63,989 bases of DNA. Origin: Chiloscyllium plagiosum. Its lineage: Eukaryota. A model generated the notes under the pieces. The model ran no database searches and was not told the origin of the DNA. It saw only the letters and a list, made by a program, of their open reading frames with translations. Position numbers and translations under genes: made by a program. The first letter of the stretch is position 1; every line of letters starts with the position of its first letter. The stretch lies in contig NC_057754.1 in NCBI RefSeq assembly GCF_004010195.1, forward strand, positions 9,049,739 through 9,113,727, given 5' to 3'. Of the stretch, positions 1 through 63,989 are shown piece by piece.

Positions 1-257
1 CGGGAAGTGGAAGAGATGCGGTGGAGGGCATCGTCGACCACGTCGGGGGGGAAATTGCGGTCCTTGAAGAAGGAAGTGGAGGGCTTTGAGTCCTTCGTGA
101 TGGGGGATGGAGGTGTACAGGGACTGGATGTCCATGGTGAAAATAAGGCGTTGGGGACCGGGGAAGCGAAAATCATGGAGCAGGTGGAGGGCATGGGTGG
201 TGTCCCGAACGTAGGTGGGGAGTTCTTGGACTAAGGGGGACAGGACGGTGTCAAGGT
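1..257 (-). mobile_element. Penelope-like retroelement fragment (RT C-terminal region)
   Basis: Minus strand reads FFKDRNFPPDVVDDALHRISSTSR. The same family is seen at 50170-52130. Confidence 0.6.
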
Positions 258-714
258 GACAGTGTGCTGTATAACTGTATGGCAGCAGCTTCAGGAGAGA
301 ACATTACTCGTAATGAATGTAGCACTGGACCAGTCAGTCAGGTAAAACTGGTAATTTCAGGTCATTGGTACTAGGTCAAGTGAAAAGCTGATCGATTCTC
401 AGAAAAAAAATCCTATACTCAAAAGATGGATAGACTGAAGCACAACTCTTTTTGAGGTGTAAGAGATGACAGGGGGCAGAGGAAAGGTCAGTAGCAAGGG
501 GCTGACATTGCAATGCGAAAGGCAAGAGAGTTGGAGAGGATTTGAGACAGTGTTTTTATCACTCAGACAAGCCAAGAAAACAAGACGTCCTTATGTGTCG
601 TGGATTAATATGTTCTTGTTTCCCCAGCCAGGGAGTAAGCTATCCATTTTCTTCTGGATGTTAGTGCCTCTCCCTTTCTCAGTACCTGTCCTCCACCCTG
701 TCCTCCTGCAGTCT

Positions 715-1107
715 GAGGCATGGAGTTGTGCAGCGCAGAGGCAGACCCTTCGGCTCAGCTTGTCTATGCCGACCAGGTTTCCCGGGCTGGACTTGACCCA
801 TTTGTCTGCATTTGGCCCTGTCTCTCTGGGCCTTTCCTGTTCATGTGCCTGTCTGGATGTCTAACCTGTCTGGATGTCTAATTATAGGTGTGCCTTCATC
901 CACCACTTCCTCTTGCGGTTCATTCTGCAGGCTACCCTCTGTGTGGAGAGGTTGCCCCTTTGGTCACTATTGAATCTTTCCCCTCTTGCCTTGAATCTGT
1001 GCCCTCTGGTTTTTGGACTCCCCTATGCTTGAGGAGGATCCTTGGTTATTCGCCCTATCCCTTCCCCACGTGATTTTATGGATCTCTGTAGGGTCACATC
1101 TCGGCCT
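715..1107 (-). mobile_element. CR1/HER1 LINE 3' fragment, host of the Gypsy insertion (resumes at 7523-~7670)
   Basis: Matches the CR1 3' ends at 12305-12725 and 48945-49420. The sequence is continuous across the LTR element (ggtcacatctcggcct | ccagtgctccaggg). Confidence 0.75.
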
Positions 1108-1971
1108 TGTTATGAAGTTGAAGGTGTGTACTGTACCTTTAGGAGAGAGTGAAAGCTGTCATGTGACAGAGTGTGTTGGAAATTTTAAAAATCTAACATT
1201 TAGCTATGAAACAAATAGCTGAGTTCACATGCTATGTTTTCACAACAATTTGAATTCAACCAATCAATTTAAATTATGCCCCAAGACACTAAAACCCAAT
1301 TGAATTTGAATGTTACTGTTTTGACAACATCGAGCCAATGAAACGATCTGATATTTTGAGGTATAAAAAGCAAGCATTTTGGACAGTTAGCCAAAGAGAC
1401 AATGAACCCCTACTGCTATACAGACCGCCAGCAACCCTTCTCTCTGAAAGGTACCTTTTCATGTGAAACAGCTTTGCAGCAGAAGACTGAAGACAACCCA
1501 GGGAAATCTACAGAGGAGAATTGACACAGCTGGCTGGTTTTGAAAACTGACTTGCTGTAAATTTAGTTGGGGCTTTATTGGATCAGTATATTGTTGTGGA
1601 GCGGGAGGTAGACAACAAATTTAAGAGAAAGGAGGCTTACAATTGTAAATAGTTGTTGTTTAATGTTCTGTTTTGGAGTTAAAGATTAACATTGTTATTC
1701 TTTCTTTAAATAGTGGGAGTTCTCACACTTTAGTAGATTATGAGGCAAGGTGAGCTTTTCTGTGTGGAGAAAGTGAGGACTACAGATGCTGGAGATCAGA
1801 GTCGAGGGTGTGGTGCTGGAAAAGCTTCATCGTGATGAAGGGCTTTTGCCCAAAACATCGATTCTCCTGCTCCTCGGATGCTGCCCGACCTGCTGTGCTT
1901 TTCCAGCACCGCAGTCTTGACTCTGAACTTTTCTGTGTGTTTGGTTTAAGGATTTACCCTATGTCGTAACA
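1108..1971 (+). repeat. 5' LTR (contains a 157-bp secondary insertion at 1767-1923)
   Basis: TG...CA ends, a TATA-like gtataaaa at ~1361, and colinearity with 6796-7522. Confidence 0.92.
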
Positions 1972-1974
1972 GTT

Positions 1975-1994
1975 TGGGGGCTCGGGTCCGTGAT
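1975..1994 (+). promoter_or_regulatory. Primer-binding site, tRNA-Pro type (degenerate)
   Basis: TGGGGGCTCGGGTCCGTGAT lies 3 nt after the LTR, compared with the canonical Pro PBS TGGGGGCTCGTCCGGGAT. Confidence 0.8.
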
Positions 1995-2173
1995 TTGGAC
2001 AGGTTTAGACAGATCCAGTCTGAGATTTGGACAGATTTGAACAGATTTGGGGTAAAAGATCCCAGCAGATTTAAACACTTGCCGATTAGTGCCCTAGATC
2101 TTTAAATAAAACATAGAGGAGACAATTTGTTTAATTTGGTTATTTATGGTTGGTTAAATTAAAAGTGAGAGAA

Positions 2174-5100
2174 ATGGCTCTTAAAATTGCTAAAGAGGTT
2201 CTGGGGTTTGAAGATGATTCCCAAATTTGCCAAGAAAGTTTAGAAAGAAAAGACCATACTTTTAGAATTAGCATAGATGTTAGAATTAGGTTTAACTAAG
2301 AACAAAAGCAAAGTTGAAAGTGTAAGGGCATTACTTAAACTGTGTCAAAGAAACAGACAAGTGCAGTAGAGTTAGAAAAACCAAAATTGCAATTGAGGAC
2401 AATGGAGTTAGAAGATAAAGAGAGAAAGAGGAAAGAGAAAGGCAGGAAGAGGAAAGAGAGAGAGAGAGGAAAAAGAAAGAGAAAGAAGGTTCTTAGCTGA
2501 GCAAAGAATAGAGAAGAAAGGGAGAAAGAGAAAAGAAAGAGAAATGGAGAGAGAGTTTGAACATCAGCGGTTAATCAGCAAAGTCAAGTTAATAGAGAAG
2601 GTAGCCTTCTTCATTTCATTTGAAAAATTGGTGAGGCAGTTGGAGTGGTCAGAGGACTTGTAGGTAATGCTAGTTCAGACTAAACTGGTAGGCAGAGTTA
2701 GTGAGGTATTTGCAGTGCTGTCAGATGAGGGATCAAGAGATTATGAAGAGGTCAAACAGGCTATTTTAAGTGCTATGAATTGGTACCAGAAGCGTATTGA
2801 CAGCGATTCAGAAACATAAAGAACGAACCAGGCCAGACTTATGTGGAATTCGAAAGAATTAAACAGAGACATTTTGATGGATGGGTTTGGGCCTTAAAAA
2901 TAGTTAAGATCTATGAGGCTGTAAGAGAGATTATTCTGTTGGAGGAGTCATAGAGGTTAAAAACTCACTTCCAGAGATGAAAAGAATTCATGTGAATGAA
3001 CAGAAAGTTCAAGAAATGAGAAGAACAGCAGAGATGGCAGATGAATATACGTTGGTACATAAGACAAAGTTTAACTTCCAGCGAGAATTTCATCCTGTGA
3101 GGGATAGAAATTGGGATAAGGGGAGATCCTACACTACGAAACAAAGAGGAGAGGACACTGGTAATTGTTTTCCACAGGTTAAAAAAGAAGATCAAGAGGG
3201 TGGAAAGGAGGTGAAAGGCCTCAGGTGTTTCCACTGCGGTAAAGTGGGACATGTAAAGTCACAGTGCTGGTCCTTAAAGAAAGGCGCTGTAGGAAAAGAT
3301 GTGGTAAAAGAGACTAAGTCAGTGGCATTAGTTAAGGTAGTAAAGGAGACCCCAAGAAAAGTTGAGGAGCTGCAGGAGAGTGCACAGCCTAGGCATGCAC
3401 TAGTTTTGGTGTTAGTACCTGATATCTATAAAGAATTTGCCTCTGTGTGTAAAGTTTACTCAGAAAGAACAGGGACAGAAGGGCAAGAAGTTATAATTTT
3501 GAATGATACAGGATCTAACCAGTCTCTAATAGTAAAAGATGACCTGTTACCCAAGAGTGTAGTAATTTGTCAGATAGATGGACAGAAATTTAACATTCCC
3601 CGATGTAAGATCAGGTTGGAGTGCCAAACTGGCGAAGACTGGTGAAGCAACAGTGGGAGTGATTGACAGAGTGTCAGTTCTAAGAATCTAATTTGTTCTT
3701 GGGAACAATTTAGCAGGATCCAAGGTGGGAGTGACACCCCTTGTCGTGGAGAAGCCAAAGGAAGACCAGGGAACTGAGAAGTTAAAAGAAAAATACCCTG
3801 GTATTTTCCCAGAATGTGTAGTAACAAGATCCCACTATCATAAGTGACAGCACAAAGCAAAAACTAAAGAGAAAGATGAAGGAGTTGAGGTTCTGTTGGC
3901 GGACACCCTGTTTGATGTAATGGTGCAGAAAAAACCTGAATGGGCAGAGGGTAAAACAGAAGTGTTTATTCCTGGAAGGCTCATGGCCTGCAACAGAAAG
4001 ACGTGACGATAAAAGATATATTAGTGGCTGTGTACTTCAAAAAGGAAGCAGAGAATATTCCTGAGGGTTATTATCTCAAATATAGAATCCTAAGATAAAA
4101 ATGGAGACCACGGCAGGTTAGTTCAGAGGAGAAATGGGCACCAGATTGTGTTGCCTATAGCATACAGACAGGAAGTGTTACATGTAGCACATGAACTACC
4201 AGTAGGAGGTCAACTTGGTGTATGGAAGACTCAGGCTAAGGTACAAAAGCATTTCTATTGGCCTGGAATGCACAAGGATGTGGTTAACTTTTGCCATTTG
4301 TGTCATACATGACAAATGGTAGGTAAGCTACAGGCGGTAATAAAACCAGCACCTTTGTTGCCAATTCCCACCTTTTGAAAAACCTTTCACGTGGGTTATG
4401 GTTGACTCTGTAGGTCCCCTCCCGAGAACTAAAAGTGGGAACCAATACTTGCTAACCATAATGGATGTGTCTATCAGATTTCTGGAGGCAATTCCGTTAC
4501 GGAACATTAAGGCAAAAAGGGTGGTAGAGGTGTTCGTAGCTTTCTTCACACAATATGGGCTACCTAGAGAGATTCAGTCAGATCAAGGGTCTAAGTTTAC
4601 CACAGGCTCTTTGAGGAAGTCATGAATAGCTTAGGTATACAGTACTTTAAATTAAGTGTGTATCATCCTGAATCCCAGGGAGCTTTAGAAAGGTGGCATC
4701 AGACCTTGAAAACCGTGTTGAGAGCATACTGTCAGGATTACCTGAACGATTGGGCTAAAGATATCCCATTTGTACTGTTTGCCATTAGAGATGCCACAAA
4801 TGGATCCACTCAGTTTACTCCCTTTGAGTTAATATTTGGACATGAAGTGAGAGGCCATTTGAAATTAATTAAATAGAAATTGACAGGACCAAAGTCGGAG
4901 ATCTCGCACTTGAATTATGTATCGGAGGTGAGGGAGAGATTAAATTGAGTAGATTAGCTAAACAGCACCTAAAAAGGGCACAGAATAGAATGAAGCAGGT
5001 GGCAGATAAAAACTCTGAAATTCAGACCTTTTCCCATGGAGGTGATGTATTAATATTGTTAGCAGTCATAGGAGAACCCTTCAAAGTCAGGTTTAGTGGT

Positions 5101-6622
5101 CCCTATCAAATTGAGAAAAAGGTGAGTCAGGTGAACTATCTGGAAAAGATGCCAGTTAGGAAAAACTGTATTGGGTGTGTTATGTGAATATGTTGAAATC
5201 TTATTATAAGAGAGAGAGAGAATTGGAGAAACAGATGTTAGTTACTGCCCTGCAGAGTGAGGAATCAAATCCAGATGTTGTGGAGTTTGATATGCTTCAA
5301 AATACGTTAAACAATGAGGAAGACCTTGAGGAATGGGATAGGTTAATAAACTATCTGTCTCAGGAGTTGAAAGGTTTGTTAGAGCTGTATGAGGACATAT
5401 ATAAGAATAAAATGGGGAGGACTAATGCTATTGTGCATGAGGTAGATGTGGACAATGCTGTTCCAATAAAACAACACCCCTACAAGCTTAATCCTTTCAA
5501 TGCCAGATAAGTCCAGAAGGAAATGGAAGCGATGCTTAACGAAGATATCATCAAACTGAGTCAGAGTGAGTGGAGTTTGTCGATCATCTTAGTTCCCAAA
5601 TCTGACAGGACTCAACGATTATGTGTGGACTATCGAAAGGTCAATGCCATAACAAAATCGGACTCATTCCCAATTCTGAGATTGGAGGACTATATAGAGA
5701 AAGTTGGATAAGCCAGTTACATCACAAAGTTGGACTAACTGTGTGGTTATTAGCAGGGACCTTTATCAGAGGAAGTGAAAGAAATTTCTGCATTTGTAAC
5801 CCCAAATGGGCGATATCAATTCAAAGTGATGCCCTTTGGTATGAAGAAAGCATCCACCACATTCCAAAGACTCATGAACAGTGTTGTGGCTGGATTATGA
5901 GAAGCGAAACTGGTAATAAACTTACAGAAAACAGAATTCACGAAAGCAGAGATGACGTTCTTTGGACATAACATCGTTCATGGAAGGTTGACCCCAAGAA
6001 ACGCAAAGACGAAGGCCATCGAGGAATTTCATGACTAACCTCGAAGAAAGAGGTGCTTCAGATTTTGGGTCTTCTACCAAAGCGAATTCTACCAGAAGTT
6101 TGTTTCAAACTTCAGCAACATAGTGGCACTATTAACAGATTGCTGAAGAAGAACCCAAAGTTTCAGTGGACAGAACAATGCCGGGGATATTTGACAATTT
6201 ACAAGCAGTATTAAACATCCCACCAGTTTTAGCTCTACCAAATGTTTTGAAACCCTTCAAAGTTGCAATTGATGCTAGCGACACAGGAGTTGGAGCTGTA
6301 CTGCCACAGGAAGATGACGGAATTGAACTGCCAGTTGGTTACTTTTCAAAGAAACTCAACAACTATCAGAGAAAATACTCTATGATTGAAAAATATTTAT
6401 TGAGTTTGGTACTGGCCTTACAACATTTTAATGTGTATGTCAGAAACAATATGTCGGAGACAGTTGTGTACATGGATCACATCCTCTTACATTCTTGGAA
6501 TGCTTTAAAGACAAGAATATGAGACTATTTTGTTAGAGTCTTATGTTCCAGACTTTTAATTTACAAATTGTACATGTTGTGGCTCATAAGAATGTGATAG
6601 CAGATGCGTTATCTTGGCTTTA
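2174..6622 (+). pseudogene. Disrupted gag-pol of the Gmr1-like element
   Basis: Gag has a SCAN-like capsid segment (~2660-2950) and the knuckle CFHCGKVGHVKSQC. Protease DTGS. Integrase VDSVGPLPRTKSGNQYLLTIMD, SDQGS, YHPESQGALERWHQTLK. RT RLCVDYRKVN, with the YxDD segment deleted near 5897. RNase H IDASDTGVGAVL. Many stops and frameshifts. Confidence 0.9.
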
Positions 6623-6784
6623 ACAAAAAAAATGATGAGATTGAATAAATACCAATGTTATATATATGTGTGTGTGTCGATGTTAAAATGAACTTAGATT
6701 AATGTCCTATGTATATCATGGTAATGTGGTTAAGAAGAAAAAAATGAAGCCATCTTTTCATTATGATGGGTCGTTTTTTTTCTT

Positions 6785-6795
6785 AAGGGGGGAGG
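6785..6795 (+). promoter_or_regulatory. Polypurine tract
   Basis: AAGGGGGGAGG immediately precedes the 3' LTR. Confidence 0.85.
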
Positions 6796-7522
6796 TGTTA
6801 TGAAGTTGAAGGTGTGTACTGTACCTTTAAGAGAGTGTGAAAGCTGGCAAACACCAGCTTGAGATGGAGTGCACTGGAAAATTTTAAAATGTAACATTTA
6901 GCTGGGAAACAGATAGTTGAGCTTGGTTGCTATGTTTTCACAACAATTTGAATTCAACCAATCAGTTTAAATTATGCCCCAAGATACTAAAATCCAATTG
7001 AATTTGAATTTTACTGTTTTGATAACATCAATCCAATGAGACGATCTGATGTTTTGGGGTATAAAAATAAGGCATTTTGGACAATTAGCCAAACAGACAA
7101 AGAGCACCAACTGCCATTCAGAGTGCCTGTAATTGTTCTCTCTGAACAATACCCTTTCATATGAAACACCTTTGCAGCAGAACACCGAATACGACCCAGG
7201 GAGGTCTACAGAACCGGATTGACACAGCTGGCTGGTTTTGAAAATTGATTAGCTGTAAATTTATTAGGGGCTTTATTGGATCAGTATATTGTTATAAAGT
7301 GGGAAGTAGATAACAAATTTAGGAAAAAAGGATGTTTATCATTCTAATTGGTTGTAGTTTAATGTTCTCTTTTGGAGTTAAAGAATAAAATTGTTATTTT
7401 TCCTTTAAATACTGGAATTTGGGTAGTTCTCTGTCACTCATACTTTAACAGATGATGAGGGAAGGTGAGCTTTTCTGTGTGTTTGGTTCAAGTAGCAGAA
7501 GGATCTACCCTGTGTTGTAACA
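6796..7522 (+). repeat. 3' LTR
   Basis: Colinear with the 5' LTR, TG...CA ends. Confidence 0.92.
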
Positions 7523-7642
7523 GACTCCAGTGCTCCAGGGGTGGGGGGGGGGGGGGGGGTGTGGTCCTGACCCGTCCAGCCTCTCCTTGTGACTTCGGCC
7601 CTCCATTCCTGGAAATCTCCTTGTGAATTTTTTTGCATCCTC

Positions 7643-8366
7643 TCCAATTTAATAATATCCTTCCTAATGCTGGAGAGTTAGTGCTGAGGGAGCGCTGCAC
7701 TTTCAGAGCGTCAGTGCTGAGGGAGTAGGCACTGTTGGAGGATCAGTATTGATGGAGCATCCAGTTGGAACTGTGTGTAAATGGGACAGTGTTAATTAAA
7801 ACATTGTTGTTTGTCAGTTATATAAATAATTTAGCTGAGAATATAGAAGGCATGGTTAGTAAACTTGTGGATGATACCAAAATTGATGGTATAGCGGACA
7901 GTGAAGAAGGTTATCTCAGTTTTCACAGGGATCTTGATCAATTGAGTCAATGGGCTGAGGACTGGCAGATGGAGTTTAATTTGGATAAATGCAAGGTCTT
8001 GCATTCCAATTTAATAATATCTTTCCTAATGCTGGAGAGTTAGTGCTGAGGGAGCGCCGCACTTTCAGAGCGTCAGTGCTGAGGGAGTAGGCACTGTTGG
8101 AGGATCAGTATTGATGGAGCATCCAGTTGGAACTGTGTGTAAATGGGACAGTGTTAATGAAAACATTGTTGTTTGTCAGTTATATAAATAATTTAGCTGA
8201 GAATATAGAAGGCATGGTTAGTAAACTTGTGGATGATACCAAAATTGATGGTATAGCGGACAGTGAAGAAGGTTATCTCAGTTTTCAAAGGGATCTTGAT
8301 CAATTGAGTCAATGGGCTGAGGACTGGCAGATGGAGTTTAATTTGGATAAATGCAAGGTCTTGCAT
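7643..8366. repeat. Recent 362-bp tandem duplication (2 near-identical copies)
   Basis: 7643-8004 and 8005-8366 differ by only a few substitutions and give twin ORFs MELCVNGTVL... Confidence 0.92.
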
Positions 8367-9010
8367 TTTGGTAAAACAAACAAGGGCAAGACTTATATAG
8401 TTAATGGTAGGATCCTGAATAGTGCTACTAAACAGACAGACCTAGAGATTCAGGTACATAGTTCTTTGAAAGTGGAGTCACAGGTTGACAGGGTGGTTAG
8501 GGTGTCTGATACCCATACCTTCATTGCTCAGACCATTGAGTGTAGGAGGTAGGACGTCATATTGAGGTTGCGCAGGGCATTGGTTGGGCCTCTTCTGGAG
8601 TGTCCAGTTCTGGTCGCCCTGCTATAGGAGGGATATTGTTAAATTGGAGATGGTTCAGAAAAGATTTACCATGATGTTACTAGAACTGGAGGGTTTAAGT
8701 TATAAGGAGAAGCTGAGACTTTTTTTCCTGGAGTGCAGAGGTTAAGAGATGGCCTTACAGATGTTTATAAAATCATGCTGGATAGATAAGGTGAATAGCA
8801 AAAGTCTTTTCCCTAGGGTAGGGGAGTGAGGGGAAAAGATTTAAAAGGGACCTGAGGGGCAATTTTTTCAGAGAGGCTGGTTCGTGTGTGGAATGAGCTG
8901 CCAGAGGAAGTGGCAAATACAACATTTAAAAAACATTCGGACAGGTACATGAATAGGAAAAGTTTAGAGAGATATGGGCCAAACACAGGCAAGCGGGACT
9001 AGTTCAGTTT
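7800..9010 (+). mobile_element. CR1 LINE 3' portion (RT C-terminus)
   Basis: SKLVDDTKI, WAEDWQMEFNLDKCKVLHFG. Confidence 0.9.
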
Positions 9011-9167
9011 GCTGTCTGACTCTATGGCAGATTGGGATTGTCATCCACTACTTACACTGGACACCAAACCTACTGAACCATACCTTCTGGATCCCTTCTA
9101 GTTGCTCTGGGCCCTCAATTAACACTCCAGCTCCTCTGCAGTTTTACATTTGTCTCCAGCTACTCTC

Positions 9168-9369
9168 TAGGAGAAAGTGAGAACTGCAGATGCTGGAGAT
9201 CAGAGCACAGCAGATCAGACAGCATCTGAGGAACAGGAGAGTCGACGTTTCGGGTATAAACTCTTCATGCTGGTAATCCTGATGAAGGGTTTATGCCCGG
9301 AATGTCGATTCTCCTTGTCCTCGACCGCTGCCTGACCTTCTGTGCCTTTTCCAGCATTACACTCTCGGG
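9168..9369. mobile_element. Penelope-derived inverted-pair mini element
   Basis: Head-to-head copies of the PLE 3' terminus with degenerate hammerhead cores. TSD TCCAGCTACTCTC at 9155-9167 and 9370-9382. Confidence 0.75.
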
Positions 9370-9844
9370 TCCAGCTACTCTCAACTTGGTCCCAGCCTTA
9401 GATCTCCACTAGATGATCTGGGCCTCTATCTAGATTGGGTTGAGATGTATGGTCGGCATGGATGGGTTGGACCGAAGGGTCTGTTTCCATGCTGTGCATC
9501 TCTATGACCTATCTTACTCTAGAGTCCCAGCACCTGGTTTAGGAAGACTCCAGCACCCCTGTTCCTGTTTTAATACTACAGTGGACTCCAGTCCCTGGTC
9601 TGGACATAATAAGATTCCTTGGACTATCACTAATTTAACTACATTGTGTTTATTCTCCATTTCTCCGTTGAAAATACCGAAAAATTGAACAGACACAGTC
9701 TTCACACCACCCAGTTACAGTACTGAAAGTCATAAAGGTGCAGTTTGACACAATTCCAAATGAGGGAGAGTTTCAGCCAATGGGTGAAGAGTTGTGCTCA
9801 GCCTTGCCTCTGGTTCACTCTGATTGTTTGGAGGTCCAGCTGTT

Positions 9845-10143
9845 CCCGCCTGGTCCTCCAGCACCGCCCCCTCTTGTCTATTGGTCCTGCGCTGTCGTCA
9901 ATCACCAGGGCGCGCGAGGTGGCGCATGCGCAGTGCGAGTGGCGGTGCGGCGAGGTGGTTGATTTTGTTCCCGTTTTCGGGAGACGTCGTGGAGAAGTGT
10001 TGGTTTCGGAGTCTGGGGTGTGTGGAACAATGATTATCCCGAATTACTTAGGGTATGTTTCAAAGCGAAGACGGCGGTGTATCGATCGCGTGTTTGGGCG
10101 AACTCTGCAACGTGTTGGCAGTTGTTTCACTGGAAGGCCCCAG
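9845..10143 (+). promoter_or_regulatory. CpG-island promoter and putative non-coding first exon (probably of the downstream ZNF locus)
   Basis: CpG-rich, with GC box CCGCCC (~9863), ATTGG (~9880) and NRF1 motif GCGCATGCGCA (~9922). Candidate splice donor CAG|GT at 10143/10144. Confidence 0.65.
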
Positions 10144-10169
10144 GTTAACCACAGCCACCTCTTCTGGGG

Positions 10170-10420
10170 CAGGGCGCGTGCGCAACCGCCATCTTAACGT
10201 GGGTATTGTTACGACAGGGCACGCGTGCGGCCGCCATCTTAATGTGGGTATTGTTACGACAGGGCACGCGTGTGACCGCCATCTTAATGTGGGTATTGTT
10301 ACGACAGGGCGCGTGTGCGGCCGCCATCTTAATGTGGGTATTGTTACGACAGGGCACGCGTGCGGCCGCCATCTTAATGTGGGTATTGTTACGACAGGGC
10401 GCGTGTGCGGCCGCCATCTT
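10170..10420. repeat. 45-bp tandem repeat (~5.5 units), each unit carrying a YY1 motif
   Basis: CCGCCATCTT at 10186, 10231, 10276, 10321, 10366 and 10411 (exact 45-bp period). Confidence 0.95.
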
Positions 10421-11379
10421 GTAGAGGCTGAGTTCCGCAGGTTGAGAATTTGTGGAGAAGGTCACTAGACTCCAAACGTTAACCTTGCTTTTGCCTCCAT
10501 ATATGTAACCTGACCTCCTGAGCGGACCCCAGCAACTTCATTTTTTTTTGTTTTTGTAATTCAGACCATCCTTGGAAGCTGCCTGAACTGCTGTGCTCTT
10601 CCAGCACCACTAATCCAGAGGAGCTAATTCAGACCAGTTCAACTTCTTTTTGATGTATGCAATTCTGAATGGTTTGGATATGATTCTGTGAATCACATCA
10701 ACATTCAGTGCAGAAAAGGCTCATAATGCACACTCTTCCTTGCCTGAGGAAAGCTTGCAATTTCAAATGAACCTGTTGGACTATAACCCTGGTGTTTCAT
10801 TTTTGACCTTGTCCACCCCAGTCCAACTCTGGCATCTACGCATCTTCTTTCGTACAGTATAATGACCAGAACTGCACACAATGGAAAACAAAAACCAAAA
10901 GGACTGCAGGTGCTATAAATTAGGAACAAAAACAGAAAATGCTGGAAATGCTCAGCAGGTCTGGCAGCATCCACTCTGCTCTTATAATCCACTCCATTAT
11001 TGATTAGAATTAGCTTTACTGTCATGTGCTCATGTAAGTACAGTGAACAATTTACAAGTTGCTACTTATGGTGCCATTTAAGGTAGAAAAGTACCTAGGT
11101 GCAGATGCTTAAATACAGATTCTTTGGTATGAAATAGAAAAACTAAAAAAAAATTTCCAGTAGGACATTAAAGTAGAAAATAACTTATAGTCCTTCTACA
11201 CCCAGTCTATATGTAAGGGACTTGCCTCCAGTACAAACCTATTCTGTCCAGGTAAATCAGAGAAAGAAAAGGCTAATAAAGGAATTAATTTTGTATGCTG
11301 ATTTAGCTATCCTATTAACCAGTCCTGTGACCTTCAAAGATCTTTGGATGGGCACCAAAAATCCCTCGGTTTGTCTGAG

Positions 11380-14300
11380 CTTACTGGTTTGTAGCTCCTT
11401 GATCTTGCTATACTACCGAAACCACATTAGCTGTCCTCCAGTCCTCTGGCACCTCCCTTGTGGCCAAAGACAATTCAAAAATTTATATCAGGCCTCCTCT
11501 AATTTCCTCCCTCATCTCTGCAATAACCTGGGATACAACCCATCTGCACCTGGGGACTTATCCAATTTTAAATCTGCCAAAATTTCCAATACCACATTGC
11601 TTTTTGTGTCAGTCTGCTCAAGCACTTCACAGTGCATCTCCTCACATTCAGTACTTGCACCTCCCTTCTCCCAAGTAAATACAAAAACTATTTACTCATC
11701 TAACACTCAACCAATGTCCTGTAGCTTCAAGTACATATTGCCCTTTGCCTCGAATGGACACTACTCTTTCCCTGGTTGTTCTCTTTCCCTTGACATTGTT
11801 GTACAATAACTTGGGATACTCCCTAATCGTTAGCATTTTCTCATACCTCTCTTTGCTCTCATAATTGCTTTGTTGAATTATCCCCTGTACTTGCTATACG
11901 CCTTTATGACCTCTATTGTTTTGCTCCTTTAATACCTGTTATGTCTCTTTTCCTTTTTATTCAGTCCCAAATATTCATAAACATTCATGTTTCTCTGGGC
12001 TTGTGACCCCAACATCACACCTGAAAGGGAATATGTAGGGGCTGTACCATTATTTTGAATGTTTCCTACTGTTCTGCAGTACTCCCAATCGATTTTGGTC
12101 AGATCCTGCCTTATTTTAATAAAATCTGCCTGACCCTAATTTAAAACATTTTACAGACCATCTTGCTCTTTTTCCATATCACTCCTGTGGTCTCTATCAC
12201 TAAAATGTTCCCCTCCATCACGTTGAACATCTGCCTGCCTTCATTCCCTCGAATTAGGTCCAGCACAACACTTCCTTGTCTCTTGGAGGATTGTCAGCAT
12301 GTTTACATAGAGTCATAGAGCTGTACAGCACGGAAATGGACCCTTTGGTCCAACTTGTCTATGCTGACCAGATGTCCTAAATTAATCTAGTCCCATTTGC
12401 CAGCACTTGGCCCATATACCTCTCAATCCTTCCTATACATGTACTCATCCATATGCCTTTAAAATGTTGTAATTGTACCAGCCTCCCACACTTCCTCTGG
12501 CAGCTCATTCCATACACACACCCTCTGCGTGAAAAAGTTGCCTTAGGTCCCTTTTAAATCTATCCCTTCTCACCCTAAACTTGCGCCCTCTAGTTCTGGA
12601 CTCGCCTAACCTTGTCTATTTATCCATGCCCCTCATGATTTTATAGACCTCTATAAGGTCACCCCTCAGCCTCCACTGCCCCAAGGAAAACAGCCCCAGT
12701 CCATTCAGCCTCTCCCTATAGCTTTCTCTCTGTAAATCTTTCCTGTATATATCTCAACAAATATGGCCCTTTTAAACCCTTTATACTATGATTATCCTGG
12801 TTAATAGTGGGGTAGTGAAATCCCCTAATATAATTACAGTGTTATATTTTTACATACCCTGGTGAATTGACTACGTACCTGCCCCGAATTGCCCACTGAC
12901 TATTTGGAGGCCTCTACAGTAATACAATCCTGACCGTGTGACTTCTCCTTTTTATTCATATGTTCTACCCACAAAGCTTCCTTTGACAATCTTTCCAAGG
13001 TATTATTTCTTGCTACTGCATTAACTGAATCCCTAATTAATAATGTGACCATCTCCATTTTGCATCCTCCCCTATCCTGCCTGAAGAGCCTATTACCCCA
13101 GATTGCAGCTTGCCAGTCTTGTTCCTCCCTTAACCGCATCTCTATGATGGCAACAGTATTACAGTTCCATATGTCAATCCATGTCCTTAACCCAATTGTC
13201 TTGCCTCCCACACTTCTAGCATTAAAGTAGGGGCCACCCACCCTAGCTTTATTCCTTTGAGAATAGCTCCCAGCATGGTTGTGAATGGCTCCCAGCATGG
13301 GAAGAAATTCTCTCAATCCTCCAATGCAATTGCCACTGACTGGTTCACTCTGAAGAGTCAGAGAGGTTTTCAGCATGGAACAACCCCTTCAGCCCAACCT
13401 GTCCATGCCACCTAGTTTTCATAATTAAGTTAGCAGCATTTGGTCCATATACTTCCATACCTAATCCAACGATGTACCCATCTAAATGTTTCTTAAATGA
13501 CTAACATTGTATTCGCCTCCACTGCTATCTCTGGCAGCCTGTTCCAGACACTCACCACCCTCTGTGTGAAAAAATTGCCCCTCTGAACTCTTTTGTGTAT
13601 CCAATATAAACTGTCTAATTTTAGACTCCTCTATCGTAGGGAAAAGCTGTTAGGTATCTACCTTATCTGTGCCCCACATGGTTTTACAGGCCTCTATAAG
13701 GTCACCTTTTGGTCTCCTATGCTCTAGGAAAGCAACGTTCCAGCCGATCCAACCCACCTTATAATTCAAACCTTCCAGTCCAGGTAACATCCTAGTAAAT
13801 TTTCTGCACTCTTTCTCGTTTAATAATAGGGCAACCGGAACTGCATACAGTACACCAAATGTGCCTCACCAATGTCTTGCACAACTGCAACAATACGTCA
13901 TAACTCCTAGACACAGTGCTCTGACTGATGAAGGCAAACATGCTGAAAACTTTCTCCAGCACCCTATCTACCTATGATTTCACTTCCAAGAGCTATGAGC
14001 CTGTACCCCTAGATTTTTTTATTTTACAACACTCCCCAAAGCCTTACTTTTGACTGTGGAAATAGTGCCGTGGTTTGACCTACCAAAATGGGCGGCACGG
14101 TGGCACAGTGGTTAGCACTGCTGCCTCACAGCGCCAGAGACCCGGGTTCAATTCCCGCCTCAGGTGACTGACTGTGTGGAGTTTGCACGTTCTCCCCGTG
14201 TCTGCGTGGGTTTCCTCCGGGTGCTCCGGTTTCCTCCCACAGTCCAAAGATGTGCAGGTCAGGTGAATTGGCCATGCTAAATTGCCCGTAGTGTTATGTA

Positions 14301-14770
14301 AGGGGTAAATGTAGGGGTATGGGTGGGTTGCGCTTCGGCGGGGCGGTGTGGATTTGTTGGGCTTAAGGGCCTGTTTCCACACTGTAAGTAATCTAATCTA
14401 AAAATGCAACTTATTTATTTAAATTAAACTCCCATCTGCCATTCCTCAGCCTACTGGCCAAGTTAATCAAGATCTCGCTCTATTCCCAAATAATCACTTT
14501 CACTGTTTACTGTACCATCAATCTTGGTGTCATTTGCAAATTTACTAAGCAATTCTCATCCAAATCATTCATATAAATGGTGAATAACACTGGACCCAGC
14601 ACCTGTGGTGCTCGGCTGATCACAGGCCTCCAGTCTGAAAAGCAACCTTCTACCGCCACTCTCTGTCTTCTACCGTTATTCTTCTACTGTTACTTCTACC
14701 AAAATGGATGACCTTACATTTATCAACATTGTACTCCATCTGTCAGACCCTTGCCCACTCACTTAACTGA
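11380..14770 (-). mobile_element. Nested/degraded CR1 LINE fragments
   Basis: Endonuclease remnant (YFNARSV...AIIEMRL) at 12900-13230, 3' ends at ~12305 and ~13355, and RT remnants. Confidence 0.75.
14090..14400 (+). mobile_element. HE1-type V-SINE, full length
   Basis: tRNA-derived head (TGGCACAGTGG A box, GGTTCAATTCC B box), V core and (CTAAT)n tail. Short duplication AAAATG on both sides. Confidence 0.92.
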
Positions 14771-14829
14771 TCTATGTCCCTCTGCAGACTTTCAGTATCC
14801 TCTGAACACTTTGCTCTATCACTCTTCTC

Positions 14830-15955
14830 GTTAAAAAAAATCACACAACACCAGGTTATAGTCCAACAGGTTTATTCGAAAGTACTAGCTTTCGGAGGGT
14901 TGCTCCTTTATCAGGTGGCTAGTGGGGCAGGATCACAACACAGTATTTATAGCACAGGATCATTGTATCATGCAACATTAAATGATATTAGATTACATTA
15001 CAGAGTGGAAACAGGCCCTTCGGCCCAACAAGTCCCACACCGACCTGCCGAAGCGCAACCCACCCATAACCCTACATTTACCTCTTACCTAACACTACGG
15101 GCAATTTAGCATGGCCAATTCACCTGACCTGCACATCTTTGGACTGTGGGAGGAAACCGGAGCACCCGGAGGAAACCTACGCAGACATGGGGAGAACGTG
15201 CAAACTCCACACAGTCAGTCACCTGAGGCGGGAATTGAACATGGGTCTCAGGCGCTGTGAGGCAGCAGTGCTAGCCACCGTGCCGCCCATATATTGAACA
15301 AACCTAGATTGCTGTTAAGTCTTTCATCCTTTAGAATGGGTTGCAGATATCAATTAACTACTTCAAGTCACATTCCTGAGATAACTTAAGGTTTTATTTT
15401 TTAAAAGTGACAACTTAGCTCAGACAGTGCGTTAAAAGTGTGAGGTTAGAGTCTGTCTGTATTCCAATCTTGAGTCAGACTAGTTCTATTTCCCAAGTAG
15501 GAATTTATAAAATGTCACATTGATAGCCTGCAGATCATGTGCTTTGTGAGCAAAATAGAATGTATCTGCAAATGCAAATTCACCCCATAGACTTATATGT
15601 ATGTATGCATGCATGTGAGGGAGAGAGTGAGTGTGCATGTGTGTGTGAGACTGTGCACGTGCTTGAGTCTGGGCATGCTTGTGACAGTATAAGCCTGTGA
15701 GAGGGTGTGCACATGGGTGTGTGTGGAGTGGGTACATGTCGCTGAGAGAGAGTGTGTGTATGAGAGAGGGTCTTCATGAGTGTGTGAGTATGTAAGTGTG
15801 TGTGTATAGTGTGCTGGAGTCACCTGTAATGTGACATGAACCCCACATCCAGGTTGAGGCCATCCTCATGGGTATCGAACTTGGCTATCAGCCTCTACTC
15901 GGCCACTCTGCGTTGTTGCGTATCCCAAAGTCCGCCTTGGTGGACGGTCACCCGC
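14830..15955 (-). mobile_element. Penelope-like element 3' end (GIY-YIG C-terminus, CA-rich UTR, hammerhead terminus) with HE1 insertion
   Basis: Minus strand reads QGGLWDTQQRRVAE*RLIAKFDTHEDGLN...FMSHY. Homologous to 56690-57375. Confidence 0.75.
14988..15288 (-). mobile_element. HE1-type V-SINE
   Basis: Reverse complement of the 14090-14400 family. Confidence 0.92.
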
Positions 15956-16094
15956 CTGACCAGTTTAAATCCTCCTGAGTGGCTCCAGCTAATCTGTCCC
16001 CCAGGTATTGGTTCCCCCTCCGGTTCAGGTGCAATGTGTCGCTCTTGTACAGGCTACCTCTGTCCCAAAAGAGATCCCAATGATCCAAGAGATC

Positions 16095-16283
16095 CACTCG
16101 GCTAAGAGACCTTTTTAAATGTTCTAAATCTGAGAAGACCTTTAAAAGAATGTTCAACAGATGATTCTATCATTCCATGCACACCAAGGAAAGCTTGCTT
16201 TCCTGCCGTGTGAGAGAACAGATTCATGTGTCCATTCCATGTCCTGATATACAAACAGATTCACACTAGGGAAAAGCCATCAG
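16095..16283 (+). pseudogene. Degenerate C2H2 zinc-finger relic
   Basis: Aligns by eye with 17140-17330 (ttttaaatgttctaa...gagaagac..tttaaaagaa; gattcacac). Confidence 0.65.
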
Positions 16284-16558
16284 AATGGCCTAGTTGGAAT
16301 GTTTCTACTTGTTGGTGAATCCATCAGAAGGCCCTGAAAGCAATTTATCAATTTCACAGGGAACTGCAGGTATTTCTTTCCTTAGTTTGTCAAATATGTA
16401 ACTTACTACTACACGAAGCAGTTGAGATTCCAGGCATTCAAAGAAATGTAAATGGAACACTTAAGAAAGGAAATTAGAAAGATACACTAAAAGATAGACC
16501 AGGTGGCCAGTTTGTTCCTTGTATATCTGAGATAACTCTTTGTAAACTCAATTTTCAG

Positions 16559-18320
16559 GCTATTAGAAGAGGAAGATTTGATGTCAAGAAAATCAAACCA
16601 AACCTCATCTCTCGATCCACTGGGCCCTGAAGATTTGCAAATCTGAAGGGAGTTAGTTCACTTTCAGGTGGAAACTGGTGAGAGGCCGCTCCTGCTATTG
16701 GAAGAGGTTGACCCAGCTGGAAAACATGATGACGCAATAGCGAGAGACTGTTCACCTGCTCAGTGTGTGGGAAGAGCTTTAGTTGTTCATCCAACCTGCA
16801 GGCACACCAAGTTAATCACATTGAGAGTCATCTTCACCACTCTGCCTCTCGGGACAGCTTTGATTCCTTTTGGGGAAGATTCCAAAGTCACATTGATGAG
16901 AGGCCGTACAGTTGCTCCCACTGTGGAAAGAGATTTAGTCTATTGTCCTGCCTCGGGGAGCACCAGCTCCTTCACATTCATGAGAGACCGTTCAGCTGCT
17001 CTCACTGTCGGGAGGTTTTCACTGGGCCAGAGGATCTCGCTGAGCATCAGCAAGTTCACACCAAGGACAGGCCATTCAGCTGCTCCCACTGTGGGAAGAG
17101 ATTCTCTCAGGCCTCCCATTGCATTAACCACCAACTGGTTCACTCGGCCAGGAAACCTTTTAAATGTTCTAAGTGTGAGAAGACGTTTAAAAGAAAGATT
17201 CATCTCTTGAACCATCAGACCACGCACATCAAGGAGAGATTGTTTTTCTGCTCTGTGTGTGACAAGAGATTCACTCATCTATTCCACCTCCTGACACACA
17301 AACGGATTCACACCGGGGAGAGGCCATTCAGCTGCTCTGCATGTGGGAAGGGATTCAATCAGGCATCTGACCTTTCAACACACAAGCATGTTCACACTGG
17401 GGAGAAACCATTTTTGTGTTCAGTGTGTGGGAGGGGATTCACTGGTGGGACCTACCTTCTGATGCACAAACGCATTCATACAGGAGAGAAGCCATTTTCT
17501 TACTCAGTGTGTGGGAATAAATTCAGTCAGTCGTCTGTCCTGCTGGCACACCAGCAGGTTCACACTGGAGAGAGGCCATTCTCCTGCTCAGTATGTGGAA
17601 AGAGTTTCCCTCTGATGTGTCACCTTTTGATTCACAAATGTGTTCACACTGGGGAGAGGATGTATGTTTGTGGCATGTGTGGGAGGGTATTTGCTTGCTT
17701 CCAACACCTGCAGAAACACCGTCGTTTTCACAACAGAAAGAAGGTGTTCACCTGCTCAGTGTGTGGGAAGGAATTCACTCTTGTCCAGATTGCAGAGACA
17801 CCAACGCATTAATGCTGGGGAGAGGCCGTTCACCTGCCCTTTGTGTGGAACAAAATTTCCTCAGCCATATGATTTGGTGAGACACAAGCAAGTTCACAAC
17901 AGGAAGAAGGTGCTTACTTGCCCTGTGTGGGAAGAAATTCGCTCAGCCGTCTAAGCTCGAAGCACACCAGCGAGTTCACACTGGGGAGAAGCCATTGCTC
18001 TGCACCGTGTGTGGGAAGCGTTTTCCTCGTTTGCCCTACCTTTGGATACATGAGCGGATTCACACTGGGGAGAGGCCGTACATCTGTCCCGTGTGTGGTC
18101 AGGGGTTTGTTTATTCGTCCCACCTTGTGAGACACCAACGTAGTCACACTGGGGAGAGGCCGTTTAAATGCTCTGTGTGGGAAGGGATTCACTGATCCAT
18201 CCCACCTGCAGACACACTACAGAGTTCATGCCAGGGAGAGGCAGCTCACCTGCTCTTTGTGCAAACAGAGATTTAGCCGGCCATCCAGCCTCCTGAAACA
18301 CCAGCAAATTCACGTGTTTG
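16559..18320 (+). pseudogene. Poly-C2H2 zinc-finger gene (~19 finger units), frameshifted; probable pseudogene
   Basis: Acceptor TTTTCAG| at 16558. A 349-aa open stretch at 16763-17812 has HTGERPF linkers. The finger array continues through frameshifts near 17780, 17935 and 18178. No in-frame ATG upstream of the array. Confidence 0.8.
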
Positions 18321-19458
18321 AGGCAGAGCTAGATTCTGTTCTTGCTACTGTGAGACAGATGAAGGACTGAACCTTTTTCCTTTTGAACTCTCGATTATAT
18401 TGTTTCTTGTCCCTTCAATTACTCACACCAACAGGTCCCAATACCTCCCAGGGTGACTCTCCTAATGTTGGTATCAAGGGCATGTAACAGTAATACTCCC
18501 AGGCATCACCAACATAAATCCCCAGCCTTACATCACATCTGCTGGACGGAGTGTGTGCTTGTGTCTGAATACTTCTGTCGCTTTGAATGTGTGAACAGAG
18601 CACCTGGTTTTAATGTAAATCAGCACAGTTTATTGAAGAGAGACGTGCAGGCTGCTGACAGTATGTTAAGCTTTCAGTTTGCACCTGTGCTGCTCTGATT
18701 TTTACCTATAGTGGACAATGTCTGAACTTTTATTCAAAAGTTTATTAGATATAGGAGCAAAATTAGGCCATTTGGCCCATTAAGTCTGCTCCACCATTCA
18801 GTCATGGTTGATATGCTCTTCACGCCCTTTTCGCTGCCTTCTTCCCATAACCCTTCAACCCATTACCAATTAAAAATCAGTCTAACTCCTCCTCAAATTT
18901 ACTCACTGTCCTAGTAGCAAATTCCACAGATTTACAGCCCTTTGAGAGAAGTAGTTTCTCTTCAACCCTTTTAAATTTGCTAACCATTATCCTAAGACTA
19001 CGACCTCTCGTCCTAGAATGCCCCACGAGGAAACCTCTGTTCCATTTTTATTTTTTCCATACTGTTTTCATCTTGAATACCTCAATTTGATCTCCCCTCA
19101 TTCTCCTAAATTCCAGAGCATGTAAGCCGAAACTGTTCAATCTCTCTCCATACAACAAAGCCCTCATTTCTGGGATTAATCTAGTGAACCTCTTCTGAAA
19201 TGCCCCCAACGCTACTACATCCTTCCTCAAATAAGAGGACCAAAACTGTGCATAGTATTCTGAGTGTGGTCTCACCAGTGCCTTGTATAGTTGCACTAAT
19301 ACTTCCATACTTTTATATTCTATTCTTTTAGCTATAAAAGCCAAGGGAGCACCCCAAAGTCTCTCTCCATTTACATAATAGATTGCATTTCCATTTTTTC
19401 TACCAAAGTGCACCACCAGACACTTATCCACATTAAACTCTGTCTGCTACATTTTTGC

Positions 19459-19554
19459 TACATTCCTGAAGAAGGGCCTGTGCCCGAAACGTCGAATCTC
19501 CTGTTCCCTGGATGCTGCCTGACCTGCTGTGCTGTTCCAGCAATAAAGTTTCAA
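19459..19554 (+). mobile_element. 96-bp Penelope-terminus mini element with intact minimal hammerhead ribozyme
   Basis: ATTC-CTGAAGA-A-GGGC-CTGT-GCCC-GAAAC-GTC-GAAT. TSD CTGCTACATTTTTGC at 19444-19458 and 19555-19569. Confidence 0.8.
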
Positions 19555-20646
19555 CTGCTACATTTTTGCCCACTCTCCTATCTATATTCATTTGTAAGGT
19601 TCTTATTTCCTCATTGCAATTTGCCATCCAACCTATGTTTGTATCATCTGCAAATTTGGCCATAGAGCCTTCCAACCTTGTATCCTAGTTGTTAATTCGA
19701 TTTTAAATAGCTGGGGTCCAAGTACTTAACCCTGCAGCATCCCACTAGTTAAATCTTGCTGTCCAGAAAAAAAAATTATCCCGCTTCTTTGTCTTCAGTC
19801 CATCAGCCAGTCACCTATTCAAGCTAATAAATTACTCCTAATCCCATATGATTTAAGCTTGTGAATTAACGTTTTGTGTAGCACCTTATCAAATACCTTC
19901 CAGAAATCCAAATATATTGCATCTATACAATCTCCATTATCCACTTTGCTTGCTACATCTTCAAAAGAAGTCTAGCAAATTAGTCAAACATGGTTTATCC
20001 ATCATAAAACCATGCTGACTCCCAATGGATAGTGTTTTGATTTTCCAAATGTCATGATTTTGCTGCCTTGATAATTGATTCTAACACTTTGCCAACAACA
20101 GATGTTAAACTAACTGGTTTGTAATTTCCCACATATTGTTTCCCTCCCTTTTTGAATAAGGGCAGTACGTTAGCATTTTTCCAATCTACTGGAATCTTTT
20201 CCCATGTTTAGGGAGTTTTGGAATATTGTAACTAATGGACCCACTATTTCTGCCACCACTTCCTTTAATACCCTAGGATATAGGCCATCAGGCCAAGAGG
20301 AATTGTTTGCTCTCAATTCTAATCGTTGGCTGATTACGTTCCTCCCTATTGATGTTGATTGTTTCAATTCTACCTATTCTATTGCCTCTGACTTGCCCGT
20401 TCCAATAGGAATGGTATTATTGTCCTCCACTATGAAAACTGAGGCAAAGTATTGATTTTAGCATCTCTACCATTTCCATGCTCCCCATTATTAACTCTCT
20501 GGTTTCATCTTCCAAGGGACCAACATTCTTAACGACTGTCTTCAGTTTTATACACCTATAGCCTTTATTATCCTTTTTAATGTTTGGTGCTAGTTTTCAT
20601 ATTTTACCTTGGCTCTTTTTATGAATTTTTTTGTATCCCTTTGTTT

Positions 20647-20868
20647 CGATTAGATTAGATTAGATACAGTGTGGAAACAGGCCTTTCGACCCAACAAGTC
20701 CACACCGACCCGCCGAAGCGCAACCCACCCAGACCCATTCCCCTACAGTTACCCCTTCATCTAACACTATGGGCAATTTAGCATGGCCAATTCATCTAAC
20801 CTGCACAGTTTTGGACTGTGGAAGGAAACCGGAGCACCCGGAGAAAACCCACGCAGACACTGGGAGAA
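20647..20868 (-). mobile_element. HE1 SINE, 5'-truncated
   Basis: Tail and V core only. Confidence 0.88.
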
Positions 20869-21204
20869 TTACGTTTGAAAGTTTCCCAATTTTCCAGCCT
20901 GCCACAGGCCTTTGCAATATGGTAAATCTTGGTTTTAACTTTATATTGTCCTTGACCACCTCCTTTGGAATTTTCTTTCCTCACTGGGTTATATTTTAAT
21001 TAGGAGGAATTGAGTAGCTCTTTAAACATCTGCCACTGCTCATCTGCTCTTTTAGCCTTCCTGCCCAATTGACTTGGGCCAAATCTGTCCTCATGCCTAT
21101 GTAATTTCCTTTGTTTAATTTCAGAACACCAATGTGGGACTCCACTTTCTCACCCCCAAACTGAATTGTGAATTCAATCACACTGTGGTCACTACTCCCT
21201 AGAG

Positions 21205-23604
21205 CAGGTGTGGGCAATTAATTCTTCCAAGGGGCCACATGAAAAACCTGAGTTGTGTTGGAGGGCCGAACCAACAATAAGTTGAACATAATTCTGCTCA
21301 GTATTAATTTTCTCCCATTGTAAAAAGTACTAAATTATATCGTTTTGCACTGAAACTTATAATCAAATAAATAAGGATATTCTGTTACAATAAAGATATG
21401 AAATTGTGGAGTAAGTTAAATATAGAAGAAATAAACAGTAAAAACAATAATTTCAGTATTTCATTGTATTTTTAACATGTTAATCTCACAAACCAATAAT
21501 GGAAAGTTGTTTCATTATTGTTCAGTATTACAAACAACAAACCACTCTATACAAAAAGCAATAAGTGTTTTTCATGTTTTTCAGTTCATTTCACTTGTTT
21601 AGTGAGAAAAATCCAGTCTGTTTTGGGCTTGAACAAATGCACTGAAATCTGGTTGAATGTCTGAGGTGGATATGCAAAGGACAGCTGAGAGGTGATCATC
21701 AGTGATCGAGGGTCTGTATTTGGATTTGTTGAACTTCATCACTGAGAATGTCTGTTCGCATATATAGGTAGATCCAAAGAGGACTAGAATCTTCGGAGCA
21801 TGCCTCGTCGTGTGGAAAGTTCTCCTCTTTGAGGGAAGAGTGAAAATCAAACAGTGAAACTGACCTAAAGTACTCTGCCAGAAGTGTGTCAGACTGCAGG
21901 TCAATGACTTCAAGCTGAACATCACTAAGTGTATTCTCCACATTGCATGTAAATGGGGAAAACATTATGTGCATTTCATTCTCAATCATTTTAAAGTCTT
22001 GAAATCGCCTTGAAAATTCACCATGCAGTGTTTCTAATATAGATGAGTACCTGTGGAGGTGATCTGCTGAAAGTGCGGCTTCCTTCAGTGTTGACAAGTG
22101 GGTGAGAATGCTGTCCTCCATTTGGTTTGAAAGAAGCTGCAACTTTCTCATAAAAGCCTTCACCAGGTTGTACATTTCGTGCACAAAAAGGCCCTTGCAC
22201 TGCAGTTTCACATTTAGTTCATTCATAAGTGCAGTCACATCAACAGCAAAACTAAGGTCTGCAATCCAGTCTGCATCTGAAAGCTGTAGAATGCCATTCC
22301 CTTTCTTCACACAGAAATCTTGAATCTCTTCTTTCAGGTCCCATACACTTTTCAGCATTTTGCCCAGGCTGAGCCACCTGACAGCTGTGTGGTAGCCTAT
22401 GTCACGATATTCAGTCTCATTTTCCTCCAAAAGTGCAACAAACTGCCTGTGATTCAAAGCTCTTGCCCTGATGAAGTCAACTATTTTAGTTACAACATCA
22501 ACCACATTGTTAATTTTTAACACTGACTTACACAATGCTTCCTGATGTATAATACAATGCAAAAATACCAATTTCTGTTCGGGGTCAATTTCTGTCACTT
22601 TATCCTGCATTCTCTTTAAGAGTCCAACATTTTTTCCTGTTAAATTTGGGACAACCATCCGTTGTCACACCTGCCAGCTTGCCCCATTTTAGTCCCAACG
22701 TGTCCAAACGTGCATTTACCTCCGTGAACAAATCATTACCAGTTGTTCCTTTCATTGACTGCATGGCTGCCAGTTCCTCCGTGATTTTAAAGTCTGTAGT
22801 TATCCCACGTATGAAGATGAGTAGCTGGGCTGTGTCATGTACGTTGCAGCTCTCATCCAAAGCCAAGGGAAAAAAAAAGTCAAAGTTGACCGCTCTGTGC
22901 TGCAGCTGAAGCTCCAGATTTCTCGCGATGTCCCCAATCCTCCTCGTTACAATGCAGCGGGAGAGGGGCACATTCTCAAATGCCTCCTTTTTCTCCGGGC
23001 ATATTAGTTCCTTAATAAACTCTCCATCAGAAAGCAGTTTACTGTTTCTGACGATTTTGTGGGATATGACCTAACTTGTCTTGACAGCTGTATGTCTGGA
23101 TATGTGAAGTTTCGTAAAAAGTCTTTGCTGGTTATGCAGCTTAGCGAGCAAAGCATCCGACTCCCTTACCCGCTCTTGATCAGACAAGTTGTACTTCTCA
23201 GCATGTTTGGTCACATTGTGGCGATTCAAATTATTATCCTTGAACACAGTGACCTGTGCACCACAAACCAAACACACGGCTTTATCTCCGATTTCTGTAA
23301 ATAAATATCTCGCAGTCCATGTCTTGTTAAAAACGCGGCATTCCGTATCGACGTTCCTTTTTTTGGCGTGAGCTGACATTTTGAGGGCTAGCCACCAAGC
23401 ATCACTTTTAGCTGTTCATGCATGTGCGTCCATACGCAAATAAAAAAAGCATCCTTTTCAAAACAAAAGCAACACAGTTGTATTCCATGCATAGCGTAAA
23501 TACTTTTTCATTTATGTTCTAATTTAAGATTGACCTCATGCGGGTCGGACAGGAACGACCAAAGAGCCGCATATGGCCCGCTGGCCATAAAATGCCCAGG
23601 ATTA
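21205..23604 (-). mobile_element. hAT DNA transposon (Charlie/SPIN/OC1-Buster group)
   Basis: 8-bp TSD CCCTAGAG at 21197-21204 and 23605-23612. Imperfect TIRs CAGGTGTGGGCAAT / AATGCCCAGGATTA. Confidence 0.9.
21599..23379 (-). pseudogene. Frameshifted hAT transposase (GTF2IRD2/SPIN-like)
   Basis: KKRNVDTECRVFN..CLVC, ALDES...TAQLLIF, TTDG, HCIIHQEAL, VRWLS, FGSTYICEQTFS. Spread over 4 or more frames. Confidence 0.92.
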
Positions 23605-25059
23605 CCCTAGAGAATCCTTAACCATGATGTCATCAATTAATCTCTCCTCATTACACAATACCAAATCCAGAGTAGCCTGATCCCTGGTTGGTGCCACAAT
23701 ATACTGCTCCAAGAAATAATTTCTAATACATCCAATGACCTCTGCCTCCAGGTTACTCTTGCCAATTTGATTCTTTCAATCTATATGCATGTTAAAATTA
23801 CCCATGATTATTGCCATACCTTTCTTCCAAGCCTCTAATATTTCACTGTGGAACTACAGTACTGTTTGGGGACCTATAGCTTACTCCTCCCAAGGACTAC
23901 TTCTCTTTGCTATTTTTTATATTCTTATAGCTCAGACTTATTCCACATCTCGATCTCCTGTGCTTATATCATTTCTCATTACAGCACTGATCCCTTCCTT
24001 CATCAGTAAAGCTACACCATCTCCTTTTCCTTTCAGTCTATTTTTCCGATATGCTGAATACCCTTAGATATTCAATTCCCAGACCTGGTCTCCTTGTAAC
24101 CATGTCTCAGTAATTGCTACAAAATTTGTATCCTTTTGTCTTGCGCCATTGTTTCACATGCTTTGTGCATTTAGATACAAAGCTTTTAAGTTTGTTCTGC
24201 TGATAGATTTCCCTACTTTTTTATAATTTCTTTGTGCTCAAAGACATTCTCCTGTTCTGTTCCTCACCTTTTTGTGTCTGTTAACCATCTGCCACATTAC
24301 TAACCTGCACTCTTATCTCCTTTAATTTGAAGCATACCCAACCCTCATCACCATATAGTTTAAAGGCCTGTCTATAACCCTAGTTATGCAATCAGCTGGG
24401 ACTCTCGTCCTCACATGATTCAGATGAAGACTGTCCCATCAAAAGAATTTGATGGCAGGACAAAATCTTGAACAGAGAGGTTTTCTATTGTGTTAGGTTC
24501 TATAGCATGGAGGCTACTCTCCAAATGATTCAACTTAAATAACCAGGCTATGTCACCTATGTGGCCGATTACAGAATCCCAAGAGGTCCTTCAATGGGCA
24601 GCAGTACAGTAAAAACAAAACAGGGAGCTCAGGAAACCACACAACACTGCAGAGGTTCCTCGGAACCAGCTACAACAATGTGAACTATCAGTTCTGTGAA
24701 TGTCCAGTCTGGTCCCACATTGGACTCAGGCATGAGAGCACATACGGAAGACAATGAAATCATTTACAGCTTGGGCATACTTTCAGTAATAATCAGTTAA
24801 CCCCAGAATTAGTTCTGTCCTCTGGACTTATTAACTATCCTCTATTATAATACTAAAGACTCTGAATAGGCTATAGGGGACTCTGTAAGTGGGGGATAGA
24901 GTAATATCCTTTACAAATCGGGTAACTGTCCTCTGTCAGTATTCCTGAAGTGCTGTTAATAAAGTCTCTGGAATTCAATATGTTGTTGTGAGCTTGATTT
25001 GTCTGGTATGTGAAAGTACAGGTTCAATATTCAGAGTCGACAAGGCAACAAGCAATGGA

Positions 25060-28000
25060 TATATTATTTATTCACAGGAAAAAGTACGATGCAGCTGTAT
25101 GATGTGGGCACTGGCCGGTCCCATTGCGAACTGCAGCGATCACATCTGCAGCAAGTGTTGGTCGCTGGAGGAACTCTGGCTCAAAATTGATGATCTGGAA
25201 TCTGAGCTTCAAGTACTGTGGCACATCTGGGAGGGGGAGAAGGACCTGGACTCTTTGTTTCAGGAGTTGGTCACGTCTGGTAGATTAAGTACTTCAAATT
25301 CAATAGTGATCAGGGAAGCACAGTGTTGACTGCAAATGAGGCAGATTGGAGGGATCCTGAGTTCAGGAATGGAGGAATCTGTGCTGTTGACCTTGTACAA
25401 CATGTATGAGGTACTGGGTGCCTGTGTGGCTGAGGAAAAGGGCTGTGGGTGGGGAGGAGTGATACAGCTGACCACGGCACCATGGTGCAAGAGGCCATTC
25501 AAGAGGGGAGAGCAAAAGGACAAGCGGTAGTTTTAGGGGACTCTGTAATTAGGAGATAGATAGTATCCTATGTATGCAGGATTGTGAGTCCTTCATGATA
25601 TGTTGCCTGGGTGCAGGACATCTCTGACTGACTTGAAAGGTTATTGGGGTGGGAGGCCGAGGATCCAGTTATTGTGGTCGACACTGGGACAAACAGTATA
25701 GGCAAGGTGAGGAAGGATGATCTCTTTGGGGATTATCAAGCACTAGGAACAAAATTAAGGAACAGGTCCTCAAGGATTATAAACTCTGGATTACTACCTG
25801 AGCCATGTGTAAATTGGTTTAGGGATAAGAAAATTAGGGAAATAAACTCGTGGTGTGGGGAAGAGGGGTTCCATTTCATGGGCTGTTTTGGAATGGGAGG
25901 GATCTGTACCAATGGGATAGTCTCCGCCTGAACCGATCTGGAACTTTTGTTCTAGTGAAAAGGATTATTAGGGTAGTCACTAGGACTTTAAACTAGTGAG
26001 TTGGGAGCAAGGAAAGGGGCAAGTGACAGGAAGTATGGTGGTAAATAATTGCTATACCATTTTTACAGGCATTAGTTGTTTGTTTATTGCCCGCCCCAAT
26101 GTGATATTATTATTTGGTGCTCTTTTAGTCTACACCTATCAGAGACTTAGAATTTCTAATTTCCACCCAAATGGATTCAACCTTATTCTCCATACAACCT
26201 ATATCATTTCTGATGTCATCCTTAAATATCAGAGGTACACCACTTCCCTTACCTCCCTGTCCTTTCAAATAGTCTGCTGCCCCAGGATATTTAACTCTCA
26301 GTTGTGACCATCCTACAACAATGTCTTCATACACTCTCATTCTCTCACTCCTTCACACTCACGCAAGCATACGTACACACAAGTCGATAGGGCGAATTTG
26401 TATTTGCAGATAAATTTACTTTGTTCAAAAAGCACACAATCTGGAGGCACTCAATCCATGTGACATTTTATCAATTCATACTTTGGAAGTAGAGCTAGTC
26501 TGACTCAAGGTTGGGATACAGACCGATTCTAACTCCACACCTTCAATGCAATGTGTGAGCTGAGGTGTCACTTTTTTTCTTATTAAACCTTAAGTTATCT
26601 CAGGAATGTGACTCAAAAGAAGTTCTGAGATTTATATATTAAGCAATTGAAATCTGCAACCCTATTCTAAGTGATGAAAGACTTAACATCAATATAATTT
26701 TGTTCAATACATCGTACCAGTTGTATGACATTTTGATCTTTCTCTGTAAAGTGTGTCCTATGATGCTGCTCCACAAGCTACCTGACAAAGGAGCAGAAGG
26801 AGCCAGTGCTCCAGAAGATTGTATTTCCAAATAAACACACCTGCATCTACCAACTACCTTCCAAGACATCTTTTCCCCAGTCCCACCCTCTCCTATCTAT
26901 CTCTCAACCTCCCAACTACGTTCCTGATGAAGTGCTTAGGTCAATTCTCCTGCTCCTCAGATGCTGCCTGACTTGCTGTGCTTTTCCAATACCACTTTTT
27001 AACTTTCAGACAAACCTTTTGGACTATAACCAGGTGTTGTGAGATTTTTAACTATTTCCACCCCAGTTCATGGTAAATAAAAAGGAAAGCAGCAGGTTAG
27101 TATGTGTGCAGGAGGTTTAACTACATGGTAGACTATGAAAGAAGTAGAAAGGAAGGATAATGCAGAAGATATCATTAATGGAGATGTTAGAATTCATAAA
27201 GAGAGTACAAAAACTAGCATAAAGAGCACTTTACCTGATTGCTTGAAGCATTTATAACAAGGTCGATGAGTTAACGGCACAAATAATTGGAAATGAATAT
27301 GATTTAGTAGCTATTGCAGAGTCATGGTTGCAGGATGGTCACAACTTGGAGTTAAATATCCAGGGGTATCAAACTGCTCGAAAGACAGACAGGGAGTCTT
27401 TATTTAAAGACGACATCATGGTGGTGAGAGATGGTAGGTTCTATGGAGAATAAGTTTTAATCCATTTGGGTGGGAAATTCTAAGAAAAAATAGTCACTGA
27501 TTTTTATAGTTTATGGGCTACCAAATAATATTACATTGGGGTGGACAAATAACTAATGTCTGTAAAAACAGTACAGCAAATATCATGGAGGATTTTAAGC
27601 TACATTTTGATTGGTCGAACAGATCAGTCAGGGTAGCCTTGAGGAGGTGTTCATTGAATGTATCCACAATAGTTTTCTTGAACAGTATGTAATGGAACCA
27701 ACAAGGGAACAAGCTATCCTCGATCTGGTCCTGTGTAATGAGACAGGAATAATTAATGATGTCATAGTTAGGGATCCTCTTGGAAGGAGCGATCAGAGTA
27801 TGGTTGAATTTAGAATACAGAAAAAGTGCAAAGATAAAATCCAATACCAGGGTCCTGTGCTTAAACAAGTGAGACTACAATAGGATGAGGGAGGTTTTGG
27901 CTAAAGTAGACTGGACAAAAGTTGGGGAATTATAGACCAGTTAGCTTAACTTCTGGAGTGGGAAGAATGCTTGAATCTTAAGAAGAAAGAAATAGCAAGG

Positions 28001-29190
28001 TGTTTAGACAGAAATTGACCTGTTGGGCAGATGAAGCATGGGTTCATGAAAGGCAAGGTCATGCTTCACTATCATTTCGGAATTCTATGAAGATGTTACA
28101 AAAAACTGTGGACAACAGGGACCCAGTAAATATGGTATATCTAGATTTCCAAAAGGCATTCGACAAGGTGCCACACAAAAGGCTGCTGGATAAGATAAAG
28201 ACGCAAGATGTTACAGGCAATGAATTAGCATGGATAGAAGATTGGTTAACCAACAGGAAGCAAAGTGGGGGAATAAATGAATGTTATTCTGGTTGGCAAT
28301 CAGTGACTAGTGGTCTGCCTCAGGAATCAGTGGTGGGGCTGCAATCATTCATAATGTACATAGATTATTTGCAATTGGGGACCACATGTAGTGTGTGTCA
28401 AAGTTTGTGGATGACACTAAGATGAGTGGTAGAGCAAAATGTACAGAGGACTGTGAAACTTTACAAAGGGACATAGATAGTTTAAATGAGTGGGCAAAGG
28501 TCTGGCAGATGGAATATGATGTTAATAAATGTGAAGTTATCCATTTCGGTAGGAATACTGTAACAGTAAAAAAGACTATTACTGAATGGTAATAAATTGC
28601 AGCATGCTGTTGTGCAGAGGGACCTGGGTGTCCTTGTCTATGAATCACATAAGATTGGTTTGCAGTTGCAACAGGTAATTAAGAAGGCAAATGGAATTTT
28701 GTCCTTCATTGCTAAATGGATAGAATTTAAACGCAGAGAGGTTATGTTGCAGCTGTGTAGGGTGCTAGTGAGTTTTGATCTCCCTAATTGAGGGGGGGGG
28801 GGGGGGGGAAGCTGGTGGGAACTTATAAAAATATATACAGTTATGAAGGGAATAGATAAGACAAAAGTAGAGAGGATGTTTCCACTGGTGGGTGAAACTA
28901 GGACGAGAGGGCATAGCCTCAAAATTAGAGGGAAGCAGATTTAAGACTGAATTAAGGAGGAACTTCTTCACCTATCTGTGGAATTCCCTGCCCAGTGAAG
29001 TGGTTGAAGCTTCCTCAGCAAATGTTTTTTAAAGCTAAGATTGATCATTCTTTGAACAGTAAAGGAATTAAGGGTTACGGTGAGAGGGTGGGTAAGTGGA
29101 GCTGAGGCCACAAAAATATCAGCCATGATCTTATTGAATGGCGGAGCAGGTTCAAAGGGCCAGATGGCCTACTCCTAGTTCTTATGTTTA
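25060..29190 (+). mobile_element. Degraded near-full-length CR1 (ORF1 zinc finger/esterase, ORF2 EN-RT, 3' tail) with inserts
   Basis: HICSKC..LEEL, DTGTNSIG, YLDFQKAFDKVPH, SKFVDDTK. Confidence 0.85.
26330..27070 (+). mobile_element. Penelope-like 3' UTR/terminus
   Basis: Homologous to 56690-57375 and to the reverse of 14830-15600. Confidence 0.65.
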
Positions 29191-29469
29191 GCTTAGATTA
29201 CTTACAGTGTGGAAACAGGCCCTTCGGCCCAACAAGTCCACACTGCCCACCGAAGCGCAACCCATCCAGACCCATTCCACTAAATTTACTCCTTCACCTA
29301 ACTCTACGGGCAATTTAGCGTGGCCAATTCACCTAACCTGCACATGTTTTGGACTGTGGGAGGAAACCCACGCAGAATGTGCAAACTCCACACAGACAGT
29401 CACCTGAGGCGGGAATTGAACCTGGGTTTCCAGCGCTGGGAGGCAGCAGTGCTGACCACTGTGCCACCC
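29190..29469 (-). mobile_element. HE1 SINE
   Basis: Family consensus match. Confidence 0.9.
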
Positions 29470-29589
29470 AATACATTATGACACAAACTGTGATGCAGCT
29501 AATGATAATTTGTCACCACTGTGACTATTTATCAGTCAGCGCATTGAGTATAGGAGTTTGGAGGTCATGTTACAGCTGTACACAGGACA

Positions 29590-29877
29590 TTAGATTCCCA
29601 GCAGTGTGGAAACAGGCCCTTCGGCCCAACCAGTCCACTCCGACCCTCCGAAGAGTAATCCACCCAGACCCATTTCCCTCTGACTGATGCACCTAACACT
29701 ATGGGCCTGGCCAATTCACCTAACTTACACATTTTTTGGACTGTGGGAGGAAACCGGAGGTAAACCCACGCAGACATGGGGAGAATGTGCAAACTCCACA
29801 CAGACGGTCACCCAAGGCTATAATCGAACCTGGGACCCTGGTGCTGTGAGGCAGCAGTGCTAACCCACTGAGCCACC
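29590..29877 (-). mobile_element. HE1 SINE (second subfamily)
   Basis: V core, with the tgcattagtcagaggg-type tail shared with 34816-35132. Confidence 0.88.
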
Positions 29878-30769
29878 TATTATCTAACACCTTGATTGAA
29901 CAGAACACAAGGAGATCCCAACTGTAAGAAGCTGTTGGAGTCGCGCAGGGATCACTGCTGGGGCCTCAACCTTTTCCATATCAACGATATAGATAAAGGG
30001 ATCAATGGATTGCTTGCTAATGGAAAGTAAGCTGTAAAGAGATTAATGGAGTTCAGATAGGTTGGGAATGTACAGTAAAAAGTGGCAGATATGAAAGTCT
30101 GCCTGTATCCTCTTTGGCATGAAGAAAAGAATCACAGTTTACTATTTCAGTGAAGAGAGATTACAGAACTCTGTGGTACAGGCAGATCTGGGTGTCCTGA
30201 TAGATGTATCACAGAAAGGCATGCAGGTACAGCAAGTGGATAGAGAGGTCAATGAAGTAATTTAGTTCCAGGGGAATGATAGGCAATCTCTGTTACAGTT
30301 GTATAGAGCATTGTTGAGATCTGGACCCACTATGCACAGTTTTGGTTTACTTACATAAGTGCACTCGAAACAACTCAGTAGGTTCACAAAACTTGCTCCT
30401 GGAATGAAGAGGTTATCTTATGAGGAAAGGATGGTCAGGTTAAATATATATCCATTTAGATTTTAGTGAGGGAGAGGTGATCTTACTGAGACACAAGAAG
30501 TTGAGGGACTGGCAAGGTGGATGCTGAAATGATATTTCCCCTTGTCAGAAACAATAGGACTAAGGAGACATGGTTCAAAACTAAAGAGTGTCCTATTTAA
30601 GATGGAGATGGGAATTTTTTTCCCTCAGAGGATCATGAGTGTGTGGAACTCCATTTCCCAAAAATTAATGAAGGCAGGGTCATTTAAAATGTTCAATACA
30701 GAACTAGGTAGATCTTTGATTAGTCAAAGGTTTATAGGGAGCAGACATTGGTTGATTGACAGATTGTCA

Positions 30770-31545
30770 TGTACCACAATACAGTGTAAAGTATTGGTTT
30801 ATATTCTAAACAGGCAGAATATACCATATGAAGTGCATGAGGGTAGCAGAACAGAATACAGTGTTACAGCCACAGAGAAGATGTACAGAGAGAGATCAGA
30901 ATTAACATCTGAGAGATCCATTCAAAAGTCTGATAACAGGGAAGAAACTATACTTGAATTTGTTTGTAAGTGTATTCAAACTTTTATATCTTCTGCCCAA
31001 TGTAAGGGGTTGGGAGAGAGTATAACCGGGGTGGGAGGGGTCTTTGCTTATGTTTGTTGGTTTCCTAAGGCCTTGGGTAATATATAGGTGAAGTTGATGG
31101 ATGGAAGGCTGGCTTGCATGATAGACTGGGAAGAGCAGTTGCCATACCAAGCTATGATGCATCCAGACAGGATGCTTTCTATGATACAACTGTCGAATTG
31201 GTAAGAGTCCTCGTTGACATGCTGAATTTCCTTAGCCTCCTGAGGAAAGAGAGATGTTGTTGTTGCATCTACACAGGACAGACTGTTGGTGATCGTCACT
31301 CCCAGGAACTTGATGCACTCAAACATCACCTCGCCTCATGCAAACAGGGGCATGCCCTCCACTCCACTTCCTGAAGTCAATGAGCAGTTCCTTCATTTTG
31401 CTGATGTTGATAGAGAAATTGTCTTTACGCCGTGTCACTAAGCACTCAATCTCTTTCCTGTATTCTGCCTCGTCACTGTTTGTGATCCAACCTACAATTG
31501 TGGTGTCCTTCACAAGCTTGTAAATGAAGTTAGGGGTGGAGTTTG
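30770..31545 (-). mobile_element. Rex1/Babar-like (or L2-group) LINE 3' fragment
   Basis: IKFLGVTI, IESILSGCIIAWYGNCS, GRRYKSL...FKYSFFP. Confidence 0.7.
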
Positions 31546-31549
31546 GCCA

Positions 31550-31681
31550 GGAGAAAGTGAGGACTGCAGATGCTGGAGTACCAGAGTTGAAAAATGTGGT
31601 GCTGGAGAAACACAGCAGGCCAGGCAGCATCCGAGGAGCAGGAGAATCGACGTTTCGGGCATAAGCCCTTCTTCAGGAGTT
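31550..31681 (-). mobile_element. Penelope-terminus mini element with hammerhead core
   Basis: Minus strand CTGAAGAAGGGCTTATGCCCGAAACGTC. TSD TGGAGTTTGGCCA at 31537-31549 and 31682-31694. Confidence 0.78.
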
Positions 31682-32534
31682 TGGAGTTTGGCCACACAGG
31701 AAGTAAAGCTGAGACCACTATCAGATTAGCCATGATATTATCCATGGCAAGGCAGGTTTGGGAGGCCCATATGGCCTACTTTTGCTGTAAATTGTATTTT
31801 CTGGCATACAAATGAGAGTAAGCTTAGTGGGAATAGGATCAGTTAAGTGGAATGTAAGTCTCAAAGGTGAGGAGAGCTGTCAGAAATCATTTTGGGAGAT
31901 TAGAGAGAGACTTTTAAAAATGCAATTTCAGGAAATGCTTCTCCAAATCTATCAGAAAATGTAGGACTCCCATTAAAGTTTTATTGTCAACTAACCTCTG
32001 AATGACTACATTGTGTCGTTTGACTCAGGCAAGCCTTGCAAAATAGCAACAAATTTTTAAAACTCTCCTGTTTCATCAATCCTAACAATGGATTCTCCAC
32101 AGATTGTTTTCAATTATCTACAAACCTTTCTTATTAATGCACCAATGAAGCTGGCCTTCGTGCTCCATCCTTTGTAAATTTATTGTAAACCGGATGTTTG
32201 AGTCCATGTAGAGGCCGCTGTGTTACGTCACTGAAGTTGCATTTTGAACTTCTGCTTCACTCCATTTGTGTGGCGTCAGTCCATACACCTCTTTCTCAAA
32301 CATAAAACCGTACCTTGTTCTTCTCTCCCTCTGTTGCTTCCTTAATACCTTTTGAATTCTCACTTTTCCTATGTGTCACTAATATCTAGGTCCTGTACCT
32401 CCACTCTGTCCGTAATCACCTGTAAGTGATTGCATATTGATGGTGTGTTAGAAGGAGCTTGTTTCTAGAGAGGAATCACCACATCCTTTTTGGTTCCTTT
32501 AACAATTGAATGACGAAGAAGGAGAAAAGATTCG

Positions 32535-32732
32535 GAGGTGCCGGTGTTGGACTGGGGTGTACAAAGTTAAAAATCACACAACACTATGTTAGAGTCCAAC
32601 AGATTTATTTGGATGCACTAGCTTTCGGAGTGCTGCTCCTTCGTCAGGTAGGTGATGAAGGAGCAGCGCTCCAAAAGCTAGCGCTTCCAAATAAACCTGT
32701 TGGACTCTAACATGGTGTTGTGTGATTTTTTA
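32535..32732. mobile_element. Inverted-pair Penelope-terminus element (second family) with two hammerhead cores
   Basis: Palindromic arms around ~32650. The minus arm reads CTGACGAAGGAGCAGCACTCCGAAAGCTA. Confidence 0.72.
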
Positions 32733-32922
32733 AAACAGAAAACATCAACTGAGGCTCTGCATAGAAGTAGAGTCATAGAGAAGTACAGCACGGAAACAGA
32801 CCCTTCGGTCCAACTCATCCATGCTGACCCAGATAACCTAACCTAATGTAGTCCCATTTCCCAGCACTTGGCTCATATCCCTCTAAACTCTTCCTATTCA
32901 TATACCCATCCCGACGCCTTTT

Positions 32923-33056
32923 NNNNNNNNNNNNNNNNNNNNNNNNNNNNNNNNNNNNNNNNNNNNNNNNNNNNNNNNNNNNNNNNNNNNNNNNNNNNNN
33001 NNNNNNNNNNNNNNNNNNNNNNNNNNNNNNNNNNNNNNNNNNNNNNNNNNNNNNNN
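32923..33056. other. Assembly gap (134 N)
   Basis: Run of N. Confidence 1.
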
Positions 33057-33275
33057 TGCTGAGAGCTGCGGGCTCCCTTCCCTTTAGTCATTTTAACTTA
33101 GGATAAAGTTGCTTAAATGTAATATTAAACCACTAATTCAGTTACTAAACTATTATAAATGATTTATAAATGATTTGGTGAGATTGATAGGGGGTAGGTG
33201 ACCCACTGTGCCCAGGTCTTGGGAGGAGCACTATAGACTCAGTCTTACTGGGTCGCCGCCATCTTGGATCCCCCT
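32923..33275 (-). mobile_element. L1-type LINE: 5' end visible, body lost in the gap
   Basis: Minus strand begins AGGGGGATCCAAGATGGCGGCG (YY1 site, L1-like 5' end). 14-bp TSD TCCCGACGCCTTTT at 32909-32922 and 33276-33289, at a TTTT/AA target. Confidence 0.75.
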
Positions 33276-34569
33276 TCCCGACGCCTTTTAAATGCTTCAA
33301 TTGTACCAGCCTCTACCATTTCCTCTGGCAGCTCATTCCATACACGCACCACCCTCTGCATTCAAAATAAGTGGATATGCTTTTGGAAATTTGCAAGGAT
33401 AACCTCATCTCTTCAAATTCAACTTTTAAAAAAATTTCCTCCACTATCATCATTATCCTGTTACTGAACACTCCAAGGAACAAAATCTGTTGCAAAATAG
33501 ATTCAAATACTATAATTTGCTGTAGCAATGCTTTACATATACTTCCTCTAGCTCAAACCCTCACTTTTTATCTGAAATTAACTTAAAGATCCAACACCCT
33601 TCCAACAAGGATAATTTTCCTTTGTTCCTCACAGGGTTGTTATCATACTCCTTTCCTTCACAGATATTTATAAAAGAGCTAGCTCCTTGACAATGTCCAG
33701 ATTTTCTCCTATTGGAGTCAGCAATCTTTTAGCATCCCACGACCAGATGGCAGGAGACGGGCTGAGCAGTATTATCACTGAATTGTTAATCCAAAAACTC
33801 AAGCAATGTTCTTCTATCGACTAGTCTTTTATATATATATATATTTGTAATTCCGTGTAGAAACACGCATCCCCCTAACGGCTTCATGGATAAGCCAACA
33901 CGATTGAGCAGGGATATTTAAATCGGTCAGATTTCTAATTCCAGGTCCCCGACTGAGCCAACCACTGGAGAGCAGCAGCCGCTTCTCTGAAGTCTTATTG
34001 ACGCTGGTCAGTTTGTGTCTGCGGGAGGCGCAGTCTGTAGCTGAGTGTACCCTCCCGGCAGAAAAGTGAGCACTGCAGCCTGCAAAAGCCAGCAGCGTGC
34101 ACCAGAAAACATGCACTGCCGGGTTGAGGCGTGAAAAAAAAACGGCATTGGTTTAACGACAACAAGGTTCCTGGCGGTCTGTGTGCCCTATCACTCCTGA
34201 GAAAGGCGCTCCCCATCCCCGCTCAATCCAGGCTGGCTCCCAAACAGCCCGGAACTTCCCTCGGAGTCACTCCGAGCCACATGAATCGTTTAAACCGACC
34301 TGCAGTCGGGAATAGGGGGGGGTGCTCGTTTTCCCGAGAGTACGAATCTCTCCACTTCTGTTCGTATCCGAACACATTTCTCCCGCTCGAGGGAGAAAAG
34401 TATTAAATCCCTTTTCGCAGACCTTCAGTCTCCACTGATGCTGAGTTTCTGTTTTAATGTCACGTCTCCAGCGTCCACAATAAATTGCTTTAACTTTAAC
34501 AGTGATGATAAATATTTTTAACACTCTATCTCTGTAGGAGGTGACACAAAAGTAGGCTGTTTGCAATGA

Positions 34570-34642
34570 GGGCCAGTGGCGCAATGGATAACGCGTCTGA
34601 CTACGGATCAGAAGATTGTAGGTTCGACTCCTACCTGGCTCG
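34570..34642 (+). tRNA. tRNA-Arg-ACG: tRNA-Arg(ACG)
   Basis: GGGCCAGTGGCGCAATGGATAACGCGTCTGACTACGGATCAGAAGATTGTAGGTTCGACTCCTACCTGGCTCG folds as a full cloverleaf. TTTT terminator at 34650-34653. Confidence 0.97.
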
Positions 34643-34815
34643 TAATAAGTTTTGCAACTCTGCCCCCTGTTTGTGCATGGTTCATTCTCACACTCCGAAA
34701 ATAAACCGTTCTATCTCTTTTTCTCCACAGATGCTTCCAGACCTCCTGAGTTTCTCCAGCATTCTCTGTGTTTGTCTTAAACAAAAAATTCTGCCATGTC
34801 CCACTCATCCCGTCC

Positions 34816-35132
34816 GGGCGGCACGGTGGCTCAGTGGTTAGCACTGCTGCCTCACAGTGACCAGGCTTCAATCCCCGCCTCGGGCTACTCTCTGTGTGGA
34901 GTTTGCACATTCTCCCTGTGTCTGCGTGGGTTTCCTCCGGGTGGCTCCGGTTTCCTCCCACTGTCCAAAGATGTGCAGGTTAGGGTGAATTGGCCATGCT
35001 CAATTGCCCGTAGTGTTAGGTGCATTAGTCAGAGGGGAATGGGTCTGGGTGGGTTGCTCTTCGGAGGGTCGGTGTGGGACTGGTTGGGCCGAAGGGTCTG
35101 TCTCCACACTGTAGGGAATCTAATCTAATCTA
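34816..35132 (+). mobile_element. HE1 SINE
   Basis: Head, V core and (CTAAT)n tail. Confidence 0.92.
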
Positions 35133-35651
35133 AATTTGACATAAACAGTCAATGCTGAAGACACCAGCAGATCTGGCAGCACCTGGGAAGAGGGAAAAAA
35201 AGCAAAGCCAGCATTTCGAATCCAGACCGAGTCCCGTTTGGGAACGGCGCAGCATCCCAGACACTGGCAGGACATTAAGTGATAACAAAAAGCCGAGCAT
35301 AAGGCTTGAGGAAGGGCGAGCATTAGCTCATCAGAGCGTTGTCTGACCGAATGATGCTGGCTTCCAGTGAGAGCGAAGCGTTTAGGTGGGATAGCATTGC
35401 TACTCCAAGGAGCCCCCTGCAGCTCATCAAGGGATAGTTGTAGAAGTGAAACTGCAAATGTGCAAGCGACTCGACTGCCAGGCAGGAGATGAGGACTTCT
35501 GTTGCAAGCGGAATTCAATCCGGATAGGCGTGAGGGAATGTACTCAGGACAAACAAGAGCCTGGAAAGCACAGAAGATCAGAGAGAGCATATCCGCTGGT
35601 GCCTTAACATAGGTCGGCTCACTTGGTTATAAAGGCACGTGGGATAGAGTT

Positions 35652-36170
35652 AAAAATCACACAACACTAGGTTATAGTCCAACAGGTTTATTTGGAAGCA
35701 CTAGCTTTCGGAGCGCTACTCCATCAGGTGGTTATGGAGTATAAGATTGTAAGAGACAGAATTTATAGCAAAAGTTTACAGTGTGATGTAACTGAAATTA
35801 TATATTGAAAAAGACCTGGATTGTTTGTTAAGTCTCTCATCTTTTAGAATGACCATATCGGGTTCAGTTCTTTCATATGTAAATTGCAAAACCTTTTTAA
35901 AAGTTACATTCTCAAGTGAACTTTAACAATTGTTGTCTTGTCGGCCCAGATAACATATTGAAGGCGTGAGCTGTCTGTGTGAGACTGTCTGTGCCACAAT
36001 GGTCAGACTGTAAACCTTTGCTATAAATTCTGTCTCTTACAATCTTATACTCCACAACCACCTGATGAAGGAGCAGCACTCCGAAAGCTAGTGCTTCATT
36101 ATAACCTGATGTTGTGTGATTTTTAACTTTGTACACCCCAGTCCGACACTGGCATCTCCAAATCGTGACT
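35652..36170. mobile_element. Inverted-pair Penelope-terminus element with hammerhead cores
   Basis: TSD ACGTGGGATAGAGTT at 35637-35651 and 36171-36185. Core CAC-CTGATGA-A-GGAG-CAGCA-CTCC-GAAAG-CTA-GTG at ~36059-36092. Confidence 0.8.
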
Positions 36171-38306
36171 ACGTGGGATAGAGTTTAAGAGCAGGAAGGT
36201 GATGCTCGAACTGCATAAAAAGTCCGTTAGGGTACAGCTGTGTGCAGTTCTGGAATCCACGGAAGAGGAGCGATGTGATTGCACTGGAGAGAGCAGAAAG
36301 GAGATTTATCAAGATGTTACGTGGACTGCAGAGTTTTGGTTGTAAAGAGCGGTTGTGCAGACTGGGGTTGTCTTCCTTAGAGCCTCATTGCCTGTGAGAG
36401 TGGCAGAAACACTCGTAGCATTTGATGTGCACTTACAAGGTAACCAAGTGCTGGAAAATGGGATGAGAATAGTTGGGTGACTGGTCTTGATGGTCCCAAG
36501 CTTGTTGGGCCAAAGGACATTTTTCTATGCTGTAGATCTTTATCATTTTAATGACGGCAGCATTTAAACTGTAATCCATTTGTCAAGAGGGCCACCTTCA
36601 GTGAATAGCTGCTTACCACATTATTGCATCAAAACAATTGTTCCAACTTCATTGAAGCGGGTGAACAAAAAGTTTTGCTTTCCAGTAAAATTCACCACTT
36701 TTACAAGGGGACCATTGAAATAACCTAGAAAGTTTGCTCATCATTGAGTTGGTGGATTATACCATTCCCAGTTGCATAATAGTTGGCTTGTTAGTCTGGT
36801 GCATTAGTCAGGGGAATTCTGGAGTAATAGGGGAATGGGTCTATGTGGGATACTCTCTGAACTTGTTGAGGCAAAGGGCCTGTTTCCATACTGTAGGGAT
36901 TCTGATTCTAATAATTGTTTTAGCACTTTTTTCAAGCTGGAGCCATTCATTTTGTTTAACTTGCTTGTCCATTTTTTGATTCATGCCAAGCATGAATTTC
37001 ATCCCCTTGAAAACTTTACCTCGTGTATCAGTCAACCCCCTGATTACAGCTCAGAATGGTATTCAAAACTTGACTTATACATGAGTATGTATGGTATACA
37101 ACTTTAATACTTTGTAACTAACTTTGTAACAGAAACCAAATAACAAATTTTATAGCAATTAGTCTTTCATATTTTTACACCCGTAATTAGGACAGTGGAA
37201 AATATAAGAGGAATAACTAAATTTGATAGATAGCATGAGATACAATAAATGATAGGAAAACTTGAATTCTAAGAGATAAGCCTGTCTGAAGGTAGACCCG
37301 GAGGAGTATAGCTCATAACCTTGGAATACAAATGAATACAATGCGTAGAAAGATCCCAAGGACAAGAGATTATAGCGTTTGTTAAACACCACGAGATCAT
37401 GGGAATCTGGGGCTGTCCATAGGGATGCCCATCATTGATTAGGCATTTTACTGGTTTGGGTGAATCGAGAGGAAGGGAAGGGCTGTAACCACGTTGTACA
37501 TAATCATCATAACACAAATGTATAAAAATACTGCTTTTGTTTTTTAACTGTTAGAGTGTGTCATGGATCTCCATTCAGAGGCCAGTCTTGGAGAAAGACC
37601 CTTTGGCCTTCTCCCTGCATTAACTGGTTTCTACTTGAATAAACATCTTCCACATGGTTGAATCCTGCATGCCTCATGAGCTTTCATCTCCCTGTCGGGG
37701 AAAAATGACCCTACAGAGATCTAACAGAAAGCTTGCAAGGACTTTGGAGACACATACTGTTTTCTGGAGGATGTGGCAGCAGATTTGAAGAAAAATGGAA
37801 CATATTTAAAGGGAGAGAACAATGAATGTCACACAATAGAGAGAGTTTGCACGCGTGTGTGGGTGGGGGGGGGGTTTAAGAATAAGATGATGTCAGGGCA
37901 GGCACAAGGAGAGAGAGGAAGAAAGACTCAGACAAGGGGAAACTTTAGACAGTTTGCCCCTTGTAGGGAGTGGAAATGAGAGAAACAGCAGACAGCAGTT
38001 GATTCCCAGAATTGGGAAGGTTGTGTTGTCTCAATCCTAGCGACAAAGAAATGCAATGAGCTCCACTCACTTGTTGTCAAAGGGGAGGTTGGAACAGAAA
38101 GGGAGAGGGACAGCCCGTTAAAAGGAAGTAACTTAAGGCACAAATATTACAAAGACTCAACACACCATACTTAACATGAAAGTACTTTATTTGACTTCTG
38201 CGGAGAATTCTAACACCGATAACTGGACTGGAGTTTATTAACATCAGCAGGAACAGATCCAGGTGTACACAGTTCATTCCAGGATACGATCATCACCAAA
38301 GTCCCA

Positions 38307-39197
38307 TCATTGCAGCTTCTTGTGAACTCGTCTGTGACTCAGCAGGTGCGATGACGTAGTGAATCTCTTCCCACATTCGAAACAACTGAATGGTTTCTCC
38401 CCAGTGTGAACCCGCTGGTGAGTCAGCAAGTCAGATGACTGACTGAATCTCTTCCCACACTCAGAGCAGGTGAAGGGTCGCTCCCTGGTGTGAACCCGTT
38501 GGTGGGTGAACAGCTGAGATGACTGACTGAATCCCTTTCCGCACTCCGAGCAGATGAATGGCCTCTCTCCAGTGTGAATGCGCTGGTGTTTGGTCAGGTC
38601 AAATGACAGCCAGAACCCAGTCCCACAGTGAGAACACCTGAAGGGTCTCTCGTCAGTGTGAACACGTTGATGGGACATCAGCTCCCCAGAACTTTTATAG
38701 CACTTCTCACAGTCTGGGCATTTATAAGGTCTTTCCCCAGTGTGAACTCGCTCATGTCTTAGCACGTGGGATAACTGAGTGAACCCCTTCCCACACATGG
38801 AACAGATGAATGGCCTTTCCCCAGTGTGAATTCGCTGATGCACGGTGAGCTGAGATGATTGCCTGAACCCAGTCCCACAGTAAGAGCACCTGAAGGGTCT
38901 CTCATTGGTGTGAACGCGTTGATGAAACATCAGGTCCCCAGAGCGTTTGTAACATTTTTCGCAGTCTGTGCATTTGAACGGTCTCTCGCCAGTGTGAACC
39001 CGCTGGTGTGTCAGCAGACTGGATGACTGAGTGAATCCTTTCCCACATATCGAGCAGGTTAATGGTCTCTGCTCTCTGTGAGCGTAGTGATGAGTGTCCA
39101 GCTCAGATTGGTAACTGAATCCCTCCCTGCCAAAACCACACTTGAACAGTTGATCCTCAGTATGACTGTATTGGTGAACAGAGCTATTTTCTTCCAT
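38307..39197 (-). CDS. KRAB-less C2H2 zinc-finger protein (296 aa; 9 intact fingers plus 1 degenerate)
   Basis: Uninterrupted ORF from ATG at 39197 (MEENSS...) to TGA, with HTGERPF linkers. Polypyrimidine tract and CAG acceptor at 39303 upstream. Confidence 0.9.
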
Positions 39198-39699
39198 GTT
39201 CAAAATTCAATATCATTTAAAGTTAGGAGAAACTGAGTTTCTCTGAAATATCCTGAGGTTCGGTTAACATTAGCTGAGCACAAATTTTCCCTGTTTAAAA
39301 TCCTGTAAAATTGACAAACACACAAAAGAAAAGAGTGAGCGGGAACCCACCAAAACAAAAGGCACATTGTGAAATGGAGCTGAACGAATCTGATCGTTTG
39401 TGGGACTGGCTTAAGGCAAAATAAAATCACCGTACAAGCTGCTGAATTGTCAGAAAAGAACAACTGTGTCACTCTTGCCTTTTAGGAAAGAAAAATTGGT
39501 CTGGATCTACAGAAGATGCTGACCTTTATGGGACAGGAGAGAGTGAGGGAGAAACAGCTAGGAGAAGCAGGGGGTGCGGGGAGGCAAACTCTCTCTCTCT
39601 ACAATTTGATCGGAAGTTTAAAAGAATCTCAGAGAGCACCGATCTTCTTCATCAAGGATAAAAGGTGACAGGTGAATGTGAATATGGTCAGCTCCTGAC

Positions 39700-40190
39700 T
39701 TGTTAGACATTCCGTCAGATCATCAGCAATTTACCCCCTTAAAATATTAGGAACATCAAAGTGATTGTCTCAGTCCCAGCTATAAATGCTACTTTCTAGC
39801 CACCAACTCCAACCTATTCCCTTGTAATCATGTGAGGCTGAACTAGTATTTCACGCTGTCCGCACCAAAATGCTAATTTCCACCTCAATGACATCACCCG
39901 ACTCCTTCATTTAAACTCATCTGTTGCTAAAACTCTCATCTACAAAACCTTGTTAGGTCTCGACTTAAATTTAACAAAACACATTTCTGACTGGCCTCTA
40001 ACGTTCAACTTCCCAGTCATTTAACACTCTGCTGCCAATGTACATTATCTCTTGTTCACCTATCATCGTTTGTGCTCACTGACCTGTAGAGACTCCTATT
40101 TGTAAAGCACTGAGATTTTAAAAAAAATTTCGTTCTCATTTCCCACCTTGGCTGTGATCCTTCCTCATCTCTCCCAGCCCCACGACCCAC
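39700..40190 (+). mobile_element. Old L2-like LINE fragment
   Basis: Weak resemblance to the L2 RT C-terminus (aaaactctcatc...tctcgactta). Confidence 0.4.
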
Positions 40191-40232
40191 TGAGATCTCT
40201 GCACTCATAGAAGTCCGGTTTCTTAGGCATTC

Positions 40233-40505
40233 CGGGCAGCACGGTAGCACAGCTGCTTCACAGCGCCAGAGACCTGGGTTCAATTCCCGCCTCAGGCAAC
40301 TGACTGTGTGGAGTTGGCACATTCTCCCCGTGTCTGCGTGGGTTTCCTCCCACAATCCAAAAATATGCAGGTTAGGCGAATTGGCCATGCTAAATTGCCC
40401 ATAGTGTTAGGTGAAGGGGAATGGGTCTGGGTGGATTGCGCTTTGGCAGGTCAGTGTGGATTTGTTGGGCTGAAGGGCCTGTTTCCACACTGTAAGTAAT
40501 CAAAT
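40233..40505 (+). mobile_element. HE1 SINE
   Basis: Family consensus match. Confidence 0.9.
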
Positions 40506-40789
40506 CATAATCCCTCCACCATAGGTGGCTGTTCTTTCAGTTCACTGGGTCCAGGCTCCAGAACCATTCTGTCTCACTTTCTTTTTAAAAGGTACAAATT
40601 AAAAACTGTCATTTAGTCACATGCCTGAAAACATCCTCATGTGGTTTGGAGTCAAAGACAGCTTTGTAACGTTTCCTGTGAAATGCGTCAGAACATAGTA
40701 TTTCTTTAAAAGTGTGATAGAATAAAATTAGTGTTGTTGACCTGTACAGATCACTGCTCCTTCATCTTAGCAGAAATCCTGTAATTGGG

Positions 40790-42110
40790 ATTGTTGGTTG
40801 GTTTGTTGAGCTAGTTGATTTTTTTTGGCAAATGTTGCGTCCCCCTTCTGGGTGACATCTTCAATGCTGTGTAGCCTCTGGATGAAGCGCTGTTGTTATG
40901 ATCTGCCCCGAATTTATACATTTCTCTCTGCTGTGGCAGGTGGTCCTACGTCTGATTTTGTACTTTCCTCCGGGTGCTCCGGTTTCCTCCCACAGTCCAA
41001 AAATGTGCAGGTCAGGTGAATTGGCCTTGCTAAATTGCCCGTAGTGTTAGGTGCATTAGTCAGAGGGAAATGGGACTGGGTGGATTACTCTTCGGAGGGT
41101 CGGTATGGACTTGGTGGGTCAAAGGGCCTGTTTCCATGCTATAGGGAATCTACTGTAGATGGGATCTATTTCAATGTGTTTGGTTTTGGCACCAGCGGAT
41201 GAATACCAGGCCGCCAGGAATTCCTGAGTTTGTCTTTGTTTAGCCTGTCCCAATATCGTAACATTGTCCCAGGTGAATTGGTGCCCTTCATTGTCAGTGT
41301 GTATTGACATGAGGGAGAACTGTTTGTGTCGTTTTGTTGCAAGCTGATACTCATGTGTTCTGGTGGCCTGTTTGTCCAATGTAATCTTCCTTTTAGTTGT
41401 TGTATGGCATAACTACAAGACTTATGTCCTCTGGAAATAGTGACAAACCAACAGCCACACTGCACCAGCTACTCTTCAGGACAAAAAGACCCCATGCCCA
41501 CAACCTGCAGGACAAACGTAATATCCAAAATACCATGCAGCAACTGAGATGAACATGGCATTAGTCAAACAGGCAGGAAACTAACCAGCAGACTATATGA
41601 GCATCAGCTTGCATCAAAACAAGACAACCAGTTCTCTCTCATGTCAATACACACTGACACTAAAGGACACCAATTCAACTGGGACAATGTTACGACATTG
41701 AGACAGGCTAGCCAAAGACAAGCTCAGGAATTCCTAGAGGCCTGATATTCATCCACTGGTGCCAAAATCAAGCATAGAGGAAGTGAGGACTACAGATGCT
41801 GGAGATCAGAGTCGAGAGCGTAGTGCTGAGAAGCAGGAGAATCAATGTTTTGGGCAAGAAACTGCTCCTTTGATGCTGCCTGACCTGCTGTGCCTTTTCA
41901 GCACCACACTCTCGACCATAACCAAACATGTTGAACTAGACCCCATCTACAGTCTACTACAGTAGAAAACCCGAAATACACTGGGCAGATCATAACAACA
42001 GCTCTTCGTCCAGAGGCTACACAGCATTGAAGATGTCATTCTAGAAGGAGGATGAAACATTCGCAGAAATCTTGACCGGCTCAGTGAATCAATGAATAAC
42101 TCCAACCTAC
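40790..42110. mobile_element. Penelope-like GIY-YIG element as a divergent inverted pair (minus ~40790-41385, plus ~41420-42110)
   Basis: TNVISKIPC...QTGRKLTSRLYEHQLA...GHQFNWDNV...QEFLEA is present on both strands. Confidence 0.8.
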
Positions 42111-44039
42111 AGATCTCCACAAAAACCCTTAAATCCTGTAATTCCTTACCCCACAGCAGTACCTTCACCACACGGACTGCAGTGACCAAGAAGGTCAAAC
42201 ATCATCATCTCCTTGAGTAACTGTGGATGGGCAATATCTGTGGCAACTGTGGAGAGTTAAACAAAATTAACATTTTACCAAGTGTAGGAAGAATTACAGG
42301 GAATGAAAATGCTGCAGGACATCTTCAGGGGAAAACTCATTTAGACAAGTTTGCAAAAGTAGCAGTGAATAGTAAAGGAACTAAAATACACCCATTATTA
42401 GGGGTAGGGGAAGTTAGACAGTTAAGAGTTAGACAGAGATGAACAGGAAGGGAAAACTTGAAGCATAGCATTGGATCTACAGCAATGGAATCAGACATTC
42501 CCTCAAGCCAGGGAACATCTCTCAGGTAACAGAACCTAGCAACAGAAATTTTAAACTGAACGTGAACAGACCAAAAAAAACTCACATGAAACAATTTAAG
42601 TTTTCAATATTTAAATCCTCTGCTGGAGTCTGCAACTGATTATCAGAAGCACAGGAGTCAGAGAAAAATCTCCAAGTTGAAGAAGTATTCAGGAGCAATT
42701 GTGATACCACCACACAATTGTCAGCGGGTGATAAATCTCTCAAGCACATGAACACAGAATATCTCAGTCTACACAAAGCAGTAATCACCACACATTATGA
42801 AGGATGTGAGGGTCCCCGAGAGGGTGTAGAGGAGATTTATCAGGATACTTTAAAGGATGACAAAGTAAGATTGTAAAAACTGGGGTTATCCTCCTTGTAG
42901 CAAAGGAGACTGAGAAGAGATTTGATAAAGGTGTACCATTGTATGACTATTTCAGATAAGATATTCCCATTAGCTTATTGCAAGACAATTACAAATAGGT
43001 TTAAGAGGTTGGCAAGAGGAAGATAGGGAATATTTTTCTGCCCTTAGTGGGAAACACTCAGAACTCTGGGCTTAATGTCCAGGCCCAGATTAATTAAATG
43101 ATGAAAGATTAAAGTTTTTTTGTGTCAGTTTGCTGTAAATGCTTTCCTTCTAACCCATGTAAAAAGATTTTCCAACATTTATTCATGTCAGTCCAGGAGA
43201 CAAATTCATAATACTCTCTTCGTGTATCTTCAAGCTCAGGATAGACAAACATAGACTAGGGAGTAGATTGCGATTAGGAATCTAGGCCATTACCAAGACC
43301 ATTCAATCCCACTCACTCTGTCACATCAAGCTGATGGCACCTGCATACTGATTTCAGTTGATTTTGGCATGTTTCCAGGTGTAGGGCTACAGATGACTCC
43401 TGCTTGTTTACAGATACAACATCAGGAGCCCCATGTTTGGGGCTTGAGGCCGACACTGGGCATTTACAAAGCTGTTCTGCTTTGTCAGTGTGCCTAAATG
43501 CTGCCCTCCACTTCAACCAGCCTGCAGATGTGACAAACTTTCAAGCTTAGGTTTCTGCCCTAGGCCTGCTGTAGGGGTCTACCTCAGGCCAAATGCAAGC
43601 TGGAGGAACAGCACCTCGTTTTCTGCTTGGGCACTTTACAGCCTTTAGTTCAACAACTTTGAACTATACATTCTGTCCTTCAATGTAGGTACACTCCCCT
43701 CCCCTTAGTATCTTGGGTGCACAGGTTTGGTCCTAGCAGAGTCATAGAGATGCAACTCAAACTAGCATCTACCAGTAACACCTAGTTTATTTCTCTTTCA
43801 CTGCCAATAACAGTTCCTTTAGCTCTGCATCCTCACCATCTGGTTTACATACCCCTTTTGTTGACATCATTAAAAAAATAGTTTCCAGCCCATACTCAGT
43901 GCAACTGGACTCGAAATATTAACTTAGCTTCGCTTTCCACAGATGCTACCAGACCTGCTAAGCTTCTCCAGCATTCTGTCTTTATTTCAGTTCTTCAGGA
44001 GCTGCAATGCACAGCTTTATTCAACAAACCAACCTCTGT

Positions 44040-44580
44040 GGCAAGCGTTCATACTGCGCATACTCCAAACACCGAAGGCTATTACGTCCATTCCTACGCG
44101 CAGCGACTCAGTCGACTGAAAGTTAGCTCCGGGCCAATAGGGAGGCAGAGGGCGGGGCCGGAGGACCGAGGGGCGGGGCCTGAGCGCAGCGGGGGGCGGA
44201 GCCGGAGGACCGAGCGAAAGGGCCAGTGGCCCGAGAAGGGCACGTGTGGTCTTTCGACCAATCAGAGTGAGCGTGTCGCAAGGTCACGCTGCGATTGGAA
44301 CATGCGCAATGAGGATCGTGAGACGGCGGTTTCGCAGGAGTGTAAGCGGGCGAACGGTGGGAGAGGAAAAGAACGGCCGGGGAATAGCGATACCTTTGAT
44401 ACGCCTCATAAAGGCTCTGAAAGTCGAGGAAGAACCTACCTGTGCCGAACTTGGTCGAAGTCGTGCTATATTTGTGGGCATCCTCCGTCGCCAAGCGCGG
44501 GTGCCTGGTGGCCATGTTGATCGGGGGTAAGCCGCAGAGCTGCGCATGCGCGGCCCTCTTGGGAAGTGGGAAGGGTTCGT
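44040..44580. promoter_or_regulatory. CpG-island (probably bidirectional) promoter
   Basis: Two GGGGCGGGGCC-type GC boxes (~44149, ~44170), CCAAT/ATTGG at ~44134, ~44259 and ~44294, and NRF1 TGCGCATGCGC at 44541. Confidence 0.7.
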
Positions 44581-45036
44581 CTTTTGTATTTTCTCATCAA
44601 TTTGTCCAGCGTTGCTATTGCAAGAAATTGCGGGGCCCTTTGCAGAAATACTTGTGTCACCTATTGTAGGGATTGGAACGATGTCAGCCAGACGGTTCTT
44701 TTTCGGAATGGCAGCTGGTGACAAGTGGTGTCCTGCAGGGTTCAGTGTTGGGGCTGCAGCTGTTCACGTTTTATATATTGATGATCTGGATGAAGGGACC
44801 TGGAGGAGGAGGGGGGGGGGGCATTCTGGCGAAGTTCGCCGATGAATACGAAGTTAGGCGGACAGGGAGGTGAGGAGGCTGCAGAAAGATTTAGACAGTT
44901 TAGGGGAGCAGTCCAAGAAATAGCTGATGAAATTCAACGTGAGCAAATGCGAGGTCTTGCACTTTGGAAAAAAGAATACAAGGACGGACTATTTTCTGAA
45001 CGGTGAGAAAATTCATAAAGCCAAAGTACAAAGGGA

Positions 45037-45366
45037 TTAGATTAGATTAGATTACTTACAGTGTGGAAACAGGCCCTTCGGCCCAACAAGCCCACACCGA
45101 TCCGCCGAAGCGTAACCCACCCAGACCCATTCTCCTACATTTACCCCTTCACCTAACACTACGGGCAATTTAGCACGGCCATTTAACCTAACCTGCACAT
45201 TTTTTGGGGGGATTGTGGGAGGAAACCGGAGCACCCGGAGGAAACCCACGCAGACACGGGGAGAATGTGCAAACTCCACACAGTCAGTCGCCTGAGGTGG
45301 GAATTGAACCCAGGTCTCTGGCGCTGTGAGGCAGCAGTGCTAACCACTGCGCCACCGTGCTGCCCC
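45037..45366 (-). mobile_element. HE1 SINE
   Basis: Full-length family match. Confidence 0.92.
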
Positions 45367-45405
45367 CATGGTGGATCTGGGAATGCTAGTCCAGGATTCT
45401 CTAAA

Positions 45406-45495
45406 TTCTGGATCAGTGGTGCTGGAAGAGCGCAGCAATTCAGGCAGCATCCGAGGACAGGCAAAATCGACGTTTCGGGCAAAAGCCCTTCATCA
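45406..45495 (-). mobile_element. 90-bp hammerhead-bearing mini element
   Basis: Minus strand CTGATGAAGGGCTTTTGCCCGAAACGTC. TSD GATTCTCTAAA at 45395-45405 and 45496-45506. Confidence 0.78.
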
Positions 45496-46146
45496 GATTC
45501 TCTAAAGGTTGACTTGCGGGTTGAGTCTGTGGTTAAGAAAGCAGTTGTCATTTTTCTCAAGAGGGTTGGAATGTAAAAGCAGTGATGTGCTACTGAGACT
45601 TTATAAAGCTCTGGTAAGGCCCCATTTGGAATACTATGTCCAGGTTTGGGTTCCACACCTCAGGAAGCCCATACAGGCCCTGGAGTGTGTTCAGTGGAGA
45701 TTTACACGGATGATCCCTGGAATGGTAGGCCTAACATATGATGGTCGGCTGAGGATCCTGGGATTGTATTCATTAGAGTTTAGAAGGTTGAGGGGAGATT
45801 TAATAGAAACTTACAAGATAATGCATGATTTAGAATTTGTTTCCATCAGGTGGGTATAGTAGGACCGTTGGGTACAGCCTTAGAATTATTGGGGGTCATT
45901 TAGAACGGGCATGAGAGGTTTCTTCAGCCAGAGTGGTGGGAATTCATTGCCACGCAGCGCAGTGGAGGCCGGGACGTCGAATGTCTTCAAGGCAGACATT
46001 GATAAATTCTTTAATCTCGCAAGGAATTAAGGGATACAGGGAAAGTGCGGGTAAGTGGCATTGAAATGACCATCTACCATGATCAAACGGTGGAGTGGAC
46101 TGGATGGGCCAAATGGTCTGCCTTCCGCTCCTATCTCTTATGGTCT

Positions 46147-46546
46147 TATAGAATATGAGTTCCTTGTTTGGGGCATGGTCCAATGAGGGAGCTCTGGCTG
46201 ACGTATATAAACAGGATTGTCTGTGAAATTGGGATTTGAGGTTTGTCCTCATGTCCCTGTAAACTGTTTGAATGGTAGGGTTTGGGGCTTGGCTTTGCTG
46301 CTCCTCTTCCTTGTAAAATTGCTGTCTCTTGTATGCAGCTGTAAATGTAACTTTGTTTGTTGTAAACTGTTTTTGTAATTTGTTTAATAAAACAAAAAAC
46401 AATAAACAGGAAAAAAAACAGGATTGTCGGGGTACTGTTTGCTCTAGGAGCTGGCTCTGAGCTGGCTGGCTCAATGTCATGTATTATGCACATGTAAATA
46501 AAGCGTGGATTGGTGATGGGATACTAGCCTTCGTGGAGTTCTTTCA
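46147..46546 (+). mobile_element. Probable solo LTR carrying a polyadenylated retroposed insert (46222-46415)
   Basis: CCAAT, TGACGT, TATATAAA, AATAAA and a ...TTCA end. The insert is flanked by AAACAGGATTGTC. Confidence 0.5.
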
Positions 46547-46559
46547 CCTATAATTATGG

Positions 46560-48945
46560 GTGAGGTGCCAAGTGGCACTGAGCCTGGTTTCCTGTACTGA
46601 GACTGGCTGTACTCTAACAAAAGGTACGTTAGGTTCCAAGCGATCGATTGTGATAGGGGACTATCTAGTCAGGGCACAGACAGCTGTTTCTGCGGGTGAC
46701 AGTGTGCCGTCAGAATGGTGTGTTGCCTCCCTGGTGCTGGGGTCAAGAATGTCTCGGAGAGGGTGCAGAATATTCTCGAAGGGGAAGGTGACCAGCAGGA
46801 GATTGTTGTTGTAAATGTTGGCGAAAAGGATGAGATTCTGATGAGAGAATGTAGGAAATTAGGAAGTTAAAAAGTAGATCCTTAAGGGTAGTAATATCTG
46901 GATTATTCCTAGTGCCACATCTCAGTGAGACTAGGAATAGGAGGCTAGAACAGATAAATGCCTGGCTGAGGAGCTGGTGCATGGGGCAAAGATTCATAGT
47001 TTTGGATCATTTGGAATCTGTTCTGGAGTACAAATGATCTGAATAAGAAGGGTGGGTTGCACCTAAATTGGGAGGGGACCATTAATCTGGCGAGAAGATT
47101 TGCTAGTGTTAGTAAACTAGTGGGAAGAAGAGATAGTGAGAAAAGAGAGCTGTCTGAGTCAGGTACAGTTGAGAACAGGAGCAAATCGAGCGGTTAAGGC
47201 AGACAAGAGCAACGGGGTAGGACTGATAAATTAAACCGTGTTTGTTTCAGTGCAAAGAGTCCTGACCGGGAAGGCAGATTAAGTCAGGGCATGGTTAGGA
47301 TCGTGGGTCTAATATATCATTGCTGTTACAGAAATGCGGCCCAGGGATGAACAGGATTGACAGCTTAATGTTCCAGGGGAATGATGCTGTAGGAAGGACA
47401 GAAAAGAGGGCAAGAGAGGAGTGGGAATGGCATTTTTGGTTTGCAATAACATTACGGCTGTACTTAGAGAGGATATTCTTGGGAATCTGTCTAGTGAAGT
47501 CATTTGGGTAGAACTGAAAAATAAAAAAGGGATAATCACCTTACCGTGATTGTCCTACAGTCCCCACCCAATAGTCAGTGGGAAATTGAGAAGCAAATTT
47601 GAAAGAAGATCTCAGTTATCTGAGAGAACAATAAGGTTTCAATGGTTGGAGTAATAACTTTCCAAAGATAGGCTGGGACTGCCATAGTGTTTAGGTTTGA
47701 ATGGAGAGGAATTTAAGTGTGTCCAAGGAAGTTGTTTTTATTCAGTATGTGGATGTACCTACTAAAGAAGGAGCAAAACCTGACCTTCTATTTGGGAAAT
47801 AAGGCAGGGCAAGTGACTGAGGTGTCAGTGGGAAAGCACTTTGGAGCCAGTGATCATAAATCTATTAGTTTAAAAATAGTTATTAAAAAGGATGGACCAG
47901 ATCTAAAAGTTAATTTTGACATTATTGCTCAAGAGCTTTCAAAAGTTGATTGGTGGAGGCTATCTGCAAGTAAAGGGACAACTGGAAAATGGGAGGGTTT
48001 CAAAAATGAGATAACAAGACTCCAGAGACAGTATGTTCCTATTGGTGCAAGGGGAAAGCTAGTACGTGTAGGGACTACAGGATGACTAGAGAAATTGGGG
48101 CTTTAGTCAAGAAAAAGGAGGAGGCATATGCCAGGTATAATTTGGAGATGCCGGTGTTAGACTGGGGTTACAAAGTTAAAAATCTCACAACACCAGGTTA
48201 TAGTCCAACAAGTTTAATTGGAAGCACTCGGTTTCAGAGCGCCGCTCGTTCATCAGGTGAGAACCACCTGATGAGGGAGCGGCACTCTGAAAGCTAGTGC
48301 TTCCAATTAAACCTGTTGGACTGTAACCTGGTGTTGTGATTTTTTAACTATGTCAGGTATAGACAGCAGAGATTGAGTGAATCCTTAGAGGAGGACAAGG
48401 GCAACTGGAGTATACTCAAGAGGGAAATCAGGAGGGCGGATAGGGGACAGGAGATAGCTTTGGCAAATAGGGTTAAGGAGAATCCAAAGAGATTCCACAA
48501 AAACATTTAGGACAAAAGGGTAACTAGGGATAGAACAGACCACTTAAAGATCAACAAGGCTGTCTATGTGTGGAATCAAAGGAGATGGGTGAGATACCAA
48601 ATGAGTATTTTTTTGTCAGTTTTTACTGTATGAGTATGAAAGCTGGAGAACGTGGAGAAACAAATAGTGATAGCTTGGAAAGTGTCTGTTTTACAGAGAA
48701 CAAGTAGTTGAATGTCTTAAAGTGGATAAATCCCAGGACCTGATCAGGTGTACCCCAGAACCATGTGGGAAGCTAGGGAAGTGATTGCTGGGCCTCTTGC
48801 TGAGGTATTTATATCATTGATAGCCCTGGGTGAGATGCGAGAAGACTGGGGGATGGCTAATGTTTGCCATTATTTAAGAAATGTGAGAAGGAAAAGCCAA
48901 GGAACAATAGAGTGGTGAGTCTGACGTCATGGTTGGTAAGTTATA
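46560..48945 (+). mobile_element. CR1 LINE ORF1 esterase and endonuclease remnants
   Basis: IVIGDYLVR, LGNKAGQVTEVSVGKHFGASDH. Confidence 0.85.
48140..48348. mobile_element. Inverted-pair Penelope-terminus element
   Basis: Near-perfect palindrome with a hammerhead core on each arm. TSD TATG(C/T)CAGGTATA at 48127-48139 and 48349-48361. Confidence 0.8.
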
Positions 48946-49429
48946 CAGTCATAGAGACTGACCCTTTGGTCCAACTTGTCCATGCCGACCAGATATGCTA
49001 AATTAATCTTGTCCTGTTTGCCAGCAATCAGCCCATATCCCTCTAAACCCTTCCAATTCATCTACTCATCCAGATGCCTTTTAAATGTTGTAATTGTACC
49101 AGCCTCCACCACGTCCTTTGGCAGCTCATTCCATACATGCACCACCTTCTGCATGAATCAGTTGCCATTAGGTCCTTTTTAAATCTTTTCCCCCACTCAC
49201 CTTAAACCTATGCCCCATAGCTTTGGACTCCATTATCCTGGGGAAAAGACCTTGGCTATTCACTTTATCTATGCCCATCAAGATTTTATGAACCTCTAAT
49301 GGTCACCCCTCAGCCTCCGATGCTCCAGGGAAAACAGGCCCAGCCTATTCAGCTTCTCCCTGTAGCTCAAACCCTGCAAACATGGCATCATCCTTGTAAA
49401 CCTTTTCTGAACCCTTTCACAAACTGTCC

Positions 49430-49690
49430 ACTCAAACCACACAGCATATCAATACAACAAAAATCTGGAATTAACAGCTAGACCTAGTGGTGACCATGTA
49501 ACCATAAAATCTCATCTGGTTCATTAGTGTCCATCAGGGAATTAAATCGCCATCCTTTCCTGGCCTGGCCTATATGTGACTTTAGATCCACAGTAATATC
49601 CCTAACTCTGCGCTCACAGCAGTTAGAGATGGACAATAAGTGTTGGCCCAGCCAGTGACACCCATATCTCATGAAAGAATCTTTAAAAAA
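49430..49690 (+). mobile_element. Old SINE (LF-SINE-like) 3' part
   Basis: ctggttcattagtgtcc...ctggcctatatgtgact. The tail matches the reverse complement of the LINE end at ~55725-55800. Confidence 0.5.
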
Positions 49691-50169
49691 ATTGACTCCT
49701 GGCACTTGCTTAGTTGGAATGTCAATGATCTTTAGAAAGAGGAAGGGGTTCAATGTTGATGTTTGTTGTGAACTTGATTGTCACTCTTCTACTCCCCACC
49801 CCCCGCTCATTCTCTCTGTCTCTGTCTGTCTCTGTGTCTCTCACACACCTGCTTCTTACTCTTGTCTGGCTGTCCATGTAAGTGATAGTCAGACACACGT
49901 CTCAGGGACTCCCTGATTTCTAGCACATCTCCAAACGTCCTCTCTCGGCACCTTGTCATTAACTTTCTCTAGATATATGAATATATTCTTGCCCTTACAT
50001 TAGCCTTCCCAATATCCCTCCATCTTTTTCTCAGACTAAAAATGATGCCTGTAGAATCCCTGATTGGCCTATTGAATCCACACTGACCCTCCAAATAGCA
50101 TCCCACCCAGACCCACCTCTCCTACCTTTTCCACCTGAGCCACCGTGCTGCCCCATGGGAGAGTTCAGG

Positions 50170-52130
50170 CCTAAAATTATTGAATCCGCTATTGAGTCTG
50201 GAGGGTTGCAGGGTCCCCAAGCAGAAAATTAGGTGTTGTCCTTCCAGCTCACAGTGAGCTTCTCTGGAACACTGCAGTAATGTTGGCCATGCAACAGGGT
50301 GGTGTGTTACACTGGCAGGCAACTGGAAGCTCGGGGTCTTTTTTGTGGGCAGAATGTAAATGATCTGTGAAGTGGTCACCCAGTCTATGCTTTGTTTCCC
50401 CAGTGTATATGAGACCACTTTGTGAGCAGCGAATGCACCGGACTAGTACATGTAAAGTGCTTCTTCACCTGGAAGGTATGTTTGGGCCCTTGGATACTGA
50501 GGAGGTAAACAGACAGTTGTTACACCTTTTGGCTGCAGAGGAAGGTGCCGTGAGGCTGTGGGGTGGTTTGAGAGTAAAGGAAGAATGAACCAGGGTGTCC
50601 CGGAGGGAACGATCCTTGTGGAAGGCAGACAAGGGAGGGGAGGGGATTTTTTTCTGGTTGTGGCATTACACAGGAGGTGGCGGAAATGGCAGGTGAAGAT
50701 CTTCTGGATGTGGATGCTGGTGGGATAGTGGATAAAGACAAGGGGAACCCTCTCACTGTTGTGGCGGGAAGAGAAGGGGTGAGTGGGGGAGTTGGGTCGG
50801 ACCTAGTTAAGGGCCCTGTCGACAACGGTGCTGGAGATTCCTTGGTTGAGGAGGAAAGTGGGCATTTTGGATGCTCCCTTAGTGAATTTGGCCTCATCAG
50901 AACATATGTGATGGAGCCGGAGGAACTAGAAGATTGCAATGAAGTCTTTACAGGAAACAGGGTGTGAGCACGTACAGTCCAGGTAGCTGTGGAAGTCAGT
51001 GGGTTTAGAGAGGATATTAGTGGCCAGTCTATCCCCAGAAGTGGAAACACAGATGTTGAGGAAGGGAAGGGAGGAGTCAGAGATGGACCAGGTGGAAGTG
51101 AGGGTGGGACGGAAATTGGAAGCAAAATTTATGAACTTTTCCAATTCTGGATAAGAGAGGAAAGTAGCACCAACGATCGTCGATATATCAGGGAAAGAGT
51201 TGTGGTTGGGGGCCAGTATTTCAAAACTGGCATAAAGCATCAGAGGAATCACAGATGTACATGGGCAGGGACTGGGCCAGGGGAGAAAAGACTGAGTTAG
51301 GGTAGGAAGAGATGAGTTGTGTTGGGGAGGAGCAGTCTGAAACAATGATTCTGCCTGGCCAGTGCTGTCTGTGGATTTTCGGAAGGAGGTTGAAGCGAGC
51401 TGTGTGGGACTGGGGAACTATCAGCTTGGAGGCAGTGGTGGTGGGGAGGGATTGCCATTACGAAATGAGGCCAGTGACTGTAGTTGATACAATGACCTGA
51501 TGTGCTGTGGTGGGGTCAAGATCAGGGGAGCGAGGAGGAGGTATCTGAGAGCTGGCACTCAGCGTCTGCATTGTATAGCTCAGTACGCCAGGATCCAACA
51601 GCACCACCCTTATCGGCAAGCATGATAAGAAAGTCAGGATTGAATCTGAGCAGACAAAGTGCAGTCAGTTTGGAGGGAGATAGCTTGGATTGGGTGAGGG
51701 GGATGGAGAGATTGAGGTGACTAATGTCATGTCGACAGGTCTCTATGAACAGATCGGTAAAAGGCCAGAGGGAGGGGTACAGGTGGAAGGAGAGTGTTAG
51801 AGCTGGGCAAAGGAGTCTGTGGGATGGGGAGAGGACTCTTGCCCAAAGAAATGGGCACGGAGGCAAAGATGACAGATGAGTTCAACATCATGTCCCGCCC
51901 TGAAATTCATTGGGATGGGGATGCAGAGGAATAAAGCTGAGACCTTTAGGGGAGGGGATGGAGTCAGAGGGAAGGGGAGGGGAGCAAGGTTCCAGGAGGC
52001 TGTGGGTGTCTGTGAGTTGTTGCATCTTGCGGGTCTTGATGCCTGAAAGGAAAAGGTTTCTTGTTAGCGTGGCGAATGAGCCAGAGGATGAAGTGGAACT
52101 GTTGGGTGGTGCAGCCCTGAGCCAGCATCT
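50170..52130 (-). mobile_element. Penelope-like element RT/GIY-YIG remnant
   Basis: IMLADKGGAV, SISDSSLPFL, KPTDFHSYLD, EGQHLIFCLGTLQP. Confidence 0.85.
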
Positions 52131-53789
52131 CCCTGTAAAGTTAGGCAAACTCTCCTCCTTAAAAGGCTGTTCACACTCGATCAGAGATTTAACATCTTTG
52201 CTAATACGATGTGCTCAGGAAAGTGAGGCCTCACTGCTTGGTGGGGTGGAATAGGCTTGAAGGACTAAATGACCAACTCCTGGAGTCCTGACTGAGCTGT
52301 CAGTTCTGCAGGTCTGGGTTCTACCTTCTTCATTCACTGACTCCCAGCTGAAATTGTTTTTGCATTAGATCAGTTCACTCTGAACCATAATCCTAATTTC
52401 ACCTCTGGAGCAAAATCTACAACTTAAAATCAGTAATAAAAGAGTCTTTGTGGTTTTTCAGCATCATTCATAACCTCAAACCGCCCCAAAGTGATTGACA
52501 ATGATGGACTTTGGAAGGAAGAATGAGGCGAGGGAAAATAAACTAAATGGTGCATATTTCGATTAGATATACAGAAATCTTCGAATGTGACAGCACACTG
52601 TTATAAAACAATGTTAATGGAGGTCCCAGGATTTATTCTTCGAGGCATGCAGGACAAAAGCAAGGGAGTTAAGATGAACTTTACAAAACCTTTCTTAGTC
52701 GTGAGCTGAAATCTTATGTTTGATTCTGAAAGATGTCAGGGTTTTGAAGAGGTTGCAGGGAACTTTCACCAGACCTGTAAGTATCAAGGATGAGAGATTT
52801 CAGCTACGTGGAGGCACAGTTTTTCTTTGGGCAGAGAAGAGTAAGGATTTATTCAGTAAGTGTGTTGAATTTATTTTTAAGGTGTTTTCTTTAACAATGG
52901 GAGTGACTGCTTTCATTAGCCAGGTGGTTGGGAACTGCAGAATGCTGCAAAACCTCCAAGGTGAAAATGAGGAGTTATGTCACTGAGCAAGTTATGATGC
53001 ATTGGAACACACTGCCTGAATAACCTGGAGAAGCAGATTTCAAAAACAATCTAGGTTTTTACCTACTAAGGGAAGGAGAAGCCAGGGAGACACTGTTAGT
53101 TTTTTCAGAGACAATATAGGAACAATCAATGAGCTGAAAGACTATCAGCTCTTCTCTCTGATTCTATTGCATATGTTTACTAAGAATCATTAAATTAAGG
53201 ATATTATTTAGCTAGAGAGTGTTCAGAAAAGATTTGCCAGGAATGTTGCCAGGTGTGGAAAGTTTCGGTGATAAAGAAAGGATGGATCGACTGGGCTTTT
53301 TTTATGGAGGTTGAGAGGTGACCATTTAGATGTTTATAAAATCATGAGGGGTATAGGTTGGGTTAACGACAGGTGTTTTTTCCTTAAAATATGACTCGTA
53401 GTCTTGAAATTCTAAGGTGAGAAGAGAGATTTTAAAAAGACATGAGGGGTAAATCTTTTACACAGAGGGTGGTTCACATGTGAATGAACTTCCTGAGGAA
53501 GTGGTGGATGCGGGCCCTTTCAACGCTTGAAAACATTTAGATAAGGACATCAATTGGAAAGGTTTGGAGGGATATGTGCCACAAGCTTGCAGGTGGGACT
53601 ACTTTTGTTTGGGATTATGTTCAGCAAGGACTAGTTGGATCGAAGGGTCTGTTTCCGTGCTGTATGATTACGACTCTATTACAGTCTTATAATAGCAGAG
53701 CATGAATGGGGCCTGTTAGGCTCATCGTGAACATATTGGCTTTTTCAAAGAGCAAATCTGTTAATGGCACTCTCACTCTTTCTACCTAC

Positions 53790-54010
53790 CCCTTGTCAAA
53801 GGTTCAGCCCAGAAACACACAGACACAGTCACACTGGGGAGAAACCATGGAAATGTAGGGTCTGTGGGAAGGAATTCAGTTATGCATCTGGGTTGGAACA
53901 TCCCCTACACGCACATAGGGATAGGCCTTTTGATGGGTCAGTGGAGGGATTCACTTGGTCTTCGAAACTCCAAACATGCCAGAGGGTTCATACTAGAGAG
54001 AAACAATGAC
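53790..54010 (+). pseudogene. Short C2H2 zinc-finger relic
   Basis: HRHSHTGEKPWKCRVCGKEFSY followed by degenerate fingers. Confidence 0.75.
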
Positions 54011-54715
54011 AGAGCTTTAAAATGCAGCTCTGTTTTTATAACCTCAGTGAGAATCAGAGACAAACTCTGGGTCTAGAAACCCATGAATGTTTTGAGATGA
54101 GACTTTGGGTTCATGGACTCCGAGGCAGCAATGGCTGTTGTGGAGCTTAAACTGCTTTCTGATATCTGCGGGGTCCTTTCAATCCTTATTCTAAACAATA
54201 ACGTTGATGGTTGCAGTTGAATGGACAGACTCCAAGGCATGATAGTTGCTGGTAAAAAAAAACTGTGAGGATGTTTCTGTCGAGGGTTTATTTCTTGAAT
54301 AATCAGGATCATAATGTACAATAATTATGATTCTATTATATTAATAGTCAGGCTCCACTGTTCAGACTCTAAGTATGTTCATCATGAATTGCCTCTTGCA
54401 TACAGATTTGAAATCCTATAAGATTCTGGATACTGATATGTGAAGAATCAGATAACTATGACATTAATATTCTGGTTCCTATCACATCAACAATCAGGGT
54501 CCAATTAATTATGCAGCTCCTATTGCATTCCCAATCAGTTGTCTATTCCAGCTGTACTCAGAAATGTTCAGCAATCAGGAAGTTGTATGTCAAAAATCCA
54601 CACACTTCAGTTAATAATCAGAACCCTAATACATCATTTAATTAGGATTCTATTACATTCAAGAGATTTGATGTTTTGTCAATAATCCTTATCGTAAAAG
54701 ATGAATAATCAGAGT

Positions 54716-55508
54716 GACATTGCACTTTGGAAAAAAGAATAGAAGCATGGATTACTTTCTAAACGGTGAGAAAATTCGTAAAGCCAAAGTACAGAGGGAT
54801 CTGGGAGTGCTAGTTGAGGATTCTCTAAAGGTAAACACACAGGTTGAATCCGTGATTAAGAAAGTGAATGCAATGTTGTCAATTATCTCAAGAGGGTTGG
54901 AATATAAAAGCACTGTTGTGCTACTGAGACTTTATAAAGCTCTGGTTAGGCCCCATTTAGAATACTGTGTCCAGTTTTGGTCCCCACACTTCAGGAAATA
55001 CATACTGACACTGGAGCGTGTCCAGCGGAGATTCACACGGATGATCCCTGGAATGGTAGGTCTAACATATGAGGAATGGCTGAGGATCCTGGGATTGTAT
55101 TCATTGGAGTTTAAAAAATTAAGGGGAGATCTGATAGAAACTTACAAGATAATACATGGCTTGGAGAGGGTGGACGCTAGGAAATTGTTTCCATTAGGCG
55201 AGGAGACTAGGACCTGTGGACACAGCCTTAGAATTAGAGGGGGTAAATTCAGAACAGAAATGCGGAGACATTTCTTCAGCCAGAGAGTGGTGGGCCTGTG
55301 GAATTCATTGCCACAGAGTGCAGTGGAGGCTGGGACGCTAAATGTCTTCAAGGCAGAAATTGATAAATTCTTGATGTCACAAGGAATTAAGGGCTACAGG
55401 GAGAATGCGGGTAAGTGGAGTTGAAATCTCCATCAGCCATGATTGAATGGCGGCGTGGAATCGATGGGCCAAATGGCCTGCCTTCTGCTCCTATGTCTTA
55501 TGGTCTTA
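54716..55508 (+). mobile_element. Young 5'-truncated CR1 LINE (open ORF2 C-terminus, 3' tail)
   Basis: 236-aa uninterrupted ORF with LYKALVRPHLEYCVQFWSP and a TCTTATGGTCTT tail. Confidence 0.93.
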
Positions 55509-56689
55509 ATGAACAGAGTCCAAGAACACTAATGATCTATTAATAATCCTCAATCCATTTATTGGGCCTTCCTCCTGACCCTCCCCCCAAAAAAAACAGG
55601 CACACTGGGGTCAGAGGCATTGAAATGAGGTCACTTCAAGAGAAGGTTGTTAAAGATTTTAATGCATTTATCTCAACACTCATCAGTCACAGTCACACCT
55701 GACTGTTCTACATTCTTTTTTTTCTTCACTTGCGTGATGTGGCTGGAGCTGGCTGGACATCTATTCCTCATCCCGAATTTCCCTTGAGAAGGTGGGTGGT
55801 GAGCTGACTTCTTGATTTGCTGTGGGCCCTTTGCTGTAGGTGCACTCACAATGCTGCCAGGGAGGGAACTTCCGGTTTTTGGCCAAATGACACATGGAAC
55901 AGCTGACATATTTCCAAGTCCAGATAGTTCAGAGAGATTTGAGGGCAACCTGATATATGGTGTTCCCATTATATTTGCTGCTCTTGTTCCTGTGGGTTGC
56001 AGGTTGGAAAAGTGCTGTCCAAGGAGCCTTGGTGAATTTCCACAGTGCATCTTGTAGATGGTACACACTGCTGCTGCTGAGTGTCAGTGTTTAAGGGAGT
56101 GAATGTTGAAAGTGATGCCAATTAAGCAATTTGCTTTATGCTGATACTTTGGGCTACTTGAGTGTTGTTGGAGGTGTACCCACCTTCCTGACAAAGCTTA
56201 TTATTATTAGTGGTTATCAGGTGTCATTGTGAGTTGCTATATCTGGTGCTGGCACCATTCTGGAAGTATTGGAAGTGATGCTATCAAAGTATATAGGGAT
56301 GGGCATGTTGCCTTTGAAAGGAGTGGTTGAGACAGAAGAGTTTTGGTAGACAGCCAACTAGCTCCAAAGTCTCGTCAGGTCTTATCCTATTGATGGTGTT
56401 GAATGCTTTACCGAGACTGATGAAAATATGGAGTGGAGGTCTGTCCTGGTCCCCATACCTTCTGCCATAGCTGGTGTACAGGAAAGGTCCTGTCCACTGT
56501 TAATCTGTCAGCACAGAAACCACACTCTGCTTCTGGACACACTCGCTCTGCAGGTGGTTGCAGTGTTTTAAACTCCCAAAAAACCCCTTCCTTGCGATGC
56601 TGAAGAGGGAGATGTTGTTGCAGTTACTGTCTCCTGTGTTTTTGTACCACGTGAGGATATTTGCATCATGTTTGTCCTATTGATGGCCT

Positions 56690-57375
56690 CAACTGGGACC
56701 TTGGGTTTGTATTATACTATAGGTGACCCCACTATATTACACACACTCTCACATACAAACACACACACTCCTCCAGACCCACACACTCACGCTCCCTTCT
56801 CTCATACACAAGCTTTCTCTCATATGCTCACACACACACGCTCCCTCTCACAGACTGGTACCCCAATAAACTCACACACACAGACATACACTCTCTCACA
56901 GACACTCATACCCACATGCACACGCTCACTTGGTCTCCCCTGCACACACAAATATAAGCTTGTGCGTGAATTTGTACTTGCAGAATTACGTTTTATTTTA
57001 CTCAAAAACTGCATAAATCCATGTAAGATTCTGTAGCTCCCACTTTAGAAATAGAATCAGTCTGAGTTAACATTGGGACACAGACTTTAACTTCACACCT
57101 TCAATGCATTATCTGAGCTGAGATGACACCAGACTAACATGGTCATTCTAAAGGATGAAAGACGTAAGCTAAATTTGTTTACTATTACATTCCATGACAC
57201 TGCAATCCTGTTGCTATAAAGTCCCCTGTGTCTTATGATTCTGCTCCACAATCACCTGATGAAGAACCAGCACTTTGAAAGCTAATGATTCCGAATAAAC
57301 CTTTTGGACTATAATCTGGTGTTGTGTGATTTTTTAATTTTGTCCACCCCATTCCAACGTTGGCATCTCCAAATC
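56690..57375 (+). mobile_element. Penelope-like 3' end
   Basis: CA-rich UTR and a terminus with a degenerate CTGATGA...GAAAG. Confidence 0.7.
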
Positions 57376-58279
57376 ATGTCCTGTTGAACAGATCCTACCT
57401 CCCAATAAAGGAGGAGGAGATCATGAAGCTGTGGCAGTAAATGGCACTTTCTATATTTGAGCAAATTCTATCTGTCCATGGAAACTTTCTGCTTGCTCAG
57501 CAATCAATTGGCTTTTTCCAGGTCTGGCGATGAACTCAACCACAACAGGAAGGTTCAGGAGAATGTCAAGTAGAGATTCAGAAATGTCTCTGTCACAGGA
57601 GTACAGCTCACAGCAATGTTCAACCCTTTGGGAGTTTGCTTCTGTTTACTTCTTTCAGTGAGAAGTTCATTTCCAAACGTCAGCAAGGAAATGGTGATGC
57701 TCTTGATCACCTCAAATGTAGCACATAGGTTTCCAACATCACAGGCAGTTTGGATTTCTGCACAGAAATTGATCCAGTGTTTCTTTATCATATCTCCAAG
57801 TGATTTGCACAACTGTCTCATCTACTTTCAGGTGATACTGTGATCCAGCTGTTGGGCTGATGTTGTAAATCAGATCAGCGTTGATTATTGTTTCAATGAC
57901 AGGTGTCATCTCTGCTGATTAGATCTCAAACCAGTGTTTATTATGGGTTCCACCTTTCCCAAATATTGCTGTGTCATAAATTCATTACCTTCATTACAGT
58001 GGTGCTTTATAGACACTGATTTGGAGAGTTTGTAAAGACCAATTTAGGATTGAAGCAAAAATTCTTAATTCCACGATATTTATATTTGTAGATGAAGTCC
58101 TTGAATTAAGGGGGAAGATCAGAGCTGCATAATAAGAGGCAGTGCAGCTTCAAAAGCTATGACACATTGAGAGTGTCAGATTGCATCTAGATTTATGGAT
58201 TGTTAATGTCAGCAGAAACAAGTCAAATTTTGTCAGATTTTCAATCGTGGATGTAGTTAACAGCAGAATCAAAGCCCTG

Positions 58280-58900
58280 TAATCACTAATGGACTTGTTG
58301 GTGTCTCTGTAGATGGGATGGCTGAGTGAATTCCATCCCACACACAGCAAGAAAATGGCCTCTCCACAGTGTGAACTTGCTGATGTGTCAGCAATTGGGA
58401 TGACCAAGGGAATCTCTTCCCACACACCGAGCAGGTGAAAGGGCTTCTGCCCACCGTGGGTGCATTGGTATTCTTTGAGGGCCATTGACTGCTTGAAATT
58501 CTTTCCACAGGAAGTATAGTGGAATGGATTCTCCTTCATGTGAAAATGGTGGTGCGACTAGAGGGCGAGTTACTGAGAGAATCCCGTCTGACACACAAAG
58601 CAAGTGAACAGTTTATGCCTGTGTGACTTTGCTTGTGTTCACTGAGCGTGTCTGAAGACCTAAAAGCTCTGTCCACAGGTTGTGCAGCTGAATGGCTTCT
58701 CCTCGGTGTGAACAAAGGCTGGATGACCAAGCAAATCCCTTCCCACACAAAATGCAGGTGAATGGCCTCTCCCCAGTGTGAATGTGCCAATGGATATCCA
58801 GCTGGGATGAGTAATGAAATCCTTTCCCACAATCTTCACATTTCCACGGTTTCTCCATGGTGCTGGTATCCTCGTGTCTCTCCAGGTTGAATGATCAATT
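58280..58900 (-). pseudogene. C2H2 zinc-finger pseudogene
   Basis: MEKPWKCEDCGKGF...HTGERPFTCILCGKGF, followed by multiple frameshifts and lost ligands. Confidence 0.85.
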
Positions 58901-59164
58901 GAAGCCTCCCCGAAACACACAAGATCTGTACAGTTTATTGTTTATTCACACGTGTAAATCCACCGCTTAATGCTTTACAAAAAGTCACTCCTATCAGTCC
59001 AGGATGGGAATTCTGAACGGAGAATTGCAGTTCCCCTGGGACACTGTTTCCTGGTGTCCCCTCCTCCCCGTGCTGAAATACAAATAAACTGTGGAATAAT
59101 TCTTCACTTGCTGGAGACAATCAGATTACTTCTGGAAATAAACACCCCTCAGGCTGCAGCTCCA

Positions 59165-59400
59165 GTCAAGCATTTGGCTGCGCATGTGCCATAGGGATTG
59201 GCGCTTCATGGCAGCAATGCGCATGCTCTGGATACCGAATGACTGGCGGCAGGTCTGCACCAATAGCAACAGGGGGCGGTACAGGAGACCGGGTCTTGAA
59301 CGGACGTTCCTCCAACCAATCGGAGCGGGCGGGGCCAGTCGTGATTGGCGCATGGGCAGTGTGGAGGGTTGCTGGACCCGGAAGGAGGAAGTGCAAAGTC
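59165..59400. promoter_or_regulatory. Compact bidirectional ZNF-type promoter
   Basis: NRF1-like TGCGCATG (twice), CCAAT/ATTGG (four times), GC boxes and ETS CCGGAAG. Sits between a minus-strand ZNF relic and a plus-strand exon-intron-exon start. Confidence 0.65.
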
Positions 59401-59639
59401 TGAGGGACAAGAACTGGAAAGAGAATTGGGAGTTATCCGGAACACTCCTGGTACGGGCTGTCCACAGTCGGATTAGAAACTCCAGAGTCTCGTTCACAAA
59501 GGGAGGATTTATATCCAAATGAGATGTTTGTCTTTCCTGGACAGAGAAGGTTGGGAATCTTCTACATTCTCTTTTTGCAGGAGATTGAACGGAAAGGATT
59601 CGCAGACGGGAAACTCGAGCTAAACATCTCATCAAGGTG

Positions 59640-60255
59640 TAGAGAGAATTCACACGATACCAGGTTATAGCCCAACAAGTTTGTTTGAAAACAAACAAGC
59701 TTTCGGAACGCAGCCCCTTCATCAGGTGCAGCGAGAGAGCAGGGCTTGCATAAACAGAGAGATAAAACAATCTTACAATTGATGTGAGTGCAGAGTCAGA
59801 TAATACATCTCTGCACTGACCAAGAGTGTTGGGTGGTGTGTAAAGTGTTTGTAATGCCAATATCTGTTCATGATAGCACAGCACTATCAACAGAGCGATA
59901 AGAATATACAAAAGGTGACCACGAGTCTGACTCTGAAATGTGGGTGTGAGGCTTTGTTGGCAAGCTGCTTGAGTTTTAGTCTGGAATCAGGCCGATTTTA
60001 TTCCAAAAGCTGGAATTTATAAGATGCCAGTAACTGACTGTAACTACAAATTGTGTGTCTTTTGAACAAAATAGGATGTACCTGCAAATAAACAAATATC
60101 TTGCATGAAATGATTCACCCTGTGGATTCATATGTGTGGGGGAAGAATGGGTGGGTGGGTAAGGAGGGGAGGGGAGGGGTGGGTGAGGAGGGAAGGGGAG
60201 GGGTGGGGAACACAGTGTGTGTGTGTGTATGCACTTTGAGAGAATGTGTGAGTGT
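59640..60255 (-). mobile_element. Penelope-like 3' end
   Basis: Minus strand CTGATGAAGGGGCTGCGTTCCGAAAGCT terminus, plus UTR homology to 15470-15600. Confidence 0.7.
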
Positions 60256-60334
60256 AATAAGTAGTTCAAAATTGTACAAATACCACAACAAGATAAAGAC
60301 AGTTTGTCAATGGGCGGAGCAGTGGTAAATGGGA

Positions 60335-62310
60335 TTTAGAGTCATACAGATGTACAGTATTGAAACAGACCATGCCGATCAGATATCTTAAATTAGTCTG
60401 ATCCCATTTTCGTGCATTTGGCCCATATCCTTCTAAACCCTTCCAATTTATATACCTTTTAAATGTTGTAATTATACCAGTCTCTACCACTTCCCTTGGC
60501 TGCTCATTCCATACACGCATCATTCTCTGCATTAAAACATTGCCCCTTCTGTCCCATTTAAATGTTTCCCCTCTCGCCTTAAACCCATGCCATCTTGTTT
60601 TGGACTCCCTCAACCCCAGGGAAATTACCTTGTCTATTTACCATATCCATGCTTATCATGATTTTATAAACCTCCACAAGGTCACCCCGCAACCTCGAAT
60701 GCTCAAGGGAATATAGCCCCAGCCTATTTAGCGTCTCCCTATGGCGCAAACTCTCCAACCCTGGCAATCTTTTCTAAACCCTTTCAAGTTTACTAACTTA
60801 CTAATCATACCTCATATGTTCATATCCAATTCATTTATATAAATGACGAAAAACAGTGGACCCAGGACTGATCTTTGTGGCACATCGCTGGTCACAAGGC
60901 TCCAGTCTGAAAAGCAATCCTCCACAACCACTCTTTCCCTTCTATCTTCAAGCCAATTCTGTATCCAAATGGCTGTATTCCATGTGATTTTAAGCTTGCT
61001 CACCAGTCTACCATGAACACCTGACTGAAGTCAATATAGGTCATGTACGATCATCAATCCTCTTTTTTTCCTTCTTCAAAAAATTCAATTAAGTTTGTGA
61101 GACATGATTTCCCACGCACAAAGCCATGTTGACTATCCCGAATCAGTCTTTGCCTTTCCAAATACAGGTAAATCCTGTCCCTCAGGATTCCCTCCAATAA
61201 CTTGCCCACCATTGATGTCAGACTCAGTGGTCTATAATTCCCTGGCTTTTCCTTACCACCTTTCTTAAATAGTGGCACTACGTTAGCCAATGTCCAATCT
61301 TCTGGAGCAATCATTTCCTTAGCTTCCCACAGTTGTCTAGGGTACACCCAGGATTTATCCATCTTTACGCATTTTAAGCTGTCGAGGACTACTTGGTGTG
61401 AAATATAGCTTAATCTTGAAGAGTATAAGGTGATGCATTTTGGCAGCTCTAACAAGGTGAGGGGACACAATGAATGGCTGGACCCCAGGAAGGACAGAGG
61501 ATCAGAGAGACCTTGGTGTGCATGCCCACAGATAAAGTAGTTAAAAAGCATATGGGATACTTGCCTTTTTTTATCTGGGGCATTGAATACAAGAGCAGGG
61601 AGATGATAATGGAGCTCTGTAGGACATTTGTTAGACAGCAGCTGGAGCACTGTTTGCAGTTTTGGTCACGTGCTTAGAAGGACATGATTACAAGAGAGGA
61701 GGTGCCTGGCTTGAACGTATCAGCTATGGAGAGAGACTAGATTGTTGGGTTTGCTTTTCTTGGAGCAGAGAAGTTCAAAGGGGATGGGATGGGGCCTGAT
61801 TGAGGTGTACAAAAGTTATGAAGAGCATAGATAGGGGAGATAAAAAAAGAACCTTTCTTGGTGGAGGGATCAGTCAGCATGGGGTATAGATTTAAAGTAA
61901 AAGGCAGGAGGTTGAGAGAGGATTTAACCAAGTTTTTTTTTCAGTTAAGTAGGTGGTGGGTGTCTGGATCTCTCTGCTTAAGATTAGTAGAGGTCAATTC
62001 TCTCTCTAGAGTTTTAATTAGTTCACAGACCTCAGATCTATGTATGGCAGCAATGTCTGCACCCAGAAGTCAATGCATTAGCACAGTGATCAGCATGTGT
62101 GGCACAGCGTAGATGAACTGTGGTGGAGGTCAGAGCCATTACAACATTTAAGAAGTACTTACATGAGCACTTTAAATAGCATAGCATACAAGGTTCGGGG
62201 CCAAATTCTGGAAAATGGGATGAGAGTAGATAGGTGTAGGATGACCACTGCGGATACAAAGAACCGAAGGGCCTATTTCTTCCTGCAAAAACTCTATGAT
62301 TATAAGACAT
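60335..62310. mobile_element. CR1 fragments (minus ~60335-61385; plus ~61400-62310)
   Basis: PGNYRPLSLTS, QHGFVRGKSCLTNL, GIEYKSREM. Confidence 0.85.
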
Positions 62311-63989
62311 GACAGTCATTCAATTTATCAGAACCTAAATCTCACTGGCATTTTGATCGTGGAAAGAAAAGTATCTGCTGTGTCTATTTCTCGAGGCCTT
62401 GGGATCTTTCTATGCATCCTATTAATTAACATTCCAAAGTTACTGGTTATACTCCTTTGGATCTGTCCCAGACTTGCTCATCTCTAAGGACTGCTTGAAT
62501 TCTGTTATTTATTGCATTCCATGTACTATCTCTGTCAAATTCAGTTATTCCTCTTATATTTTCCATTGTCTAAATTATATATGTAAAAAATACAAAAGAC
62601 AGTTGGTCTTAACTAACTGCTATAAGATTTGTAATATGAATTAACGTTAAAATGTTCATTATAAAATGTAGAGTTATACAGGTACTTCTACTGTTAGCAC
62701 TTGGTGATTAATAATTGCAAGCAGTCTATTTCATTCAGGGCTTACCACTATTTTTATAGTTAAGGAAAGCATTTCTTGAGACTAATTAATTTTCACATCT
62801 ATGTTTAAATGCTTTTCCCCTAATGCTTCTATTATATGTTAGCTATATGTGTATCTATACTTAGGAGAAAGTGAAGACTGTAGATGTTGGAGATTAGAGT
62901 GGATTAGTATGGATACAAAAAGTGTGGTGCTGGAAAAGCACAGTGGGTTATGCTGCCTGACCGGCTTTTCCAGCACCACACTTTTTGTATCCATACTTAT
63001 GTTGAATCTATCTCTATGAATATCTGAGGAATCTTTAACCACAACCTATTTTATTAATATTGTGAATAACTTCAAAGAAGCAACTAATTACTACAAAATA
63101 ACTTTAGCTGTTGTTTTCATGGTTGCTTAATGAGTTAGGTGCTTTGGTTAATGGGCTGAGATTTTGACCCCTTGTTTTAATTGGTGCTTTTTACCTAATG
63201 GGACAACATCCATTCATTAATGAGGCTTTAATCAATTATTTGTCTATCCTTAGACAGCCTGTTATCAAACTGTCTCAAATGGTTGTTTGCAGGGTCCCTT
63301 ATTGACCTTGGAATAGCCCTGTTCAAAGATACCATTATGTTGCACTTAAATATTGTAACAGGCTGTTTCATTCTGTTTAATACTTGTTGGCCATTTTGTG
63401 TCTTTCAAACATGGGCCGTCCTTACAGGTCTAGACAGAGTAAAGGATGTTTCTGATGACTAGGGTGTCCAGAACCAGAGATCACAGTCTAAGGATAAGGA
63501 GTAGATTATTCAGAACTGAGATGAGGAGAACCCAGAGAATGGTGAGCCTGTGAAATTTTCTGTCCCCAAAATTGGTTGAGGCAAAACCATTGAATGTATT
63601 CATTAACGAGTTAGATGTAAAATCAGAAATTGCTAGAGAAATGTTTTAGGTCCAGTGAAGTTCTCTCCATGAATGCTGTCAGACCAACTGGATTTCTCCA
63701 GCAATTCCTATTTTTGCTTTAGATTTCCAGCATCTGCAGTTTTAAGGACTTACATACAGTTCTTAGCGCTGAAAGGATAAAAGGCTATAGGGACAAAGCA
63801 GAATCAGGGGACTGAGTTTGATGATTCTCTTTGATTGTATTGATTGGTGAAGCATGCTCAAAGGTTTTCAGATAACAACTCCAGAATTGGTGGTTTGGTG
63901 GACAGTTAAGAAGGTTATCTAAGATTACAAAGACTTTTGAGTATAGGTGTTGAGACATTATGCTGAGATTGTACAGGATGTTGGTGAAG

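Follow-up and report, generated by a model that had tools for sequence, protein, structure and literature searches.

A single-locus shark minisatellite that multiplies a predicted YY1 site behind a putative zinc-finger-cluster promoter

Directly behind the CpG-island promoter module of a C2H2 zinc-finger (ZNF) gene cluster, a shark genome carries a minisatellite: head-to-tail 45-bp units at one locus, each bearing a perfect match to the YY1 recognition word, CCGCCATCTT. We lean, with a little more belief than doubt, towards a single-locus minisatellite, about 250 to 490 bp behind a standard ZNF-cluster promoter, that at most tunes expression. The array lies in the window, by which we mean the whole stretch of 63,989 nucleotides analyzed here, and all positions are counted from its first letter. 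A sequence-only reading of the same DNA had described the array and its setting in the ZNF cluster and had proposed three functions for it, namely, a methylation switch, a looping anchor, and an expression tuner. Its observations are partly confirmed by what follows and its interpretation is partly supported; among the three functions, just the expression tuner appears plausible on analysis. Our searches of the main texts of the openly licensed literature turned up no shark array of this kind.

Results

Structure of the array. Tandem Repeats Finder placed the array at 10186-10420, with a 45-bp period, 5.2 copies, 94% matches, and no indels, and a motif count found six exact CCGCCATCTT cores on one strand, starting at 10186, 10231, 10276, 10321, 10366, and 10411 (Table 1). 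The tandem array with six perfect YY1 cores that had been claimed from the letters is thus confirmed by repeat caller and motif count alike. Each full unit has the YY1 core in columns 1 to 10, a middle block with the donor-like GTGGGT, and, in columns 34 to 44, an 11-bp alternating purine-pyrimidine tract that holds most of the variation. Successive full units contain 6, 4, 5, 5, and 5 CpGs, which agrees with the earlier figure of about five per unit, and the core holds a CpG in every copy. The observed/expected CpG ratio is 1.38 in the array versus 0.33 in the whole window.

Table 1. Positions and strands of the features discussed, with the basis for each.
Feature	Position	Strand	Basis
Core promoter module (GC-box-like and inverted CCAAT words)	9818..9904	+	Common to other ZNF promoters
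NRF1 palindrome	9922..9931	.	Motif scan; unchanged among listed organism-B changes
Candidate first exon, 3' end uncertain	9949..10143	+	Position behind module; donors after 10052 and 10143
Leading partial unit, diverged	10170..10185	+	Extends array leftward; minus-strand NRF1-type word
Five full 45-bp units	10186..10410	+	Repeat calling, column comparison, motif count
Sixth YY1 core	10411..10420	+	Periodicity ends on the core's last letter
Remnant of high-copy interspersed repeat, outside the array	10456..10491	.	Many contigs loose-ended at either edge (X2, X9, X18)
Nearest same-strand C2H2 zinc-finger exon	16559..18370	+	Acceptor context; Pfam zf-C2H2, zf-H2C2_2

Elsewhere in the 64-kb window, CCGCCATCTT matches once, at 33256, and in shuffled windows it occurs 0.16 times on average, with none of 100 shuffles reaching seven. 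Because the six cores are copies of one amplification, they are not six independent sites, and the fair test is the chance that a single 45-bp piece holds the word. By composition this chance is about 4 in 10,000, a value to be read with the caveats that YY1 words are frequent behind vertebrate promoters (reported in PMC11269187) and that the scan covers many motifs and loci. Judged on its sequence, the YY1 word in the unit is probably a genuine predicted site. The lone match at 33256-33265 is separated by 200 bp from an assembly gap of 134 N (32923-33056), and a short sequence that precedes the gap recurs right after the matching word.

Three other descriptions of the unit were considered and rejected. 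The open frames that run through the array on either strand follow simply from a period divisible by three, and a coding repeat is incompatible with the frame breaks introduced by a 5-letter loss in unit 1 of organism B and by a 2-letter gain in run X2 (both described below). Helical phasing of the cores fails in that 45 bp corresponds to 4.3 turns, which puts the cores out of phase. For a composite NRF1-YY1 unit, a good NRF1 word is present in the leading partial unit only and is absent in organism B.

Single locus or dispersed repeat. We compared four of 24 sequencing runs with positions 9510-10568 at 80% likeness, reading 84% of DNA run X2 (organism A) and 61% of DNA run X9 (organism B); the pieces and differences given here are those listed in that comparison. 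Multi-copy contigs on the 45-bp unit were absent among the listed X2 and X9 pieces, and the 64-kb window contains no second copy of the unit. Depth on the array in the two DNA runs fits about five single-copy depths, with the highest X2 bin accounted for by about five local copies and array bins in X9 reaching at most 21 against a single-copy depth of 7. The promoter module and the repeat remnant beside the array did draw multi-copy contigs, so the method would have seen a family of units at 80% likeness, the level below which older copies would escape it. For the module, extra organism-B contigs on 9849-9894 had depths of 41, 96, and 192 against about 7.7, equivalent to roughly 40 copies. On the evidence of single-locus depth, at 80% likeness in the parts of X2 and X9 read, and the lack of copies in the window, we reject the unit as a dispersed repeat or transposon piece; it appears to be single-locus, and not the generic genome-wide minisatellite or transposable-element fragment against which the sequence-only reading had warned.

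The array in another individual and in a related species. Over the promoter, X2 differs from the window at 2 of 706 letters. Its contigs fragment within the array, as do those of X9, and the gaps in X2 contig cover at 10273-10280 and 10429-10455 carry no weight as evidence. One X2 piece, at depth 16.8, has GT inserted behind 10359 and so holds a 47-bp unit that is absent from the window; unit variants are therefore present between individuals. Read by eye, removal of one dinucleotide from the 47-bp form yields either of the two main spacer types of the window, a pattern suggestive of slippage by 2 letters in the tract or of exchange out of register there. A 2-letter gap is also present in a piece from run X18 over 10360-10512. 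The depths of the X2 spacer types (60 and 30.4, against 17.5 for single copy) correspond to about 5.2 units, like the window, where the ratios are rough, depth is no copy number, and short contigs cannot phase alleles.

Where the sequence-only reading had suggested a look at related species, we find the array in one relative. Over 714 letters, the X9 contig at 9540-10286 shows 39 substitutions and 33 gap letters relative to the window, or about 5.5% divergence. Of the contigs at the array, the first and second have a common end column and the second and third a common start column; one 45-letter piece at depth 13.3 (versus 6 to 8) joins these three and, read by hand as being passed twice, would give organism B about four units and five cores. 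Sixteen letters are missing at 10171, just ahead of the first core, and with them the one good NRF1-type word; the first core persists beside this loss; five further letters are lost in unit 1. The last spacer of organism B shows six listed differences from the last spacer of the window and has letters of its own, and its inner units align best to window unit 2, with two to three differences. Its last core (at 10411-10420) has no listed change and sits well inside the contig; mismatch counts suggest that cores 3 and 4 are intact, and cores 1 and 2 are not judgeable among the differences listed. Being common to both species, the array would predate their split, and within each species the units appear homogenized, as concerted evolution would give. 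In run X17 (organism C), the piece over 9537-9704 is identical to the window, and organism B differs there at three places; organism C may be the same or a very close species, or the piece may be carried-over DNA.

Core constancy and selection. The core had been described as invariant amid varying neighbors, an impression that does not survive a column count. The five full units differ from one another at just 5 of 45 columns (13, 36, 39, 43, and 45), three of them inside the purine-pyrimidine tract and one adjoining it. The invariant run that contains the core spans 12 columns, and columns 14 to 35 form an invariant run of 22; a spacer block is thus equally invariant, and the chance that a randomly placed block of 10 columns shows no variation is P=0.27. 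On this value we reject core invariance as proof of selection. The variation is a mutable patch within an otherwise uniform unit.

Across species, no core change was found in the nine judgeable copies (six of six in the window and three of five in organism B). None of four events outside the slippery tract falls in a core (P=0.26), nor does any of about 10 events overall (P=0.08), with event counts made by hand, non-independent, and chosen after the fact. Core constancy across species is accordingly not significant (P 0.08-0.26). A single 10-mer remains unchanged 60% of the time at about 5 to 5.5% divergence. Moreover, units that are homogenized do not offer independent tests of selection on their cores, and the only relative, about 5.5% diverged, is too close to tell selection from inheritance. 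The last unit of organism B has changes at 6 of 14 spacer positions versus 0 of 10 core positions, a contrast that is overstated because the B units align best to window unit 2.

These counts bear on the idea that the array is a homotypic YY1 cluster in which selection keeps the number of intact cores for promoter output or loop anchoring, which we regard as unlikely, if still deserving of some weight. The unchanged cores, the first core kept beside the organism-B deletion, and the coincidence of the right array edge with the end of a core are hints that lean towards selection. Unit number is also similar across samples (5 in the window, about 5 in X2, and about 4 in X9), the promoter module is conserved (see below), and there is a nonmammalian precedent in the first intron of the YY1 gene, where five sites within 100 bp are reported to be required in the zebrafish promoter (PMC2743690). 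Set against this idea are the P values above, the two organism-B cores that could not be judged, the non-independence of homogenized units, the ease with which a 10-mer stays unchanged at this divergence, and a likely target exon that is broken. A more specific form, a selected, non-imprinted YY1 dosage element built independently in sharks, with cores kept, spacers reshaped, and unit number and methylation setting transcript level, seems to us more doubtful again.

Promoter module and candidate first exon. The module at 9818-9904 matches 59240-59325 at 74% over 88 bp (E 1e-6) and 44125-44167 at 77% over 43 bp (E 0.025). The elements claimed upstream of the array fared unequally: the NRF1 palindrome was recovered by motif scan, and the GC-box-like and inverted CCAAT words, visible by eye at about 9864-9882, were missed by strict patterns, with the sole strict CCAAT match lying at 9775. 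The start site is placed by the promoter module and so remains approximate, with the NRF1 palindrome likely to lie just upstream of the start region. Listed organism-B changes number 2 in 133 bp (9816-9948) versus 28 in the remaining 463 bp (Fisher P=0.04), and on this sequence comparison the upstream promoter module does look constrained. Each paralogous module is directed at a ZNF exon on its own strand, which supports plus-strand firing of 9818-9904 towards the exon with its acceptor at 16558. The core word CCGCCATCTT is absent from both paralogous modules (44125-44167 and 59240-59325). The array lies where the earlier reading had put it, directly behind this module, in an island with a CpG ratio near or above 1.

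The first-exon donor proposed at 10143 (CAG|GTTAAC) holds up less well, since it is weak and falls below the 5-of-7 cut, whereas donors scoring 5 of 7 occur at 10053, at 10461, and inside each of the five full units. With better alternatives available, the first exon is a guess. From two runs guessed to be RNA came a single piece each, 168 letters long and unspliced at 9537-9704 in X17, and 155 letters long with depth 2.3 at 10360-10512 in X18; either may be DNA, they contain no splice joints and do not cover the candidate exon, and they speak neither for nor against transcription.

Several further features of the promoter surroundings were recorded. Positions 9949-10103, which make up most of the candidate first exon, carry 18 listed organism-B changes in 155 letters, plus three deletions (11.6%, versus 3.7% upstream); this is about three times the upstream rate and is rich in G>A. 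The CpG-rich modules at 44125-44551 and 59200-59345 are related to 9818-9904 and face minus-strand ZNF sequence, and the former, in which an extra NRF1 palindrome starts at 44542, is possibly bidirectional. Over 9000-11000, GC and AT skew flip sign at the promoter, purine rich to the left and pyrimidine rich to the right, probably owing to the orientation of flanking retroelements.

Every core also reads on the minus strand as AAGATGGCGG, the orientation of the YY1 word that is usual just behind start sites. YY1 is reported to be strongly strand biased and to act on starts within about 50 bp (PMC11160661), a bias that leaves room for an array of antisense initiators, whose minus-strand cores would fire convergent transcripts that damp or diversify promoter output. 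The insertion consensus of PMC13017510 is written in the AAGATGGC direction, and every core gives a minus-strand ATG with a single open frame of 15 to 90 codons. We nevertheless consider such initiators improbable: the Peg3 and L1 Tf sites have the GCCAT direction seen here, yet are described as activating their own genes (PMC2615030; PMC11602158), most motifs are reported to be active in both orientations (PMC13017510), and the minus-side flank of the array shows no upstream activator words by eye or by pattern scan.

Likely target gene and neighborhood. The exon at 16559-18370 is, from its position and strand, the likely target of the upstream promoter. Its fingers are scattered over three frames with at least four frame changes, and each of the three frames has stops ahead of the first finger. 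In the present assembly it would be a pseudogene, where the frameshifts could be assembly errors.

The state of this exon is the main argument for a neutral repeat in the fading promoter of a ZNF pseudogene, where YY1 might bind without effect. The elevated divergence of 9949-10103 relative to upstream sequence points the same way, and some germline methylation would fit two further counts: of the five columns that vary in the window, four show C/T or G/A differences at CpG, and four of the six listed changes in the last spacer of organism B gain or lose a CpG. Opposed to these are the CpG ratio of the island, which has not decayed, the alteration in organism B of just 4 of 29 upstream CpGs, the core module as the least changed part, and the chance that the frameshifts are errors of assembly. 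We judge this neutral reading to be improbable, though marginally less so than antisense initiation.

Elsewhere in the cluster, an intact C2H2 zinc-finger frame of 299 codons lies at 38307-39206 (minus strand), broken ZNF fragments lie at 53803-54084 (plus) and 58289-58951 (minus), and a tRNA-Arg(ACG) gene at 34570-34642 (plus) sits in a CpG-rich patch. A 362-bp tandem duplication at 7643-8367, 98% identical, is a recent event or an assembly artifact. Open-frame pieces at 2917-6522 (plus), with a zinc knuckle and polymerase parts, look by eye like an LTR retrotransposon, and those at 21599-23070 (minus) resemble a hAT-type transposase, again by eye.

Discussion

Relation to known YY1 clusters and promoter repeats. 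With six YY1 words in 235 bp, the array satisfies the ECMFinder rule of at least three cgCCATntt words per 500 bp near a promoter (less than 5 kb from a start, which is here placed by the promoter module) as described in PMC2665242. The 31 loci reported there persist in human, mouse, and cow, over half without conservation of surrounding sequence, and 6 of 7 tested clusters were bound in vivo; the shark array has near-identical units, is seen in one close relative, and consists of predicted sites. The ECMFinder gene list may include zinc-finger genes (PMC2665242).

The first intron of the YY1 gene offers another dense YY1 cluster behind a nonmammalian promoter, unrelated to imprinting. Its five sites are described as having two opposed orientations, unconserved spacers, deep conservation, and a proven need (PMC2743690), whereas the shark array has one orientation, homogeneous units, and shallow conservation. 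Mouse L1 Tf 5'UTR monomers share with the array one GCCATCTT-type YY1 word per tandem unit, a methylation-sensitive CpG, and variable unit number, but form the promoter of a dispersed retrotransposon (PMC11602158), whereas the shark unit is 45 bp long, single-locus, and placed behind a separate promoter. The array likewise resembles expression-affecting promoter-proximal variable-number tandem repeats (VNTRs) in having a GC-rich tandem unit near a promoter, with variants between individuals; those VNTRs are reported to alter neighboring expression (PMC8024321, PMC10234305, PMC8096271), an effect that is hypothetical for the shark array.

The sequence-only reading had drawn an analogy with the first-intron array of the mammalian Peg3 differentially methylated region (DMR), which also has same-orientation YY1 words in tandem repeats behind a C2H2 CpG-island promoter (PMC4196374, PMC2615030). 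Imprinting control regions are described as having four to ten YY1 sites in one orientation (PMC5526879), and the six cores on one strand agree with this; the neighboring gene is C2H2, and each core holds the CpG at which methylation is reported, for L1 Tf, to weaken YY1 binding by a factor of 8 or more (PMC11602158). The likeness fails at the next feature, free divergence of spacers and spacing around preserved sites: the Peg3 array has about 10 sites scattered irregularly over 2.5 kb (PMC2615030), whereas the shark array keeps an exact 45-bp period at 94% identity. The Peg3-DMR further combines maternal methylation, imprinting, and an intact gene, as against a broken exon and a putative intron position here.

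A Peg3-like switch of imprinting or allele-specific methylation, convergent or ancestral, is in our view very improbable, more so than the other alternatives weighed above. Mutating seven Peg3 YY1 sites is reported to leave imprinting and methylation intact and to alter expression level only, so that these sites are dispensable for imprinting (PMC5526879), and they are described as not being enhancer blockers (PMC2615030). Peg3 is one of the 31 conserved mammalian YY1 clusters found by the ECMFinder rule; Psmb5, Prkcsh, and other ordinary genes are among the rest (PMC2665242). Parthenogenesis, which imprinting blocks in mammals, is reported to yield viable young in sharks (PMC5238396), and parent-specific methylation at the array is therefore unlikely. 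We found no sequence link to Peg3 beyond the zinc fingers; nothing supports common ancestry, and we do not count the array among Peg3-type imprinting control regions.

A probable promoter minisatellite built on a predicted YY1 site. Under the single-locus minisatellite reading that we favor, one 45-bp segment with one perfect YY1 word was tandemly amplified; the array would predate the species split, with unequal exchange and slippage by 2 letters as the likely means of turnover, processes that would leave units closer within a species than between species. While the island is unmethylated, YY1 would, on vertebrate data, be expected to bind the cores, and several sites in the same orientation could give a modest, number-dependent boost to the upstream promoter or fine-tune it, with copy number a by-product of repeat turnover. 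The YY1 DNA-binding domain is reported to be 66 to 100% similar from insects to human (PMC1904287), and zebrafish YY1 sites to function in mouse cells (PMC2743690). In human assays, YY1 is described as activating from downstream positions (PMC11269187; PMC13017510). Dependence on site number is reported for YY1 in Peg3 reporters and for activation at the Peg3-DMR (PMC2615030; PMC4196374), and the tandem-monomer YY1 sites of mouse L1 Tf are reported to be synergistic and methylation sensitive (PMC11602158). Some repression is reported beyond the preferred downstream zone of YY1 (PMC13017510), where the array cores lie, so an effect of either sign is possible.

The array is a tidy case of transcription-factor sites multiplied by a minisatellite at a promoter, and there are signs of turnover within and between two shark-type genomes. 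Were it the dosage element outlined above, it would serve as a natural, non-imprinted model of how tandem YY1 arrays function. If the cores prove to be bound and selected, Peg3-like rows of YY1 sites would arise without imprinting, and the shark array would offer a regular, editable series (zero to six identical units) for the effects of YY1 site number, orientation, and methylation.
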